This document shows positions 1-64,000 of a stretch of DNA of 64,000 bases, piece after piece. Made by a program: the position numbers and the translations under genes. The notes under the pieces are model-generated. The model was not told the origin of the DNA, searched no databases, and saw only the letters and a program-made list of their open reading frames with translations. This DNA comes from Diplonema japonicum (lineage: Eukaryota; Protista; Euglenozoa: Diplonemea): contig OZ025728.1 of the NCBI GenBank assembly GCA_964019335.1, forward strand, positions 186,001-250,000, written 5' to 3'. How positions within the stretch are numbered: the stretch's first letter is position 1; the number at the start of each line of letters is the position of its first letter.

Positions 1-545
1 GCCAAGAAATGGCACCAAATGGGCCAAAATCTCGGTCTTTTAATGGTTAAAAATTAACTTTCGATAACTGAGTTTAAAAGCTAAGAAGAGAGAGAAAGAC
101 AACTATGGTTTAGCTGAAAAGGAAACGTTTTTTTTTATATATTTTGTTCTTTTTTTTCATTCGCAGAGTCGGAAAAAAATCGGAAAACTCTCGATAAAAT
201 TCCAGCAGCGGGTTTTCACACTGTTCAAAATTCACACAACAGTCATCGTTCTGTCAGGCCCCCCTCCCTTTTTTTTTGGAAGGGAGTTAACCCTTTTATT
301 CTTTTTTTTTAAAACTAAAGTATTTTTTTTTTTTTTTTTTAAATTCCACTTCCCTTGCGAATCCAGAGGGACTCCAAGCGAACTATTGCCACGTGCAAAA
401 AGGGCAAGTGGTCTACAGACCCTTAAAGCCACGGTCATCGCCAACGTGCCGAAAAAAAAGAAAAAAAAAGAAGAAAAAAAAAGGCTAAACACGCACGTTG
501 GTGTGCGCTTCTAAGTTGGTCACGTTTCAGAAGAAGAATCTTAAC

Positions 546-591
546 TGATTTTTGTTTTACAGTAAATAAATTTACTGTAAAACAAAAATCA
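546..591. repeat. Perfect 22-bp inverted repeat
   Basis: tgatttttgttttacagtaaat-aa-atttactgtaaaacaaaaatca. Confidence 0.9.
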
Positions 592-1048
592 CCGGAAGAT
601 AAAATGTCCGGAAGCTCTGGCGGTCCGGATATTTTTTCTTCCGGACATTTTTTTTTCCCAGGACTCCCTTTTCTTTTTTAAATGGCTGGACCAGAAAACG
701 GATGAAACTAGTTTCTGTAGCAAGAGAAAAATCAAACGAAAATCAGAGAGAATTGAATTACGGACTTCTCCAAGAACTAAAAGATACCTCAGATCCTGTT
801 TGCTTCTACCACAAGCTTGTTGAACCGAACCACTCCTTGTGCTTGCTTTAGGGTTGTTCTTGTGCTTTTTATTCTTATTTTCCTAGCTCCCTAAACACAT
901 TCCAGACGCTTAATCTTTCATTAAACTTACTCTTCATTAACCTTTTCAAAAATGCAACAGGGCACTTTGACTAACTGGGTTGGCAAGCGTACCTTTTTTG
1001 GATGACTCCGGCCATCTCACCCCCAGGGAAGTGCAAGAGATCAACACC

Positions 1049-1825
1049 TTGGTATGCGTTCTTTTTCTTTCAAAAGAAAATGAGGTTTTTGCCCTCGTAG
1101 CTCGCCGGGCCAGCACTCTTACTTGCGTAAGGTCTTCGTGCTCTTGGTGGCGCTGCCTGATGTTGTGCCATTGCAGCGCTCGAACAGCCAGTCAGTCGCC
1201 ATGGAGTAGTGATCCTTTAAGGCTCTCCTATCTCCATGCCGCGTGTACTGTTGTCGTCTCTCGACGCCCCCCTTCGCCTTCCAGCCTTCCTAGTCAAGCT
1301 TGGCCATGATCCACGTGTTGTCGAGGATGAGGGCGAACCGGACAAACCGCATGTGATCCCCGAGCTCCTCCGCGGTTTTAGGCTCCTCGCCGAGTACGTG
1401 CCTGCATACTCGTATCATGGCTTCTGGAGTCCACTCCCTAACCTTGACAACCTTGGGACCCCTTTTCGTCTTCTTCCCAGCAGCAGCAGCTGGCCCATGT
1501 TCCAGGTCAACCGGCCTGATCCCTGTGAACCTCTTGGTAAACGTTCTTCTTCTTTCAATCGATTGTTATATGTACTTATAAAATATAAAATATAGCGCGC
1601 ATTCGACGACACTGATCAAGCGACTGGCACCTTCCGAAGAAGGGCCTCCCACGTCCGCCGGGTTGAGCAGAGGATGCCCCGGGGCGGCCGTTCCAGTCTG
1701 ATCATGTCGCACTATAATATATGTTCTCATCTCCAAGGAGAGATGAGGTTTTTTGCCCTCGTAGCTCGCCGGGCCAGCACTCTTACTTGCGTAAGGTCTT
1801 CGTGGTTCTTGGGGGGTGGCGCTGT
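1049..1825 (-). mobile_element. Two PLE-B-type 3' end fragments (1049-1520, 1534-1825)
   Basis: ttggta... terminus and conserved RNA motifs. The - strand encodes EWTPEAMIRVCRHVLGEEP, the B C-terminal domain. Confidence 0.8.
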
Positions 1826-1984
1826 GAACCTCCTGTCTTTGGGGCTGCTAGACTTCCCTATTGTTGGGCGGCGGCTTGTGATGCCATGCTTGGAGCACAG
1901 CTGGTTGGCCCTCTGCATACAGACAGATGTCCGACGCTACCGGCACCCCCTTAGCGAACAATCAGGATCTGGAAAAGTCCGTAA

Positions 1985-3425
1985 TTTTTTTTTTTTTTTT
2001 TTAAATTCCACTTCCTTTTCGACTTGCTAAGGCCGCACCCACTAGGTGGGTTGGAAGGTCTCGAGACGCTCACCCGGTTGCCCGGGTACTCATGACCGTA
2101 CTGGTGTTCTCATTCCACAAGCTTTGCTGGTTGTTTGGCACTTTACACTTTTCTTTTTTTTTTTGGTTACTGCGGGTGCCGGACCTCAGTATCATCATTA
2201 TCAAACCGGCATGCTACTTCGGCAGGTTAGTTGGTTGTTGTGGAGTTGTTGCGGAGGGGGGCAGGTCCCCGGTATCTTCGAGATATTGGATTGCTTTTCG
2301 TGGGTTCTCCACAAGGATGTGTCTCAGCGTCAGGGTGTCGAAGTGTTTGTCCTTGCTTGCTTTGGATGACGGGCAGTCTAGGAAGAGATGTTGGAGGGTT
2401 CGCTTCGTGTTGGGGCCGCACTTCACGCAAATTCGCTGCTCGGCGTATCCCACCTTCAGCAGGACATGGTGCCCAGTCTTCAGCTGGTTGATCAGCACCT
2501 CTTCCTTCCTGTTCAGCCCTTCCATCTTCTTCGGTGCTTCCGTTCTGCCTGCCCACTTATTGTATGTCTTTTCCTTGTTCAACCCTGCTAATATTTCCCG
2601 CTTCCCAGCTTTTCTTAGGTGGTTCTTTGCCGCACCCATGCTGATCTTCTGTGTTGTTTCTTTGTCTCTGCCGTCGCTGGCGAGTTGGTCTGCCTTCTCG
2701 TTTCCTTCTATTCCGCAGTGGCCTGGGATAAAGCAGCATGTGAGGTGGTTTCCTCTCGTTGTCAGCGCGTGTATGTTGTGCCATGCCTCGACCACCATGT
2801 CTTCTTGTTGCCTTGCGGGTCCTTGTCTTAATTTCAGCAGACACGCCATAGAGTCTGTCAGCAGGTTGATCTGCATCCCTTGCATGTCCTCCTTCACGAG
2901 CCTCGCAAGCGCTTTGTTGATTGCGCACATCTCTGCTTGGAAGCTGTCGCGTAGGTCGCCGACGCCTGCGCTTATCTCGGTCGTCGCTCCCTCTGTTCTT
3001 TCTATCACAGCACCCGCACCGCCCTTGCCTTCCTCGACTGACCCTTCGGTGTAGACAGTGATGTCGGCTTTCGGTAGCTTTGCGACTACCTCGAGGGCTG
3101 CTGTTTTTTGTTTCGCTACTTCCAGCCTCTTTACCCCTTCGCCTTCTGTCACGATGTCCAGCCTCTCCAGCGTGTTCCACTCCCACGGTGGGATGGCTGC
3201 CTTTCTGTGCAGCGGCGCTCGCGGGTGTTGCTCCATCTTCAGGCTTTTTTCTCGTTTTCGAGCCTCGTGAAGCCATGATCGCTCTTCCTTTCCTTCTCCT
3301 TGAGCTGCCTGGTGTCCGCTACCAATTCAATTCTCTGATTTTCGTTTGATTTTCTCTTGCTACAGACACTAGTTTCATCTGTTTTCGGGTCCAGCCCTTT
3401 AAAAAAAAAGGGGGGTCCCAGGAAC
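1985..3425 (-). mobile_element. Non-LTR retrotransposon 3' fragment with RNase H (I/Ingi-like) and poly(A) tail
   Basis: ORF 2214-3236 has VYTEGS, SFQAEMCAI, LTDS, FIPGHCGIEGNEKAD (RNase H) and a CVKC..H...C knuckle. Poly(T) on + at 1985-2002. Confidence 0.9.
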
Positions 3426-4291
3426 CTCGTGTGTGTTGTCGGACTTCTCAGCCAAGCTGCTCAGCCGTTTCGATGACGGTCTGCTTCCCCCTCTGCTTCA
3501 GACAAGGTGTCCAGAACCGATTTGATGTACTTCTTGGTTCGGCTGTCTACTGTCGTCCAGTGACCTTGCGCCGTTGTGTCCTCCGGGTACCACTTCTGGA
3601 CATTTTTTTTTTTGTAAATCAGACACATCCTGCTGGCTTGCCAAGCCCACCTCTCCCCTTCTTCTGTTGAGAGAGGCGACCCTCTGGAACATGAACCAGA
3701 CACTGCTGTCACCTAGAAGGCCAACCAGCTGCTTTCACACGTCGCTCTCTTCATGAGGCCCACAGAGCCACGTGCACCACGGTGGCAGCCAGGGCTTCGA
3801 CCCTCTTGGGAGATGGGGCTTCCTCCAGAAGGTTTTTCACCCATCCCGGCATTTTGCTGTTATTTGGGTGTTTAACTGTTGTTTAGGGGGCTTTCATTGG
3901 GGTGGATTCCCATGTCTGCTCCCACTTAGCTATGGCCACAGCTCACTGACCCCGTATGAGGAAGAAGCGAGGCAAGGGGGCAATTACGGTGATGAAAACC
4001 AGTGCCGAGGACGGTGTATTTGTGCGCCAACCGTGGGAAGCACGCGATCTCTTACCGGTGTTGTGGCTGGGGGCACGGCGTTGAAAGCAGCACTTCTATT
4101 CAGACGTGAAGTGTGTGGGTAGGGACTGACCTTCAAGAAGTCGTCTACGGAGTGAGGGGATTTCTTCCCCAAGTATTTTGCTCTGCTGTAAAAAGGAACA
4201 AGAAAAAAGAAGAAAGACTACCTGGCTTCCACATAGGTTAGCACGTGAGTGGCTTGCATCAAGTGGGGTCTTTTTTCTTTTTATATTATTC

Positions 4292-5458
4292 TCAGCACCT
4301 TTTGTTGTGCGAATCTATAGCCCTGTGTACCTCGTGGCTTACATTTCGTCGCTTTATGTCGTTGTACCCTATGTAGCACCGCGTCAACGACAGCCCCAGC
4401 ATGAACAGGTCGGGGGAGGCACGCACTGCTGAAATAGGAAGGCAGCCATGGAGGCCTTCGTTTTTAATGGTGGGGTCCGCTCCCCGGGAGAGCAGCAGAG
4501 AGACGATGTTAACGTCCCTAGTGCGGAAGGCGTAATACAACGGTGTCTTGCCCGCGTCGTCCTTCTCGTTGACGGGAACGCCTCTCTCAAGGAGCATCTT
4601 GACAAGTTTGAAAGCACTGTCTCCGTAACTCTTGCAGGCCTCATGGAGCACCGCACGAGGGATTCCGTTGGTGAAGATGTGGGAAGTTTCTAACAGCGAA
4701 ACCACAATCTTCGGCACATACCGGCAGGTTATGTCGCCAACACTGTCCCAGTCCACAATGCCCACAAAGTCCTCCACAAGGATGTCAAGAATCCATATTC
4801 GCTTGAGTTTGATCAAACAGTGCAGGAACGGATCGTAGTCGTAGGACGTTGACCACACGTCACACGGACTTGCTGAGGAGAAGAAACACTTCACGACTGC
4901 AACAGGCGCAGCACTATAGGTTAGAAGCCTGGCGAAATCATGGACAAAAGCACGGTGTTTGGATAACTTCTTCACGATCTCAATAGAGTTGCGGTTGCAC
5001 TCATCACGGTATAAAGGGTGGCCGGGCTGTGCAATGTACCTCCAAGAGGTTTGTCTCACAAACAGGCTGCACACCCTGAGGCCTTTCAAAGTCTTGGGTG
5101 TCACCTCTGTCTCGTAGAAATCGTCGAGCAAGGCAAAGTTCCGCGCGATTGCCACGGACTCCTCGGTGTCCTTGCAAGTGTGTGTTGTCAGTGTTTTCAA
5201 GTCGATACTCACGCCCAGTCTTTCCAGTTCCGCCTTCGCTCTTTGCCCTGGTTCGGCCTCCACTTGTACGGTGTCGTGTTCTATCATCCCGAAGCTGCTC
5301 AGGTGTTCACCGTCTTGTAGTAAATTCCCTTCGAATCTTAAGGTGCATGATGTCAAATCAAACATATTTTCGACCCTTTTCCTAAGATCCTCCACGGTGT
5401 CCGTTGGGTCAACTTCAACACAGTGCGACACACCTGCCAATACACATTGAATATCCAT
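4292..5458 (-). CDS. Ubiquitin-like domain + ankyrin repeat protein, copy 1 (388 aa from MDIQ)
   Basis: N-terminal UBL pattern (VEVDPTDTVEDLRKRV..LRFEGNLLQDGEHLSSFGM) and C-terminal ankyrin (GKTPLYYA..LLLSRGADP). Confidence 0.85.
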   Translation of the reverse strand: MDIQCVLAGVSHCVEVDPTDTVEDLRKRVENMFDLTSCTLRFEGNLLQDGEHLSSFGMIEHDTVQVEAEPGQRAKAELERLGVSIDLKTLTTHTCKDTEESVAIARNFALLDDFYETEVTPKTLKGLRVCSLFVRQTSWRYIAQPGHPLYRDECNRNSIEIVKKLSKHRAFVHDFARLLTYSAAPVAVVKCFFSSASPCDVWSTSYDYDPFLHCLIKLKRIWILDILVEDFVGIVDWDSVGDITCRYVPKIVVSLLETSHIFTNGIPRAVLHEACKSYGDSAFKLVKMLLERGVPVNEKDDAGKTPLYYAFRTRDVNIVSLLLSRGADPTIKNEGLHGCLPISAVRASPDLFMLGLSLTRCYIGYNDIKRRNVSHEVHRAIDSHNKRC

Positions 5459-6264
5459 ATTTCTTTTGCTTTTCTTTTTGTGATTGTTGGGCCTTGGTAT
5501 CAATAGAAAAGAAAAATGCGTCATGCGCCAAGTTTCACCCATCCTGCGGCGCTGGTCACTCCGCTGTCCTTCAGGACTACTTGGTTTGAAGGTCACGCAG
5601 ATCCTACGGTGCGCCGCTTGGTGCAGTTAATGGTGCAGAAGAATGACGCAATGACTTAGAAGCAAGAGACCGAATTAGCGGCTCTGCGCAAGGAGGAAAA
5701 GATCAGGGTCCCATTTGACCTGGATCTTCGGCGGGTGGTGGAGTAGGTCCCTTACTTGGATTGCCCCTCGGGGGTGGACGGTTTACTGTCCGCGATCGGG
5801 TTGCGTTATGCCAAGCCTGATCTTAAGTTCCCAGGACAAGCAGATCAGCAGGTACCTGTTGTGGATGGACACGCAACCGAGGTGGCCACAACACAGGCTG
5901 TTTCAGGAGCTTTCTTACGGAGTCGCGAAACAGAGCCTGGGTGTGACACGCGACCTTGAACGAAGTCGCTCTGACCCAAGCATAAGTGGACCGCTCGTGC
6001 GCACAAACAAATGAACCTCCAAACTAGTTTTCCATTTTTTTGGGTTTGGCAGGTCCGGGTTTGCGTAACGACACCTCCCCTTAAGCGAGTCATTTCAAGA
6101 AGGTCGAGGAAGAAGCGAGGCAGGGAGCACAATTTTCTTCCCCAAGTATTTTGCTCTGCTGTAAAAAGGAACAAGAAAAAAGAAGAAAGACTACCTGGCT
6201 TCCACATAGGTTAGCACGTGAGTGGCTTGCATCAAGTGGGGTCTTTTTTCTTTTTATATTATTC

Positions 6265-7431
6265 TCAGCACCTTTTGTTGTGCGAATCTATAGCCCTGTG
6301 TACCTCGTGGCTTACATTTCGTCGCTTTATGTCGTTGTACCCTATGTAGCACCGCGTCAACGACAGCCCCAGCATGAACAGGTCGGGGGAGGCACGCACT
6401 GCTGAAATAGGAAGGCAGCCATGGAGGCCTTCGTTTTTAATGGTGGGGTCCGCTCCCCGGGAGAGCAGCAGAGAGACGATGTTAACGTCCCTAGTGCGGA
6501 AGGCGTAATACAACGGTGTCTTGCCCGCGTCGTCCTTCTCGTTGACGGGAACGCCTCTCTCAAGGAGCATCTTGACAAGTTTGAAAGCACTGTCTCCGTA
6601 ACTCTTGCAGGCCTCATGGAGCACCGCACGAGGGATTCCGTTGGTGAAGATGTGGGAAGTTTCTAACAGCGAAACCGCAATCTTCGGCACATACCGGCAG
6701 GTTATGTCGCCAACACTGTCCCAGTCCACAATGCCCACAAAGTCCTCCACAAGGATGTCAAGAATCCATATTCGCTTGAGTTTGATCAAACAGTGCAGGA
6801 ACGGATCGCTGAAGTACGCAGACGACCACACGTCACACGGACTTGCTGAGGAGAAGAAACACTTCACGACTGCAACAGGCGCAGCACTATAGGTTAGACA
6901 CTTGGCGAAATCATGGACAAAAGCACGGTGTTTGGATAACTTCTTCACGATCTCAATAGAGTTGCGGTTGCACTCATCACGGTATAAAGGGTGGCCGGGC
7001 TGTGCAATGTACCTCCAAGAGGTTTGTCTCACAAACAGGCTGCACACCCTGAGGCCTTTCAAAGTCTTGGGTGTCACCTCTGTCTCGTAGAAATCGTCGA
7101 GCAAGGCAAAGTTCCGCGCGATTGCCACGGACTCCTCGGTGTCCTTGCAAGTGTGTGTTGTCAGTGTTTTCAAGTCGATACTCACGCCCAGTCTTTCCAG
7201 TTCCGCCTTCGCTCTTTGCCCTGGTTCGGCCTCCACTTGTACGGTGTCGTGTTCTATCATCCCGAAGCTGCTCAGGTGTTCACCGTCTTGTAGTAAATTC
7301 CCTTCGAATCTTAAGGTGCATGATGTCAAATCAAACATATTTTCGACCCTTTTCCTAAGATCCTCCACGGTGTCCGTTGGGTCAACTTCAACACAGTGCG
7401 ACACACCTGCCAATACACATTGAATATCCAT
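6265..7431 (-). CDS. Ubiquitin-like domain + ankyrin repeat protein, copy 2
   Basis: Tandem duplicate of copy 1 at offset 1973 bp. Confidence 0.85.
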   Translation of the reverse strand: MDIQCVLAGVSHCVEVDPTDTVEDLRKRVENMFDLTSCTLRFEGNLLQDGEHLSSFGMIEHDTVQVEAEPGQRAKAELERLGVSIDLKTLTTHTCKDTEESVAIARNFALLDDFYETEVTPKTLKGLRVCSLFVRQTSWRYIAQPGHPLYRDECNRNSIEIVKKLSKHRAFVHDFAKCLTYSAAPVAVVKCFFSSASPCDVWSSAYFSDPFLHCLIKLKRIWILDILVEDFVGIVDWDSVGDITCRYVPKIAVSLLETSHIFTNGIPRAVLHEACKSYGDSAFKLVKMLLERGVPVNEKDDAGKTPLYYAFRTRDVNIVSLLLSRGADPTIKNEGLHGCLPISAVRASPDLFMLGLSLTRCYIGYNDIKRRNVSHEVHRAIDSHNKRC

Positions 7432-7500
7432 ATTTCTTTCCCCCCCCTTTTTTTTTGTGATTGTTGTTGGGCCTTGGTACCAACAGAAAAGAATAATACG

Positions 7501-8259
7501 TCATGCGCCAAGCTTCACCCATCCTGCGGCGCTGGTCACTCCGCTGTCCTTCAGGACTACTTGGAAGGGTCGGATATTGCCGGATGTTGCGAAACGAATC
7601 TCTGCAATGTCCGCCGCGCAAAGCTCCTTCTTGTAGCTGATGCTCAACGAGAGGACAGCAGGCGGTGTGGCAGCCTGCGCTTCCAACGCGTCCGTTAAAA
7701 GAGTGAGGTACTGCGACTGGTTCATGTGAGAATTCCAGTCACAGTCCGAAGGGCGGACTGTGAACGAATAGATGAAGGCGTCCACGAGAGCAGGTGGCGC
7801 GCTGAACGGCACACCTGAAGTTACCAGTGCTGCCTCGAGCGACTCACGCATTTCAGGGGAGATAGACGAGGATTTCCGAGTCTCGGGGTTCACAAAAACA
7901 TAGGTTACAGTGTTTGTTGCTTGCAAGGGCTTGTCTTGAACGGTAAAAGTAAGCACCGATTTTAGTGTGAATGATGAGTTTCCGATTCTTATGACCTGGA
8001 GCCTGCACGTGGCCTCAACGCCGTGTGGGATCGCCTGTCTTCCTATCTTTGGTATCGCTTCGTCAGTTTCCACTTCTTGGCTCACTACGAATGCTGTTTC
8101 GTTCCTCTCTCTTGCCCTCTTCATCCCCAGCCAGCCTTCTTCAAACGCGGCCCACCGCCCGCTTGCAAACATCCTCAGCAGCTCCGCAACCGGCAAGCCC
8201 TGTGCCCTGTAGCTGCTCCTTCCCTGCACTTTCACTTCGGCGATTTTTTGAGCTTCCAT
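7501..8259 (-). CDS. Double-hotdog thioesterase (acyl-ACP/acyl-CoA thioesterase-like)
   Basis: VIRIGNSSF and VRPSDCDWNSHMNQSQYL motifs; 252 aa. Confidence 0.75.
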   Translation of the reverse strand: MEAQKIAEVKVQGRSSYRAQGLPVAELLRMFASGRWAAFEEGWLGMKRARERNETAFVVSQEVETDEAIPKIGRQAIPHGVEATCRLQVIRIGNSSFTLKSVLTFTVQDKPLQATNTVTYVFVNPETRKSSSISPEMRESLEAALVTSGVPFSAPPALVDAFIYSFTVRPSDCDWNSHMNQSQYLTLLTDALEAQAATPPAVLSLSISYKKELCAADIAEIRFATSGNIRPFQVVLKDSGVTSAAGWVKLGA

Positions 8260-8566
8260 GGTTTTTGGTCTTTCTTTTTTTCTTTTTTTTTTCCCCGTCC
8301 GGCTTTTAGGTGGCGTTAAGCGTACGAAGCACGAACTTTCTAAAAAAAAAAGAACTAAAAAAAAGAATTCACTGTCTGTCTGTTTGGGCCGTGCGTCTTC
8401 TGTTTTCTCGTCGATAATCCTTGGCTACCCAACAAGGAATGAAAAACCCGGCCTACCGAGGCATATTAATTACCTTTTACTTCACGGGGAAAATTAGGCC
8501 ATTCACCGCGAAGTAATTTTCAGAAAAGAGAGTGAACTAGCAAGAAACAAAGGAAAAAGGAAAGGG

Positions 8567-8609
<43 letters not shown>

Positions 8610-8998
8610 ACATTTAAGGGTACCTGCGGTATGTGGCAGGACGCCTGAAAAAAAAAAAAAGAAGAAGAATTGTCGCACATTTCTTTCACGCACCTTTGTG
8701 TTTCTTCTTATGCACCGACAGCTTATGCCTGTTTAACCCTTGCTTGCTTACATAATCAACGACCTCCTTCCCTGCATTCACACACACAGCACAAACATGC
8801 CCTTGCAGTTTAGTTTCGTTTCCTGTTGTACTCATATCTTTACTCACATCTGACATCCCCCCTCCTTTGACAAGTTTTTCTTCTTTTAAAGAGCGGGCCT
8901 CCAACACCCACGTATCAGGAATTAACGAAGGGGGGGGGGGGGGGGGGGGGAGGGTCTATCTTTTGATGCTCCATTTTTTTCTCGGAGCCGAAAACGCT

Positions 8999-9391
8999 TC
9001 AATTGGCAAGACCTGAGATCAGGCTGGGGTTGGTGTTTAACATCATTTGCAAGATTCCCGCCTTCTCGGAGTTTTCCCTACCGTCCGTTTTTATGAAACG
9101 CGAGGCAACACCAATTTCGACAGGGACGCTGTAGCCCAGCTCCTCTAACTTTAGAACGTCGCGCTTGATTTCCACTATGACTTCGCACCCTGCGTGTAAG
9201 GCAAGATCCCGCAGGGCGTGTTCATCATTCAGCTCCTCGCCCTCCAATATCAAGTCGAAGTAGCCTTTCCTGTAGTTTATATGCTTTCCCACCTCTTCCT
9301 TCACTTCCGATATGCTCATGTTGCAGCCTAGGTCCAAGCCCAGCTTACCTTTTTCATGCGAAAAAACCAAATCAACTGTGCCCCCTGACAT
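8999..9391 (-). CDS. Short ubiquitin-like domain protein, possibly a truncated UBL-ankyrin family member
   Basis: SISEVKEEV..LILEGEELNDEHALRDLAL, then LEELGYSV, paralleling LERLGVSI in the neighbouring genes. Confidence 0.55.
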   Translation of the reverse strand: MSGGTVDLVFSHEKGKLGLDLGCNMSISEVKEEVGKHINYRKGYFDLILEGEELNDEHALRDLALHAGCEVIVEIKRDVLKLEELGYSVPVEIGVASRFIKTDGRENSEKAGILQMMLNTNPSLISGLAN

Positions 9392-9779
9392 GTTGTGTAC
9401 CTCAAGACGTATGGTGTGGTGTGGTGTGGTGTAACGTATAAAAAAAGAATTAAAGCAAAATGGTGGAAATAAGAAATTAAAATACCCCCTCTCCCCCCCA
9501 TATATATATTTTTATATATAGCGTTTTGATATCTTGGCGGGCCGTTGCTAACCACTTCGTTCCTATCATAGTGAATTTTTTTTTCTTTCCTTTCGTCATC
9601 TAGTCAGTCCGGGAACTGGATGATGTAAAAAAAAGAAAGTTTTTAAAATTTTCACTTCCAGGATTAATTAAATTAAAAAAAATATCAAATACCGCCCCGC
9701 CACTTCTTACGCGTCGCCTTCTGATTGGCAGGCTAGATGGTTGTTGTGGAGTTGTTGAGGGGGCTATTCTACTGTTTTT

Positions 9780-10690
9780 ACTGCGGTGTCCACTCGTGTA
9801 TGGTGCGTCCTTCTGCAGGGCCATCATGTGCGCCCAGTAAAGTGGTGGAAAAAAAGCCCTCAGTAGGCAACTCGGCTCATGTTGAAATACTCCGGTCGGA
9901 CCCCGTTATGACAACGGGTGCAGTTCATACCCATGATGACATGCGAAGACATACAAAGTTCAACTTGAATTTGTCACTAAGCTGTCTAAACAAGACTGCT
10001 GTTAGGAGTTAGGTTCAATCCACCCTGAAGAATCTCTCCGCCATAGAATCATCAAGCATTTTCATAACGATGAAGAGACCCGCCTACGGCCGCTTTCCAA
10101 CTCGCTATGACACGGACGCACCTCAGGTGCGTGCTGTAACAGGAAGTGCACAAAATCAAGTTTACCACAAAAAACACGCCAAACCGAAATCCTATAAAGA
10201 TATACTCACCCTGAATAATCAGTCTATACGAAATATAAAAAATCAGTCCATCAAGCGCTATAACACCCACAACCCCCACCCGTTCAACCACGGCGCGTTG
10301 ATCAGATCGCTCCCCAGAGAGGAAGTTATCCGCACGATCTGCAACGCCTACGGTGCAGGTGTTAGAAAGGTCCTCTCGTACGCGATGGACGCCGACCGCC
10401 GGTTGGAGTGTCGCGTGTCCCATGCAATCCCGAGCCCGATGTCCTGATGGGCGGACTGGGTTCATACCGTAAGCTGGGCGGCCCCAGGGACCGTCACTAG
10501 GGCTCCAATCGTCTGGTGGATGCCCAGGGGGCCCCCTGCCGAATCGGGCGTCGCCGCCCCGACTCGGACTAAAGATGGCTCCACAGCCGACGTCGATTCC
10601 CTCTGGGTGCTGATAACCGGTTGGAGTGTCGCGTGTCCCATGCCAGACGGCATCGGTGTGTCAATCCCGTGCCCGGTGCCGCGAGTTTGC
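9780..10690. mobile_element. Third A-related PLE remnant with inverted halves
   Basis: The + strand carries the 5' UTR and MKRPAYGRFPTRYDT ORF start (10070-10385). It joins - strand MGHATLQP-repeat C-terminal pieces (10385-10690). Confidence 0.75.
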
Positions 10691-11058
10691 GGGTTTGCGG
10701 TTTTTATTCTTGCGGTGCCATCGCCGTCATCTCTGCCTGATGTGTTTAAGCGTTGTAAATGTAAAGGGAAATAAACTTAGCTTTTAGGCGCACTTTCACA
10801 TACTGCCCTGTGTTATAGCGTTAAAAAGTAGTACGTGCGAGCTTTGGGAGGTGTTGCCAAGCAGGGAATTAAAAGTTCGTAGCCACCCAGAAGCTTTTTC
10901 CCCCTTGCCGGGCTAAAAAATACAAAAAAAAAAAAAGACTTTCCTCCTATGATCCTACGCACTGTACTGTACCTCCCCATGAAAAAAAAAATGCCGGGAA
11001 AAAAAAACCCCCCCTGGATAATCTATTTACTCGGTTCCTTCTGATGACGCTTCTTCTC

Positions 11059-12651
11059 CTAGAAATGAACGGGCACCGCATCAGCAATAGGAGAGATCAG
11101 TGCAGACGGTGTCAAGTTAGATGCGGTGTTGCCATCATTGTTCCTCAAGTTAACATCAGCTCCCTTCTCGACCAAGAGGGATGCACACATTTTGTCCCCC
11201 CTCCAAGAAGCGTAGTGAAGTGCGGTGTTGCCATCACTGTTCTGTAAGTTAACATTAGCTCCCTTCTCGACCAAGTAGAAAACACACTCCTTGTGTCCAC
11301 CCATTGCGGCGTAGTAAAGTGCGGTGTTGCCATCACTGTCCTGCGAGTCTACATCAGATCCCTTCTCGACCAAGAGGGAAGCACAGTCCTTGTGTCCACC
11401 CTTTGCGGCAATGTGAAGTGCGGTCTTGCCATCACTGCCATTCAACTTAACATCAGCTCCCCTCTCGACCAAGAGGGAAGCACACCCCTTGTGTCCACCC
11501 ATTGCGGCGTAGTAAAGTGCGCTTCTACCATCACTGTTCGTCAGATTAACCTCAGCCTTCTCGACCAAGATGGAAGCACACTCTGTGTCACCACCTATTG
11601 CGGCAATGTGAAGTGCGGTGTTGCCAACACTGTTCTGCACGTTAACATCAGCTCCCTTCTCGACTAAGTAAGAAGCACTCCCCTCGTCCCCATCAATGGC
11701 CAGGTGCGGTGCAGTGCTCCTCGTGTAAGCCCCTTGCTTTACCAAGTAGTCCTTGATTCTTGAATAAGCAGCCTTGTGAAGTGCGGTGTTGCCATCATTG
11801 TTCTGCAAGTTAACATCAGTTCCCTTCTCGACCAAGAGGGATGCACACGCCTTGTGTCCCTTCGAAGCGGCGATGTGAAGTGCGGTGTTGCCATCCTTGT
11901 TCTGCAAGTTAACATCGGCTTTGTTCTGGACCAAGTGGGAAACACACTTCAATTCTTCGTTTAGAACGGCAATGTGAAGTGCGGTGTTGCCATCATTGTT
12001 CTGCAAGCTAACATCAGTTCCCTTCTCGACCAAGAGGGATGCACAGTCCCAGTATCTCTCCAAAACGGCGGCTTGAAGTGCAGTGTTGCCTTCCTTGTTC
12101 TGCAAGCTAACATCGGCTTTGTTCTGGACCAAGAGGGAAACACAATTTAATTCTCTCTTAAGTACGGCGATGTGAAGTGCGGTGTTGCCATCATTGTTCT
12201 GCAAGTCAACAACAGCTTTGTTCTGGACCAAGTGGGGAACACACATTGATCTTTTGTAAAGAACGGCGATGTGAAGTGCGGTGTTGCCATCATTGTTCTG
12301 CAAGCTAACGTCAGCTCCCTTCTCGACCAAGAGGGAAACACACTCCTCGCATCCCTTCATAGCAGCTACGTGCAGTGCGGTGTTGAGGTCACCATCAATG
12401 TTCTGCAAGTCGACGTTCAGCACGTTAACATCCGCCCCTTTCCTGACCAAGCAGAAAACGCACTCCAAGTATTCTTCAGCTGAGCAACTAAAAGCTGGAG
12501 CGGGTTCGCAAGCTACTCGAAGCTCGGAAACGTAGTAGCCTCGTTGATCGCTGTCGAAATCGTTGCCTCGATAAGGAGCGTTGCCAGGCTTGGCCTTCTC
12601 TTGACGGTTTTTAGAATCGAGATACTTCAAAGCCTCGTCCAAGCGGCCCAT
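11059..12651 (-). CDS. Ankyrin repeat protein (~13 repeats)
   Basis: Tandem 33-aa GNTALHxA..LLVEKGADVNLQN repeats. The ATG at 12651 follows a pyrimidine-rich CAG. Confidence 0.92.
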   Translation of the reverse strand: MGRLDEALKYLDSKNRQEKAKPGNAPYRGNDFDSDQRGYYVSELRVACEPAPAFSCSAEEYLECVFCLVRKGADVNVLNVDLQNIDGDLNTALHVAAMKGCEECVSLLVEKGADVSLQNNDGNTALHIAVLYKRSMCVPHLVQNKAVVDLQNNDGNTALHIAVLKRELNCVSLLVQNKADVSLQNKEGNTALQAAVLERYWDCASLLVEKGTDVSLQNNDGNTALHIAVLNEELKCVSHLVQNKADVNLQNKDGNTALHIAASKGHKACASLLVEKGTDVNLQNNDGNTALHKAAYSRIKDYLVKQGAYTRSTAPHLAIDGDEGSASYLVEKGADVNVQNSVGNTALHIAAIGGDTECASILVEKAEVNLTNSDGRSALYYAAMGGHKGCASLLVERGADVKLNGSDGKTALHIAAKGGHKDCASLLVEKGSDVDSQDSDGNTALYYAAMGGHKECVFYLVEKGANVNLQNSDGNTALHYASWRGDKMCASLLVEKGADVNLRNNDGNTASNLTPSALISPIADAVPVHF

Positions 12652-12959
12652 TTTCACCTGTGATAAGAGAGTGAGTTGCGGCTAGGGGTTATGCAAAGAG
12701 GAAAGAAACTTACACCCCCCCCCCCCCCCCCATAATTTCTGGAAGATGTTGTGATTACCATCAATATTCTGCAATTTACATCTTCGTTTTTTCCCCATTT
12801 TTTTTTCACCACTACCGGAATCGGTGTGGAAAAATAGGCGTTTGCCAGGCATGTATGACCGTGCAGGTGTTCTCTTCCCACAAGCTTTGCTGGTTGTGTG
12901 GCATTTTACACTTTTTTCTTTCTCTTTTTATTTTTTTAAAATCACGTTATCGGGGGTGG

Positions 12960-15771
12960 CTGAAATGGTTTTAAGTTAGGATGAAGAAGCGAAGAAATAG
13001 ATAAAAAGGGGTGGGAAAGAATAAATACTGCATACGAAAACAGAGAGTCGAGTAAAAAAGGGAAAAGGTGACTGACATCCTCAAGAGGAGCCTCCCACGT
13101 ACCAGGAATTAAGCAGAGGTTGCTTCCATGGCCCGTATCAGTCTATCGCCAGAAAGAATAATGAAAATAACATAACAAAGAGAAGGGGAGAAGAAACGGA
13201 AAAAGACGGCTTGGTCATCAGAGAATGTTGACCCAAATGCGTCGGCGGACGCAGTTTAACGTCATACCCGGGACGGAAACCATGTTGGGAAAGCAGAAGG
13301 GAAGTTAAGAGTCAAGAAGTGGAAAAGGAAAAGGTGGAAACTAAAATCATAGGGTGCGAGGTCTGTGAGAACCTGCATAGCCTATCGCCCTCGTAGCACG
13401 CCGGGCCGGCACTCCTACATTGCGTAGGGTCGTCTCCAGTAGTTCCTAGTTGTAGGAGTTCAGCACAGTCGACCACTGTGACTCGCTGTAGTAGAGGGTC
13501 CCTGCCCCCACGAAGTCAGCGAGTAGGGCTGCCACAGTCGGATACGACTTGTCCTTGAACCCTTGGGTCTGCAACCGAAAGCCCTGTTCCTGGCGGGAAG
13601 CGTAGAGCCACGTCGAGTCATAACAGACCAGCAGACACGGGATCGCGACGCGTGTGTCGAGGGGGACCGTGACCATGGGGGTCTCACCCAGGAAGTGTGT
13701 GCAAGCCCTGGACATGCAGCTGAGGTCAAAGACGGCCTCGCCCTGGGAAAGGAAGCCCAGGTGTCGAAGCTCATCCAGGTCCTCAGGGCCGTCGACGTCT
13801 GCTTCCCTGGTGAGCCTCTTAAGGGCGACAAGTCCAGTGACTCTGGTGTTCGGCCTCGTCGCGGCGAGATCCCGTTTGGCCGCGGGAAGGGCGGGGCCGT
13901 CTTCGGGTTCCGGGCGTTTGTTCCTCTGCCCGTTGTAGGTGAGCAGGAGAGGGGTCCTCCCTGGAGTCCTAGTCTCGTCACCTCTTGGGGCCTCGGAACC
14001 GAAGAGTGGGTGTTTCCAGCCGCCTTGGGCGAAGAACTCCGACCACCACTGTTGCTGTACCGCGGTGTTCAGCCCCGAGTGCCATTCGTGAGACAACCGA
14101 AGACGTTCGGTGGTAGGCAACGCCTTGTGCGCAATCAGAAGAAGCTGTTCCTGGTTGGCGACGGTTGCCTGTTGGTCGGCAGTTCTATCCGTGTCACGGG
14201 CCTCGAGCAGCAGTTGATGTGGAGAGGTGTCCAGGTGCATCGGGAGGGGACCGACCGACAGGAGCTGACGCTGGTGTTCGTCCAAGAGCTCCGGGTGTCG
14301 CCGGAAGTAGACCAAGAGACTGAGGTATCGATCCATCCGTCTCTGGAGGGCCCTTCGGTTGAGGGCTTCCTGATCAAAACCCTGTGACTGCTCGCGCAGG
14401 ATGAGAAGATCCCCATCGCCTGTGGAGGAACTCTTACCACGACGGCTTTCGTGCTCGTAAGCAGTGCCGTCGTGCTTCTTCTTGCGCGAGGGTCTGTCCG
14501 GGGAGTCCTGCGTGAGGTCGATCATTTCTAAACCACCATCCGCCTGGTGAGGGTCTAGGGGAGCGTCTGCCTCGGCTCGGGCCACGGGCGGCTCCAGGGT
14601 CAGCGTCGTGTCTCTCTGGGCGTTGACCACCGGTTGAAGCGTCGCGTGTCCCATGGCGGGAGCCATCGGCGTATCCATCCCGAGTCCGATGTTCTCATGG
14701 ACGGACTGGATGCAAGGAGTGAGCTGTACCTGGCGGGCGCCGAGGGGGGCGTCTGCCAGAACGGGCGTTGTCACGGCTCGGGCGAGCGATGACTCCACAG
14801 CCGACGTTGTCACAATCTGGGAGCCGACCACTGGTTGGAGTGTCGCGTGTCCCATGGTAGACGACGGCATCGGTGTGTCACTCCCGTGTCCGGTGTCCCG
14901 ACGGGTGGACTGAGTGCAGGCCGCGAGCTGGGTGGATGACACGTCCGTTGGCGGTGGAAGGCATGGTGTCAACCGAGGCTCAGTAACCGGCCGCCTCGAC
15001 AGGGTCGCGCGGGGCGTCGGAATTTCGACAGACTTCGTAAGTCTGACCGCCGCGGCCGAGGGCGACCCCAGTCCGGCGTCCATCGGGGGCAGTCTACTGC
15101 TGGGAGGATCCGTCTGGAGCGTCGATGATATCGAGAACAGTACAGGTGCTGTGACACGGTCCGTCTGACAGGTTGCGACTGCTGTCTGTGGTGTAGACTT
15201 GTGCAGACTCGAGACCTTCAGGAAGAGCGGGACAGTTCCGACCACGTTAGTCTGGCTTGCCGTAGACGTGGTGGTGACAGAGCATCCGGTGTGCACGGCT
15301 CGCGCGGCCACGGCGGCAGCTAGGGCTACGATGGCGGTGGCGACGGGCCGCCCGAAGTGAGCGGTGTGCGCATCCACACCTGATGCGGCGACTCCTGTGT
15401 CGACCCGCCGGGTGCGTGCGGCATATGTAGCTATAGCTGCAGCTAGGGTGACATAAGTTAGGAGGGTGCGATCTTCCGGGGTGTTGAGAGCGGTCTCAGT
15501 CTTTCGCGCGCTCGAGTCGCTTACCTGGGGTGCCGCCGGGGTGATGACCGGCTCAAACTGGCGAAACTCAGCCTCAGGGTCTAGAACACGTGTGTTGTGT
15601 TTCCTGCCTGGGGTTGTCCTGGCCCACACATCGTCTGGGATGCAGAGGATGTTGTGTTCGGAGTATGTCGCGCAGATGTGTTTGAGGCTCTGGAGCCTTA
15701 GCCGTACGTCGGTGTCTTTGACCATGTACCTTCCCTTCTTCCTGAGAGCGATGAACCAGTGGCCGCTGAGA
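12960..15771 (-). mobile_element. PLE-A 5'-truncated copy with intact 3' end (ORF stop at 13446)
   Basis: 13960-15771 matches 42930-44741. It continues to ...STVLNSYN* and a 3' UTR ending ...CATTTCAG. Confidence 0.9.
13387..13431 (-). promoter_or_regulatory. Conserved RNA motif at the PLE stop codon
   Basis: Shared by A and B, with a covarying GCAA-loop hairpin. Confidence 0.55.
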
Positions 15772-15857
15772 GTCCGGATAAAAGACCCCCAACCCAAAAT
15801 AACGTAGGATCAGGGGGGGTTTGCTACAGGCTTCCCCAAGCCCCATAGGCGGGCGCG

Positions 15858-16804
15858 GCCCTGCCGACCCTGCAGAGGCTTACCCAAGCCCTGTACCGTA
15901 GGGGCGCATATATAGGGGTGATCTTAGGGGTACGGGCGCATATATAGGGGTGATCTTAGGGGTACGGGCGCATATATAGGGGTGATCTAAGATCACCCCT
16001 AAAAATCTTAGGGGCGCATAAAAAGGGGTGATCTTAGGGGTACAGGGCTTACCCAAGCCCTGTACCGTAGGGGCGCATATATAGGGGTGATCTTAGGGGT
16101 ACGGGCGCATATATAGGGGTGATCTTAGGGGTACGGGCGCATATATAGGGGTGATCTTAGGGGTACGGGCGCATATATAGGGGTGATCTTAGGGGTACGG
16201 GCGCATATATAGGGGTGATCTTAGGGGTACGGGCGCATATATAGGGGTGATCTTAGGGGTACGGGCGCATATATAGGGGTGATCTTAGGGGTACGGGCGC
16301 ATATATAGGGGTGATCTTAGGGGTACGGGCGCATATATAGGGGTGATCTTAGGGGTACGGGCGCATATATAGGGGTGATCTTAGGGGTACGGGCGCATAT
16401 ATAGGGGTGATCTTAGGGGTACGGGCGCATATATAGGGGTGATCTTAGGGGTACGGGCGCATATATAGGGGTGATCTAAGATCACCCCTAAAAATCTTAG
16501 GGGCGCATAAAAAGGGGTGATCTTAGGGGTACAGGGCTTACCCAAGCCCTGTACCGTAGGGGCGCATATATAGGGGTGATCTTAGGGGTACGGGCGCATA
16601 TATAGGGGTGATCTTAGGGGTACGGGCGCATATATAGGGGTGATCTAAGATCACCCCTAAAAATCTTAGGGGCGCATAAAAAGGGGTGATCTTAGGGGTA
16701 CAGGGCTTACCCAAGCCCTGTACCCCTAAGATCACCCCTATATGCGGAAAATCACCCCTATATATGCGGAAGATGACCACGCCCTGCCGACCCTGCAGAG
16801 GCTT
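15858..16804. repeat. 32-bp G-rich tandem satellite with higher-order structure
   Basis: Unit ggggtgatcttaggggtacgggcgcatatata; three blocks; flanked by a 24-bp direct repeat. Confidence 0.95.
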
Positions 16805-16870
16805 CCCTGAGCCCGTTGTAGTAACCCAACGTGCGTAGGGAGTGGACAGAGTCTACCGAAGCAGCTGGAA

Positions 16871-18073
16871 TTTTTTTTTTTTTAAATTCCACTTCCTTTT
16901 CGACTTGCTAAGGCCGTACCCACTAGGTGGCTGAAATGGTTTTAAGTTAGGATGAAGAAGCGAAGAAATAGATAAAAAGAACCCACTAGGTGGGTTGGAA
17001 GTGTCTCGAGACGCTCACCCGGTTGCCCGAGTACTCATGACCGTACTGGTGTTCTCTTTCCACAAGCTTTGCTGGTTGTTTGGCACTTTACACTTTTTTT
17101 TTTTGGCTACTGCGGGTGCCGGACCTCAGTATCCTCTTTTTTTTTTTTTTTATCACGTTATAGGGGTGGGGGTAAACCTGTTCTGGGGGGCTTTTTTATT
17201 TTCACTGCTGCGTCTGTCTCGTCGGCTGCTGTAGTGGGGAGGTTGGTGGTGTTCTCTGTTTCTGCGAGAAACAGGATTGGGGATCTGGGATGGGATCTCG
17301 GGATTCTGAATGAATCTTTAGTGCCTCAGCCGCCTTCTGATTGGCTTGCTACTTCGGCAGGTTAGTTGGTTGTTGTGGAGTTGTTGCGGAGGGGGGCAGG
17401 TCCCCGGTATCTTCGAGATATTGGATTGCTTTTCGTGGGTTCTCCACAAGGATGTGTCTCAGCGTCAGGGTGTCGAAGTGTTTGTCCCTGCTTGCTTTGG
17501 ATGACGGACAGTCTAGGAAGAGATGTTGGAGGGTTCGCTTCGTGTTGGGGCCACACTTTACGCAAATTCGCTGCTCGGCGTATCCTACCTTCAGCAGGTC
17601 ATGGTGCCCAGTCTTCAGCTGGTTGATCAGCACCTCTTCCTTCCTGTTCAGCCCTTCCATCTTTTGGGTGCTTCCGTTCTACCTGCCCACTTATTGTATG
17701 TCTTTTCCTTATTTAGCCTTGCTAATATTTCCTGCTTTCCGGTTTTTCTTATGTAGTTCTTCGCTGCACCCATGCTGATCTTCTGTGTTGCTTCCTTGTC
17801 TCTGCCGTTGCTGGCGAGTTGGTCTGCCTTCTCGTTTCCTTCTATTCCGCAGTGGCCTGGGATAAAGCAGCATGTGAGGTGGTTTCCTCTCGTTGTCAGT
17901 GCGTGTATGTTGTGCCATGCCTCGACCACCATGTCTTCTTGTTGCTTTGCGGGACCTTGCTTAAGCTTTTGCAGGCACGCCATAGAGTCTGTCAGCAGGT
18001 TGATCTGCGCCCCTTGCGTGTCCTCCTTCACGAGCCTCGCTAGCGCCGTGTTGATGGCGTTCATCTCTGCTTG
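16871..18073 (-). mobile_element. RNase H LINE 3' fragment (frameshifted), followed by PLE-B sequence 18074-18548
   Basis: Near-identical to 35505-37118, including the LINE/PLE junction. Confidence 0.85.
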
Positions 18074-19302
18074 AAAACTCTGTCTGAGTCCGGACCAGGT
18101 GAAGGGACCGGGTCATCATTGGGGGTGAGGCTAGCTGCAGGGGTCTGGCTCAAACAGGGGCCTGAAACCGGTGGCATTACCTCGTCCTGCGCTCCCTTGA
18201 TGCAAGCGTGGACGTCGAACGCTTTTGGTCTGCCGCCGTTTTGCTCCCTTAAGGTCCTTGCTCTGGCCCAGCTTTCTTCGGTGATACCCAGGATGTTCTG
18301 TTCGTCATACATACGTAGGACCTGCCTCAGTCCATTGACACGGTGTTCTTCCTCGTCTGTGTCCATCACGGTGTACCACGACCTGCCGGTTTTGATGGCT
18401 GTAGTCCAGTGGCCCGTCCTGGAGCCTTTCGGCGGGCCGATTACCAGAACTGGGTACCGTCCGCTCTTGACCACGCTCTGCAGCGAGGCCTCTTCGCCAA
18501 GGATCTTTTGGCAGGCAAGGGACAGGGTATCTTGGGAGAAGTCGCCTTATTCTGTGACAATGAAGTCTACGCCCAGTCAAGCCTGGAGACCTGTCCACCT
18601 GTTGTGCCCCAGTGAAGGGCCGAGAGCCATCGGATGACGTGCGGGAACAGCCGCGGGAGTTACTGTTGCCTCAAACCGTTGTCGTAGTACCACCTCAGTG
18701 AGCGGCTTGAGCAAACACCCCTTCTCGAAGGGCCTGTTCCACAAGTGAACACTGAAGTCCACTGGAGTGGTACATTACGTAGGAAAGGGGGTCATTGGTG
18801 CCCTTCAGCAGGACTGTGTTTACCGCGGTGGGCGACCGTCCACGGTGATGAGGGCCCCATGGAGGGGAGAACGGCCCACTGTATAGGCAAGATGGCAGGA
18901 CCGTCGTGCTGACCAAGTGTGCTTTGGTTGGGGCAAAAAAAAAAAAACTCAAAGTGCAGGACAAACCCCCTCATGGAGGGCCGCCCTTGAAAAAAAAAAA
19001 CTTGATGCTTTAAAGGAAGCCGGTGGGGGCACCCTGCACAAGCACCATTCACTTGATTACAGGGGGCGCTCCTCGGCCTAGCTGTAGCTTCTTCTGCGTT
19101 CCGCGTCGAGTCTTTAATGCGTGCGGTGTGCAGCTCAACCCCAGCCGGGTAACCAAGATGGTAACCAAGGCGCCGATTCTGAGCCCGTGTAGTTTGCTGC
19201 CTGTTCGTCATCCAGAGCATCTGCTTCTCCCACTCGGGCGCTACCGGTGATGACCGACGAGGAGGTCAACAGCGAACAACACATCTGATGTACTTCTCTG
19301 AA

Positions 19303-19461
19303 TTTTTTTTTTTTTTAAATTCCACTTCCTTTTCGACTTGCTAAGGCCGTACCCACTAGGTGGGTTGGAAGTGTCTCGAGACGCTCACCCGGTTGCCCGG
19401 GTACTCATGACCGTACTGGTGTTCTCATTCCACAAGCTTTGCTGGTTGTTTGGCACTTTAC

Positions 19462-19496
<35 letters not shown>

Positions 19497-20030
19497 GCTA
19501 CTGTGGGTGCCGGACCTCAGTATCCTTTTTTTTTTTTTTTTTATTATCACGTTATAGGGGTGGGGTAAAACTTGTTCAGGGGGGCTTTTTTATTTTCACT
19601 GCTGCGTCTGTCTCGTCGGCTGCTGTGGTGGGGGGTTGGTAGTGCTCTCTGTTTCTGCGAGAAACAGGATTGGGGATCAGGGATGGGATCTCGGGATTCT
19701 GAATGAATCTTTAGTGCCTCAGCCGCCTTCTGATTGGCTTGCTACTTCGGCAGGTTAGTTGGTTGTTGTGGAGTTGTTGCGGAGGGGGGCAGGTCCCCGG
19801 TGTCTTCGAGGTATTGGATTGCTTTTCGTGGGTTCTCCGCAAGGATGTGTCTCAGCGTCAGGGTGTCGAAGTGTTTGTCCCTGCTTGCTTTGGATGACGG
19901 ACAGTCTAGGAAGAGATGTTGGAGGGTTCGCTTCGTGTTGGGGCCGCACTTCACGCAAATTCGCTGCTCGGCGTAACCCACCTTTAGCAGGTCATGGTGC
20001 CCGGTCTTTAGCTGGTTGATCAGCACTTCC
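19303..20030 (-). mobile_element. RNase H LINE 3' end fragment
   Basis: Same C-terminus (..QQPTNLPK*) and the same stacked poly(A) 3' modules. Confidence 0.85.
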
Positions 20031-20247
20031 TCAAATGAAAAAAAAAAATAGTGGGTAGGAAGTGTCTCGAGGCGCTCACCCGGTTGCCCGGGTACTCATG
20101 ACCGTACTGGTGTTCTCATTCCACAAGCTTTGCTGGTTGTTTGGCTGTTGGGGGGTTTTCTATCTTCTTCACACTGCTGCGTCTGTTCGGTCGGCTGCTG
20201 TGGTGGGGGGTTGCATCTCTGTTTCGGCGAGAAACAGGATCGTCTTC

Positions 20248-20330
20248 CAGGAGGTGCTTCCACTAGGATGTGCTTCCACTAGGAGGTGCTTCCACTTCCA
20301 CTAGGAGGTGCTTCCACTAGGATGTGCTTC
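20248..20330. repeat. Short tandem repeat (agga(g)(g/t)gtgcttccact)
   Basis: About five 15-16 bp units. Confidence 0.8.
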
Positions 20331-21143
20331 AGTACTTATATCCATCTGAAACTTCATAACTTCAACCCTAAAGGGGGTACCGGGACACCGGGTGCCACCC
20401 AAAAACGGGTGTTTTTTTGGCCATTTGTTGTCTTATTAAAATCAACATGCCAGCACATAACGAACGTATTGGGGGCAGCCCAGGGCAGGGGTCGACACCT
20501 GCAGGGGAAACACCGAAGGCTGTTGTAAGAAAGCTCCTCTCTGCATATGAAGACAAAGGATACCACTTATTACATTACAATTGGTATAGCAGTGTTCAGC
20601 TCTTTTCCGCGAGATGAGAGAAGTGGGAATACACTGCTGTGGAACGGTCCGAAAAAACCGGAGGGATCCGCCCGACGTGAGCCATGGAAGCAGGTAGCTG
20701 AAATGATTTTAAGTTAAAATAGAGAAGCGAAAAAATAGATAAAAAGGGGTGGAAAAGAATAAATCCGCCCGACGTGAGCCATGGAAGCAGGTAGCATGAC
20801 ATATCAGAACAAGTCTGGTCTGGTCTACCTTGCTTGGTCGGACAGACGAGACCTGCGCCTTTTATCTACTTTACCTGTACGAAGCAACAGTTTCAAGAAC
20901 ACGTTTCGATAATCCCTCGGGCGAAAGGTCACATACGAACGCTTATTCATTTTGTCAGTTTCGTCGGCGGATTAGTCGGCTCTGTGGTGGGGCGTCTGGT
21001 TGCTTCTTCCCGTGAATTCTGTGCACAATTTCTTCTTTTTCTTTCTACAAAGTAAAGAATTCATACAATCACCTCCGCCACGCCTGCCCCGGTATCGGTA
21101 GCCATTGGTTCACCTCCCTGTACCTCCTCCTGAATAGGTGTGC

Positions 21144-24100
21144 TCATTTTTTGATCGCAAAGCATACATGACATGGTGCTGCGACCTTCACGATTTTGTT
21201 ATCAGTGAGCCGCTTGTTCACGTACCACTCACCTGTGGACCCTGCTGGTCTGTAGCCGTACTGAGCATTGATGCTACGCTTCCAGCCCCAGTAGTACACG
21301 TTCCCGCCAACCAGGGCAACAAGGCTGTCGCCGATTAACTGAACTGTGTCTATAAAGTCTGCCTTCAAAAGAACTTTCTTCACGTCACCTGTCTTCACCA
21401 CGAGTGCCTGCTGCTGCTGCTGTGGCCTCTCTACCCATGCCTCGTGTGAGCCCCTACGTATGGTGACAACATCAGCTGCACGGGGCTTATTGGTGTCCTC
21501 GTACACCAGCTGATCGCAGGTCTGGGTTCTCGTGTCCAACAACTCAATCGTCTCATGGCCTAGATCTTCTTCTTCTTTTTGGCCGTCAGGACTCACTCTG
21601 AACACTTGGTTGCAGTCCCACTTCATCTCGGCGGGGGGGAGCTCTTCCGTAGGTTTCGGAGGTTCCGCGTCCACCAACGCAATCATCTCAGGGCCTACAT
21701 CTACTGTTCTCTTCCATTTTCCTCCTTCTTCTTTTTCCTTGCCCTCAGACCTCACCTTGAACACTTGTTGACGGAAGTCCCATTTGATCTCAGCCGAGTT
21801 CATGACCACTGGTTCCTTAAGACGCCTCACAGTGTTCCTCGCCCTGCAGTACGTGACAACATCTATCTTGGTGTCCCCACACCGCACCAACATCCCCACC
21901 TTGCCGTTACTCGAGACAGCTATCTCACACACAGGGCCACCCAGGACTAATTCTCTCTTTGGGGGCTCCATTGCCACCAACAAGTCACCCTCAAGGTGGT
22001 AGTACGCATGTACCGCAGAAGCGTAAACATTGAGAAGCTTCAACCTCTCTCCCTCCATTTCGTCAAAAAAGCTCGTTGTGCACAGACGCACTGCCTTGTC
22101 TTCCTTCAGTATCCAGTTGCTGCCGTCTTTGTCCCCTCCCGGCACGAGCAGCATGTCGCCACACACCACGTGTCGCAGTGGTCCTTCCTCGCTTGCGGGG
22201 ATCGTGAAACGATACTTTTCTTCAAGAACGATGTACGGTAAAGTTGCACTACGCACTTCACTGTACACAACGCATTCCCACGACAGTCGATCTGCACTCC
22301 TGTTCAAAGCAAAGTACCTGTCCACCCCAACTGGTGTGAGCCCCTCCACAACTGGTGCTAACTCCATGCCCGTACCCTTCAAACTCGTCACCCTTTCATT
22401 ATTCACCAACACACGTATATTGTCAGTGCCAGTGTGAGTGCCAGTGTCCAGGCAGCAGAGCAGCCATTCACATAAAACTTCTTCCTTGTTGTACTCTAAG
22501 CTACGCTCCTTCTCCCCTTCCTCTCCATCTTTTGGTACTTCCTCCCCTTCCTGAGCCCCTGTCGTGCTTCCCCCTTCACCTCGATTCACACACCACACTT
22601 TACTGTCGTCTGCAATGAACATAAGCCTCATCTGCGAGCTCACCACCTTCACAGAAACCTCTTTCTCTTGTTGACACTCAGCGATCGCCACAGCTCCGTC
22701 CATTTCGTAAGCAACGACAAGAACACAGTGTTCCCCCCTTTGCACTATCTTGCTCAGGATCTTCATTGTCTTCAGGTTCATAATCGTTTCCGGCAGTTGT
22801 ACTTCCTTCCCACCGAACACCACCTTGTCCGCATACACCTCTGCAACAATATCCTTGCCGTTGTCATCAGTGAAGGCCGCAAATGAAAGGAGGCCCTCCT
22901 TCAGGGAACTTTTGATACTTTCCTTGTCGTCATGCAGGTAGGTCCGAATGACGTTTGTTCCCTTCATCTCCACATCAGTAATGACTGTCCTGTCAAAGGT
23001 GCTGTCCTCAAGGTACGCCCCCGCTATTTGGATCCCTCTGAAGTCCATCCCAGCAAAGCTGTCGTTCGCAGCCGACAAGATCGTGATCGCCAGGGCAGCA
23101 GGAGCACTGCACCACTGCAGCTTCGACAGCTCCACCAGCGAGAGCAGTGTGTCCCTGAACCAGATCAGCTGCCTCTTCTCAGAGTCCTTATCATACTTCT
23201 TCAACACCATCTTCGCCAAGTAGCGCCTCAGCACACCAGGGTAGTTCATCACATCTTCCATCAGCACGTCCCATGTTGCCTCCCTCGCGCACGCCGCCTT
23301 GCACGCCATCACCAGGTACTTGGAGGCCTCCTTCTTGGTGAGGTCAGGCTTTGCCTCTCTGACCTTCATCACCATCAGGTCTTTCTGCTTCCTGAAGTGT
23401 GCCCATCTGCACTCGTCCTGGTCGGCTGTGTCATGGTTGGGGTCGTAGGTGTGTGAAAAGACACTCACAAAGAACTTCGTACAGACACGGTTCAGAGGGA
23501 ACCTCATCAGCTTGTCGTGGACAGCAATGGCGGTGAAGAGCTCCTGCAGCCACTTGGAGGTGAAGCTGTACACCCTCTCCTGGTTCTTACTGTTTTGGTC
23601 CACTGAGACTCTCACCGGAGAGGCTGCAAACAGGTCCCGCACCAGCTGCCGGTCCGGCTTGTCGACATCGTGCCCTGTGTGCTGTGCCCTCAGAAAGCCA
23701 CGACACCTGTCCTCATAAGGTGCCTGCCTCGCGTGGTCCCGTGTCATGTCAAGTGCGAGGCGCGAGTTGTAGTCCACCAGAAGCTTCACGAGTTCCTTGT
23801 CGGTGATGGAAGGGTGCTTTGTACTCAGTGACCTCAACGGCAGCCGGAGGTACTCCTCAAGGCAGGTCCTCAAGAAGGCCATGTTCATCTCTCTGTTTAA
23901 ATGGTAGACAGACCGCGCATCCAGTTCATCTACCACATTCATGTGATAATACAGCTCATGAAGGAGAGCAAACTCCTTGTTGCTTTCAACCTCTTTCATA
24001 ATATGCATCACCAGCCCACACATCACATCCTCGTGTGTTGCCTCTTCTCTGCTTTCTGGTACCATCTTCTTCAACATTGTTTTCATCAGAAGCTTAGCTA

Positions 24101-27100
24101 CGTCAGAACTGGGGTTGGTTGTGAGTATAGTTGAAAAAGGACGCTCTTCCCATTCTTCTTCGTCAATCTTGCAATCATACAACCCCCATTTTTCACTGCA
24201 AATGGTACGAATGAAGGCACGAAGCATGCGGAGTGTCATGTGCTGTTCTTCATTCACTCCAATGAATGTAGAGAACTTTCCGTAATGAAGAGCGCACTTC
24301 AGCACTGCCCCGATGGAAGCCTCCTCTGTGCCGATCATTATCTCGATGTCCTTGTCCTCCATTTTCTTCATTCTGTACACTTCACAGGTTTCCTTTGAAT
24401 TTCCCTTAACGTGATCCATGCGCACACTCGAGTTGCATCCGAACAGCTCGTCCGCAGTGTACTCCAGGATGGCTGTGTCTGCTTCCACCAAGATGATGGG
24501 GTCACCCCACTCACCCAGCCTGTTCTTCTCTCTCATGGAATCCAAAAGGAACTTCTTGTCGAGGAACGAGTACCCCACAAGTATCAGTGCCAGGCGTGCC
24601 TCCTGTGCCCTCGTCTTCTCCTGAAGCCGTTGCACATTCCTCTTCGTGAACCCATGCTGCCCCAGGGCCTCTTCCACAAGGCTTGTCGTCGGATTCTTCA
24701 TCTTTGGCAGGAACACGTGAACAGGGAGAAGGCTTTTAGTACTTCCTGCGGTAAAGTAGGCGCCCCATAGCTCCTTCTCCACCAGTGACAGGAACTCCGC
24801 ACCCCAATAGCTGCCGTTGAACACAATGCTCTTCCCGGCAGGGCGGGCCTTCAACAAGTGGGCCGCAAATTCCGGGGGGTTGAAATCTTCAAGGTTGTCG
24901 TCGCTATTTTCGGGGCCATCCTTCTCAACCCGCATGAACGAGTACCTCCCACACCCATGGAGGTCGCTGCTGCAAGACGTGCGAGCCTTGTGAAGGAGGT
25001 CGATGTTGTCCTCCAGTTTCCTGTGAAGCTGGAGGTAGTTGTGGATGTCACTCACCTCAATCTTCATGTCCTGCAGCTGCTTGTCGATCCCTGTCACCCT
25101 GTCGAAGATGCTTGTCGTGAGCAGCAGGGTCGTCCCCGCTATCGCGTTCATCCCCTCAAGGTTCCTTGCGTACACCTTCACAGCCTTCTGCGCCGCTTCC
25201 AACATCCCGTCAACGTGCTGCACAGCTTCCTCATTGACAACCACCCTGCGTAGCTCCAGAAGCCTCTCCACCTCCCCAAGCAGCCCCTCCACATCCTTCT
25301 TGTAACTTTTCGCCTCTGTCTGTAGTGTCATCCTCAGGTAGTGCTGTGCCTTCTTGAACACCTGTCCTTGCTTCTCCAATTGCTCCCGCTCCCCGTCGCT
25401 CCTCATTGTGTTCAGGACTTCGCTGTTCATCGTCTTCGACATCCTGTCGTCCAGCAGCACCCTGCTCTCCATCACTTCGAGGCAGGCAAGAACTGCCCTG
25501 TGCCGTACCATCGTCCCCTCGTCCCTTCCAGAAAGAGTCGTCAGTTTCTCTTTCACTTCAGTGCCGAGGCCATTCACCTCGCTGATCTCCACATCGCCAA
25601 TCATCTTCCCTAGCTTAAATTTAGGATCAGCCTCTTCATCTTCGTCTTTCGTGTCCTTGGTTCCAACTTGTTTCTTTTCGTTGGTAGCCTGTTCCTCTTC
25701 GTCTTTTCCAGAAAGAGCCGCCACCGCATCAGCCACTCCAGTGCCGATTTCCTTCAAGTCATTGATCGTCTTTATGTCAAACATCTTCCCCAACTCTGTT
25801 ATCACTTCATCTTTCAAGATCGTTTTGGCTTGTTCCTGAACACCACCCAGAAGCACAGTCGCTTGTCGAAGACACTTCATCAGCATACTTGGCAGCTGGC
25901 GTTCGTGTTTCAGAAGATCTATCAAGCACTGCACCATGCAGTCTTTCGCTTCCCAAGAGAACTGTATGATTCCCTTGTCTTCTCCCAACACAGGAAACCT
26001 GTGGTACAGGGTACCCGTTTCGTGGATATGCTTCTCACCCCCCTCCTTGCTTTGCTCAGGGGACACGACACGAGAGAACACCAGGAGCTCGGCAAGGGTC
26101 CCTGCCCACAGCTGTGCAGGAAGAACTTTCCAGTTCTTCTTGTTCTGTGGGCATATATCCGAGTGCACGAGGTTAACGAAGTCACGTACTGCCTCCGTGG
26201 CATCATGAGGCCTCACCAGAAGCAGGTGCTTCAGGTGCTGAGATTGAGTGTTGAACGTTGCTGCGATCTGAAGTTCATCACTTGTGGACAACAAGGTGTC
26301 CTTCATTCTGGAGGATAAGGACACAGCCCCATGCCAGGCGGCTGTTAATACCTTCAAATCGAACTGCATTGTCTTGATAGCTATGGCACCACGTGCCACG
26401 GAACCAACATCACCCCAAATAGTAGTCTTTGAGAGAGTGCCGCCCCCTTTGGTGATGACCTCGTGGTCCGCTGCTGATGCCGGGTGCATGAACGCTTTGT
26501 TCTGTCCGTTGCTCAAACTTGTGACGAGTGTCTGGAATTCCAGCAGTTGATCCGAAGCAGTGCCGTCATTGTCGAAGGTCACGAGCTGCAACACCAAGGT
26601 GGCCACCACACGGTACAGGTGTATGTTGTTCAAGGTTACAAGGTGCTCAGTGTCGCCCGCCTCGCTATGTGCGCTGTCCTCCAGCGACTGCTGCAGCACC
26701 TTCAGCAGCTCACACACAGCGGCTAGCATACGCTCTGCAGGCTCGCTAGTGTCCTGAACCTCAACCAGTGACCCGAGTTTTGTTTCGTTCAGCTTGAACC
26801 ACTTCACAAAGGTTTGCAACTCCGCAAGTCTCTCCTTTGCCTTTGTGCACTGTGCCGCAGCTTTCGAGCCTTTTTCCAACTTCATGAAAAACGACATGAT
26901 GTCCTCTGTGAAGTCTTGTGTTCCGTTAAGCATCCTTCCCACGAATGGGGCCGCCGCCGTGGGTCTTGGCCGTGACATTGCTTCAGCAAGCACAGATAAG
27001 CTGCCTTCATACCTCTCGACAATTGAATGCAATATTCCCAACTGGTCTGGGTGTTTCTTCACCTCATTCCGCAAGTACACATTGTCGACCTTGAAATTGA

Positions 27101-28382
27101 TATATTCTGCTTTGAGCGTGATGTTCAAATAGTACTTCGTGTGCTCGAAGGTCTCCATCAGCTCAACAAGTGACTGTGCCTCCCCGTCGCTTCTCACTGT
27201 GTCCAGAACTTCACAGGCAATCCTTTCTGACAGCCCACTGCCCAGAAGCCCGCTCTCGATCACTTCATAACTGGAAAAGACCGCCTTGTGCCGTACAACT
27301 TGAGCCTTCTCATCGCCAACAGTCTCCAGCAATGCACACACAGCCTTCCTCACGTCGTTGGCTGCTGTCTCCCCTTTCTTGAGAATCTCTGTCAGTGCAC
27401 CAGGTGTCAGCCTTCCATGCCTCAGAAGATCCACCAAGCAGCCAACCACCACTTCCTTAACATTCACAGGAAACTGTATGGCCCCTCGTTCCCCGAGCAT
27501 TGGAATCCTTTGGTACAGAACACAGTTGTTGTGGAGAACAAGGCGACATTCTCCCTCTTTGTTGGTTGCCTTCGAGGACACGACACGAGAGAATGTCAAC
27601 AGCTCAGAAAGGGTCCCCACCCACAGCGACACAGGGTGAACCTTCCAGTCAGTGTTTTCCCCAAAGGGGCACACCACATCATGGATCTCTCTGACCAGTC
27701 GTTGGAGACGTGCCGCATCTCGCTCGCTCCCCGCATGGCCGTGAGACATGAAGCCCGCCATAAGCAGGTACTTCAGACGCTGAACAAGAACGCTGTGGGT
27801 TGCAGCACTGCGCTGTGCTTCCGCCACCCCAGTCCCAGTGAACAAGCCTTCAACAGAGGGCCACGTTGTCATGAGAGCTGTCATGTCCTTCACCACAGAA
27901 GCAAGGTCGCTAAGGGGACTCTCCCCGAGGACATCTCCTATAGTCTCGAACGCCACCAACTCAGGGTGCTTCTCGTGCTGCTTCTCATCTTTCAGCCTTT
28001 TAACAAGTGCCCGGAAGCCAACCAGCTGATCAGCAGGAATACAGCTCTTGTCGTGTATGACGAGCTGTCCCACCAAAGAGGCCACCACACGATACAGGTG
28101 TATGTTGTTCATGGTAATGTGCGTCGAGCCACCTCCTCTTTGTAGCAGCACCTTCAGCAGCTCACACACAGAGGCCAGTATTGCCTCCAGCAAGGGGGCC
28201 CACTGGTCGGGCTGTTGGTTCATGTCGAACAGTGCCGAGAGCCTCACCTCGTTCAGTTTGAACCATTCAATGAATTCTCCTGTTTCTGCACCTCGCTTCA
28301 TGCGCTTCGTCCAGTCACCCAGCTCCCTGAGGAAGGCCTGCACGTCATGTGCCCTGACCCGCCTGAAGAACACGAGGTCCAT
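21144..28382 (-). CDS. 2412-aa NLR-like protein: duplicated N-terminal helical domain, degenerate NACHT, pentapeptide-like segment, beta-rich (WD40-like) C-terminus
   Basis: 7.2-kb open frame. LLPVHVFLP, YSFTSKWLQELFTA and AITILSAANDSFAGMDFRGIQIAGAYLEDSTFD resemble NACHT-pentapeptide-WD40 proteins. Confidence 0.7.
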   Translation of the reverse strand: MDLVFFRRVRAHDVQAFLRELGDWTKRMKRGAETGEFIEWFKLNEVRLSALFDMNQQPDQWAPLLEAILASVCELLKVLLQRGGGSTHITMNNIHLYRVVASLVGQLVIHDKSCIPADQLVGFRALVKRLKDEKQHEKHPELVAFETIGDVLGESPLSDLASVVKDMTALMTTWPSVEGLFTGTGVAEAQRSAATHSVLVQRLKYLLMAGFMSHGHAGSERDAARLQRLVREIHDVVCPFGENTDWKVHPVSLWVGTLSELLTFSRVVSSKATNKEGECRLVLHNNCVLYQRIPMLGERGAIQFPVNVKEVVVGCLVDLLRHGRLTPGALTEILKKGETAANDVRKAVCALLETVGDEKAQVVRHKAVFSSYEVIESGLLGSGLSERIACEVLDTVRSDGEAQSLVELMETFEHTKYYLNITLKAEYINFKVDNVYLRNEVKKHPDQLGILHSIVERYEGSLSVLAEAMSRPRPTAAAPFVGRMLNGTQDFTEDIMSFFMKLEKGSKAAAQCTKAKERLAELQTFVKWFKLNETKLGSLVEVQDTSEPAERMLAAVCELLKVLQQSLEDSAHSEAGDTEHLVTLNNIHLYRVVATLVLQLVTFDNDGTASDQLLEFQTLVTSLSNGQNKAFMHPASAADHEVITKGGGTLSKTTIWGDVGSVARGAIAIKTMQFDLKVLTAAWHGAVSLSSRMKDTLLSTSDELQIAATFNTQSQHLKHLLLVRPHDATEAVRDFVNLVHSDICPQNKKNWKVLPAQLWAGTLAELLVFSRVVSPEQSKEGGEKHIHETGTLYHRFPVLGEDKGIIQFSWEAKDCMVQCLIDLLKHERQLPSMLMKCLRQATVLLGGVQEQAKTILKDEVITELGKMFDIKTINDLKEIGTGVADAVAALSGKDEEEQATNEKKQVGTKDTKDEDEEADPKFKLGKMIGDVEISEVNGLGTEVKEKLTTLSGRDEGTMVRHRAVLACLEVMESRVLLDDRMSKTMNSEVLNTMRSDGEREQLEKQGQVFKKAQHYLRMTLQTEAKSYKKDVEGLLGEVERLLELRRVVVNEEAVQHVDGMLEAAQKAVKVYARNLEGMNAIAGTTLLLTTSIFDRVTGIDKQLQDMKIEVSDIHNYLQLHRKLEDNIDLLHKARTSCSSDLHGCGRYSFMRVEKDGPENSDDNLEDFNPPEFAAHLLKARPAGKSIVFNGSYWGAEFLSLVEKELWGAYFTAGSTKSLLPVHVFLPKMKNPTTSLVEEALGQHGFTKRNVQRLQEKTRAQEARLALILVGYSFLDKKFLLDSMREKNRLGEWGDPIILVEADTAILEYTADELFGCNSSVRMDHVKGNSKETCEVYRMKKMEDKDIEIMIGTEEASIGAVLKCALHYGKFSTFIGVNEEQHMTLRMLRAFIRTICSEKWGLYDCKIDEEEWEERPFSTILTTNPSSDVAKLLMKTMLKKMVPESREEATHEDVMCGLVMHIMKEVESNKEFALLHELYYHMNVVDELDARSVYHLNREMNMAFLRTCLEEYLRLPLRSLSTKHPSITDKELVKLLVDYNSRLALDMTRDHARQAPYEDRCRGFLRAQHTGHDVDKPDRQLVRDLFAASPVRVSVDQNSKNQERVYSFTSKWLQELFTAIAVHDKLMRFPLNRVCTKFFVSVFSHTYDPNHDTADQDECRWAHFRKQKDLMVMKVREAKPDLTKKEASKYLVMACKAACAREATWDVLMEDVMNYPGVLRRYLAKMVLKKYDKDSEKRQLIWFRDTLLSLVELSKLQWCSAPAALAITILSAANDSFAGMDFRGIQIAGAYLEDSTFDRTVITDVEMKGTNVIRTYLHDDKESIKSSLKEGLLSFAAFTDDNGKDIVAEVYADKVVFGGKEVQLPETIMNLKTMKILSKIVQRGEHCVLVVAYEMDGAVAIAECQQEKEVSVKVVSSQMRLMFIADDSKVWCVNRGEGGSTTGAQEGEEVPKDGEEGEKERSLEYNKEEVLCEWLLCCLDTGTHTGTDNIRVLVNNERVTSLKGTGMELAPVVEGLTPVGVDRYFALNRSADRLSWECVVYSEVRSATLPYIVLEEKYRFTIPASEEGPLRHVVCGDMLLVPGGDKDGSNWILKEDKAVRLCTTSFFDEMEGERLKLLNVYASAVHAYYHLEGDLLVAMEPPKRELVLGGPVCEIAVSSNGKVGMLVRCGDTKIDVVTYCRARNTVRRLKEPVVMNSAEIKWDFRQQVFKVRSEGKEKEEGGKWKRTVDVGPEMIALVDAEPPKPTEELPPAEMKWDCNQVFRVSPDGQKEEEDLGHETIELLDTRTQTCDQLVYEDTNKPRAADVVTIRRGSHEAWVERPQQQQQALVVKTGDVKKVLLKADFIDTVQLIGDSLVALVGGNVYYWGWKRSINAQYGYRPAGSTGEWYVNKRLTDNKIVKVAAPCHVCFAIKK

Positions 28383-28527
28383 CTTGTCCTGTGTGGTTGA
28401 AGGAGAATAGGTTTATAAGAAGAGAAAAACACCGTTCACGGCAAGCAACTAACTTTTTATTTAATTTTCAAGGGCGGGAGTGAAAATATGATTTCATTTT
28501 ATATCACGCTCAACTTTGTATTCACTC

Positions 28528-29125
28528 TTGGTATGCGTTCTTTTTCTTTCAATCGATTGTTAGATGTACTTATAAAATATAGCGCGCATTCGACGGCACT
28601 GATCAAGCGACTGGCACCTTCCGAAGAAGGTCCGCCGGGTTGAGCAGAGGATGCCCCGGGGCGGCCGTTCCAGTCTGATCATGTCGCACTATAATATATT
28701 TCTCATCTTCTAGAAGAAAATGAGGTTTTTGCCCTCGTAGCTCGCCGGGCCAGCACTCTTACTTGCGTAAGGTCTTCGTGCTCTTTGGGGGGTGGCGCTG
28801 CCTGATGTTGTGCCATTGCAGCGTCGAGAAGAACAGCCAGTCAGTCGCCATGGAGTAGTGATCCTTTAAGGCTCTCCTATCTCCATGCCGCGTGTACTGA
28901 TGTCATCTATCGACGTCCCTCTTCGCCTTCCAGCCTTCCGAGTCAAGCTTGGACAAACCGCATGTGATCCCCGAGCTCCTCCGCGGTTTTAGGCTCCTCG
29001 CCGAGTACGTGCCTGCATACTCGTATCATGGCTTCTGGAGTCCACTTGCCCGACCGTCGGTTCGCCCTCAGGAAGTCCAGACTTCTTCTTTGCAGGCTCC
29101 ACCTGCCCGTCGCACCACTGCCCGC
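28528..29125 (-). mobile_element. PLE-B-type 3' end fragment, internally deleted
   Basis: Same terminus and C-terminal coding remnants as 1049-1520 and 32656-33100. Confidence 0.8.
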
Positions 29126-30051
29126 GCTATATTCACTCTCAGTATATAGAGAAATAAGGCCCAGGAGTGATATAATGTTACATTATGTCACTCCTGCACC
29201 TGTTTTAACCAAACTCCCTAGAAACACATAAAACGATGGGAAGAAAGCCTAAGGCGATGACATGCCAAAACCCGAACTGAGAAGAAGTCGATCCAGGGTG
29301 TTAGTTCCCAGACGCTCAAGAGGACGTTCAATTGGGTATCAGATAAGATGACAAACGAGTACGTGAAACAGAGCGTGGCAACTCACGAACACGTCTTGAA
29401 GATGCTAGTCAGTTCGCTCAACCCATTCCAGAAGCAATTCACTCACAGGTTTTGGCATGTTGGAAATTTTTGCCTAAAAGTCTTGGCCCTATTTGGCATG
29501 TTGGATTTTGCGGAACGTCCACATATTTCTGCTTTTTTTTTTTAAAAATCAGACATATTCCCTTCGTCTGTTGAGAGGCGTGCTGGTTCAGACGCGTCGG
29601 CGGACGCAGTTTAACGTCATACCCGGGACCGAAAACATGTGGGAAAGGAAAAAGAAGAAAGGAGAATAAAAAGTTTAAAAGTGGAAAGAAAATAGAAAGG
29701 GTGGAAACTAAATAATAGGGTGCGAGGTCTGTGAAACCTTGCATAGCCTATCGCTCTCGTAGCACGCCGGGCCGGCACTCCTACATTGTGTAGGGTTGTT
29801 TCCGATTGTTCCTAGTTGTAGGAATGCAGGACAGTCGACCACTGCGATTCGTTGTAATAGAGGGTCCCGGCCCCTACAAAGTCAGCGAGCAGGGCTGCCA
29901 CGGTCGAGTAGGACTTGTCCCCGAACCCTTGGGTTTGCAGCAGAAACTCACCAAAATTGCCGGAGCAGCTCAATGATATTATTCTTAAAGGTTTCTTTGG
30001 GGTTGTTGGGTTTTTTGTGTTTCTCGGTTGCGGTTTGGGTTTTTTCGGTAA

Positions 30052-31253
30052 CTGAAATGATTTTAAGTTAGAATAGAGAAGCGAAAAAATGAGATAAAAA
30101 GGGGTGAAAAAGAATAAATACTGCATACGAAAACAGAGAGTCGGATAAAAAAAGGATAAAGGTGACTGACATCCTCAAAAGGAGCCTCCCACGTACCAGG
30201 AATTAAGCAGAGGTTGCTTCCATGGCCCGTATCAGTCTATCGCCGGAAAGAATAATGAAAATAACGGAACGAAGTGAAAAAGGAAAAGAGAAAAGACGGC
30301 CTGGTCGCCAGGAAGTGCTGGTTCAGACGCGTCGGCGGACGCAGTTTAACGTCATACCCGGGACCGAAAACATGTGGGAAAAGGAAAAAGCAGAAAGGGT
30401 AATAACAAGCTTAAAATTGGAAAGAAAATGGAAAGGGTGGAAACTAAATAATAGGGTGCGAGGTCTGTGAAACCTTGCATAGCCTATCGCCCTCGTAGCA
30501 CGCCGGGCCGGCACTCCTACAGGGTTATTTCCGATTGTTCCTAGTTGTAGGAATGCAGGACAGTCGACCACTGCGATTCGTTGTAATAGAGGGTCCCGGC
30601 CCCTACAAAGTCAGCGAGCAGGGCTGCCACGGTCGAGTAGGACTTGTCCCCGAACCCTTGGGTTTGCAGCAGAAAGCCCTGTTCCTGCGGGATGCGTAGA
30701 GCCACGTCGAGCCGTGACAGATCAGCAGGCACGGGATCACAACCCGTATGTCGAGGGGGACCGGGGGCCTCACCCAAGAAGTGAGTGCACGCCCTGGACA
30801 TGCGATTGGGGTCAAAAATGGCCTCGCCCTTGGAAAGAAAGCCCAGATGCCGAAGCTCATCCAGGTCCTCAGGGCCGTCGACGCCTGCATCCTTGGTGAG
30901 CCTCCGAAGGGCGACAAGCCCAGTGATCCTGGTGTTCGGCCGCGTCGCAGCGAGATCTCGCTTGGCCGCGGGGAGTGCGGGACCGTCCTCGGGCTCCGGG
31001 CGTTTGTTCCTCTGTGCGTTGTAGGTGATCAGGAGAGGGGTCTTCCCCGAAGGTTTAGCTTTATCGCCTCCTGGGGTCTCGGAGCCAAAGACGGGTGCTT
31101 CCATCCACCTTGGGCGAAGAACTCCGACCACCACTGTTGCTGCACCGGGGTGTTCAGTCCCGAGTGCCACTCGTGAGACAGCCGGAGACGCTCGGACTCA
31201 GGCAGTGCGTTGTGCGCAGTCACAAGTAGTTGCTCTTGGTTGGCGACAGGTAG
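30052..31253 (-). mobile_element. PLE-A variant subfamily 3' fragment
   Basis: Diverged copy of the A C-terminus (STVLHSYN*) and 3' UTR. A second piece lies at ~29575-29945. Confidence 0.85.
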
Positions 31254-32655
31254 TCGTTCGTCACGACCCCGGCCGTCACGATCTTCAGCAGGCTTCTCTG
31301 CACAGCGTACGAGCCAGTCTTCCTGCGGAGCGAGTTCGTCGCCACAAAATCCACGCCCCCTTCGATGCCGGCATATTCTGGCCTCAGTTTTACCACCTCC
31401 GCAAACGCCTTCTTCAGCAGGACGCGCACATAGTGTTCCCACTCGCGTGGCTCCATAGCCAAGGGGTCAACCACGTCTCCGTTCTCGGTCCTCAGAGCCC
31501 GGAGGTCGTGTTCCCACATCAGTCCCACTGACTTCAGGTCGGCGACCAGAAGGCCGACCGGACCCCGTTCGTCAGCATAGTTCCTGCAACGGAAGGTGAC
31601 ACGCCTCTCTTGTCGTAGAGGGCTTTCACCTCGTTCAGCCTCGTCACCAGACCAGCATCTCTCCTGCTCTGCACCGCAGCGAACTGCACCCTTCGGTACC
31701 GCTCCGCTACGTTCATGTAGTTGCGGTGAGAGTACCCTGCAACCACCAACACCGCCCTTGTTGCACCTCCTCGATCTCCCCGTGTCGTGCCACACAGGCT
31801 CAACACCGACTCGTCCACGTACGCGACCCTGGCGGCCGCACTGCATCTGTTGAAGGGTGCGCTGTACAGGACGGAGCTCGTGCAGATCGATCCATGGAGC
31901 ATCGTCTTTACGTCGAACGGTAGCGGGATTCGCGACCCTCCTTGTCGCCGCCCGTACTCGCTCATCGACTTGTCTCGCGCTATTCGTGGTCACCAGCGTG
32001 CACCCCAAACACGCGACCCTCTCTGTCGCAGGGAAGTGGCCTCCAGTCCTGCTGTTCCGCACCTTCTTCTTTCTTGGCCGTGCTGAAGGCGAATGTCTTC
32101 CCCTCGTTCAGTGCCATGCCAGTGAGCACGCAGAACTCGTTGGTAAGGTCGGCTGCCGCCTGTACCTTCGCATGTCCCTCCAGAGAAACCAGGTAGCCGT
32201 CATCCGCATACGAAGGTGTGAGCACGCCTGGATGCTCCCCCTCAATCGCTCGCGCCCACACACTGATCAGCGCGTTGATGAGCACCACGGAGAGGGGGCA
32301 TCCCTGTAGCACACCATTCGTGGTCTCAAAGGCACGGCCCACACCCAGGGCGTACTTGAACCTCCGCCGGAGCCCGCCGTAGACAGCTCTCAAAGGCCGC
32401 AGCACTCGTTCCGACATTCCCATCGTCTCCAGGAGCTTCAGTGTGACTCCCTCGGCACCCTGTCAAAGCACTTGGCGTAGTCCAGGGCCAGGCCGTGAAG
32501 CGGCTTCCCTGTGAGGAGGGATTCCTCGATCTGCAGCGAGATCTGCATCACCGTGTTGTACCTTGACTTTCCCTTCCGGAAGCCACTCTGCGTGGGGTGA
32601 ATCCACTCCTCCTGCCACCGTAGCACCTTCCGCATGCGCACCGTCGGCCCATGTC
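31254..32655 (-). mobile_element. LINE RT fragment (second family), host of the 19-kb PLE insertion; upstream part at 51646-52250
   Basis: QSGFRKG, LDYAKCFDRV, GVLQGCPLS and SYADD motifs. RTWA coding continues across the 17-bp TSD. Confidence 0.85.
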
Positions 32656-34499
32656 TTTTGGTAAACGTTCTTCTTCTTTCAATCGATTGTTATATGTACT
32701 TATAAAATGTAAAATATAGCGCGCATTCGACGACACTGATCAAGCGACTGGCACCTTCCGAAGAAGGGCCTCCCAATTCCGCCGGGTTGAGCAGAGGATG
32801 CCCCGGGGCGGCCGTTCCAGTCTGATCATGTCGCACTATAATATATGTTCTCATCTCCAAGGAGAAATGAGGTTTTTTGCCCTCGTAGCTCGCCGGGCCA
32901 GCACTCTTACTTGCGTAAGGTCTTCGTGGTTCTTAGGGGGTGGCGCTGTCCCACATTATGCCACTGCAGCGTGGTGAAGAAAAGCCAGTCAGTGGCCACG
33001 AAGTAGTGATCCTTCAAGGCTCTCATATCTCTGTGCCGCGTGAACTGCTGCCGTCTCTCGACGTCCCCCTTCGCCTTCCAGCCTTCCGAGTCATACCTCG
33101 ACCCCGCCATCGGAAACGGCGGAACCTGCGCCACGGACGGAGGAGCTGGAACTGGCATGCCTCACTACCCACGACGGCGACGAAGCCCTGGCCCCACACT
33201 CAGCCCCAGCCCCGGCCCCGCCCCTCGCAAGCCACCACAAGAAGAAGCGAAAGGGAGGCGCATGCCCGGACGTGTACCTTGGCCACGACACCAAGCTGGT
33301 AAGGACCAGCACAGATCGTGCACCAGAGCCACCTCTGCTCGTCAAATGGCGGTCCAAGAGCGCGAAGCGCGGGCAGTTGTGCGACGGACAAGCGGAGCCC
33401 GCAAAGAAGAAAGACCGCTTGGACCTCCTCAGGGCGAACCGACGGTCGGGCAAGGCCGCCGTTCACGCCCTGGCTGAAGAACATCGAGCGGGTCTGGAAG
33501 ATAAGCTCTCCCACACGAAACTGGCGACGGCCGGGATCGTCGAAGCGGAAGGGGAGTGGACGCCAGAAGCCATGATACGGGTCTGCAAACACGTGCTTGG
33601 CGAAGAGCCTAAAACCGCGAAGGAACTCGGGATTCACATGAAGTTTGTCCGGTTCGCCCTCATCCTGGACTTTGACAAGACGTGGATCATGGCCAGGTCG
33701 GGGCAGAGACTTTGTCGCCGTCGTCGCCAGTCAGGTCTATGACCACCCTTTCATTTCCTTGTGCCTCCTGTGGTGTAGGCTCTGTTTTTATCGATGTCGG
33801 GGTCGAGATTGGGGCAGAGGCCACGTCGTCGTCGCCGGTCAGGTCTATGACCACTTTCAAATTTCTCTGTGCCTCATCGGTCCCCCGTGGGGCAGGTCTC
33901 GCTGATTGAGGATGGGGGTCGTCGTCTGTTTGCGTCGACTCTGTGGGTGGTGGCACCAGCATGTACATGTCCCCCTGTGGGGGAGGAGGAGGTTCCGTCG
34001 CAGCAGTCAAATCCGCGGGTGGCTCCAGCATGTACATGTCTCTGCTGTGCTGTGTCAGCTCCGGCATGTACAGGTCGTCTGTAGCCGACAGACAGGCCAG
34101 GGGTGAGAATCGTTCTGGGGTGCGAGGGAAACACGCGGTCGTTGCGCTGTGTGCGCGTCCCGGTTGTGATCCGGGGCTTGACGTGCGACCTCTCGTGATG
34201 CCCCCACGACCTCGTTGGTGCCCCGGTACATCGGTCCACAGCAGACTCTGATGGACAGTCGTCGTTGTCCGCGTAAAAGAAGAAGAAGCAGAAAAAGAAG
34301 GAGGAGAAGTAGAAGTGCCCCGTCCTGACGCAGTCCTGCTACTGCTTTGCATCTGTCGTTGCGACATCGTCGTCAGAGCTAACGGCACCCAGGGCTCCGC
34401 TGTCGTCAAGAGGGGTGGTGGGGCGACCGCCTCCGTTGAGGGCTCGGGTTGCACCCATGTCGTCCATCCATGCTGCCCCAGAGGTTCAGACAGGTCCAT

Positions 34500-35500
34500 C
34501 TGCACGGGGACTGGGTCTGTAACGGGGAGGGCATCAACTTCGGGTAACGGGTCCGAGGCGAGGACCGGGTCAGACGCGGGGACCGGGTCTCTGGTGGAGG
34601 CTGCGCCTGATGTAGGAACCGGGTCTGCGGAGGGAATCGGACTAGAAGCGTGGACCGGGCCTGTGGTGGGGACTGCGTCCGTGACAGAGATCGGGCCAGG
34701 CGAACTGACTAGGTCCGTGGCGTAGACTGGGCCAGTTGTGGGCACTGGGTCGTCAGGGACTATCGAGACCGGGCCAGATGCGGGGACCGGATCCGTGACG
34801 GGGACCGGGTCAGCGATCGGGCTATTTGCGGGGACCGGGTCAGCGACTGGGCTGGCTGCGGGGACCGGGTCTGTGATGGGGGCCGTGTCTCCAACCGGGT
34901 TGGTTGTGGGGGCCGGGTCCGTGACAGGGACCGGGTTAGCTGCGGGGACCGGGTCTGTGACGGGGACCGGGTCAGCGACTGGGCTGGTTGCGGGGACTGG
35001 ATCTGTGGCAGGGGCCGTGTCTGCGACCGGGTCTGTGGTGAGGACCGGGTCAGCGACTGGGTTACTTGCAGGGACCGGGTCAACGACTAAGCTGGTTTCG
35101 GGGATCGCGTCTGTGATGTAGGTCGTGTCTGCGACCGGGCCAGATGCGGGGACCGGGTCCGTGACGGGGACCGGGTCAGCGACTGGGCTGGTTGTGGGGA
35201 CCGGGTCTGCGACGGGGGCCGTGTCTGTGACTGGGTTAGCTCGGGTCGGGTCCGTGACGAGGGCCGGGTCCGTGATCGGGCTAGCTGCGGTAACTGGGTC
35301 TGTGATGAGGACCGGGTCAGCGATTGGGCTAGTCGCGGGGACCGGGTTCGTGACGGGGGCCGTGTTCGCGACCGGTTTAGTCGCGGGGACCGAGTCCGCG
35401 ACCGGATTAGCCGTTGGGGCCGGGTCCATGACGGAAACCGGGCCAGATGTATGGACCGGGTCTGCAACGGGGGTCGGGTCAATGCTGTGGAACGGATTAG
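34500..35500 (-). repeat. 18-nt-period coding repeat (xDPVPx) in PLE-B
   Basis: Recurrent gaccgggtc, translating to a P/T/A/D-rich tract. Confidence 0.85.
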
Positions 35501-35504
35501 CGTC

Positions 35505-36646
35505 TTTTTTTTTTTTTTTAAATTCCACTTCCTTTTCGACTTGCTAAGGCCGCACCCACTAGGTGGGTTGGAAGTGTCACGAGACGCTCACCCGGTTGCC
35601 CGGGTACTCATGACCGTACTGGTGTTCTCATTCCACAAGCTTTGCTGGCTGTTTGGCACTTTACACTTTTTTTTTTTTTTTTTTTTTTTTGGCTACTGCG
35701 GGTGCCGGACCTCAGTATCCTTTTTTTTTTTTTTTTTTTATCACGTTATAGGGGTGGGGGTAAACTTGTTCAGGGGGGCTTTTTTATTTTCACTGCTACG
35801 TCTGTCTCGTCGGCTGCTGTAGTGGGGGGGTTGGTGGTGTTCTCTGTTTCTGCGAGAAACAGGATTGGGGGTCTGGGATGGGATCTCGGGATTCTGAATG
35901 AATCAGAAGTGCCTCAGCCGCCTTCTGATTGGCATGCTACTTCGGCAGGTTAGTTGGTTGTTGTGGAGTTGTTGCGGAGGGGGGTAGGTCCCCGGTATCT
36001 TCGAGATATTGGATTGCTTTTCGTGGGTTCTCCGCAAGGATGTGTCGAAGTGTTTGTCCCTGCTTGCTTTGGATGACGGACAGTCTAGGAAGAGATGTTG
36101 GAGGGTTCGCTTCGTGTTGGGGCCACACTTTACGCAAATTCGCTGCTCGGCGTATCCTACCTTCAGCAGGTCATGGTGCCCAGTCTTCAGCTGGTTGATC
36201 AGCACCTCTTCCTTCCTGTTCAGCCCTTCCATCTTTTGGGTGCTTCCGTTCTACCTGCCCACTTATTGTATGTCTTTTCCTTATTTAGCCTTGCTAATAT
36301 TTCCTGCTTTCCGGTTTTTCTTATGTAGTTCTTCGCTGCACCCATGCTGATCTTCTGTGTTGCTTCCTTGTCTCTGCCGTTGCTGGCGAGTTGGTCTGCC
36401 TTCTCGTTTCCTTCTATTCCGCAGTGGCCTGGGATAAAGCAGCATGTGAGGTGGTTTCCTCTCGTTGTCAGTGCGTGTATGTTGTGCCATGCCTCGACCA
36501 CCATGTCTTCTTGTTGCTTTGCGGGACCTTGCTTAAGCTTTTGCAGGCACGCCATAGAGTCTGTCAGCAGGTTGATCTGCGCCCCTTGCGTGTCCTCCTT
36601 CACGAGCCTCGCTAGCGCCGTGTTGATGGCGTTCATCTCTGCTTGA
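35505..36646 (-). mobile_element. RNase H LINE 3' fragment inserted in the PLE-B ORF
   Basis: RNase H motifs and poly(A) tail; separates the Josephin-like domain from the P/T-rich repeat. Confidence 0.85.
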
Positions 36647-38798
36647 AAACTCTGTCTGAGTCCGGACCAGGTGAAGGGACCGGGTCATCATTGGGGGTGA
36701 GGCTAGCTGCAGGGGTCTGGCTCAAACAGGGGCCTGAAACCGGTGGCATTACCTCGTCCTGCGCTCCCTTGATGCAAGCGTGGACGTCGAACGCTTTTGG
36801 TCTGCCGCCGTTTTGCTCCCTTAAGGTCCTTGCTCTGGCCCAGCTTTCTTCGGTGATACCCAGGATGTTCTGTTCGTCATACATACGTAGGACCTGCCTC
36901 AGTCCATTGACACGGTGTTCTTCCTCGTCTGTGTCCATCACGGTGTACCACGACCTGCCGGTTTTGATGGCTGTAGTCCAGTGGCCCGTCCTGGAGCCTT
37001 TCGGCGGGCCGATTACCAGAACTGGGTACCGTCCGCTCTTGACCACGCTCTGCAGCGAGGCCTCTTCGCCAAGGATCTTTTGGCAGGCAAGGGACAGGGT
37101 ATCTTGGGAGAAGTCGCCTTTCTCGTTCGGCTGGTACTCCTTCGCATGCCCCTCGGTGTGCAGGGCGAGCTCCGAGGTACAGAGGTGGTGTTGGATTGTC
37201 TGCATCTCTGCGAACGGCATGCGTGCCAGCTCTGCGTAGTCTGCGATCCAGTTCACCACGGCCCAACCACACTCGAGGCCTACGCGTCCTTCGCCACTTT
37301 CCTGGTGTAGCGACGTGGGGTATTCCGATGTAGGTGTCTCCATTGGTGTCGTTTCCGTTGAGGGCGGCTGTTGTGGAGGTGGTTCCTTTTGCGAGCTCGT
37401 GTCAGCGGTGGAGGTGGACTCTTGTGTTGTCTGCGTCGGTTCGGAGGGGAGGGCTGTGCTCTTTCGGGGGTCCTTACGTCCCACATACGCGAGATCCGGG
37501 TAGCATTCGTCAAGTTCGCGGCCTGCTCTGTAGTTCTTCCCTGCTTCGGTAAAGAAACTTTGGAGCTCCCCTTTCTCCCAGCCGTAGTTCTTGTTGACGC
37601 GCTCACAAAGGAACTCGTGGAATGCTCGGTTCAGGAGTTTGTGCTCGTGACCTCGATCGCGCAAACTGAAGTATGTCTTTGCAATTTGCCTCTTGAAGTC
37701 CGGTGAGCTGTTGGTGAGGCAAAGCGCTTGCTGCATCATGCCCTTCAGGATACCTGGGCCTTGTGTTGAGGGAGCTGCTGTGTGCCCGTGTGTGAAACGC
37801 GTGGGCTTGAACTTCCAGTTCGCAGCCTTGTCATAGACTGACAAGCGTACCCAGTTGTTTTTCGGCGTTTCGTGCCGTTCGGTCCTGATCCGCATGCCGA
37901 TGAACGGAACGTCGTCGTCGTTGTCCGACGTCTTGGCGTAGGACATCCCGTACAGCTCTTCGGGTGGGGGGGTCCGGGGCCCATCGGTATGCCCCGCACC
38001 TGGCGCAGAGCACGGCCGCCTTGCTCGACGTACGCGTTGTTAACGACGAATTCGACTAGTTCCTCCACCATCGAGAGGGAGTACACTTTGTCGTCGTCTT
38101 CTGCATCCGCGAAGCTACTTCCGCTCTTGTTTATCACCAGCTCCTTCCCGGCGTGCTCGAAGGCTTCGCGGATTGCTCTGCCCAGGCCCTTTCGAAGGAG
38201 TCCCTGGTCCAGGTTGGAGTACATCGTTTTAAAGTCGTAGGTGGCGGGGACCTTCGACTTGAAAAACGTGTACCGCTGCTTGATCTCAGCCGCGACCTGC
38301 TCAGCTGATTCCACGATCCAGAAGCGGCGTACTCCGCTGAGGCCCGGATTCACCTCCTTGCTTCGGAACTCCAGGTCCTTCTCGTGCAGGGTGCGTTGTA
38401 CAGCTTTTAGGAGGCTCGAGAGCTCTTTGTGCGCTCCTGTCATCGCTGCAACCGGTCTTGCTGCGTTCGTTGGGGCGGCGGCCTTGAAGGCGTCGTCGCG
38501 CTCACCGTCGGAACCTGCAGCTAGCAGTCGCTCCATTATGGACTGCGTTGATTGTGCTTGTGGGTTGGTGCCTTCCTCCGTCGCAGGGGGGTCTCGGGAC
38601 GACACGCCAGAAATCCACCGGAAGCCTACTTGTTCTTTGTGTAACTTGATGGCCCCGTAAAGGTATGGCATCTTCGTCGACTTGATCTTGATACCGAACG
38701 ATTCAGTCTCTTCTGTGATGCTATGCCTTGTGCTCTCCATGTCTTGTACCTCTGCAAAACACTCGCCGTCGAGCTGGGCGTGGAGCAGTTGTAGGTAG

Positions 38799-39711
38799 CT
38801 GAAATGGTTTTAAGTTAGGATGAAGAAGCGAAGAAATAGATAAAAAGGGGTGGGAAAGAATAAATACTGCATACGAAAACAGAGAGTCGAGTAAAAAAGG
38901 GAAAAGGTGACTGAAATGGTTTTAAGTTAGGATGAAGAAGCGAAGAAATAGATAAAAAGTGACTGACATCCTCAAGAGGAGCCTCCCACGTACCAGGAAT
39001 TAAGCAGAGGTTGCTTCCATGGCCCGTATCAGTCTATCGCCAGAAAGAATAATGAAAATAACATAACAAAGAGAAGGGGAGAAGAAACGGAAAAAGACGG
39101 CTTGGTCATCAGAGAATGTTGACCCAAATGCGTCGGCGGACGCAGTTTAACGTCATACCCGGGACGGAAACCATGTTGGGAAAGCAGAAGGGAAGTTAAA
39201 AGACAAGAAGTGGAAAAGGAAAAGGTGGAAACTAAAATCATAGGGTGCGAGGTCTGTGAGACCCTGCATAGCCTATCGCCCTCGTAGCACGCCGGGCCGG
39301 CACTCCTACATTGCGTAGGGTCGTCTCCAGTAGTTCCTAGTTGTAGGAGTTCAGCACAGTCGACCACTGTGACTCGCTGTAGTAGAGGGTCCCTGCCCCC
39401 ACGAAGTCAGCGAGTAGGGCTGCCACAGTCGGATACGACTTGTCCTTGAACCCTTGGGTCTGCAACCGAAAGCCCTGTCCCTGGCGGGAAGCGTAGAGCC
39501 ACGTCGAGTCATAACAGACCAGCAGACACGGGATCGCGACGCGTGTGTCGAGGGGGACCGTGACCATGGGGGTCTCACCCAGGAAGTGTGTGCAAGCCCT
39601 GGACAAGCAGGAGGTACATGATCTTCCTAGCAACTGCTTGATAGTGGCCGTTGTTGGAGATCTGTACCTCTCCGTCATCGTCGAGAGAGATGGTGGGCGG
39701 TATCCTACCCT
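38799..39711 (-). mobile_element. PLE-A 3' fragment plus a captured PLE-B fragment, nested in PLE-B
   Basis: A 3' end at 38799-39605, then a copy of ~40577-40684. Flanked by a ~57-bp duplication (38742-38798 / 39712-39769). A 48-nt A end is inserted at 38911. Confidence 0.85.
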
Positions 39712-42700
39712 TCTTGTACCTCTGCAAAACACTCGCCGGTCGAGCTGGGCGTGGAGCAGTTGTAGGTAGTGTGCCTTGCAGACCATGCCGATGTCGTGGA
39801 CGCTTTTGTCGACTGGCAAGAACACGAAAGCCTTCTGCAACTCTTTTAGCTTTGATTTAAGCTGCTCGGGGACCTTAGGATCAAAGACGGGCTGCTGGAG
39901 CTCTTTGTTCAGAGTAGCCTCTGCTTTGGTGTGTAGAGCCCGTAGGAACGTCAATCTTTCAGACGCGAGGGCTTTCTTGAAGTGAAGGTTTACGAAGCCG
40001 ACCAAGTCTTGTTCCAGGTTTTCGGAGCTCGTGAGCGCGTCGACTGACAGGCGGAACTTCATACCCATGCTTAGGATCTTCAGCAGTTGCTCGTCGTCTG
40101 TCAGCTCCGAGGCGATACCGCATGTGTGTCCTTCGTGCTGGTGCGAGGAGTTCCACTTGGCGCAAGGGCATGGGTCAACATCGCTCGTTTTCGGTCTTAC
40201 GCCAGCGAGGCTGACTTGGCTGACATTGCACACCGCGTACAGTCTTCCCAAGTCGATTGCAAACCCTAACTCTGTCCAAGATCTTCGGGTTTGGGCATGC
40301 CGTGCGGACTGCTGGGTCGCCGAAGATCTTGTGCCATGGAATCTTCTGCTTACCCTTGTGGTCGAACACCGTCTTGAACCAGATTGTGTTGTCTGCGGGT
40401 TTCTTGACCTTCTGCAGTTCCGAGGGGCTTAGACGGTGCGAGAGGCCTTTCTCCAGCAATTGGACTCGTTCTGTGTAGAATTTGCCTGTTATGTATCGTC
40501 GCACAAAACTGAGGTACCGTACCACGGTCTTTGGAAGCCAGCGTTCGTACGAGTATGTCGCCAGGTCCTCGTGGTTCAGGAGGTGCATGATCTTCCTAGC
40601 AACTGCTTGATAGTGGCCGTTGTTGGAGATCTGTACCTCTCCGTCATCGTCGAGAGAGATGGTGGGCGGTATCCTACCCTTCTTGCGCCTTGTTTGTTGC
40701 TGGTGCTCGGCTGTTTGGGCAGCAGCTGGAGTCTTTTTGGAGACAGGGGTCTGCTTGTCCTGTGATGCAGACTTCCTTTGCTTCGGTGCAAGTTGCTTGC
40801 TCCGTGTAGTCGTCTGTTTGTTCTTCGAGGCCGACCTTTTGTTTTGTGTGGCAGCCGGCAGCAGTCTTTGGGGACTGGGGCCTGCTTGCCCTGTGGCGTA
40901 GACTTCTTTTGCTGCGTTGCAGACTGCTTGTCCCACATGGTAGACTGTCTGTTTGTCCGTTGGTTTTGCGAGGTCGTCTGCGTGGCCTGGCTTGCCCTTT
41001 CAGGTTTGGGCTTGCGGGCCGTGTTCTTCCGTTGCCTACGGGGGAAGTCGCGCCACTTCATGGAGGAGTTCAGTGGGCACTTCAGGCGGTTGATGAACTT
41101 GGCCTCCGACACGGACGCGACTCTGTAAAAGTGCTTCCTGTCCGTGTAGGCGGCTTCCGGGACCTTCAGAACCGGCACGCAGTACAGGGGTGTGTCGAGG
41201 CCAGCGATGTGCTCCTGTACTGGTGTCACATCACCGCCGCGGCGCACAGCTGACTTCGAGTCGTTCCAGTGTTGCTTGCCGCGTTTGTAGGCCGTGTTGA
41301 CAGTCTGCCCTGCGTAGAGCGGCTGGCCAAAACTGTTTACGAGTACGTAAACGACACCCTTGTCCTTTCGCAGGTCCAGGTGAGGGTTCCAGTCCATTGC
41401 TTTCAACAACTTGGCGTATTTGCTGCCGAACCGGATGGCGGCTAACTTGGAGCCTTCTACCCACTCGTTCCAGTCTGGAGTTCCGTTTTTCATGATGGGT
41501 TTGTCAGCTTCTTTGTTGAGTGGTTGGTGGCTCTTCCGGCTGCGGTACCTCTGAGCCTGCTTGTCCATGCCTCCAAGGAAGGGATCTCTACGGATCTCGG
41601 TCTTCTCGGCAGCGCGTCCCCAACGCACGCTCGCAACCTCGCGGTAACCGTCGGGAGCAGGGGTGGTCGCAGGACGATGGCGCAGGGAGAGTTCCTGCTT
41701 GAGCTGAAAAGCTGCCTTGAGCCCGTATCGTCGCGCGATTTCACGGGTGTAGGCGGCGTAGTCAGGGGCGTAGTCCTGTGTCTTCAGGGCTACGGTTATC
41801 ATCAAAACGTTGCCAGCTGTCTTGATGTCGCGGAAGAAGAGGTGGTGCGAGACACTCTTCTTACTCACGGAAAGGAGCGCTTTTATAACGTCGTCTCGTT
41901 TCGGAGACAAGCGCATATGGGGGGATGGTGGGGGTTTTTTCGCTGGTGGTGATTGTGGGTGGTAACCTTCTAGATTTTACCTTTGAATGTGTGTTGTTAA
42001 GCCTAGGTTTTTAGGGGTAGGATGTGACCAGTTTCGATAAAAAGGCCCTCATCCAAACGGGCGGCCTCTCCCGTTTCCCCGTAAGAAGATCAGAGGGTGG
42101 GGTGATGGGGTTATCCCTTTCGAGAGCGCCCCTCCGCGCTCCACGAATGCACGTACCACGGGCTGTCCCATCGTCCGTATAATACGTACCGTGGGCCTGT
42201 CGTCGTCGAGGTGGTTTTGAACTAAGTGCCGACGACGTGACTGAACCGTTGTGCCAGACCTACACAACGTGGCTGCGTGTACCATTGGGGGTGCGCGCTT
42301 CCAGCTGGGAGACTACTACTAAGTAGAAGGAGAAGAAGGACAAGGTAAAAAGGGTGGAAGTCGAGATGCGGCGACCCCGCTGTCCTCATCTACGAGGGTG
42401 AGGTCAGGCCCTCTGCCTTTTGGATGACGAGGCCGCATTGAGTGAAACACAGCGAATGATTTGTGGGGTGATGGGAATCGGGATCGGGAGGGGATAGTAA
42501 GGGAGAAGTCGTAGAATGCGTGAAAGGCTACCTTGCAGGAGAGCCTGGCTAGTCTCAGCTACCGTATGACGGGTAGGAGAGCCCCATCGTTGGTCTCAGG
42601 GGGTTGTGCAACGGGTGTCGCGAATATGTCAGCAGCGCGGCGCTGCTGGGCTTATAGTCTTCAGAGCCACTGGTCGCCTTAGAAGACGGAGTCTTAGAAG

Positions 42701-42929
42701 GACCCATGTGGTAGTGAAGTAAGAATCCCTTGGTAAACGTTCTTCTTCTTTCAATCGATTGTTATATGTACTTATAAAATGTAAAATATAGCGCGCATTC
42801 GACGACACTGATCAAGCGACTGGCACCTTCCGAAGAAGGGCCTCCCACGTCCGCCGGGTTGAGCAGAGGATGCCCCGGGTCGGCCGCTCCAGTCTGATCA
42901 TGTCGCACTATAATATATGTTCTCATCTC

Positions 42930-45900
42930 CCTGGAGTCCTAGTCTCGTCACCTCTTGGGGCCTCGGAACCGAAGAGTGGGTGTTTCCAGCCGCCTTGGGC
43001 GAAGAACTCCGACCACCACTGTTGCTGTACCGCGGTGTTCAGCCCCGAGTGCCATTCGTGAGACAACCGAAGACGTTCGGTGGTAGGCAACGCCTTGTGC
43101 GCAATCAGAAGAAGCTGTTCCTGGTTGGCGACGGTTGCCTGTTGGTCGGCAGTTCTATCCGTGTCACGGGCCTCGAGCAGCAGTTGATGTGGAGAGGTGT
43201 CCAGGTGCATCGGGAGGGGACCGACCGACAGGAGCTGACGCTGGTGTTCGTCCAAGAGCTCCGGGTGTCGCCGGAAGTAGACCAAGAGACTGAGGTATCG
43301 ATCCATCCGTCTCTGGAGGGCCCTTCGGTTGAGGGCTTCCTGATCAAAACCCTGTGACTGCTCGCGCAGGATGAGAAGATCCCCATCGCCTGTGGAGGAA
43401 CTCTTACCACGACGGCTTTCGTGCTCGTAAGCAGTGCCGTCGTGCTTCTTCTTGCGCGAGGGTCTGTCCGGGGAGTCCTGCGTGAGGTCGATCATTTCTA
43501 AACCACCATCCGCCTGGTGAGGGTCTAGGGGAGCGTCTGCCTCGGCTCGGGCCACGGGCGGCTCCAGGGTCAGCGTCGTGTCTCTCTGGGCGTTGACCAC
43601 CGGTTGAAGCGTCGCGTGTCCCATGGCGGGAGCCATCGGCGTATCCATCCCGAGTCCGATGTTCTCATGGACGGACTGGATGCAAGGAGTGAGCTGTACC
43701 TGGCGGGCGCCGAGGGGGGCGTCTGCCAGAACGGGCGTTGTCACGGCTCGGGCGAGCGATGACTCCACAGCCGACGTTGTCACAATCTGGGAGCCGACCA
43801 CTGGTTGGAGTGTCGCGTGTCCCATGGTAGACGACGGCATCGGTGTGTCACTCCCGTGTCCGGTGTCCCGACGGGTGGACTGAGTGCAGGCCGCGAGCTG
43901 GGTGGATGACACGTCCGTTGGCGGTGGAAGGCATGGTGTCAACCGAGGCTCAGTAACCGGCCGCCTCGACAGGGTCGCGCGGGGCGTCGGAATTTCGACA
44001 GACTTCGTAAGTCTGACCGCCGCGGCCGAGGGCGACCCCAGTCCGGCGTCCATCGGGGGCAGTCTACTGCTGGGAGGATCCGTCTGGAGCGTCGATGATA
44101 TCGAGAACAGTACAGGTGCTGTGACACGGTCCGTCTGACAGGTTGCGACTGCTGTCTGTGGTGTAGACTTGTGCAGACTCGAGACCTTCAGGAAGAGCGG
44201 GACAGTTCCGACCACGTTAGTCTGGCTTGCCGTAGACGTGGTGGTGACAGAGCATCCGGTGTGCACGGCTCGCGCGGCCACGGCGGCAGCTAGGGCTACG
44301 ATGGCGGTGGCGACGGGCCGCCCGAAGTGAGCGGTGTGCGCATCCACACCTGATGCGGCGACTCCTGTGTCGACCCGCCGGGTGCGTGCGGCATATGTAG
44401 CTATAGCTGCAGCTAGGGTGACATAAGTTAGGAGGGTGCGATCTTCCGGGGTGTTGAGAGCGGTCTCAGTCTTTCGCGCGCTCGAGTCGCTTACCTGGGG
44501 TGCCGCCGGGGTGATGACCGGCTCAAACTGGCGAAACTCAGCCTCAGGGTCTAGAACACGTGTGTTGTGTTTCCTGCCTGGGGTTGTCCTGGCCCACACA
44601 TCGTCTGGGATGCAGAGGATGTTGTGTTCGGAGTATGTCGCGCAGATGTGTTTGAAGCTCTGGAGCCTTAGCCGTACGTCGGTGTCTTTGACCATGTACC
44701 TTCCCTTCTTCCTGAGAGCGATGAACCAGTGGCCGCTGAGACTTCGTTTCAAGGGACCAACGATCAAGCAGGGGCTTTCTTTCATGCCCGCACGGAAGAC
44801 CTCCAAGTTTGCACCAACGACCATGAGGCAAGCACGTGACAAGGTCGAGCGGGAAAAGTTGCCAAGAGGATCGGGCGCTTCATCAGTGCTGGAAGGGGAG
44901 ATGAGTCGTGAGAAGCCGTGGTACATCTCCTGGATCTCCTGCATTGTAGAGAAGGGGATGCGGTCCACACCAGCATAGTCCGCCAACCAGTTTATGACGG
45001 CCCAGCCGCATTCCAGGCCCAGGCGACCTTCCCCGCTGTTGGTGTGCAGGTTGATGGGGGGCGAAAAAACCTGGTCCGTGACACCAGATGGTGAGACCAC
45101 GGAGGCTGCTCGGGGTTGTGACGGTTCGACAAGACCTGAAGAGCTGTCCGAGGAACTGTCCGAGGGCTCGTCTGAGGGGCCCCCCGAGAAGGCGACTGAG
45201 GAGACGACTGAGGAGTCAGCTGAGGAGTCGTCCGAGGAGTCGTCCGTGGGAAGCGCACGGGGTTTCTTGGGGCCTATGTACGTTTTTTCCGGCAACCAAG
45301 AATCTACCGGGGCTTTGGCGTCGTATCGGTGGAGGACTTGCGTGAAGAAGGCCAGCAGGTTGCTTTTCTCCATGGCGAAGCGTCGATCCACGCGTTCGAT
45401 AAGGAAGGCGTTGTACGCTTTCCGCAGGCCGCCCTTGTCGTGACCGCGATCTAGGAGCAGGTAGATCACTGAAGCGATCTCCCGTTTGAGGTCCGCGATG
45501 TTGTTGGTCAGGGCGCAGGCACGGATGACCATGCCCTTGAAGATGCCTGGTCCCTGGGTGGTGGGCGCCGCGGTGTGCCCGTGGGTGAACCGCGTAGGCC
45601 GGAAGCGCCAGTTCTGCGCCTTATCGTTAATGCTAAGTCTAATATAGTTGTGCTTAGCTTGTTCGTGGCGCTCTATCCGGATGCGAATCCCGATAAAGGG
45701 GACGTCGCATGGGTCTGAAGAGGTCTTTACATAAGCCATGCCATAAAGCTCCTCCGGGGGTGGCGCAGTGCTCCACAACAGGAAGTCGTCGATGTAGCGA
45801 CACGCGTTGCAGTAGCGTTTCAAGGTCTCCCAGTCCTCTTCGGCGAGGAGCTTGTCGATGTATGCGGCCTCCACGGCGTAGCAGAACAGGTTCGCCAGGT

Positions 45901-48900
45901 CGGGGGAGGCGTTCCCACCCATGGGGATACCCTTTACTTGACGAACAGCGCGGCCACCCTGCACAACATAGGTGTTGTCAACGACGAGGTCCAGGAGCTT
46001 ATGGATCCGTTCCGGGGTGTAGACATCGTCCTCGTCGGCATCTGTGAAGGAGCTCCCGTCCTTGCCACGGGTGAGGTTCTTGCCGGTAAAGTCGAACGCT
46101 TCTTGGACTGCTTTACGAACCCCCTCTTTCAGACGCTCTTGGTCGAGGTTGGTGTACATGTCCCGGAAGTCGTACGTGGCAGGGGACAGGCTTTTGTAAG
46201 CCGTGTACTGCTGCTTGATATCCGCAGCTACGTTCTCGGCCGAGTCGACGATCCAGTACCGCTTTAGTCGGATACCGTCGGGACCGTGGGTCTTGGACCT
46301 GCCCTCCAGATCCTTGTCCAGCAGCGCGCGTTGGACAGCCTTCAGGAGGGAAGACAGTTCTAGATGGAGGGCCGTGGTGGCAGCTGTGGGTTTCTTAGCT
46401 TTATTGCCCGTTGTATCGCCGCCTGCTGCGACCAAGTTCTCCATAATTTCCTGCGTGCTGACCGCTGCTGGTTGGTCCACAGGGGGTGCATCAGTGGAGG
46501 AGACACCAGAGATCCACCTGACGCCCACTTTGTCTTTGTGTAGCTTCAGGGTACTGAAATGGTTTTAAGTTAGGATGAAGAAGGTACCGTACAGGTATGG
46601 CATGCGACGTGTGGAATCGAGGTTGAAGGTCTTGGCTTGATCAGCTATTTCGGAGAAGATCGAGTCCAAGGGCTTCGAGACCGGCTCGAAAGCTTGGCTA
46701 TCAAGCTGTTGGTGCAGGATCCTGAGGTAGTGATCCTTGCAACAGACGCCAATGTCGTGGGTGCTTTTGTCTATGGGGAGGAAAACGTAGACCTCCTGAA
46801 GTTTCCGGAGCTTTGTCTTGATGAACTCCGGGACTGAGGGGTCGAAGACCGGAGACTGAGTGTGGGGGTGGAGAAGGTTCTGTGCCTTGGCGAGGAGGAC
46901 CTTCCGGAAGGAATCCTTTTTCACTGCAGGGGATCTCCGAAAGTTCTGAGTGATGAACCCGTTGATGTCCTCCTCGAGACTTTGGGAAGAGAGGAGGGCG
47001 TGTGTTGAGAGGCGGAACTTCATGCCTCTGTTCAGAACCTCCTTCACTTCGTCGTCATCGATGACCTCTGCTGCTAGTCCGCAGGCGTGTCCCTCATGTG
47101 TGTGTGAGGTCTTGCGCTTCGAGCAAGGGCAGTTTGTTGTAGGCTCGGCCGCTTCTGGACGCGGGGTCTCGATGCTGAGCTTCGTCACATTGCACACTGT
47201 GGCCTTGAGGGTTTGACCAAGCTTGTTGCACATGTGTACTCTGCGAAGGAGGGCTGGCTTGGGGCATGCCGCAATTACCTCCTTGTCCTCGAAGACCTTA
47301 CGCCAGAGGATCATCTCCTTGGCCTTGTGGTCAAAACTCGTTTTGAACCACACGAAGCCTTCGTCTCGGCGGACCACCTTTTTCAAGAGGGCAGGGCTGA
47401 GGCGGTTGGTGAGGCCTCGTTCGATAGCCGCTATCTTGGCGGTGAAGAAGTTCCCGACGAAGTAACGTCTCAGGAAGTTCAGGTACCTGAAGACGGTCTT
47501 GGGGGCCCAGGTAGTGAAGTCGTAGTTCAGCACATCGGGGTGTGCACACATCGCGGTGATCTTCATACACAGGGACTTGTAGTTGGACCCAGTAGCCTGG
47601 ATCGACAGCTCCCCGTCGTCGTTCAGCCGTATCGAGGGAGCGGTAGATCTGGTGGGGGTGTTGTTGGGGTTCGAAGGGGACGTAGTAGTGTTGCTGCTGG
47701 GGTCCTGTTTGGCATTCGAGCGCCCCTGGTGTTGGTGTCGCTGCTGTTGCTGCTCGCGTACCGTCTTAGGTTTACGTTTCGTGTTGCGGCGGCGACGGGT
47801 CTGCGTCTTAGCAAACCTACCACGCATGTTAAGGGAGCAAGCCAGCCTATTGATGTACTGGTTCTCCCTGGGGATCGCAACACGACGGAAGGACTTGGCG
47901 TCGTCGAAGAACTTGGGGTTGATCGATTCGACGGGGAAAGCGAATAACGGGCCCCCGTTTTCCCTGAGGGCCTTGTGAAAGCGGGTGTCGTTGCTTTCAG
48001 CGTTCTCTCTGTGCGATCTGGCGCTGCTCCAGTGGCCCTGCATACGACGACGTAAGGTGTTAAACGTCTGCCCTGCGTACACAGGTTCACCGTGTTTGTC
48101 GACAGCGAGGTAGATGATACCTGCTGCGTCCTGTTCGGGGGCCTTTCCTTGGCGCATGTTCTTTACGATGCGGCTGTACTTGGCCATGAACTTGGCGGCT
48201 GCGTCCTGGCTGAGAGACTCCCAGAGGGCCCAGTCAATGCTGCCGTTGTTTCGTTTGCAGCTGACCGGGCTAGGCTTGGAGATGTCCCGCGACTTCTTGA
48301 CTTGGTCCTTTGCCATTGTGCTAAGGAAGAAGTCCTTGCGGATCTCGTACCTGTTTTGATCTTTGCCCCAGCGGTTATCGTAGGCAGGTTGGTATCCGTG
48401 ACGATAAGCGGGCTGGGGGCCAGACCGGTGGTTCGGCCGGTGGGCCGGTTGAGGAGTAGTAGGCGTTTTCCGTAAGGTCTTGACGGGACGCGTCGGAGCT
48501 ACACCTTCGGTGAAACAGGCACGGACTCCATGGTGGTGTAGGAGTGCCTGCGTGAAGAGTGCATAGGGAATATGTGTGTCCCTGGTGGCGATCTCCAGGT
48601 GGACCTTTAGCACGTTGCCGTTTTGTACGACGTCACGTACGAAGAGGGCCTTTCGGACACCCGCACCATAGGCGTCACAGATGGTGCGGATGACTTCCTC
48701 TCTGGAGGGCGACCTGTTGATTGCACGGTAGTTGAAGGGGTGGGAGTTATATATGCGCGACTGACTATACTTCTTATAAGTGTTTGTTTTATTCGTTGTT
48801 GACGGAAAGGTATTGATCTTTAGGGGTGCATTTCCTGCGGCACGCCGCACCTGTGATGCGCGCGTGTCATAACGAGTTGGAAAGCGGCCGTAGGCGGGTC

Positions 48901-48907
48901 TCTTCAT
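42930..48907 (-). CDS. PLE-A polyprotein: GIY-YIG endonuclease, CxC linker, RT, Josephin-like protease, low-complexity/SIM region (interrupted by a 33-nt insertion)
   Basis: GIIYLAVDKHGEPVYAGQT (GIY-YIG), NCPCSK..H.HEGH (CxC), YDFRDMYTNL, QVKGIPMGGNASPDLANLF and RYIDDFL (RT). ORFs 46565-48907 and 42923-46528 are in one frame, split by the insertion at 46554-46586. Adding the 3' part from 13446-13959 gives ~2150 aa. Confidence 0.88.
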
Positions 48908-49969
48908 CGCTATGAAAATGCTTGATGCTTTAGAAAAACGGAGGGTTTCTACAAAGGTGGATTGGTTACCTGACTCCTAGCAGCAGTTTTATTTAGGACA
49001 GCTTTTAGAATGACAGTCACAAGTTGGTCAAAGCACTAGACGGGTTAGAGGACCGGGGACAAGGAGGTCTAGACATGTCATAATGAGCTGATGGTGGGTA
49101 TGAACTGCACCCGTTGCCGTAACGGGGTCCGACCGGAGTATTTCAACATGAGCCGAGTTGCCTACTGAGGGCTTTTTTTCCACCACTTTCCTGAGCGTGC
49201 AGGTTGGTCCTGTGCGAAGGACGTAGCCTGCGCGGGCAGCAAAGCTAACGAAGGGTTCTCCTTGTCTAGGTAAGAACGGGGGGGAAAAGGAATAGTTGGG
49301 TGCATAGAATGGATATAGGGCACTATATATATGTGCAAATATACGTTCAGTCATATAGCGCGGCTCACCTCATCAAAAAAACGTGCATGCCTTGCCTGTA
49401 TGTTCACCCGTGCAGTCAGGACTATCACTGCACGGTCGAGAGCTCCCCAGGGCCAGTTTACGAAACCTATCATCGCCCAACTAACGCCGTGTCTCGCATG
49501 GACCCCCTCTTTGACGTACAAGGGGCTGAGCGGATTTCTCAGGATGTAGGATGTAGAGGTGGGGAGTCTCTAGTTGTGCGGTCAAAAGGCATTTTATCAA
49601 AAACGGGCTTTTTTCGGAAGAAAGCCCTCGAAAACTTCGGCTTTCAACGACGAACGGGAGGAGATCAGTTTCGTATTTGGGTCTACATAAATGCGACCCT
49701 GCAGAGTGACCTACGGTGAAGTAAGTCCCCATTGTTGGTCGCTGGGGTTGGTACAGCAAAGCTGTGAGAAGTCTTAAAAACTAATCTTAAGAGTTAAAAA
49801 CCTGCAGAGCCTCTGGTTGCGTCTAAACGGCGCCCACAAGGTAGTGCAGTTAGAGGCAACTGAAATGGTTTTAAGTTAGGATGAAGAAGCGAAGAAATAG
49901 ATAAAAAGGGGTGGGAAAGAATAAATACTGCATACGAAAACAGAGAGTCGAGTAAAAAAGGGAAAAGGT

Positions 49970-50043
49970 GACTGACATCCTCAAGAGGAGCCTCCCACGT
50001 ACCAGGAATTAAGCAGAGGTTGCTTCCATGGCCCGTATCAGTC
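49970..50043 (-). ncRNA. Conserved structured RNA motif in the PLE pseudo-LTR (A copies also 13070, 30164, 38961; B copies 1622, 28609, 32746, 42818, 51530)
   Basis: Compensatory base changes between families A and B, and a C(UUCG)G tetraloop on the element-sense strand. Confidence 0.65.
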
Positions 50044-50085
50044 TATCGCCAGAAAGAATAATGAAAATAACATAACAAAGAGAAG

Positions 50086-51645
50086 GTCCAGGTGAGGGTT
50101 CCAGTCCATTGCTTTCAACAACTTGGCGTATTTGCTGCCGAACCGGATGGCGGCTAACTTGGAGCCTTCTACCCACTCGTTCCAGTCTGGAGTTCCGTTT
50201 TTCATGATGGGTTTGTCAGCTTCTTTGTTGAGTGGTTGGTGGCTCTTCCGGCTGCGGTACCTCTGAGCCTGCTTGTCCATGCCTCCAAGGAAGGGATCTC
50301 TACGGATCTCGGTCTTCTCGGCAGCGCGTCCCCAACGCACGCTCGCAACCTCGCGGTAACCGTCGGGAGCAGGGGTGGTCGCAGGACGATGGCGCAGGGA
50401 GAGTTCCTGCTTGAGCTGAAAAGCTGCCTTGAGCCCGTATCGTCGCGCGATTTCACGGGTGTAGGCGGCGTAGTCAGGGGCGTAGTCCTGTGTCTTCAGG
50501 GCTACGGTTATCATCAAAACGTTGCCAGCTGTCTTGATGTCGCGGAAGAAGAGGTGGTGCGAGACACTCTTCTTACTCACGGAAAGGAGCGCTTTTATAA
50601 CGTCGTCTCGTTTCGGAGACAAGCGCATATGGGGGGATGGTGGGGGTTTTTTCGCTGGTGGTGATTGTGGGTGGTAACCTTCTAGATTTTACCTTTGAAT
50701 GTGTGTTGTTAAGCCTAGGTTTTTAGGGGTAGGATGTGACCAGTTTCGATAAAAAGGCCCTCATCCAAACGGGCGGCCTCTCCCGTTTCCCCGTAAGAAG
50801 ATCAGAGGGTGGGGTGATGGGGTTATCCCTTTCGAGAGCGCCCCTCCGCGCTCCACGAATGCACGTACCACGGGCTGTCCCATCGTCCGTATAATACGTA
50901 CCGTGGGCCTGTCGTCGTCGAGGTGGTTTTGAACTAAGTGCCGACGACGTGACTGAACCGTTGTGCCAGACCTACACAACGTGGCTGCGTGTACCATTGG
51001 GGGTGCGCGCTTCCAGCTGGGAGACTACTACTAAGTAGAAGGAGAAGAAGGACAAGGTAAAAAGGGTGGAAGTCGAGATGCGGCGACCCCGCTGTCCTCA
51101 TCTACGAGGGTGAGGTCAGGCCCTCTGCCTTTTGGATGACGAGGCCGCATTGAGTGAAACACAGCGAATGATTTGTGGGGTGATGGGAATCGGGATCGGG
51201 AGGGGATAGTAAGGGAGAAGTCGTAGAATGCGTGAAAGGCTACCTTGCAGGAGAGCCTGGCTAGTCTCAGCTACCGTATGACGGGTAGGAGAGCCCCATC
51301 GTTGGTCTCAGGGGGTTGTGCAACGGGTGTCGCGAATATGTCAGCAGCGCGGCGCTGCTGGGCTTATAGTCTTCAGAGCCACTGGTCGCCTTAGAAGACG
51401 GAGTCTTAGAAGGACCCATGTGGTAGTGAAGTAAGAATCCCTTGGTAAACGTTCTTCTTCTTTCAATCGATTGTTATATGTACTTATAAAATGTAAAATA
51501 TAGCGCGCATTCGACGACACTGATCAAGCGACTGGCACCTTCCGAAGAAGGGCCTCCCACGTCCGCCGGGTTGAGCAGAGGATGCCCCGGGGCGGCCGTT
51601 CCAGTCTGATCATGTCGCACTATAATATATGTTCTCATCTCATCT
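50086..51645 (-). mobile_element. PLE-B 5' portion (pLTR, 5' UTR, ORF start)
   Basis: Essentially identical to 41372-42930 and ends at the same pLTR boundary (gttctcatctc). Confidence 0.9.
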
Positions 51646-53292
51646 CACCGTCGGCCCATGTCCTGTCCTGACCATCCTCGCCAGCTGCGTTCCTCCCCGC
51701 TGGAATTCACGCTCCAGTCTCCCCCTCCACGACCTCATCTTCTCGGATGCTGCCGAGGCCGCGAGGTTCCTTCCCACCGTGCTTTTCTCGCTTTCACTTT
51801 TTGCTTTTGTGGGCTTCGTGTTCAGAAAGCTTGTGAAGGTACTTCGTCACTTCCACCACATCGGTCTTCCCGGGGAGGGACCCGACATTCTCATTCACTC
51901 GCAGGTGTGCCTTGTGCACTTCCCGCTCTGCATTTGGCTGAGCTCTGAAATCGTCGAGCGCAGCCTTCTGACGTTCCTCGGACGTTCTCAGCTGTTGTGC
52001 CTGCTCGGCCTTCAGCCTTTCAATGGCGGCTATTACCGCGGTGTTGCGGCGGCTTGTTGCGCAGGAGGGTGTTGCTGTTGTTGTTGTAGCTGCATGCACT
52101 GGTATTTAACTCCTTCCAGTTCGTTCTGGAAACCTACCACGTAGTCCGGAACGTCTTTTTCTTCCTGCTCTCCCTTCTTCCTTTTCTTCTCTTTCATCCT
52201 CTCCCTGTGCGCCTGGCTGTCCTTCAGCAGCACACAGTTATCACGGTCAGCGCCGGATCGCTCGTTTTGATACCTCTCATAGTCCCATGATCCACCGATA
52301 GGGCCTTTGCTTTTTTTTTTTTTTTTTTTTTTTTTTTAATCAGACACATCCTGCTGGCTTGCCAAGCCCACCTCTCTCCCCTTCGTCTGTTGAGAGAGGC
52401 GACCAGATGTGCTTTTTGTTCCTTGAGTGATGCTTCGTGTAAAATAAGACCTGTGCCCCGTGGGGGTTCCTCGTCCACAGGTTTGGCAGGGGTGGCTATT
52501 ATGCTGTTTTTCTTTTGCTGTCTGTTTACTCTTACGCCTTCCCTTTGTCCTCTCCTTTATTCTCCCCCCTGATCCTGATCTTCAGAGGGGGTGCGGCTTC
52601 TTTGTCCACCAACATTTCTTGTTGGTCGTGCCTCGTGGAGGCGTCCGCACTGGTCTGATTCATTTTCTTAAAAGTTTATTATTTCTGTATCAGTCCACCC
52701 ATCTTTTTTTTTTTTTTAAACAACATGGAGAAGGCTTTTAACAACATAAACAAGGGGTAAAACTCTTAAGGGGTGTGAGGGAACATTCTAAACAATTGTC
52801 CCAGTAGAGACTTATCAAAACAGCCCAATTTGAACCTCTTGGTATATGTTCTTTTCTTTCAATCGATTGTTATATGTACTTATAAAATATAGCGCGCATT
52901 CGACGAGCCCAATTTGAACCTCTAGCATCCCGCTTCGGGCGAGCATTCGGACGTGGCGGACGTTATTACTCGAACGGACAGGGTAGTTAATTACTTTCGT
53001 TTTTTTATTTTATTTATTTATTATTATTTTTTTTTTTTTTTTTTTTGCTACAGCGGGTGCCGGACCCCTGCGTCTGATCGGTCGGTTTTTCATCGAAAAT
53101 GTGCAGCGTTCTCTCCCCCCCAGGGGCTATGCTGGAAACGCGTTTCTATGCATTCTTTGAAAAAAAAGGGAAACGGAAACGGACAACGTTTCCCTATTTT
53201 GGGGCCGTTTCCTTGGGGCAGAAACATAGCCGTTTCCATAAGAATTTTGAAAACATGGAAACGGAAACGCTTCCGCGTTTCCTGCCAGCAGC

Positions 53293-53329
<37 letters not shown>

Positions 53330-53451
53330 TGTTGTTTATTCATTTTTCAGCTTCGTCGGCGGATTAGTCGGTTCTGTGGTGGGGCGTCTGGTTGCTTCTT
53401 CCCGTGAATTCTGCACAATTTCTTCTTTTTCTTTTCTACAAAGTAAAGAAC

Positions 53452-56400
53452 TCATACATTCACCTCCGCCACGCCCCCCCCGGTATCGGTAGCCATTGGT
53501 TCACCTCCCTGTACCTCCTCCTGAATAGGTGTGTGCTCATTTCTGATTGCAATGCATACATGACATGGTGCTGCGACCTTCACGATGTTGGTATCAGTGA
53601 GCCGCTTGTTCACGTACCACTCACCTGTGGACCCTGCTGGTCTGTAGCCGTACTGAGCATTGATGCTACGCTTCCAGCCCCAGTAGTACACGTTCCCGCC
53701 AACCAGGGCAACAAGGCTGTCTTCAACTAACTGAACTGTGTCTATAAAGTCTGCCTTCAGAAGAACTTTCGTCACATCACCTGTTTTCACCACGAGTGCC
53801 TGCTGCTGCTGCTGCTGTGGCCTCTCTACCCATGCCTCGTGTGAGCCCCTACGTACAACATCAGCTGCACGGGGCTTATTGGTGTCCTCGTACACCAGCT
53901 GATCGCAGGTCTGGGTTCTCGTGTCCAACAACTCAATCGTCTCATGGCCTAGATCTTCTTCTTTTTTTTGGCCGTCAGGACTCACTCCGAACACTTGGTT
54001 GCAGTCCCACTTCATCTCGGCGGGGGGGAGCTCTTTCGTAAGTTTTGGAGGTTTCGCGTCCACCAACTCAATCATCTCGGGGCCTAGATCTACTGTTCTC
54101 TTCCATTTTTCTCCTTCTTCTTTTTCCTTGCCCTCAGACCTCACCTTGAACACTTGTTGACGGAAGTCCCATTTGATCTCAGCCGAGTTCATGTCCACTG
54201 GTTCCTTAAGACGCCTCACAGTGTTCCTCGCCCTGCAGTACGTGACAACATCTATCTTGGTGTCCCCACACCGCACCAACATCCCCACCTTGCCGCTACT
54301 CGAGACAGCTATCTCACACACAGAGCCACCCAGGACTAATTCTCTCTTTGGGGGCTCCATTGCCACCAACAAGTCACCCTCAAGGTGGTAGTACGCATGT
54401 ACCGCAGAAGCGTAAACATTGAGAAGCTTCAACCTCTCTCCCTCCATTTCGTCAAAAAAGCTCGTTGTGCACAGACGCACTGCCTTGTCTTCCTTCAGTA
54501 TCCAGTTGCTGCCGTCTTTGTCCCCTCCCGGCACGAGCAGCATGTCGCCACACACCACATGTCGCAGTGGTCCTTCCTCGCTTGCGGGGATCGTGAAACG
54601 ATACTTTTCTTCAAGAACGATGTACGGTAAAGCTGCACTACGCACTTCACTGTACACAACGCATTCCCACGACAGTCGATCTGCACTCCTGTTCAAAGCA
54701 AAGTACCTGTCCACCCCAACTGGTGTGAGCCCCTCCACAACTGGTGCTAACTCCATGCCCTTCAAACTCGTCACCCTTTCATTATTCACCAACACACGTA
54801 TATTGTCAGCGCCAGTGTGAGTGCCAGTGTCCAGGCAGCAGAGCAGCCATTCACATAAAACTTCTTCCTTGTTGTGCTCGAAACTATGCTCTCCATCTTT
54901 TGGTACTTCCTCCCCTTCCTGAGCCCCTGTCGTATCCTTCACGCTCCCCCCTTCATCTCGATTCACACACCACACTTTACTGTCGTCTGCAATGAACATA
55001 AGCCTCATCTGCGAGCTCACCACCTTCACAGAAACCTCTTTCTCTTGTTGACACTCAGCGATCGCCACAGCTCCGTCCACTTCGTAAGCAACGACAAGAA
55101 CACAGTGTTCCCCCCTTTGCACTATCTTGCTCAGGATCTTCATTGTCTTCAGGTTCATAATCGTTCCCGGCAGTTGTACTTCCTTCCCACCGAACACCAC
55201 CTTGTCCGCATACACCTCTGCAATAATATCCTTGCCGTTGTCATCAGTGAAGGCCGCAAATGAAAGGAGGCCCTTCTTCAGGGAACCTTTGATGCTGTCC
55301 TTGTCGTTGTGCAGGTAGGTCCGAATGACGTTTGTTCCCTTCATCTCCACATCAGTAATGACTGTCCTGTCAAAGGTGCTGTCCTCAAGGTACGCCCCCG
55401 CTATTTGGATCCCTCTGAAGTCCATCCCAGCAAAGCTGTCGTTCGCAGCCGACAGGATCGTGATCGCCACGGCTGCAGGAGCACTGCACCACTGCAGCTT
55501 CGACAGCTCCACCAGCGAGAGCAGTGTGTCCCTGAACCAGATCAGTTGCTTCTTCTCAGAGTCCTTATCATACTTCTTCAAAACCTTTTTCGCCAAGTAG
55601 CGCCTCAGCACACCAGAGTAGTTCATCACATCTTCCATCAGCACGTCCCATGTTTCCTCCCTCGCGCACGCCGCCTTGCACGCCATCACCAGGTACTTGG
55701 AGGCCTCCTTCTTGGTGAGGTCAGGCTTTGCCTTTCTGACCTTCATCACCATCAGGTCTTTCTGCTTCCTGAAGTGTGCCCATCTGCACTCGTCCTGGTC
55801 GGCTGTGTCATGGTTGGGGTCGTAGGTGTGTGAAAAGACACTCACAAAGAACTTCGTACAGACACGGTTCAGAGGGAACCTCATCAGCTTGTCGTGGACA
55901 GCAATGGCGGTGAAGAGCTCCTGCAGCCACTTGGAGGTGAAGCTGTACACCCTCTCCTGGTTCTTACTGTTTTGGTCCACTGAGACTCTCACCGGAGAGG
56001 CCGCAAACAGGTCCCGCACCAGCTGCCGGTCCGGCTTGTCGACATCGTGCCCTGTGTGCTGTGCCCTCAGAAAGCCACGACACCTGTCCTCATAAGGTGC
56101 CTGCCTCGCGTGGTCCCGTGTCATGTCAAGTGCGAGGCGCGAGTTGTAGTCCACCAGAAGCTTCACGAGTTCCTTGTCGGTGATGGAAGGGTGCTTTGTA
56201 CTCAGTGACCTCAACGGCAGCAGGAGGTACTCCTCAAGGCAGGTCCTCAAGAAGGCCATGTTCATCTCTCTGTTTAAATGGTTGACAGACCGCGCATCCA
56301 GTTCATCTACCACATTCATGTGATAATACAGCTTATGAAGGAGAGCAAACTCCTTGTTGCTTTCAACCTCTTTCATAATATGCATCACCAGCCCACACAT

Positions 56401-59400
56401 CACATCCTCGTGTGTTGCCTCTTCTCTGCTTTCTGGTACCATCTTCTTCAACATTGTTTTCATCAGAAGCTTAGCTACGTCAGAACTGGGGTTGGTTGTG
56501 AGTATGGTTGAAAAAGGACGCTCTTCCCATTCTTCTTTTTTATTCTTGAAATCATACAACCCCCACTCCTCCTTGCAAATGGTACGAATGAAGGCACGAA
56601 GCATGCGGAGTGTCATGTGCTGTTCTTCATTCACTCTAATGAATTTAGAGAACTTTCCGTAATGAAGAGCGCACTTCAGCACTGCCCCGATGGAAGCCTC
56701 CTCTGTGCCGATCACTTTCACGATGTCCTTAGCCTCCATTTTCTTCATTCTGTACATTTCACAGGTTTCCATTGAATTTCCCTTAACGTGATCCACACAC
56801 ACACTCGAGTTGCGTCCGAACAGCTCGTCCGCAGTGTACTCCAGGATGGCTGTGTCTGCTTCCACCAAGATGATGGGGTCACCCCACTCACTCAGCCTGT
56901 TCTTCTCTCTCATGGAATCCAAAAGGAACTTCTTGTCGAGGAACGAGTACCCCACAAGTATCAGTGCCAGGCGAACATTCTGTGCCCTCGTCTTCTCCTG
57001 AAGCCGTTGCACATTCCTCTTCGTGAACCCATGCTGCTCCAGGGCCTCTTCCACAAGGCTTGTCGTCGGATTCTTCATCTTTGGCAGGAACACGTGAACA
57101 GGGAGAAGGCTTTTAGTACTTCCTGCGGTAAAGTAGGCGCCCCATAGCTCCTTCTCCACCAGTGACAGGAACTCCGCACCCCAATCCCCGTAACTGCCGT
57201 TGAACACAAAACTCTTCCCGGCAGGGCGGGCCTTCAAGTAGGTCGCAAATTCCGAGGGGCCGAAATTCTTAAGGTTTTCTTTTTTTTTAAGAAGCTTGTT
57301 GTCGCTATTTTCGGGGTCAACCTGCATGAATGAGTACCTCTCACACCCATGGAGGTCACTGCTGCAAGACATGCGAGCCTTATGAAGGAGGCTGATGTTG
57401 TCCTCCAGCTTCCTATGCAGCTGGAGGTAGGTGTGGATGTCACTCACCTCAATCTTCATGTCCTGCAGCTGCTTGTCGATCCCTGTCACCCTTTCGAAGA
57501 TGCTTGTCGTGAGCAGCAGGGTCGTCCCCGCTATCGCGTTCATCCCCTCAAGGTTCCTTGCGTACACCTTCACAGCCTTCTGCGCCGCTTCCAGCATCCC
57601 TTCAACATGCTGCACAGCTTCCTCATTGACAACCACCCTGCGTAGCTCCAGAAGCCTCTCCACCTCCCCAAGCAGCCCCTCCACATCCTTCTTGTATCGT
57701 TTCGCCTCTGTCTGTAGTGTCATCCTCAGGTAGTGCTGTGCCTTCTTGAACACCTGTCCTTGCTTCTCCAATTGCTCCCGCTCCCTGTCGCTTATCATTG
57801 TGTTCAGGACTTCGCTGTTCATCGTCTTCGACATCCTGTCGTCCAGCAGCACCTTGCTCTCCATCACTTCAAGGCAGGCAAGAACTGCCCTGTGCCGTAC
57901 CATCGTCCCCTCGTCCCTTCCAGAAAGAGCCGCCACTGCATCAGCCACTCCAGAGCCGATTTCCTTCAAGTTTTTCATCGTCTTTATGTCAAACATCTTC
58001 CCCAACTCTGTTATCACTTCATCTTTCAAGATCGTTTTGGCTTGTTCCTGAACACCACCCAGAAGCACAGTCGCTTCTTGAAGACACTTCATCAGCATAC
58101 TTGGCAGCTGGCGTTCGTATTTCAGAAGATCTATCAAGCACTGCACCATGCAGTCTTTCGCTTCCCAAGAGAACTGGATTCCCTTGTCTTCTCCCGACAC
58201 AGGAAACCTGTGGTACAGGGTACCCGTTTCGTGGATATGCTTCTCACCCCCCTCCTCCTTGTCTTGCTCAGGGGACACGACACGAGAGAACACCAGGAGC
58301 TCGGCAAGGGTCCCTGCCCACAGCTGTGCAGGAAGAACTTTCCAGTTCTTCTTGTTCTGTGGGCATAAAGCCGAGTGCACGAGGTTAACGAAGTCACGTA
58401 CTGCCTCCGTGGCATCATGAGGCCTCACCAGAAGCAGGTGCTTCAGGTGCTGAGATTGAGTGTTGAACGTTGCTGCGATCTGAAGTTCATCACTTGTGGA
58501 CAACGAGGTGTCCTTCATTCTGGAGGATAAGGACACAGCCCCATGCCAGGCGGCTGTCAATACCTTCAAATCGAACTGCATTGCCTTGATAGCTATGGCA
58601 CCACGTGCCACGGAAACAAAATCACCCCAAAAAGTAGTTTTTGAGAGAATGCCGCCCCCTTTGGTGATGACCTCGTGGTCCGCTGCTGATGCCGGGTGCA
58701 TGAACTCTTTGTTCTGTCCTTTGCAAAAACCTTCGAAGATGTTCCGGAATTCCGGCAGTTGATCCGAAGCAGTGCCGTCATTGTCGAAGGTTACGAGCTG
58801 CAACACCAAGGTGGCCACCACACGGTACAGGTGTATGTTGTTCAAGGTTACAAGGTGCTCAGTGTCGCCCGTCTCGCAAAGTGCGCTGTCCTCCAGCGAC
58901 TGCTGCAGCACCTTCAGCAGCTCGCAAACAACGGCCAGCATACGCTCTGCAGGCTCGTTGGTGTCCCGAACCTCAACCAGTGACCCGAGTTTTGTTTCGT
59001 TCAGCTTGAACCACTTCACAAAGGTTTGCAACTCCGCAAACCTCTCTTTCGCCGTTGTGCACTGTGCCACAGTTTTTGAGCTTTTTTCCAACTTCATGAG
59101 AAACGACATGATGTCCTCTGTGAAGTCGTGTGTTCCGTTAAGCATCCTTCCCACGAATGGGGCCGCTGCCGGGGGTCTTGGCCGTGACATTGCTTCAGCA
59201 AGCACAGATAAGCTGCCTTCATACCTCTCGACAATTGAATGCAATATGCCCAACTGGTCTGGGTGTTTCGTCACCTCACTCTGCAGGTGCTCATTGTCAG
59301 CCTTGAAACCGTTGTATCTTTCATTCAGCATGATGTTCAAATAGTACTTCGTGTGCTCGAAGGTCTCCATCAGCTCAACAAGTGACTGTGCCTCCCCGTA

Positions 59401-60633
59401 ACTCCTCACTGTGTCCAGAACTTCACAGGCAATCCTTCCTGACAGCTCACTGCCCAGAAGCCCGCTCTCGATCACTTCATAACTGGAAAAGACCGCCCTG
59501 TGCCGTACTACTTGAGCCTTCTCATCGCCAACAGTCTCCAGCAATGCACACACAGCCTTCCTCACGTCGTTGGCTGCTGTCTCCCCTTTCTTGAGAATCT
59601 CTGTCAGTGCACCAGGTGTCAGCCTTCCATGCCTCAGAAGATCCACCAAGCAGCCAACCACCACTTCCTTAACATTCACAGGAAACTGTATGGCCCCTTG
59701 TTCCCCGAGCATTGGAATCCTTTGATACAGAACACAGTTGTTGTGGAGAACAAGGCGACATTCTCCCTCTTTGTTGGTTGCCTTCGAGGACACGACACGA
59801 GAGAATGTCAACAGCTCAGAAAGAGTCCCCGCCCACAGCGACACAGGGTGAACCTTCCATTCAGCGGCGTTTTCCCCAAAGGGGCACACCACATCATGGA
59901 TCTCTTTGACCAGTCGTTGGAGACGTGCCGCATCTCGCTCGCTCCCCGCATGGCCGTGAGACATGAAGCCCGCCATAAGCAGGTACTTCAGACGCTGAAC
60001 AAGAACGCTGTGGGTTGCAGCACTGCGCTGTGCTTCCGCCACCCCAGTCCCAGTGAACAAGCCTTCAACAGAGGGCCGCGTTGTCATGAGAGCTGTCATG
60101 TCCTTCACCACAGAAGCAAGGTCGCCAAGGGGACTCTCCCCGAGGACGTCTCCACTGGTGATGATAGTCTCGTACGCCACCAACTCAGGGTGCTTCTCGT
60201 GCTGCTTCTCATCTTTCAGCATGTTAACGAGTGCCCGGAAGCCAACCAGCTGATCAGCAGGAATACAGCTCTTGTCGTGTATGACGAGCTGTCCCACCAA
60301 AGAGGCCACCACACGATACAGGTGTATGTTGTTCATGGTAATGTGCGTCGAGCCACCTCCTCTCAGTAGCAGCACCTTCAGCAGCTCACACACAGAGGCC
60401 AGTATTGCCTCCAGCAAGGGGGCCCACTGGTCGGGCTGTTGGTTCATGTCGAGCAGTGCCGAGAGCCTCACCTCGTTCAGTTTGAACCATTCAATGAATT
60501 CTCCTGTTTCTGCACCTCGCCTCATGCGCTTCGTCCAGTCACCCAGCTCCCTGAGGAAGGCTTGCACGTCATGTGTAGCGTCTACTGGTGGTTCTGGTGC
60601 CCTGACCCGCCTGAAGAACACGAGGTCCATCAT
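53452..60633 (-). CDS. 2393-aa paralogue of 21144-28382
   Basis: Highly similar along its whole length; duplication ~53340-60660 vs ~20950-28410. Confidence 0.7.
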   Translation of the reverse strand: MMDLVFFRRVRAPEPPVDATHDVQAFLRELGDWTKRMRRGAETGEFIEWFKLNEVRLSALLDMNQQPDQWAPLLEAILASVCELLKVLLLRGGGSTHITMNNIHLYRVVASLVGQLVIHDKSCIPADQLVGFRALVNMLKDEKQHEKHPELVAYETIITSGDVLGESPLGDLASVVKDMTALMTTRPSVEGLFTGTGVAEAQRSAATHSVLVQRLKYLLMAGFMSHGHAGSERDAARLQRLVKEIHDVVCPFGENAAEWKVHPVSLWAGTLSELLTFSRVVSSKATNKEGECRLVLHNNCVLYQRIPMLGEQGAIQFPVNVKEVVVGCLVDLLRHGRLTPGALTEILKKGETAANDVRKAVCALLETVGDEKAQVVRHRAVFSSYEVIESGLLGSELSGRIACEVLDTVRSYGEAQSLVELMETFEHTKYYLNIMLNERYNGFKADNEHLQSEVTKHPDQLGILHSIVERYEGSLSVLAEAMSRPRPPAAAPFVGRMLNGTHDFTEDIMSFLMKLEKSSKTVAQCTTAKERFAELQTFVKWFKLNETKLGSLVEVRDTNEPAERMLAVVCELLKVLQQSLEDSALCETGDTEHLVTLNNIHLYRVVATLVLQLVTFDNDGTASDQLPEFRNIFEGFCKGQNKEFMHPASAADHEVITKGGGILSKTTFWGDFVSVARGAIAIKAMQFDLKVLTAAWHGAVSLSSRMKDTSLSTSDELQIAATFNTQSQHLKHLLLVRPHDATEAVRDFVNLVHSALCPQNKKNWKVLPAQLWAGTLAELLVFSRVVSPEQDKEEGGEKHIHETGTLYHRFPVSGEDKGIQFSWEAKDCMVQCLIDLLKYERQLPSMLMKCLQEATVLLGGVQEQAKTILKDEVITELGKMFDIKTMKNLKEIGSGVADAVAALSGRDEGTMVRHRAVLACLEVMESKVLLDDRMSKTMNSEVLNTMISDREREQLEKQGQVFKKAQHYLRMTLQTEAKRYKKDVEGLLGEVERLLELRRVVVNEEAVQHVEGMLEAAQKAVKVYARNLEGMNAIAGTTLLLTTSIFERVTGIDKQLQDMKIEVSDIHTYLQLHRKLEDNISLLHKARMSCSSDLHGCERYSFMQVDPENSDNKLLKKKENLKNFGPSEFATYLKARPAGKSFVFNGSYGDWGAEFLSLVEKELWGAYFTAGSTKSLLPVHVFLPKMKNPTTSLVEEALEQHGFTKRNVQRLQEKTRAQNVRLALILVGYSFLDKKFLLDSMREKNRLSEWGDPIILVEADTAILEYTADELFGRNSSVCVDHVKGNSMETCEMYRMKKMEAKDIVKVIGTEEASIGAVLKCALHYGKFSKFIRVNEEQHMTLRMLRAFIRTICKEEWGLYDFKNKKEEWEERPFSTILTTNPSSDVAKLLMKTMLKKMVPESREEATHEDVMCGLVMHIMKEVESNKEFALLHKLYYHMNVVDELDARSVNHLNREMNMAFLRTCLEEYLLLPLRSLSTKHPSITDKELVKLLVDYNSRLALDMTRDHARQAPYEDRCRGFLRAQHTGHDVDKPDRQLVRDLFAASPVRVSVDQNSKNQERVYSFTSKWLQELFTAIAVHDKLMRFPLNRVCTKFFVSVFSHTYDPNHDTADQDECRWAHFRKQKDLMVMKVRKAKPDLTKKEASKYLVMACKAACAREETWDVLMEDVMNYSGVLRRYLAKKVLKKYDKDSEKKQLIWFRDTLLSLVELSKLQWCSAPAAVAITILSAANDSFAGMDFRGIQIAGAYLEDSTFDRTVITDVEMKGTNVIRTYLHNDKDSIKGSLKKGLLSFAAFTDDNGKDIIAEVYADKVVFGGKEVQLPGTIMNLKTMKILSKIVQRGEHCVLVVAYEVDGAVAIAECQQEKEVSVKVVSSQMRLMFIADDSKVWCVNRDEGGSVKDTTGAQEGEEVPKDGEHSFEHNKEEVLCEWLLCCLDTGTHTGADNIRVLVNNERVTSLKGMELAPVVEGLTPVGVDRYFALNRSADRLSWECVVYSEVRSAALPYIVLEEKYRFTIPASEEGPLRHVVCGDMLLVPGGDKDGSNWILKEDKAVRLCTTSFFDEMEGERLKLLNVYASAVHAYYHLEGDLLVAMEPPKRELVLGGSVCEIAVSSSGKVGMLVRCGDTKIDVVTYCRARNTVRRLKEPVDMNSAEIKWDFRQQVFKVRSEGKEKEEGEKWKRTVDLGPEMIELVDAKPPKLTKELPPAEMKWDCNQVFGVSPDGQKKEEDLGHETIELLDTRTQTCDQLVYEDTNKPRAADVVRRGSHEAWVERPQQQQQQALVVKTGDVTKVLLKADFIDTVQLVEDSLVALVGGNVYYWGWKRSINAQYGYRPAGSTGEWYVNKRLTDTNIVKVAAPCHVCIAIRNEHTPIQEEVQGGEPMATDTGGGVAEVNV

Positions 60634-60869
60634 CTTGTCCTGTGTGGTTGAAGGAGGGGAATAGGTGGTAATAGGTGGTGTTTATAAGATGAAACTCACT
60701 AAAGACGGTCACCGTTGGTCTTACAACATCAGAATCTGGCGTTCGGAAACTCTTGGTAAGCGTTTTTTTTCTTTCAATCGATTGTTATATGTACTAATAA
60801 AATATCGCGCGCTGAGCCCTTAGCTCATCAATCCGAGCCTACCACTAATCCACACCGACACTTACATGT

Positions 60870-60889
60870 ATCCTCGGAGCCAATCCTTT

Positions 60890-60935
<46 letters not shown>

Positions 60936-60987
60936 TTCTGTCGGCCAGAGGCTTTTAACCTAGGAGACCTATGCGGTTAACGGTACG
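60870..60987 (-). rRNA. LSU (28S) rRNA fragment, pseudogenic
   Basis: The + strand reads gagccaatccttttcccgaagttacggatctagtttgccgacttcccttacctacatt, the reverse complement of a conserved eukaryotic LSU segment. No other rDNA is nearby. Confidence 0.88.
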
Positions 60988-60989
60988 GC

Positions 60990-61325
60990 TCGATGCACGA
61001 GAAAGAGATCTCCCCTGTCTTTTCCTTGCACATCCATCCGCTTCGGTGCCTCTCTCCCCTTCATCCACTTGTTGTATTCTCGATTTTTATCGAGTCCTGC
61101 TCTTATCTCCGCCTTCGTCGTTTTCTGCAGGTAGTTCTTCGCCGCGTTCAGGCTTATCCTCTGCGTCGCTTCCTTATCCCTACCTTGCTCGGCGAGTTCA
61201 TCTGCCTTCTCGTTACCTTCTATTCCGCAGTGACGCGGGATGTAACAGCAGGTGATGCGGTTCTTATTCTTTAGAAGGACATGTATGCTGTGCCACACCT
61301 CGACCACCATGTCCTGCTGGTCCCT
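60990..61325 (-). mobile_element. Diverged RNase H LINE fragment
   Basis: YIPRHCGIEGNEKADELA motif. Confidence 0.8.
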
Positions 61326-62125
61326 GCTTCAATTTTCTGCAGGCATGCCATCGTTTAGGTATCCCCGGGACACGTCTGCGCCGCTGCTGCCGTTGCCATC
61401 TCCTGTGCCTGCTGCGCACTCATTTTCTTGTCGTTCGTGTCCCACCCAGCCTTTCCCCCCCCCTTTTTTTTAAAACAGAAAATGAGATGAGATTGAGAGG
61501 GAAAAAAGGGAGGAAAAACGGGAGTTTTTATCTTTTTATTTTGGCAGGGTGTTGAAAAAGATCAGTAACTTCTCGATAAAATAAGATTCCATTCCGTGTG
61601 CAGGGGAGGGGCGGAGGGGTGCTCATCTGTTAAAAATAAAGAAATAAAATATATATGAGTTAAAGGAGGCCGGTGTTGGCGGCGCCCTGTGTAATAAAAA
61701 AAAAAAAAAAAAGAGAGACATTTAAGGGTACCTGCGGTATGTGGCAGGACGCCTGAGTATAAAAAGAAATTCCCTTCTGAAGTGATTTCAAGTGCTTCTT
61801 CCACAGATGAGGGTGATGTGCGTTGGGGGACAAAATATCAACCGTATACCGGCCAAGAAATGGCCACGGATACAAACGGGCCAAAACCTCCGTTCCTTTA
61901 ATGGTTAAAATTTAACTTTTTGATAACTGAGCAAAGAAGCTTATTAAGAGAGAGAAAGACAACTATGTTTTAGCTGGTACAGGGGCAAGCTGAAGGAAAC
62001 AGTCCTTGTGAGACCGCCTTAAGAGGTAAAAGGGAAATCCCTGATTGGGACGTCCACACTTGGAAAGGACCCCTGCGGAGTCTAGAAAGGAAAAGAAGGA
62101 AACGAGAGCGGGCTTTCATCGTTTC

Positions 62126-62156
<31 letters not shown>

Positions 62157-62319
62157 TCCTAAACCACCCTCGGAATAGGTTCTTTTTTTTTTTTTTTTTT
62201 TAAAAACCTAGAACCCATATCAAACAATCTTTTTCATTTTCTTTCTTTTAAACTTTTAAACTAGGAAGATTAAAAATTTTAAAATAGAAAGAAAAATAAG
62301 AAAAAGAAACTAAAAAAAA

Positions 62320-64000
62320 AAAAACTCAAAGTGCAGGACAAACCCCCTCATGGAGGGCCGCCCTTGGGTGGGTTGGGGGGGTTATCTATTTATACTCCCC
62401 TTCTGGAGCATTGCTTTCGTTCCAATCGAGGCCCTGAGCGTCTTGCGGAGTCGTGTGATGCGGTCTCGCTTGTAAGCGGCTTTCAGTTCCATCAGCTTGT
62501 CGTGCGTGGAGTGGGTGGCGAAGATGGGCCTCCTGGCGAAACCCATAGCCGTCTTCCCACCTATTGCGATGAGGGACTTCACTCTCTTCTGTTCATCCGC
62601 TGGGAAGGGGCGTGGCTTCTTCCGTGCCCTGCATGCCGCGTTCAGCTTTCTTATCAGTGCTTTGATCTTGCGAGCCCTTTCTTCCTGCAGACCTCCCAAT
62701 AACTTGCCTGTCGTCCATTCGAAGTCGATGGCCAATTCCACCGCTGACACTTCAGAGCTGGTGTCCTCCTTCACCCATCCCGTAGCTGTGACAACCACTG
62801 CAGCAGCGGGTTCAAGAATTCTGCGACGATTCCTCCCACTCCTTCGAGCTCCCCCGCCGTTGGCACGAGGCATCTCCTTCCCTCCACATCGCGTACCCAC
62901 GGCAGCGGCTGTGTGCTAGCGTTGTCTATTTGCATGAGCTCCACATCCCGTTTCCCGACCACCACAGCCATGTATCGCTGCAGCTTCTCCAGGTGTGCGA
63001 AGACATGCCCCCTCGGCAGTATCGCGTGCAGCTCCAGACATAGGGGCCATCCTGATCTGTTGCGCAACGGCTCCATTCCGTCTAGTGCCAGTTCCTCTTG
63101 TGCACAGGCGCACTCATACAGCTGATGGCGGAGTAAGGTCACCGTGTCCGGGTGTGGAGACTTGCACAGGTCGCATCTGAATCCTTGCGTGTGCGATACC
63201 TCCGTCGTTGGTGCCTGGCCCATGTTCTCCTCGTCGTCACCGTTGTCGTCACCTTCAGGCGCCAGTGGGACGCTCTTTCGGTTCGCATTTGCGTGCGGGT
63301 TTAGGTAGGGAACCCCTCCTGCGATCACTCGTCTCAGGCTGTAGGACATGAGCGGGTCCTTGGCCGTCCTCCATAATCGGTTCGTCTTGGGGTCCGCCCC
63401 CGGCTCTATACCGCTTATCGTGCTCCTCTCGACCGCCAGCCTTCCTCACCACCTCTCTAAAGATGTGTCCGCGTTCGGCCCAAGATGTTGCAACCTAGTA
63501 GCTGCGCCCAACTCCATCCTATGGGAAGCCACCGGCAGACCAGGTTGCCAACCGGCCCCATCGGGATGGAACCCGCGTCATACCCCGCAGCGATCTGTAT
63601 GCATCTCTGCCGTAGCCGACTGTCATCGAGTGCTCCGGATACTACCTTCAGGGAGTGGTACATTGCGTAGGAAAGGGGGTCATTGGTGTGCCCCTTCAGC
63701 AGGACTGTGTTTACCGCGGTGGGCAACCGTCCACGGTGATGAGGGCCCCACAGGTTACAAGTGATCTTCGTCGTTAGCTTCTTGAGTGCCTCATCACATG
63801 GAGGGGAGAACGGCCCACTGTATAGGCAAGATGGCAGGACCGTCGTGCTGACCAAGTGTGCTTTGGTTTCGAAAGCAATCCTTGTGCCCCCCAGTCGGTC
63901 CAGCGAGCCAAGCGCCCCCGTGGTCGGTTTGTTCCACGTCGTTCCTGTCCTGCGTGTGTTGATCTTCACCCCCAGTCCGCAGAGGTCTGTCACCGTCTTG
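62320..64000 (-). mobile_element. LINE 3' region (post-RT, Zn knuckle), degenerate; related scrambled pieces at ~18700-19250
   Basis: VLPSCLYSG and CDLC..H...C motifs. Segments are shared with 18770-18930, 18945-18990 and 19020-19250. Confidence 0.65.

Follow-up and report, generated by a model that had tools for sequence, protein, structure and literature searches.

The window analysed here, a stretch of 64,000 nucleotides of the Diplonema japonicum contig OZ025728.1, carries on its minus strand copies of two families of Penelope-like elements (PLEs), A and B. The family A copy, delimited by searching the window with the intact ORF (tblastn) and by the ORF list, lies at 42881..48907; it spans amino acids 1-1998 of 2152, is 98.7% identical to the intact copy and is truncated at its 3' end. 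Its two ORFs, of 780 and 1201 amino acids, are split by a 33-nt insertion (46550..46582, minus strand; joint 46549->46583), which is bounded by GT..AG on the sense strand, is missing in nine other A copies and has its short sequence scattered over at least 25 other sites. The intact A copy (G000:C52, L040:1714-8172, minus strand) encodes a single 2152-aa ORF with a GIY-YIG endonuclease (EN), a CxC motif, an RT and a Josephin-like block in that order, and thus the EN/CxC/RT/protease protein of ~2150 residues proposed in the initial annotation is real. The N-terminal GIY-YIG core of the window copy (GIIYLAV...VYAGQT; 47999..48121, minus strand) was located by Pfam PF01541 and by motif: against a cut-off of 22.6 bits, PF01541 scores 23.3 bits on the intact copy (amino acids 263-303) and 21.7 bits on the window ORF. 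The CxC motif, read from the translation (NCPCSKRK..HTHEGHACG; 47078..47134, minus strand), is common to the related diplonemid proteins P0157 and P0158 described below. The RT core (45764..46012, minus strand) gives a partial match to Pfam RVT_1 and contains RYIDDF at 45782-45799; in the intact ORF the YIDD is at residue 1027, C-terminal to the GIY-YIG domain. The family B copy (36687..41907, minus strand; ORF list and tblastn) runs from the GIY-YIG domain to the Josephin-like domain in several frames, is interrupted at 39340-39612 by a tail fragment of family A, and shows in translation a CxC equivalent, DPCPCAKW, at 40153-40176 on the minus strand.

The N-terminal position of the GIY-YIG domain, followed by CxC and RT, bears out the earlier assignment of these elements to PLEs and makes them PLEs of the permuted type. 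Inspection of the translations by eye revealed further traits of Chlamys elements, namely NCPCSK..HEGHACG in A and DPCPCAK..HEGHTCG in B between EN and RT, LPIDKSTHD as the DK(not G) motif, and the absence of a CCHH finger after GIY-YIG. By domain order and motifs, A and B are accordingly classed as Chlamys-type, with the RTs compared among diplonemids only. None of the Rfam families, hammerhead ribozymes included, scored above threshold within the 64-kb window. The intact ORF lies between direct repeats of 300 nt that are 7897 bp apart, a pseudo-LTR or partial tandem arrangement, and 12 or more copies share 99-100% identity in the block; together these show recent activity. One ORF from a D. 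japonicum transcript is a 100% match to a B-type copy; the element appeared in no sequencing run on record as RNA. Separately, pieces 95-99% similar to it occur in contigs of two runs from other organisms, putatively RNA.

The Josephin-like domain of family A comprises 159 residues (44582..45058, minus strand; amino acids 1273-1431 of the 2152-aa ORF). Its translation over the originally annotated 44590-45055 is exactly as quoted there, and so are the catalytic codons, Cys at 45008-45010, His at 44729-44731 and Asp at 44684-44686, which correspond to C27, H120 and D135 of our alignment A1. For family B, the peptide that had been reported is indeed encoded, within the minus-strand ORF 36633-37946, although the interval given for it, 36830-37315, is one base off frame and runs into stops; the domain, its triad intact, occupies 36828..37319 (minus strand). 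The block measures 159-164 residues across A and B. It is 42% identical between A and B and 75% between A and a further family, A', and a six-frame search recovers B-type copies at E 5e-34, a likeness far above chance. With a dN/dS of 0.32 between A and A', the block is under purifying selection. Cys, His and D135 are shared by A, A', B and homologues from Flectonema, Lacrimia and ENA and JGI contigs, so that the expected conservation of the triad holds for three PLE families and for other diplonemids. In the genome, a profile search found the domain in PLE families A, A', B and B' only; a word-indexed search among long proteins gave no match, and a metagenome scan with patterns from A1 gave no relatives.

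To which family this protease belongs is indicated mainly by its predicted structure. An AF2 model built from 15 homologues (pLDDT 89.4, pTM 0.86) places Cys27 at the start of a helix (residues 27-39), and H120 and D135 at strand ends. When the model was searched against 48,161 chains, the five best matches were all Josephins, with 130-144 residues aligned: ataxin-3-like 3o65_A (Z 12.3, rmsd 2.9, 142 aa), JOSD2 (6pgv_A, Z 10.8) and the bacterial Josephins PaJOS, BpJOS and PcJOS (Z 8.8, 8.6 and 8.4), whereas C39 peptidases, the next family, reached Z of at most 8.4. In Foldseek the best E-value went to the C39 peptidase domain of PCAT1 (1.2e-4), followed by 3o65_A (2e-4), which had the highest TM-score among the matches listed, 0.61 vs 0.46. 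Comparison of the family profile with PDB sequences returned, among natural proteins, only ataxin-3 Josephins, at sub-threshold E-values of 0.15-0.39 and with the motifs in register (GWFS to GFFS, HW to HW). Ataxin-3, ATXN3L, JOSD1/2 and the bacterial Josephins (MEROPS C86) share with the block, as modelled, a catalytic Cys that starts a helix, and have in common with it the GFFS-like and HW motifs. Moreover, the spacing of 15 residues from His to Asx equals that of ataxin-3, H119-N134. The block differs from them in its low identity (13-16%), in having Asp rather than Asn as the third triad residue, in a longer loop from the conserved N-terminal His to Cys, and in being embedded in a transposon polyprotein.

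At the level of single sequences the relationship is not detectable. PF02099 (Josephin) matched neither A, B nor any of 13 homologues even at E<=10, so the proposed Josephin-like protease stands as to its fold and fails as to membership of the Pfam family, and the Josephin relationship rests on the predicted structure and the sub-threshold profile matches. Searching all six frames of the host genome with PF02099 was likewise negative, so nothing in this assembly suggests that the domain was recently captured from a Josephin gene of the host. Pfam assigned no protease family to any member, phmmer against PDB sequences returned no match to either the domain or the RT region, and an ESM Atlas feature search gave a weak C39-like cluster for the domain and no lead for the C-terminal domain. 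Taken from the model, the block is predicted to be a papain-like Cys protease of Josephin fold.

Family A has a second Josephin-like domain at its C-terminus (amino acids 1985-2152). Within the window it is found at 13449..13952 (minus strand), in a 5'-truncated A copy (13449-15788), and it is missing from the 48907-42881 copy because that copy is truncated; a further piece of it is present at 39340-39612. Alignment of the two domains by hhalign (A3 vs A2) gave a probability of 94.2% and E 1.1e-7 over 122 columns. All three triad positions of the second domain are substituted in A (Cys to Thr, His to Thr, Asp to Gln). Its dN/dS is 0.20. A dead C-terminal domain is present in both families. Such dead versions, of which a D. 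papillatum LINE copy is another, could suggest that the post-RT block is itself a non-catalytic, ubiquitin-binding or scaffold module; alternatively, the first place of C39 by Foldseek E-value and the C39-like cluster of the feature search could place it in another papain-like family, such as the C39-like double-glycine peptidases. We consider both highly improbable. Whereas the dead copies have lost the triad, the post-RT copy retains it strictly, which shows selection on the catalytic residues, and the C39 reading was rejected in view of the clearly better Josephin matches in Z, TM-score and aligned length and of the Josephin-specific GWFS and HW motifs.

Further evidence on function comes from related diplonemid elements. 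Homologues of the RT occur in sister PLEs from D. papillatum (P0158), Rhynchopus humris (P0157) and an ENA genome (P0156), in which GIY-YIG and RT are followed by a USP/UCH domain (PF00443; E as low as 2.5e-21) whose Cys and His boxes are intact; P0158 is annotated as 'putative ubiquitin carboxyl-terminal hydrolase 16'. Their EN-CxC-RT part is homologous to that of the present families, at 27-31% identity over ~1000 aa by pairwise BLASTP and 31-33% by the figure of the homologue search itself, and the downstream protease is again of a deubiquitinase family, but a different one. No dead second domain was detected in them. USP-bearing PLEs were not found in the D. japonicum genome, where matches to P0157 end before the USP domain. 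Furthermore, the Josephin-like domain is fused to a MULE transposase (P0009) and, as amino acids 1-155, to an APE+RT LINE of Flectonema (P0010), and in a LINE of D. papillatum a degenerate copy of it accompanies an OTU domain.

Since the same slot of sister PLEs is filled by a different deubiquitinase, diplonemid PLEs probably tamper with ubiquitin-type tagging. We favour, with a probability of roughly 0.6, the reading that the block is an accessory Cys isopeptidase domain of Josephin fold with an intact triad, translated within the one ~2150-aa protein of an active Chlamys-type PLE, that acts in trans as a deubiquitinase or ubiquitin-like-protein (Ubl) protease. Such an enzyme would remove the ubiquitin-type marks carried by the protein or RNP of the element itself, or by host factors and by chromatin where the target is nicked, and retrotransposition would thereby be shielded from ubiquitin-dependent degradation or restriction. 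The initial annotation had named two roles, polyprotein processing and removal of ubiquitin-like marks. The second is strengthened by the USP in the sister slot. Processing in cis, in which the protease would cut the 2152-aa polyprotein and free, for example, EN-RT from the C-terminal tail, has precedents in RNA viruses, where papain-like leader proteases with deubiquitinase-like specificity process polyproteins, and the long low-complexity linkers on both sides of the PLE domain would suit it. In P0010, moreover, the ubiquitin-tail-like sequences PLRGGG and SIRGGG stand after the domain and before the APE endonuclease, which suggests that cis-cleavage may occur in the Flectonema LINE lineage at least. 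However, PLE families A, A' and B have no conserved GG, RGG, LxGG or LRGG site at the domain borders, and the USP found in the equivalent slot comes from a family whose known work is as isopeptidases, not on polyproteins. The MULE fusion also counts in favour of a role in trans, because a DNA transposase has no polyprotein to process. For these elements we therefore regard cis-processing as unlikely.

The preferred activity in trans leaves a choice of substrate, on which the linker between the active and dead domains bears. Although this linker evolves fast, it contains a conserved motif resembling a SUMO-interacting motif (SIM), EMIDLTQDS at 43472..43498 (minus strand) in A, EVIDLTQDS in A' and LVIDLTGDD in B, that is, (M/V)IDLT followed by acidic residues. 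The dead domain and the SIM-like motif are probably ubiquitin/SUMO-binding or targeting modules. Conservation of the motif in all three families despite the divergent linker could also mean that the protease is specific for SUMO or another Ubl instead of ubiquitin, a sub-variant of the favoured reading with another substrate. In line with this, NeSL and Utopia LINEs are known to carry Ulp1-like SUMO proteases (PMC4640811); these are TE-borne members of a family that deconjugates ubiquitin-like proteins, as proposed for the PLE block, but have a clan CE fold, are N-terminal and belong to another element class. Against such specificity, the Josephins with solved structures act on ubiquitin, as judged from the titles of the structure entries, the domain swapped into the sister PLEs is a USP, and a SIM can steer a deubiquitinase to SUMOylated substrates without conferring SUMO-protease activity. 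We judge a protease specific for SUMO or another Ubl improbable. A more speculative extension, which we put forward tentatively, is that PLEs, LINEs and MULEs of diplonemids repeatedly recruited Josephin-like, USP and OTU domains as a defence, shared across the lineage, against ubiquitin/SUMO-dependent control of transposition, and that the active and dead PLE domains together with VIDLT might form a SUMO-targeted deubiquitinase at the EN break. Ataxin-3, which at DNA breaks opposes RNF4, a SUMO-targeted ubiquitin ligase, would provide a parallel.

PLEs are usually regarded as minimal EN+RT elements. The initial annotation knew of no description of the architecture, but one exists: Craig et al. 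2021 (PMC8557442) reported a Chlamys PLE in Chara braunii, Chlamys-1_cBra, with GIY-YIG, CxC and RT in an ORF of ~1800 aa and a C-terminal "weak" Josephin motif. By description, it resembles the diplonemid PLEs in its N-terminal GIY-YIG, CxC, RT and Josephin-like C-terminal extension, but its host is a streptophyte alga rather than a euglenozoan, and its second C-terminal motif is C/H-rich (PMC8557442), whereas that of the diplonemid PLEs is a dead Josephin-like domain. That published hint of a Josephin-like addition to a PLE was a weak sequence similarity, which is now joined by a confident structural assignment. A Josephin-like Cys protease, with a proposed role in interfering with protein degradation, is also described for Dualen/RandI non-LTR elements (Kojima and Fujiwara 2005, as summarized in PMC8557442). 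To judge from that summary, the likeness lies in a retroelement-borne Josephin-like protease, and the diplonemid LINE P0010 has the same domain as the PLEs, but Dualen/RandI elements are of another retroelement class (APE/RLE LINE).

Literature searches found no report of PLEs in diplonemids. New here are an active PLE family in this culturable marine protist lineage, the tandem of one predicted active and one dead Josephin-like domain with a conserved VIDLT between them, the presence of the same domain on a LINE and a MULE transposase, and the natural swap of Josephin-like and USP domains at the equivalent position of related PLEs. On comparative grounds, the swap is evidence for ubiquitin or Ubl deconjugation as the activity under selection, and it opens the role that ubiquitin-type marks play in retrotransposition control to direct testing. 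Finally, of the D. papillatum genes that bear the annotation 'ubiquitin hydrolase' or 'kinesin', some prove to be PLE polyproteins or fusions with such polyproteins.

The minus strand of the window carries two related retroelement copies, one belonging to family A of the Penelope-like elements (PLEs; 48907 down to 42881, with ORFs 46565–48907 of 780 aa and 42923–46528 of 1201 aa) and one to family B (41907 down to 36687, spread over several frames). The initial annotation had proposed an element of about 2150 aa with GIY-YIG, CxC, RT and protease regions, and an intact family A copy elsewhere in the host assembly (L040:1714–8172, minus strand) indeed encodes this architecture in a single ORF of 2152 aa. 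It comprises GIY-YIG at aa 263–303 (PF01541, 23.3 bits versus a cut-off of 22.6), CxC at about aa 592, an RT whose YIDD lies at aa 1027, then a linker rich in Ser and Asp, the protease block (aa 1273–1431) and a C-terminal tail of about 720 aa. The ORF is bracketed by 300-nt direct repeats, 7897 bp apart, that resemble PLE pseudo-LTRs; neither a hammerhead nor any other Rfam family was found at threshold within the window. Furthermore, family A has DK(S) where DKG is expected and lacks the CCHH finger after GIY-YIG. In the N-terminal GIY-YIG, the CxC motif, the direct repeats, the missing hammerhead, DK(S) and the missing finger, family A matches defining features of the Chlamys group (Craig et al. 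2021, PMC8557442). When the host assembly (62.5 Mb, 132 contigs) was searched with the block in six frames, 47 matches emerged, of which at least 12 are 99–100% identical, with open frames of up to 2175 codons. An intronless HSP90 gene of this assembly has 98–99.6% identity to transcriptome proteins of D. japonicum, compared with 87–88% to Flectonema and 86% to Rhynchopus, and P0007, a D. japonicum transcript ORF of 191 aa, is a 100% match to a B-type copy of the host genome. The host is therefore D. japonicum or a strain very close to it, and at least that B-type copy is transcribed. The window A copy is defective: it stops at aa 1998 and its ORF is split by a 33-nt insertion at 46550–46582, missing in nine other A copies. 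Read on the sense strand, the inserted sequence is bounded by GT..AG and contains a CTAAC-like box, and it interrupts no A copy but this one; matching sequences of 31–37 nt occur at at least 25 other genomic sites (97–100% identity), among them the two flanks of an intact A copy (contig C52:202227–202257 and C52:210124–210154). It may represent a short mobile element or belong to the terminal repeat of the PLE. A fragment of the C-terminal domain of family A, 97.8% identical, also sits inside the family B copy (39340–39612, minus strand).

Translation of 44590–45055 (minus strand) reproduces exactly the family A peptide first reported as Josephin-like, and the codons singled out there as Cys, His and Asp correspond to C27, H120 and D135 in the alignment of the blocks of A, B and a third family, A'. 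The conserved A block spans 44582–45058. The peptide quoted for family B is likewise present, in ORF 36633–37946, but its coordinates were one base out of frame, the true block being 36828–37319. Block identity is 42% between A and B and 75% between A and A'. Single-sequence searches with the block against Pfam and PDB sequences found nothing, and the Josephin HMM (PF02099) proposed as a check matched neither single sequences nor the host genome in six frames. With the A/A'/B profile, HMMER run exhaustively over 1.84 billion representative proteins recovered 20 relatives, the named ones from diplonemids (Flectonema neradi, Lacrimia lanifica, D. papillatum and the D. japonicum transcript P0007) and the remainder on ENA, JGI and NCBI contigs. 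They share four motifs, H..SGxG...ECGWA..NW, GWFS, GHW and DTD, and the conservation expected of the proposed triad holds: Cys, His and the Asp that opens DTD are retained in every member spanning them except the D. papillatum protein P0011, in which both Cys and His are lost. One near-identical A copy (L011, contig C85:55823–59416) has Asp135 replaced by Asn (KNTD), the residue used there by canonical Josephins.

Structure prediction points to a Josephin fold. An AlphaFold2 model from 15 sequences (pLDDT 89.4, pTM 0.86) places the Cys at the start of helix 27–39, and in a ranking of 48,161 representative PDB chains the top five are all Josephins: ataxin-3-like 3o65_A (Z 12.3, rmsd 2.9 Å over 142 residues), JOSD2 6pgv_A (Z 10.8) and bacterial PaJOS, BpJOS and PcJOS (Z 8.8, 8.6 and 8.4). 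C39 peptidases come next (Z ≤8.4); Foldseek E-values are nearly equal for a C39 domain (1.2e-4) and 3o65_A (2e-4), and its TM-score favours the Josephin by a wide margin (0.61 versus 0.46 for the C39 domain). In an earlier three-sequence model (pLDDT 63), 3o65_A and 6pgv_A already held the first places. Moreover, the only natural-protein matches of the 15-sequence profile among PDB sequences are four ataxin-3 Josephin entries (E 0.15–0.39), aligned in register, GWFS with GFFS and HW with HW. Thus, the block has the predicted fold and the motifs of Josephins yet fails the Pfam sequence test, and is therefore best called 'Josephin-like'.

The final 168 aa, conserved across A, A' and B, match the protease family profile (hhalign probability 94.2%, E 1.1e-7, 122 columns), and in family A the Cys and His are replaced by Thr (the latter in …STW…) and the Asp by Gln. 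Thus, the polyprotein ends in a second, catalytically dead Josephin-like domain (L040:1717–2220 and window 13449–13952, both minus strand; in family B, L032:3926–4435, minus strand). A copy truncated at its 5' end would display the two Josephin-like domains alone. In the linker between them, which is repeat-rich and fast-diverging, a single short motif is retained, reading EMIDLTQDS (A), EVIDLTQDS (A') or LVIDLTGDD (B). This (M/V)IDLT stretch with acidic residues (window 43472–43498 and 14502–14528, minus strand; family B at L032 ~4717) resembles the classical VIDLT-type SUMO-interacting motif, and is a candidate for such a motif. Between A and A', region-by-region dN/dS is 0.16 for the RT, 0.32 for the Josephin-like domain, 0.40 for the middle of the tail and 0.20 for the last 168 aa.

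The RT region, searched among long proteins, retrieved five diplonemid proteins, three of which have an N-terminal EN and an RT followed by a USP/UCH domain (PF00443): P0156 (ENA genome; representative of 17 member sequences), the Rhynchopus humris transcript P0157 (E 2.5e-21) and D. papillatum P0158 (E 1.3e-20; 10 member sequences), which bears the annotation 'ubiquitin carboxyl-terminal hydrolase 16'. The Cys and His boxes are intact in P0157 and P0158, with CxC, DK and RT motifs as in family A, and are variant yet recognisable in P0156. As P0157 is read from one transcript as a single ORF, its fusion does not stem from faulty gene modelling. In the RT tree, which is unrooted and has long branches, USP-bearing P0156 clusters with A, B and Flectonema P0014, all of them Josephin-bearing, and a clade apart unites P0157 with P0158 (split support 95/96), suggesting at least one Josephin/USP swap among diplonemid PLEs. 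No USP-bearing PLE was found in the host genome. P0154, annotated as 'Kinesin-like protein 3', joins a kinesin gene model to a PLE and contains GIY-YIG and RT.

The Josephin-like domain also occurs on other element classes. In P0009 it follows a MULE transposase and a SWIM finger, and in the F. neradi LINE P0010 it precedes the APE endonuclease and RT. The D. papillatum LINE P0149 combines an N-terminal OTU protease with a copy that has degenerated, having Trp in place of Cys and Gln in place of His. We favour the view that the post-RT domain of PLEs would act in trans, as a deubiquitinase or Ubl-protease with ubiquitin, SUMO or another Ubl as a possible substrate, because USP, an established deubiquitinase family, fills the same slot in related elements, because a DNA transposase, with no polyprotein to process, also bears the domain, and because catalytic residues are retained in the post-RT copy and lost in others. 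Alternatively, the domain could possibly be a protease processing its polyprotein in cis. P0010 has ubiquitin-tail-like PLRGGG and SIRGGG at aa 160–186, between the Josephin-like domain and the endonuclease; these are possible self-cleavage sites, and such LRGGG motifs point to cis-processing in that lineage. No conserved Ub-tail-like site was found at the domain borders of PLEs, which again favours action in trans there.

The initial annotation was mistaken in considering the architecture undescribed: in Chlamys-1_cBra of Chara braunii, the C-terminal extension shows 'weak homology to Josephin' and bears a second, C/H-rich motif of unknown nature, and the same paper recalls the Josephin-like protease of Dualen LINEs, with no mention of ubiquitin, USP or Euglenozoa (Craig et al. 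2021, PMC8557442). PLEs are absent from the elements listed in the D. papillatum genome paper (LINE, SLACS, R2, jockey, TATE, MULE and Helitron); literature searches found no other report linking PLEs to deubiquitinases. New here are the host lineage for Josephin-bearing PLEs, the model-based structural confirmation of their domain, the tandem of an apparently active domain (judged from the intact Cys, His and Asp) and a dead one with a SIM-like motif, and the alternation of Josephin and USP in related PLEs. Elsewhere in the host assembly, cytosolic HSP90 (contigs C9, C32 and C58) lacks introns and has at least five near-identical copies, including two same-contig pairs 14–47 kb apart.
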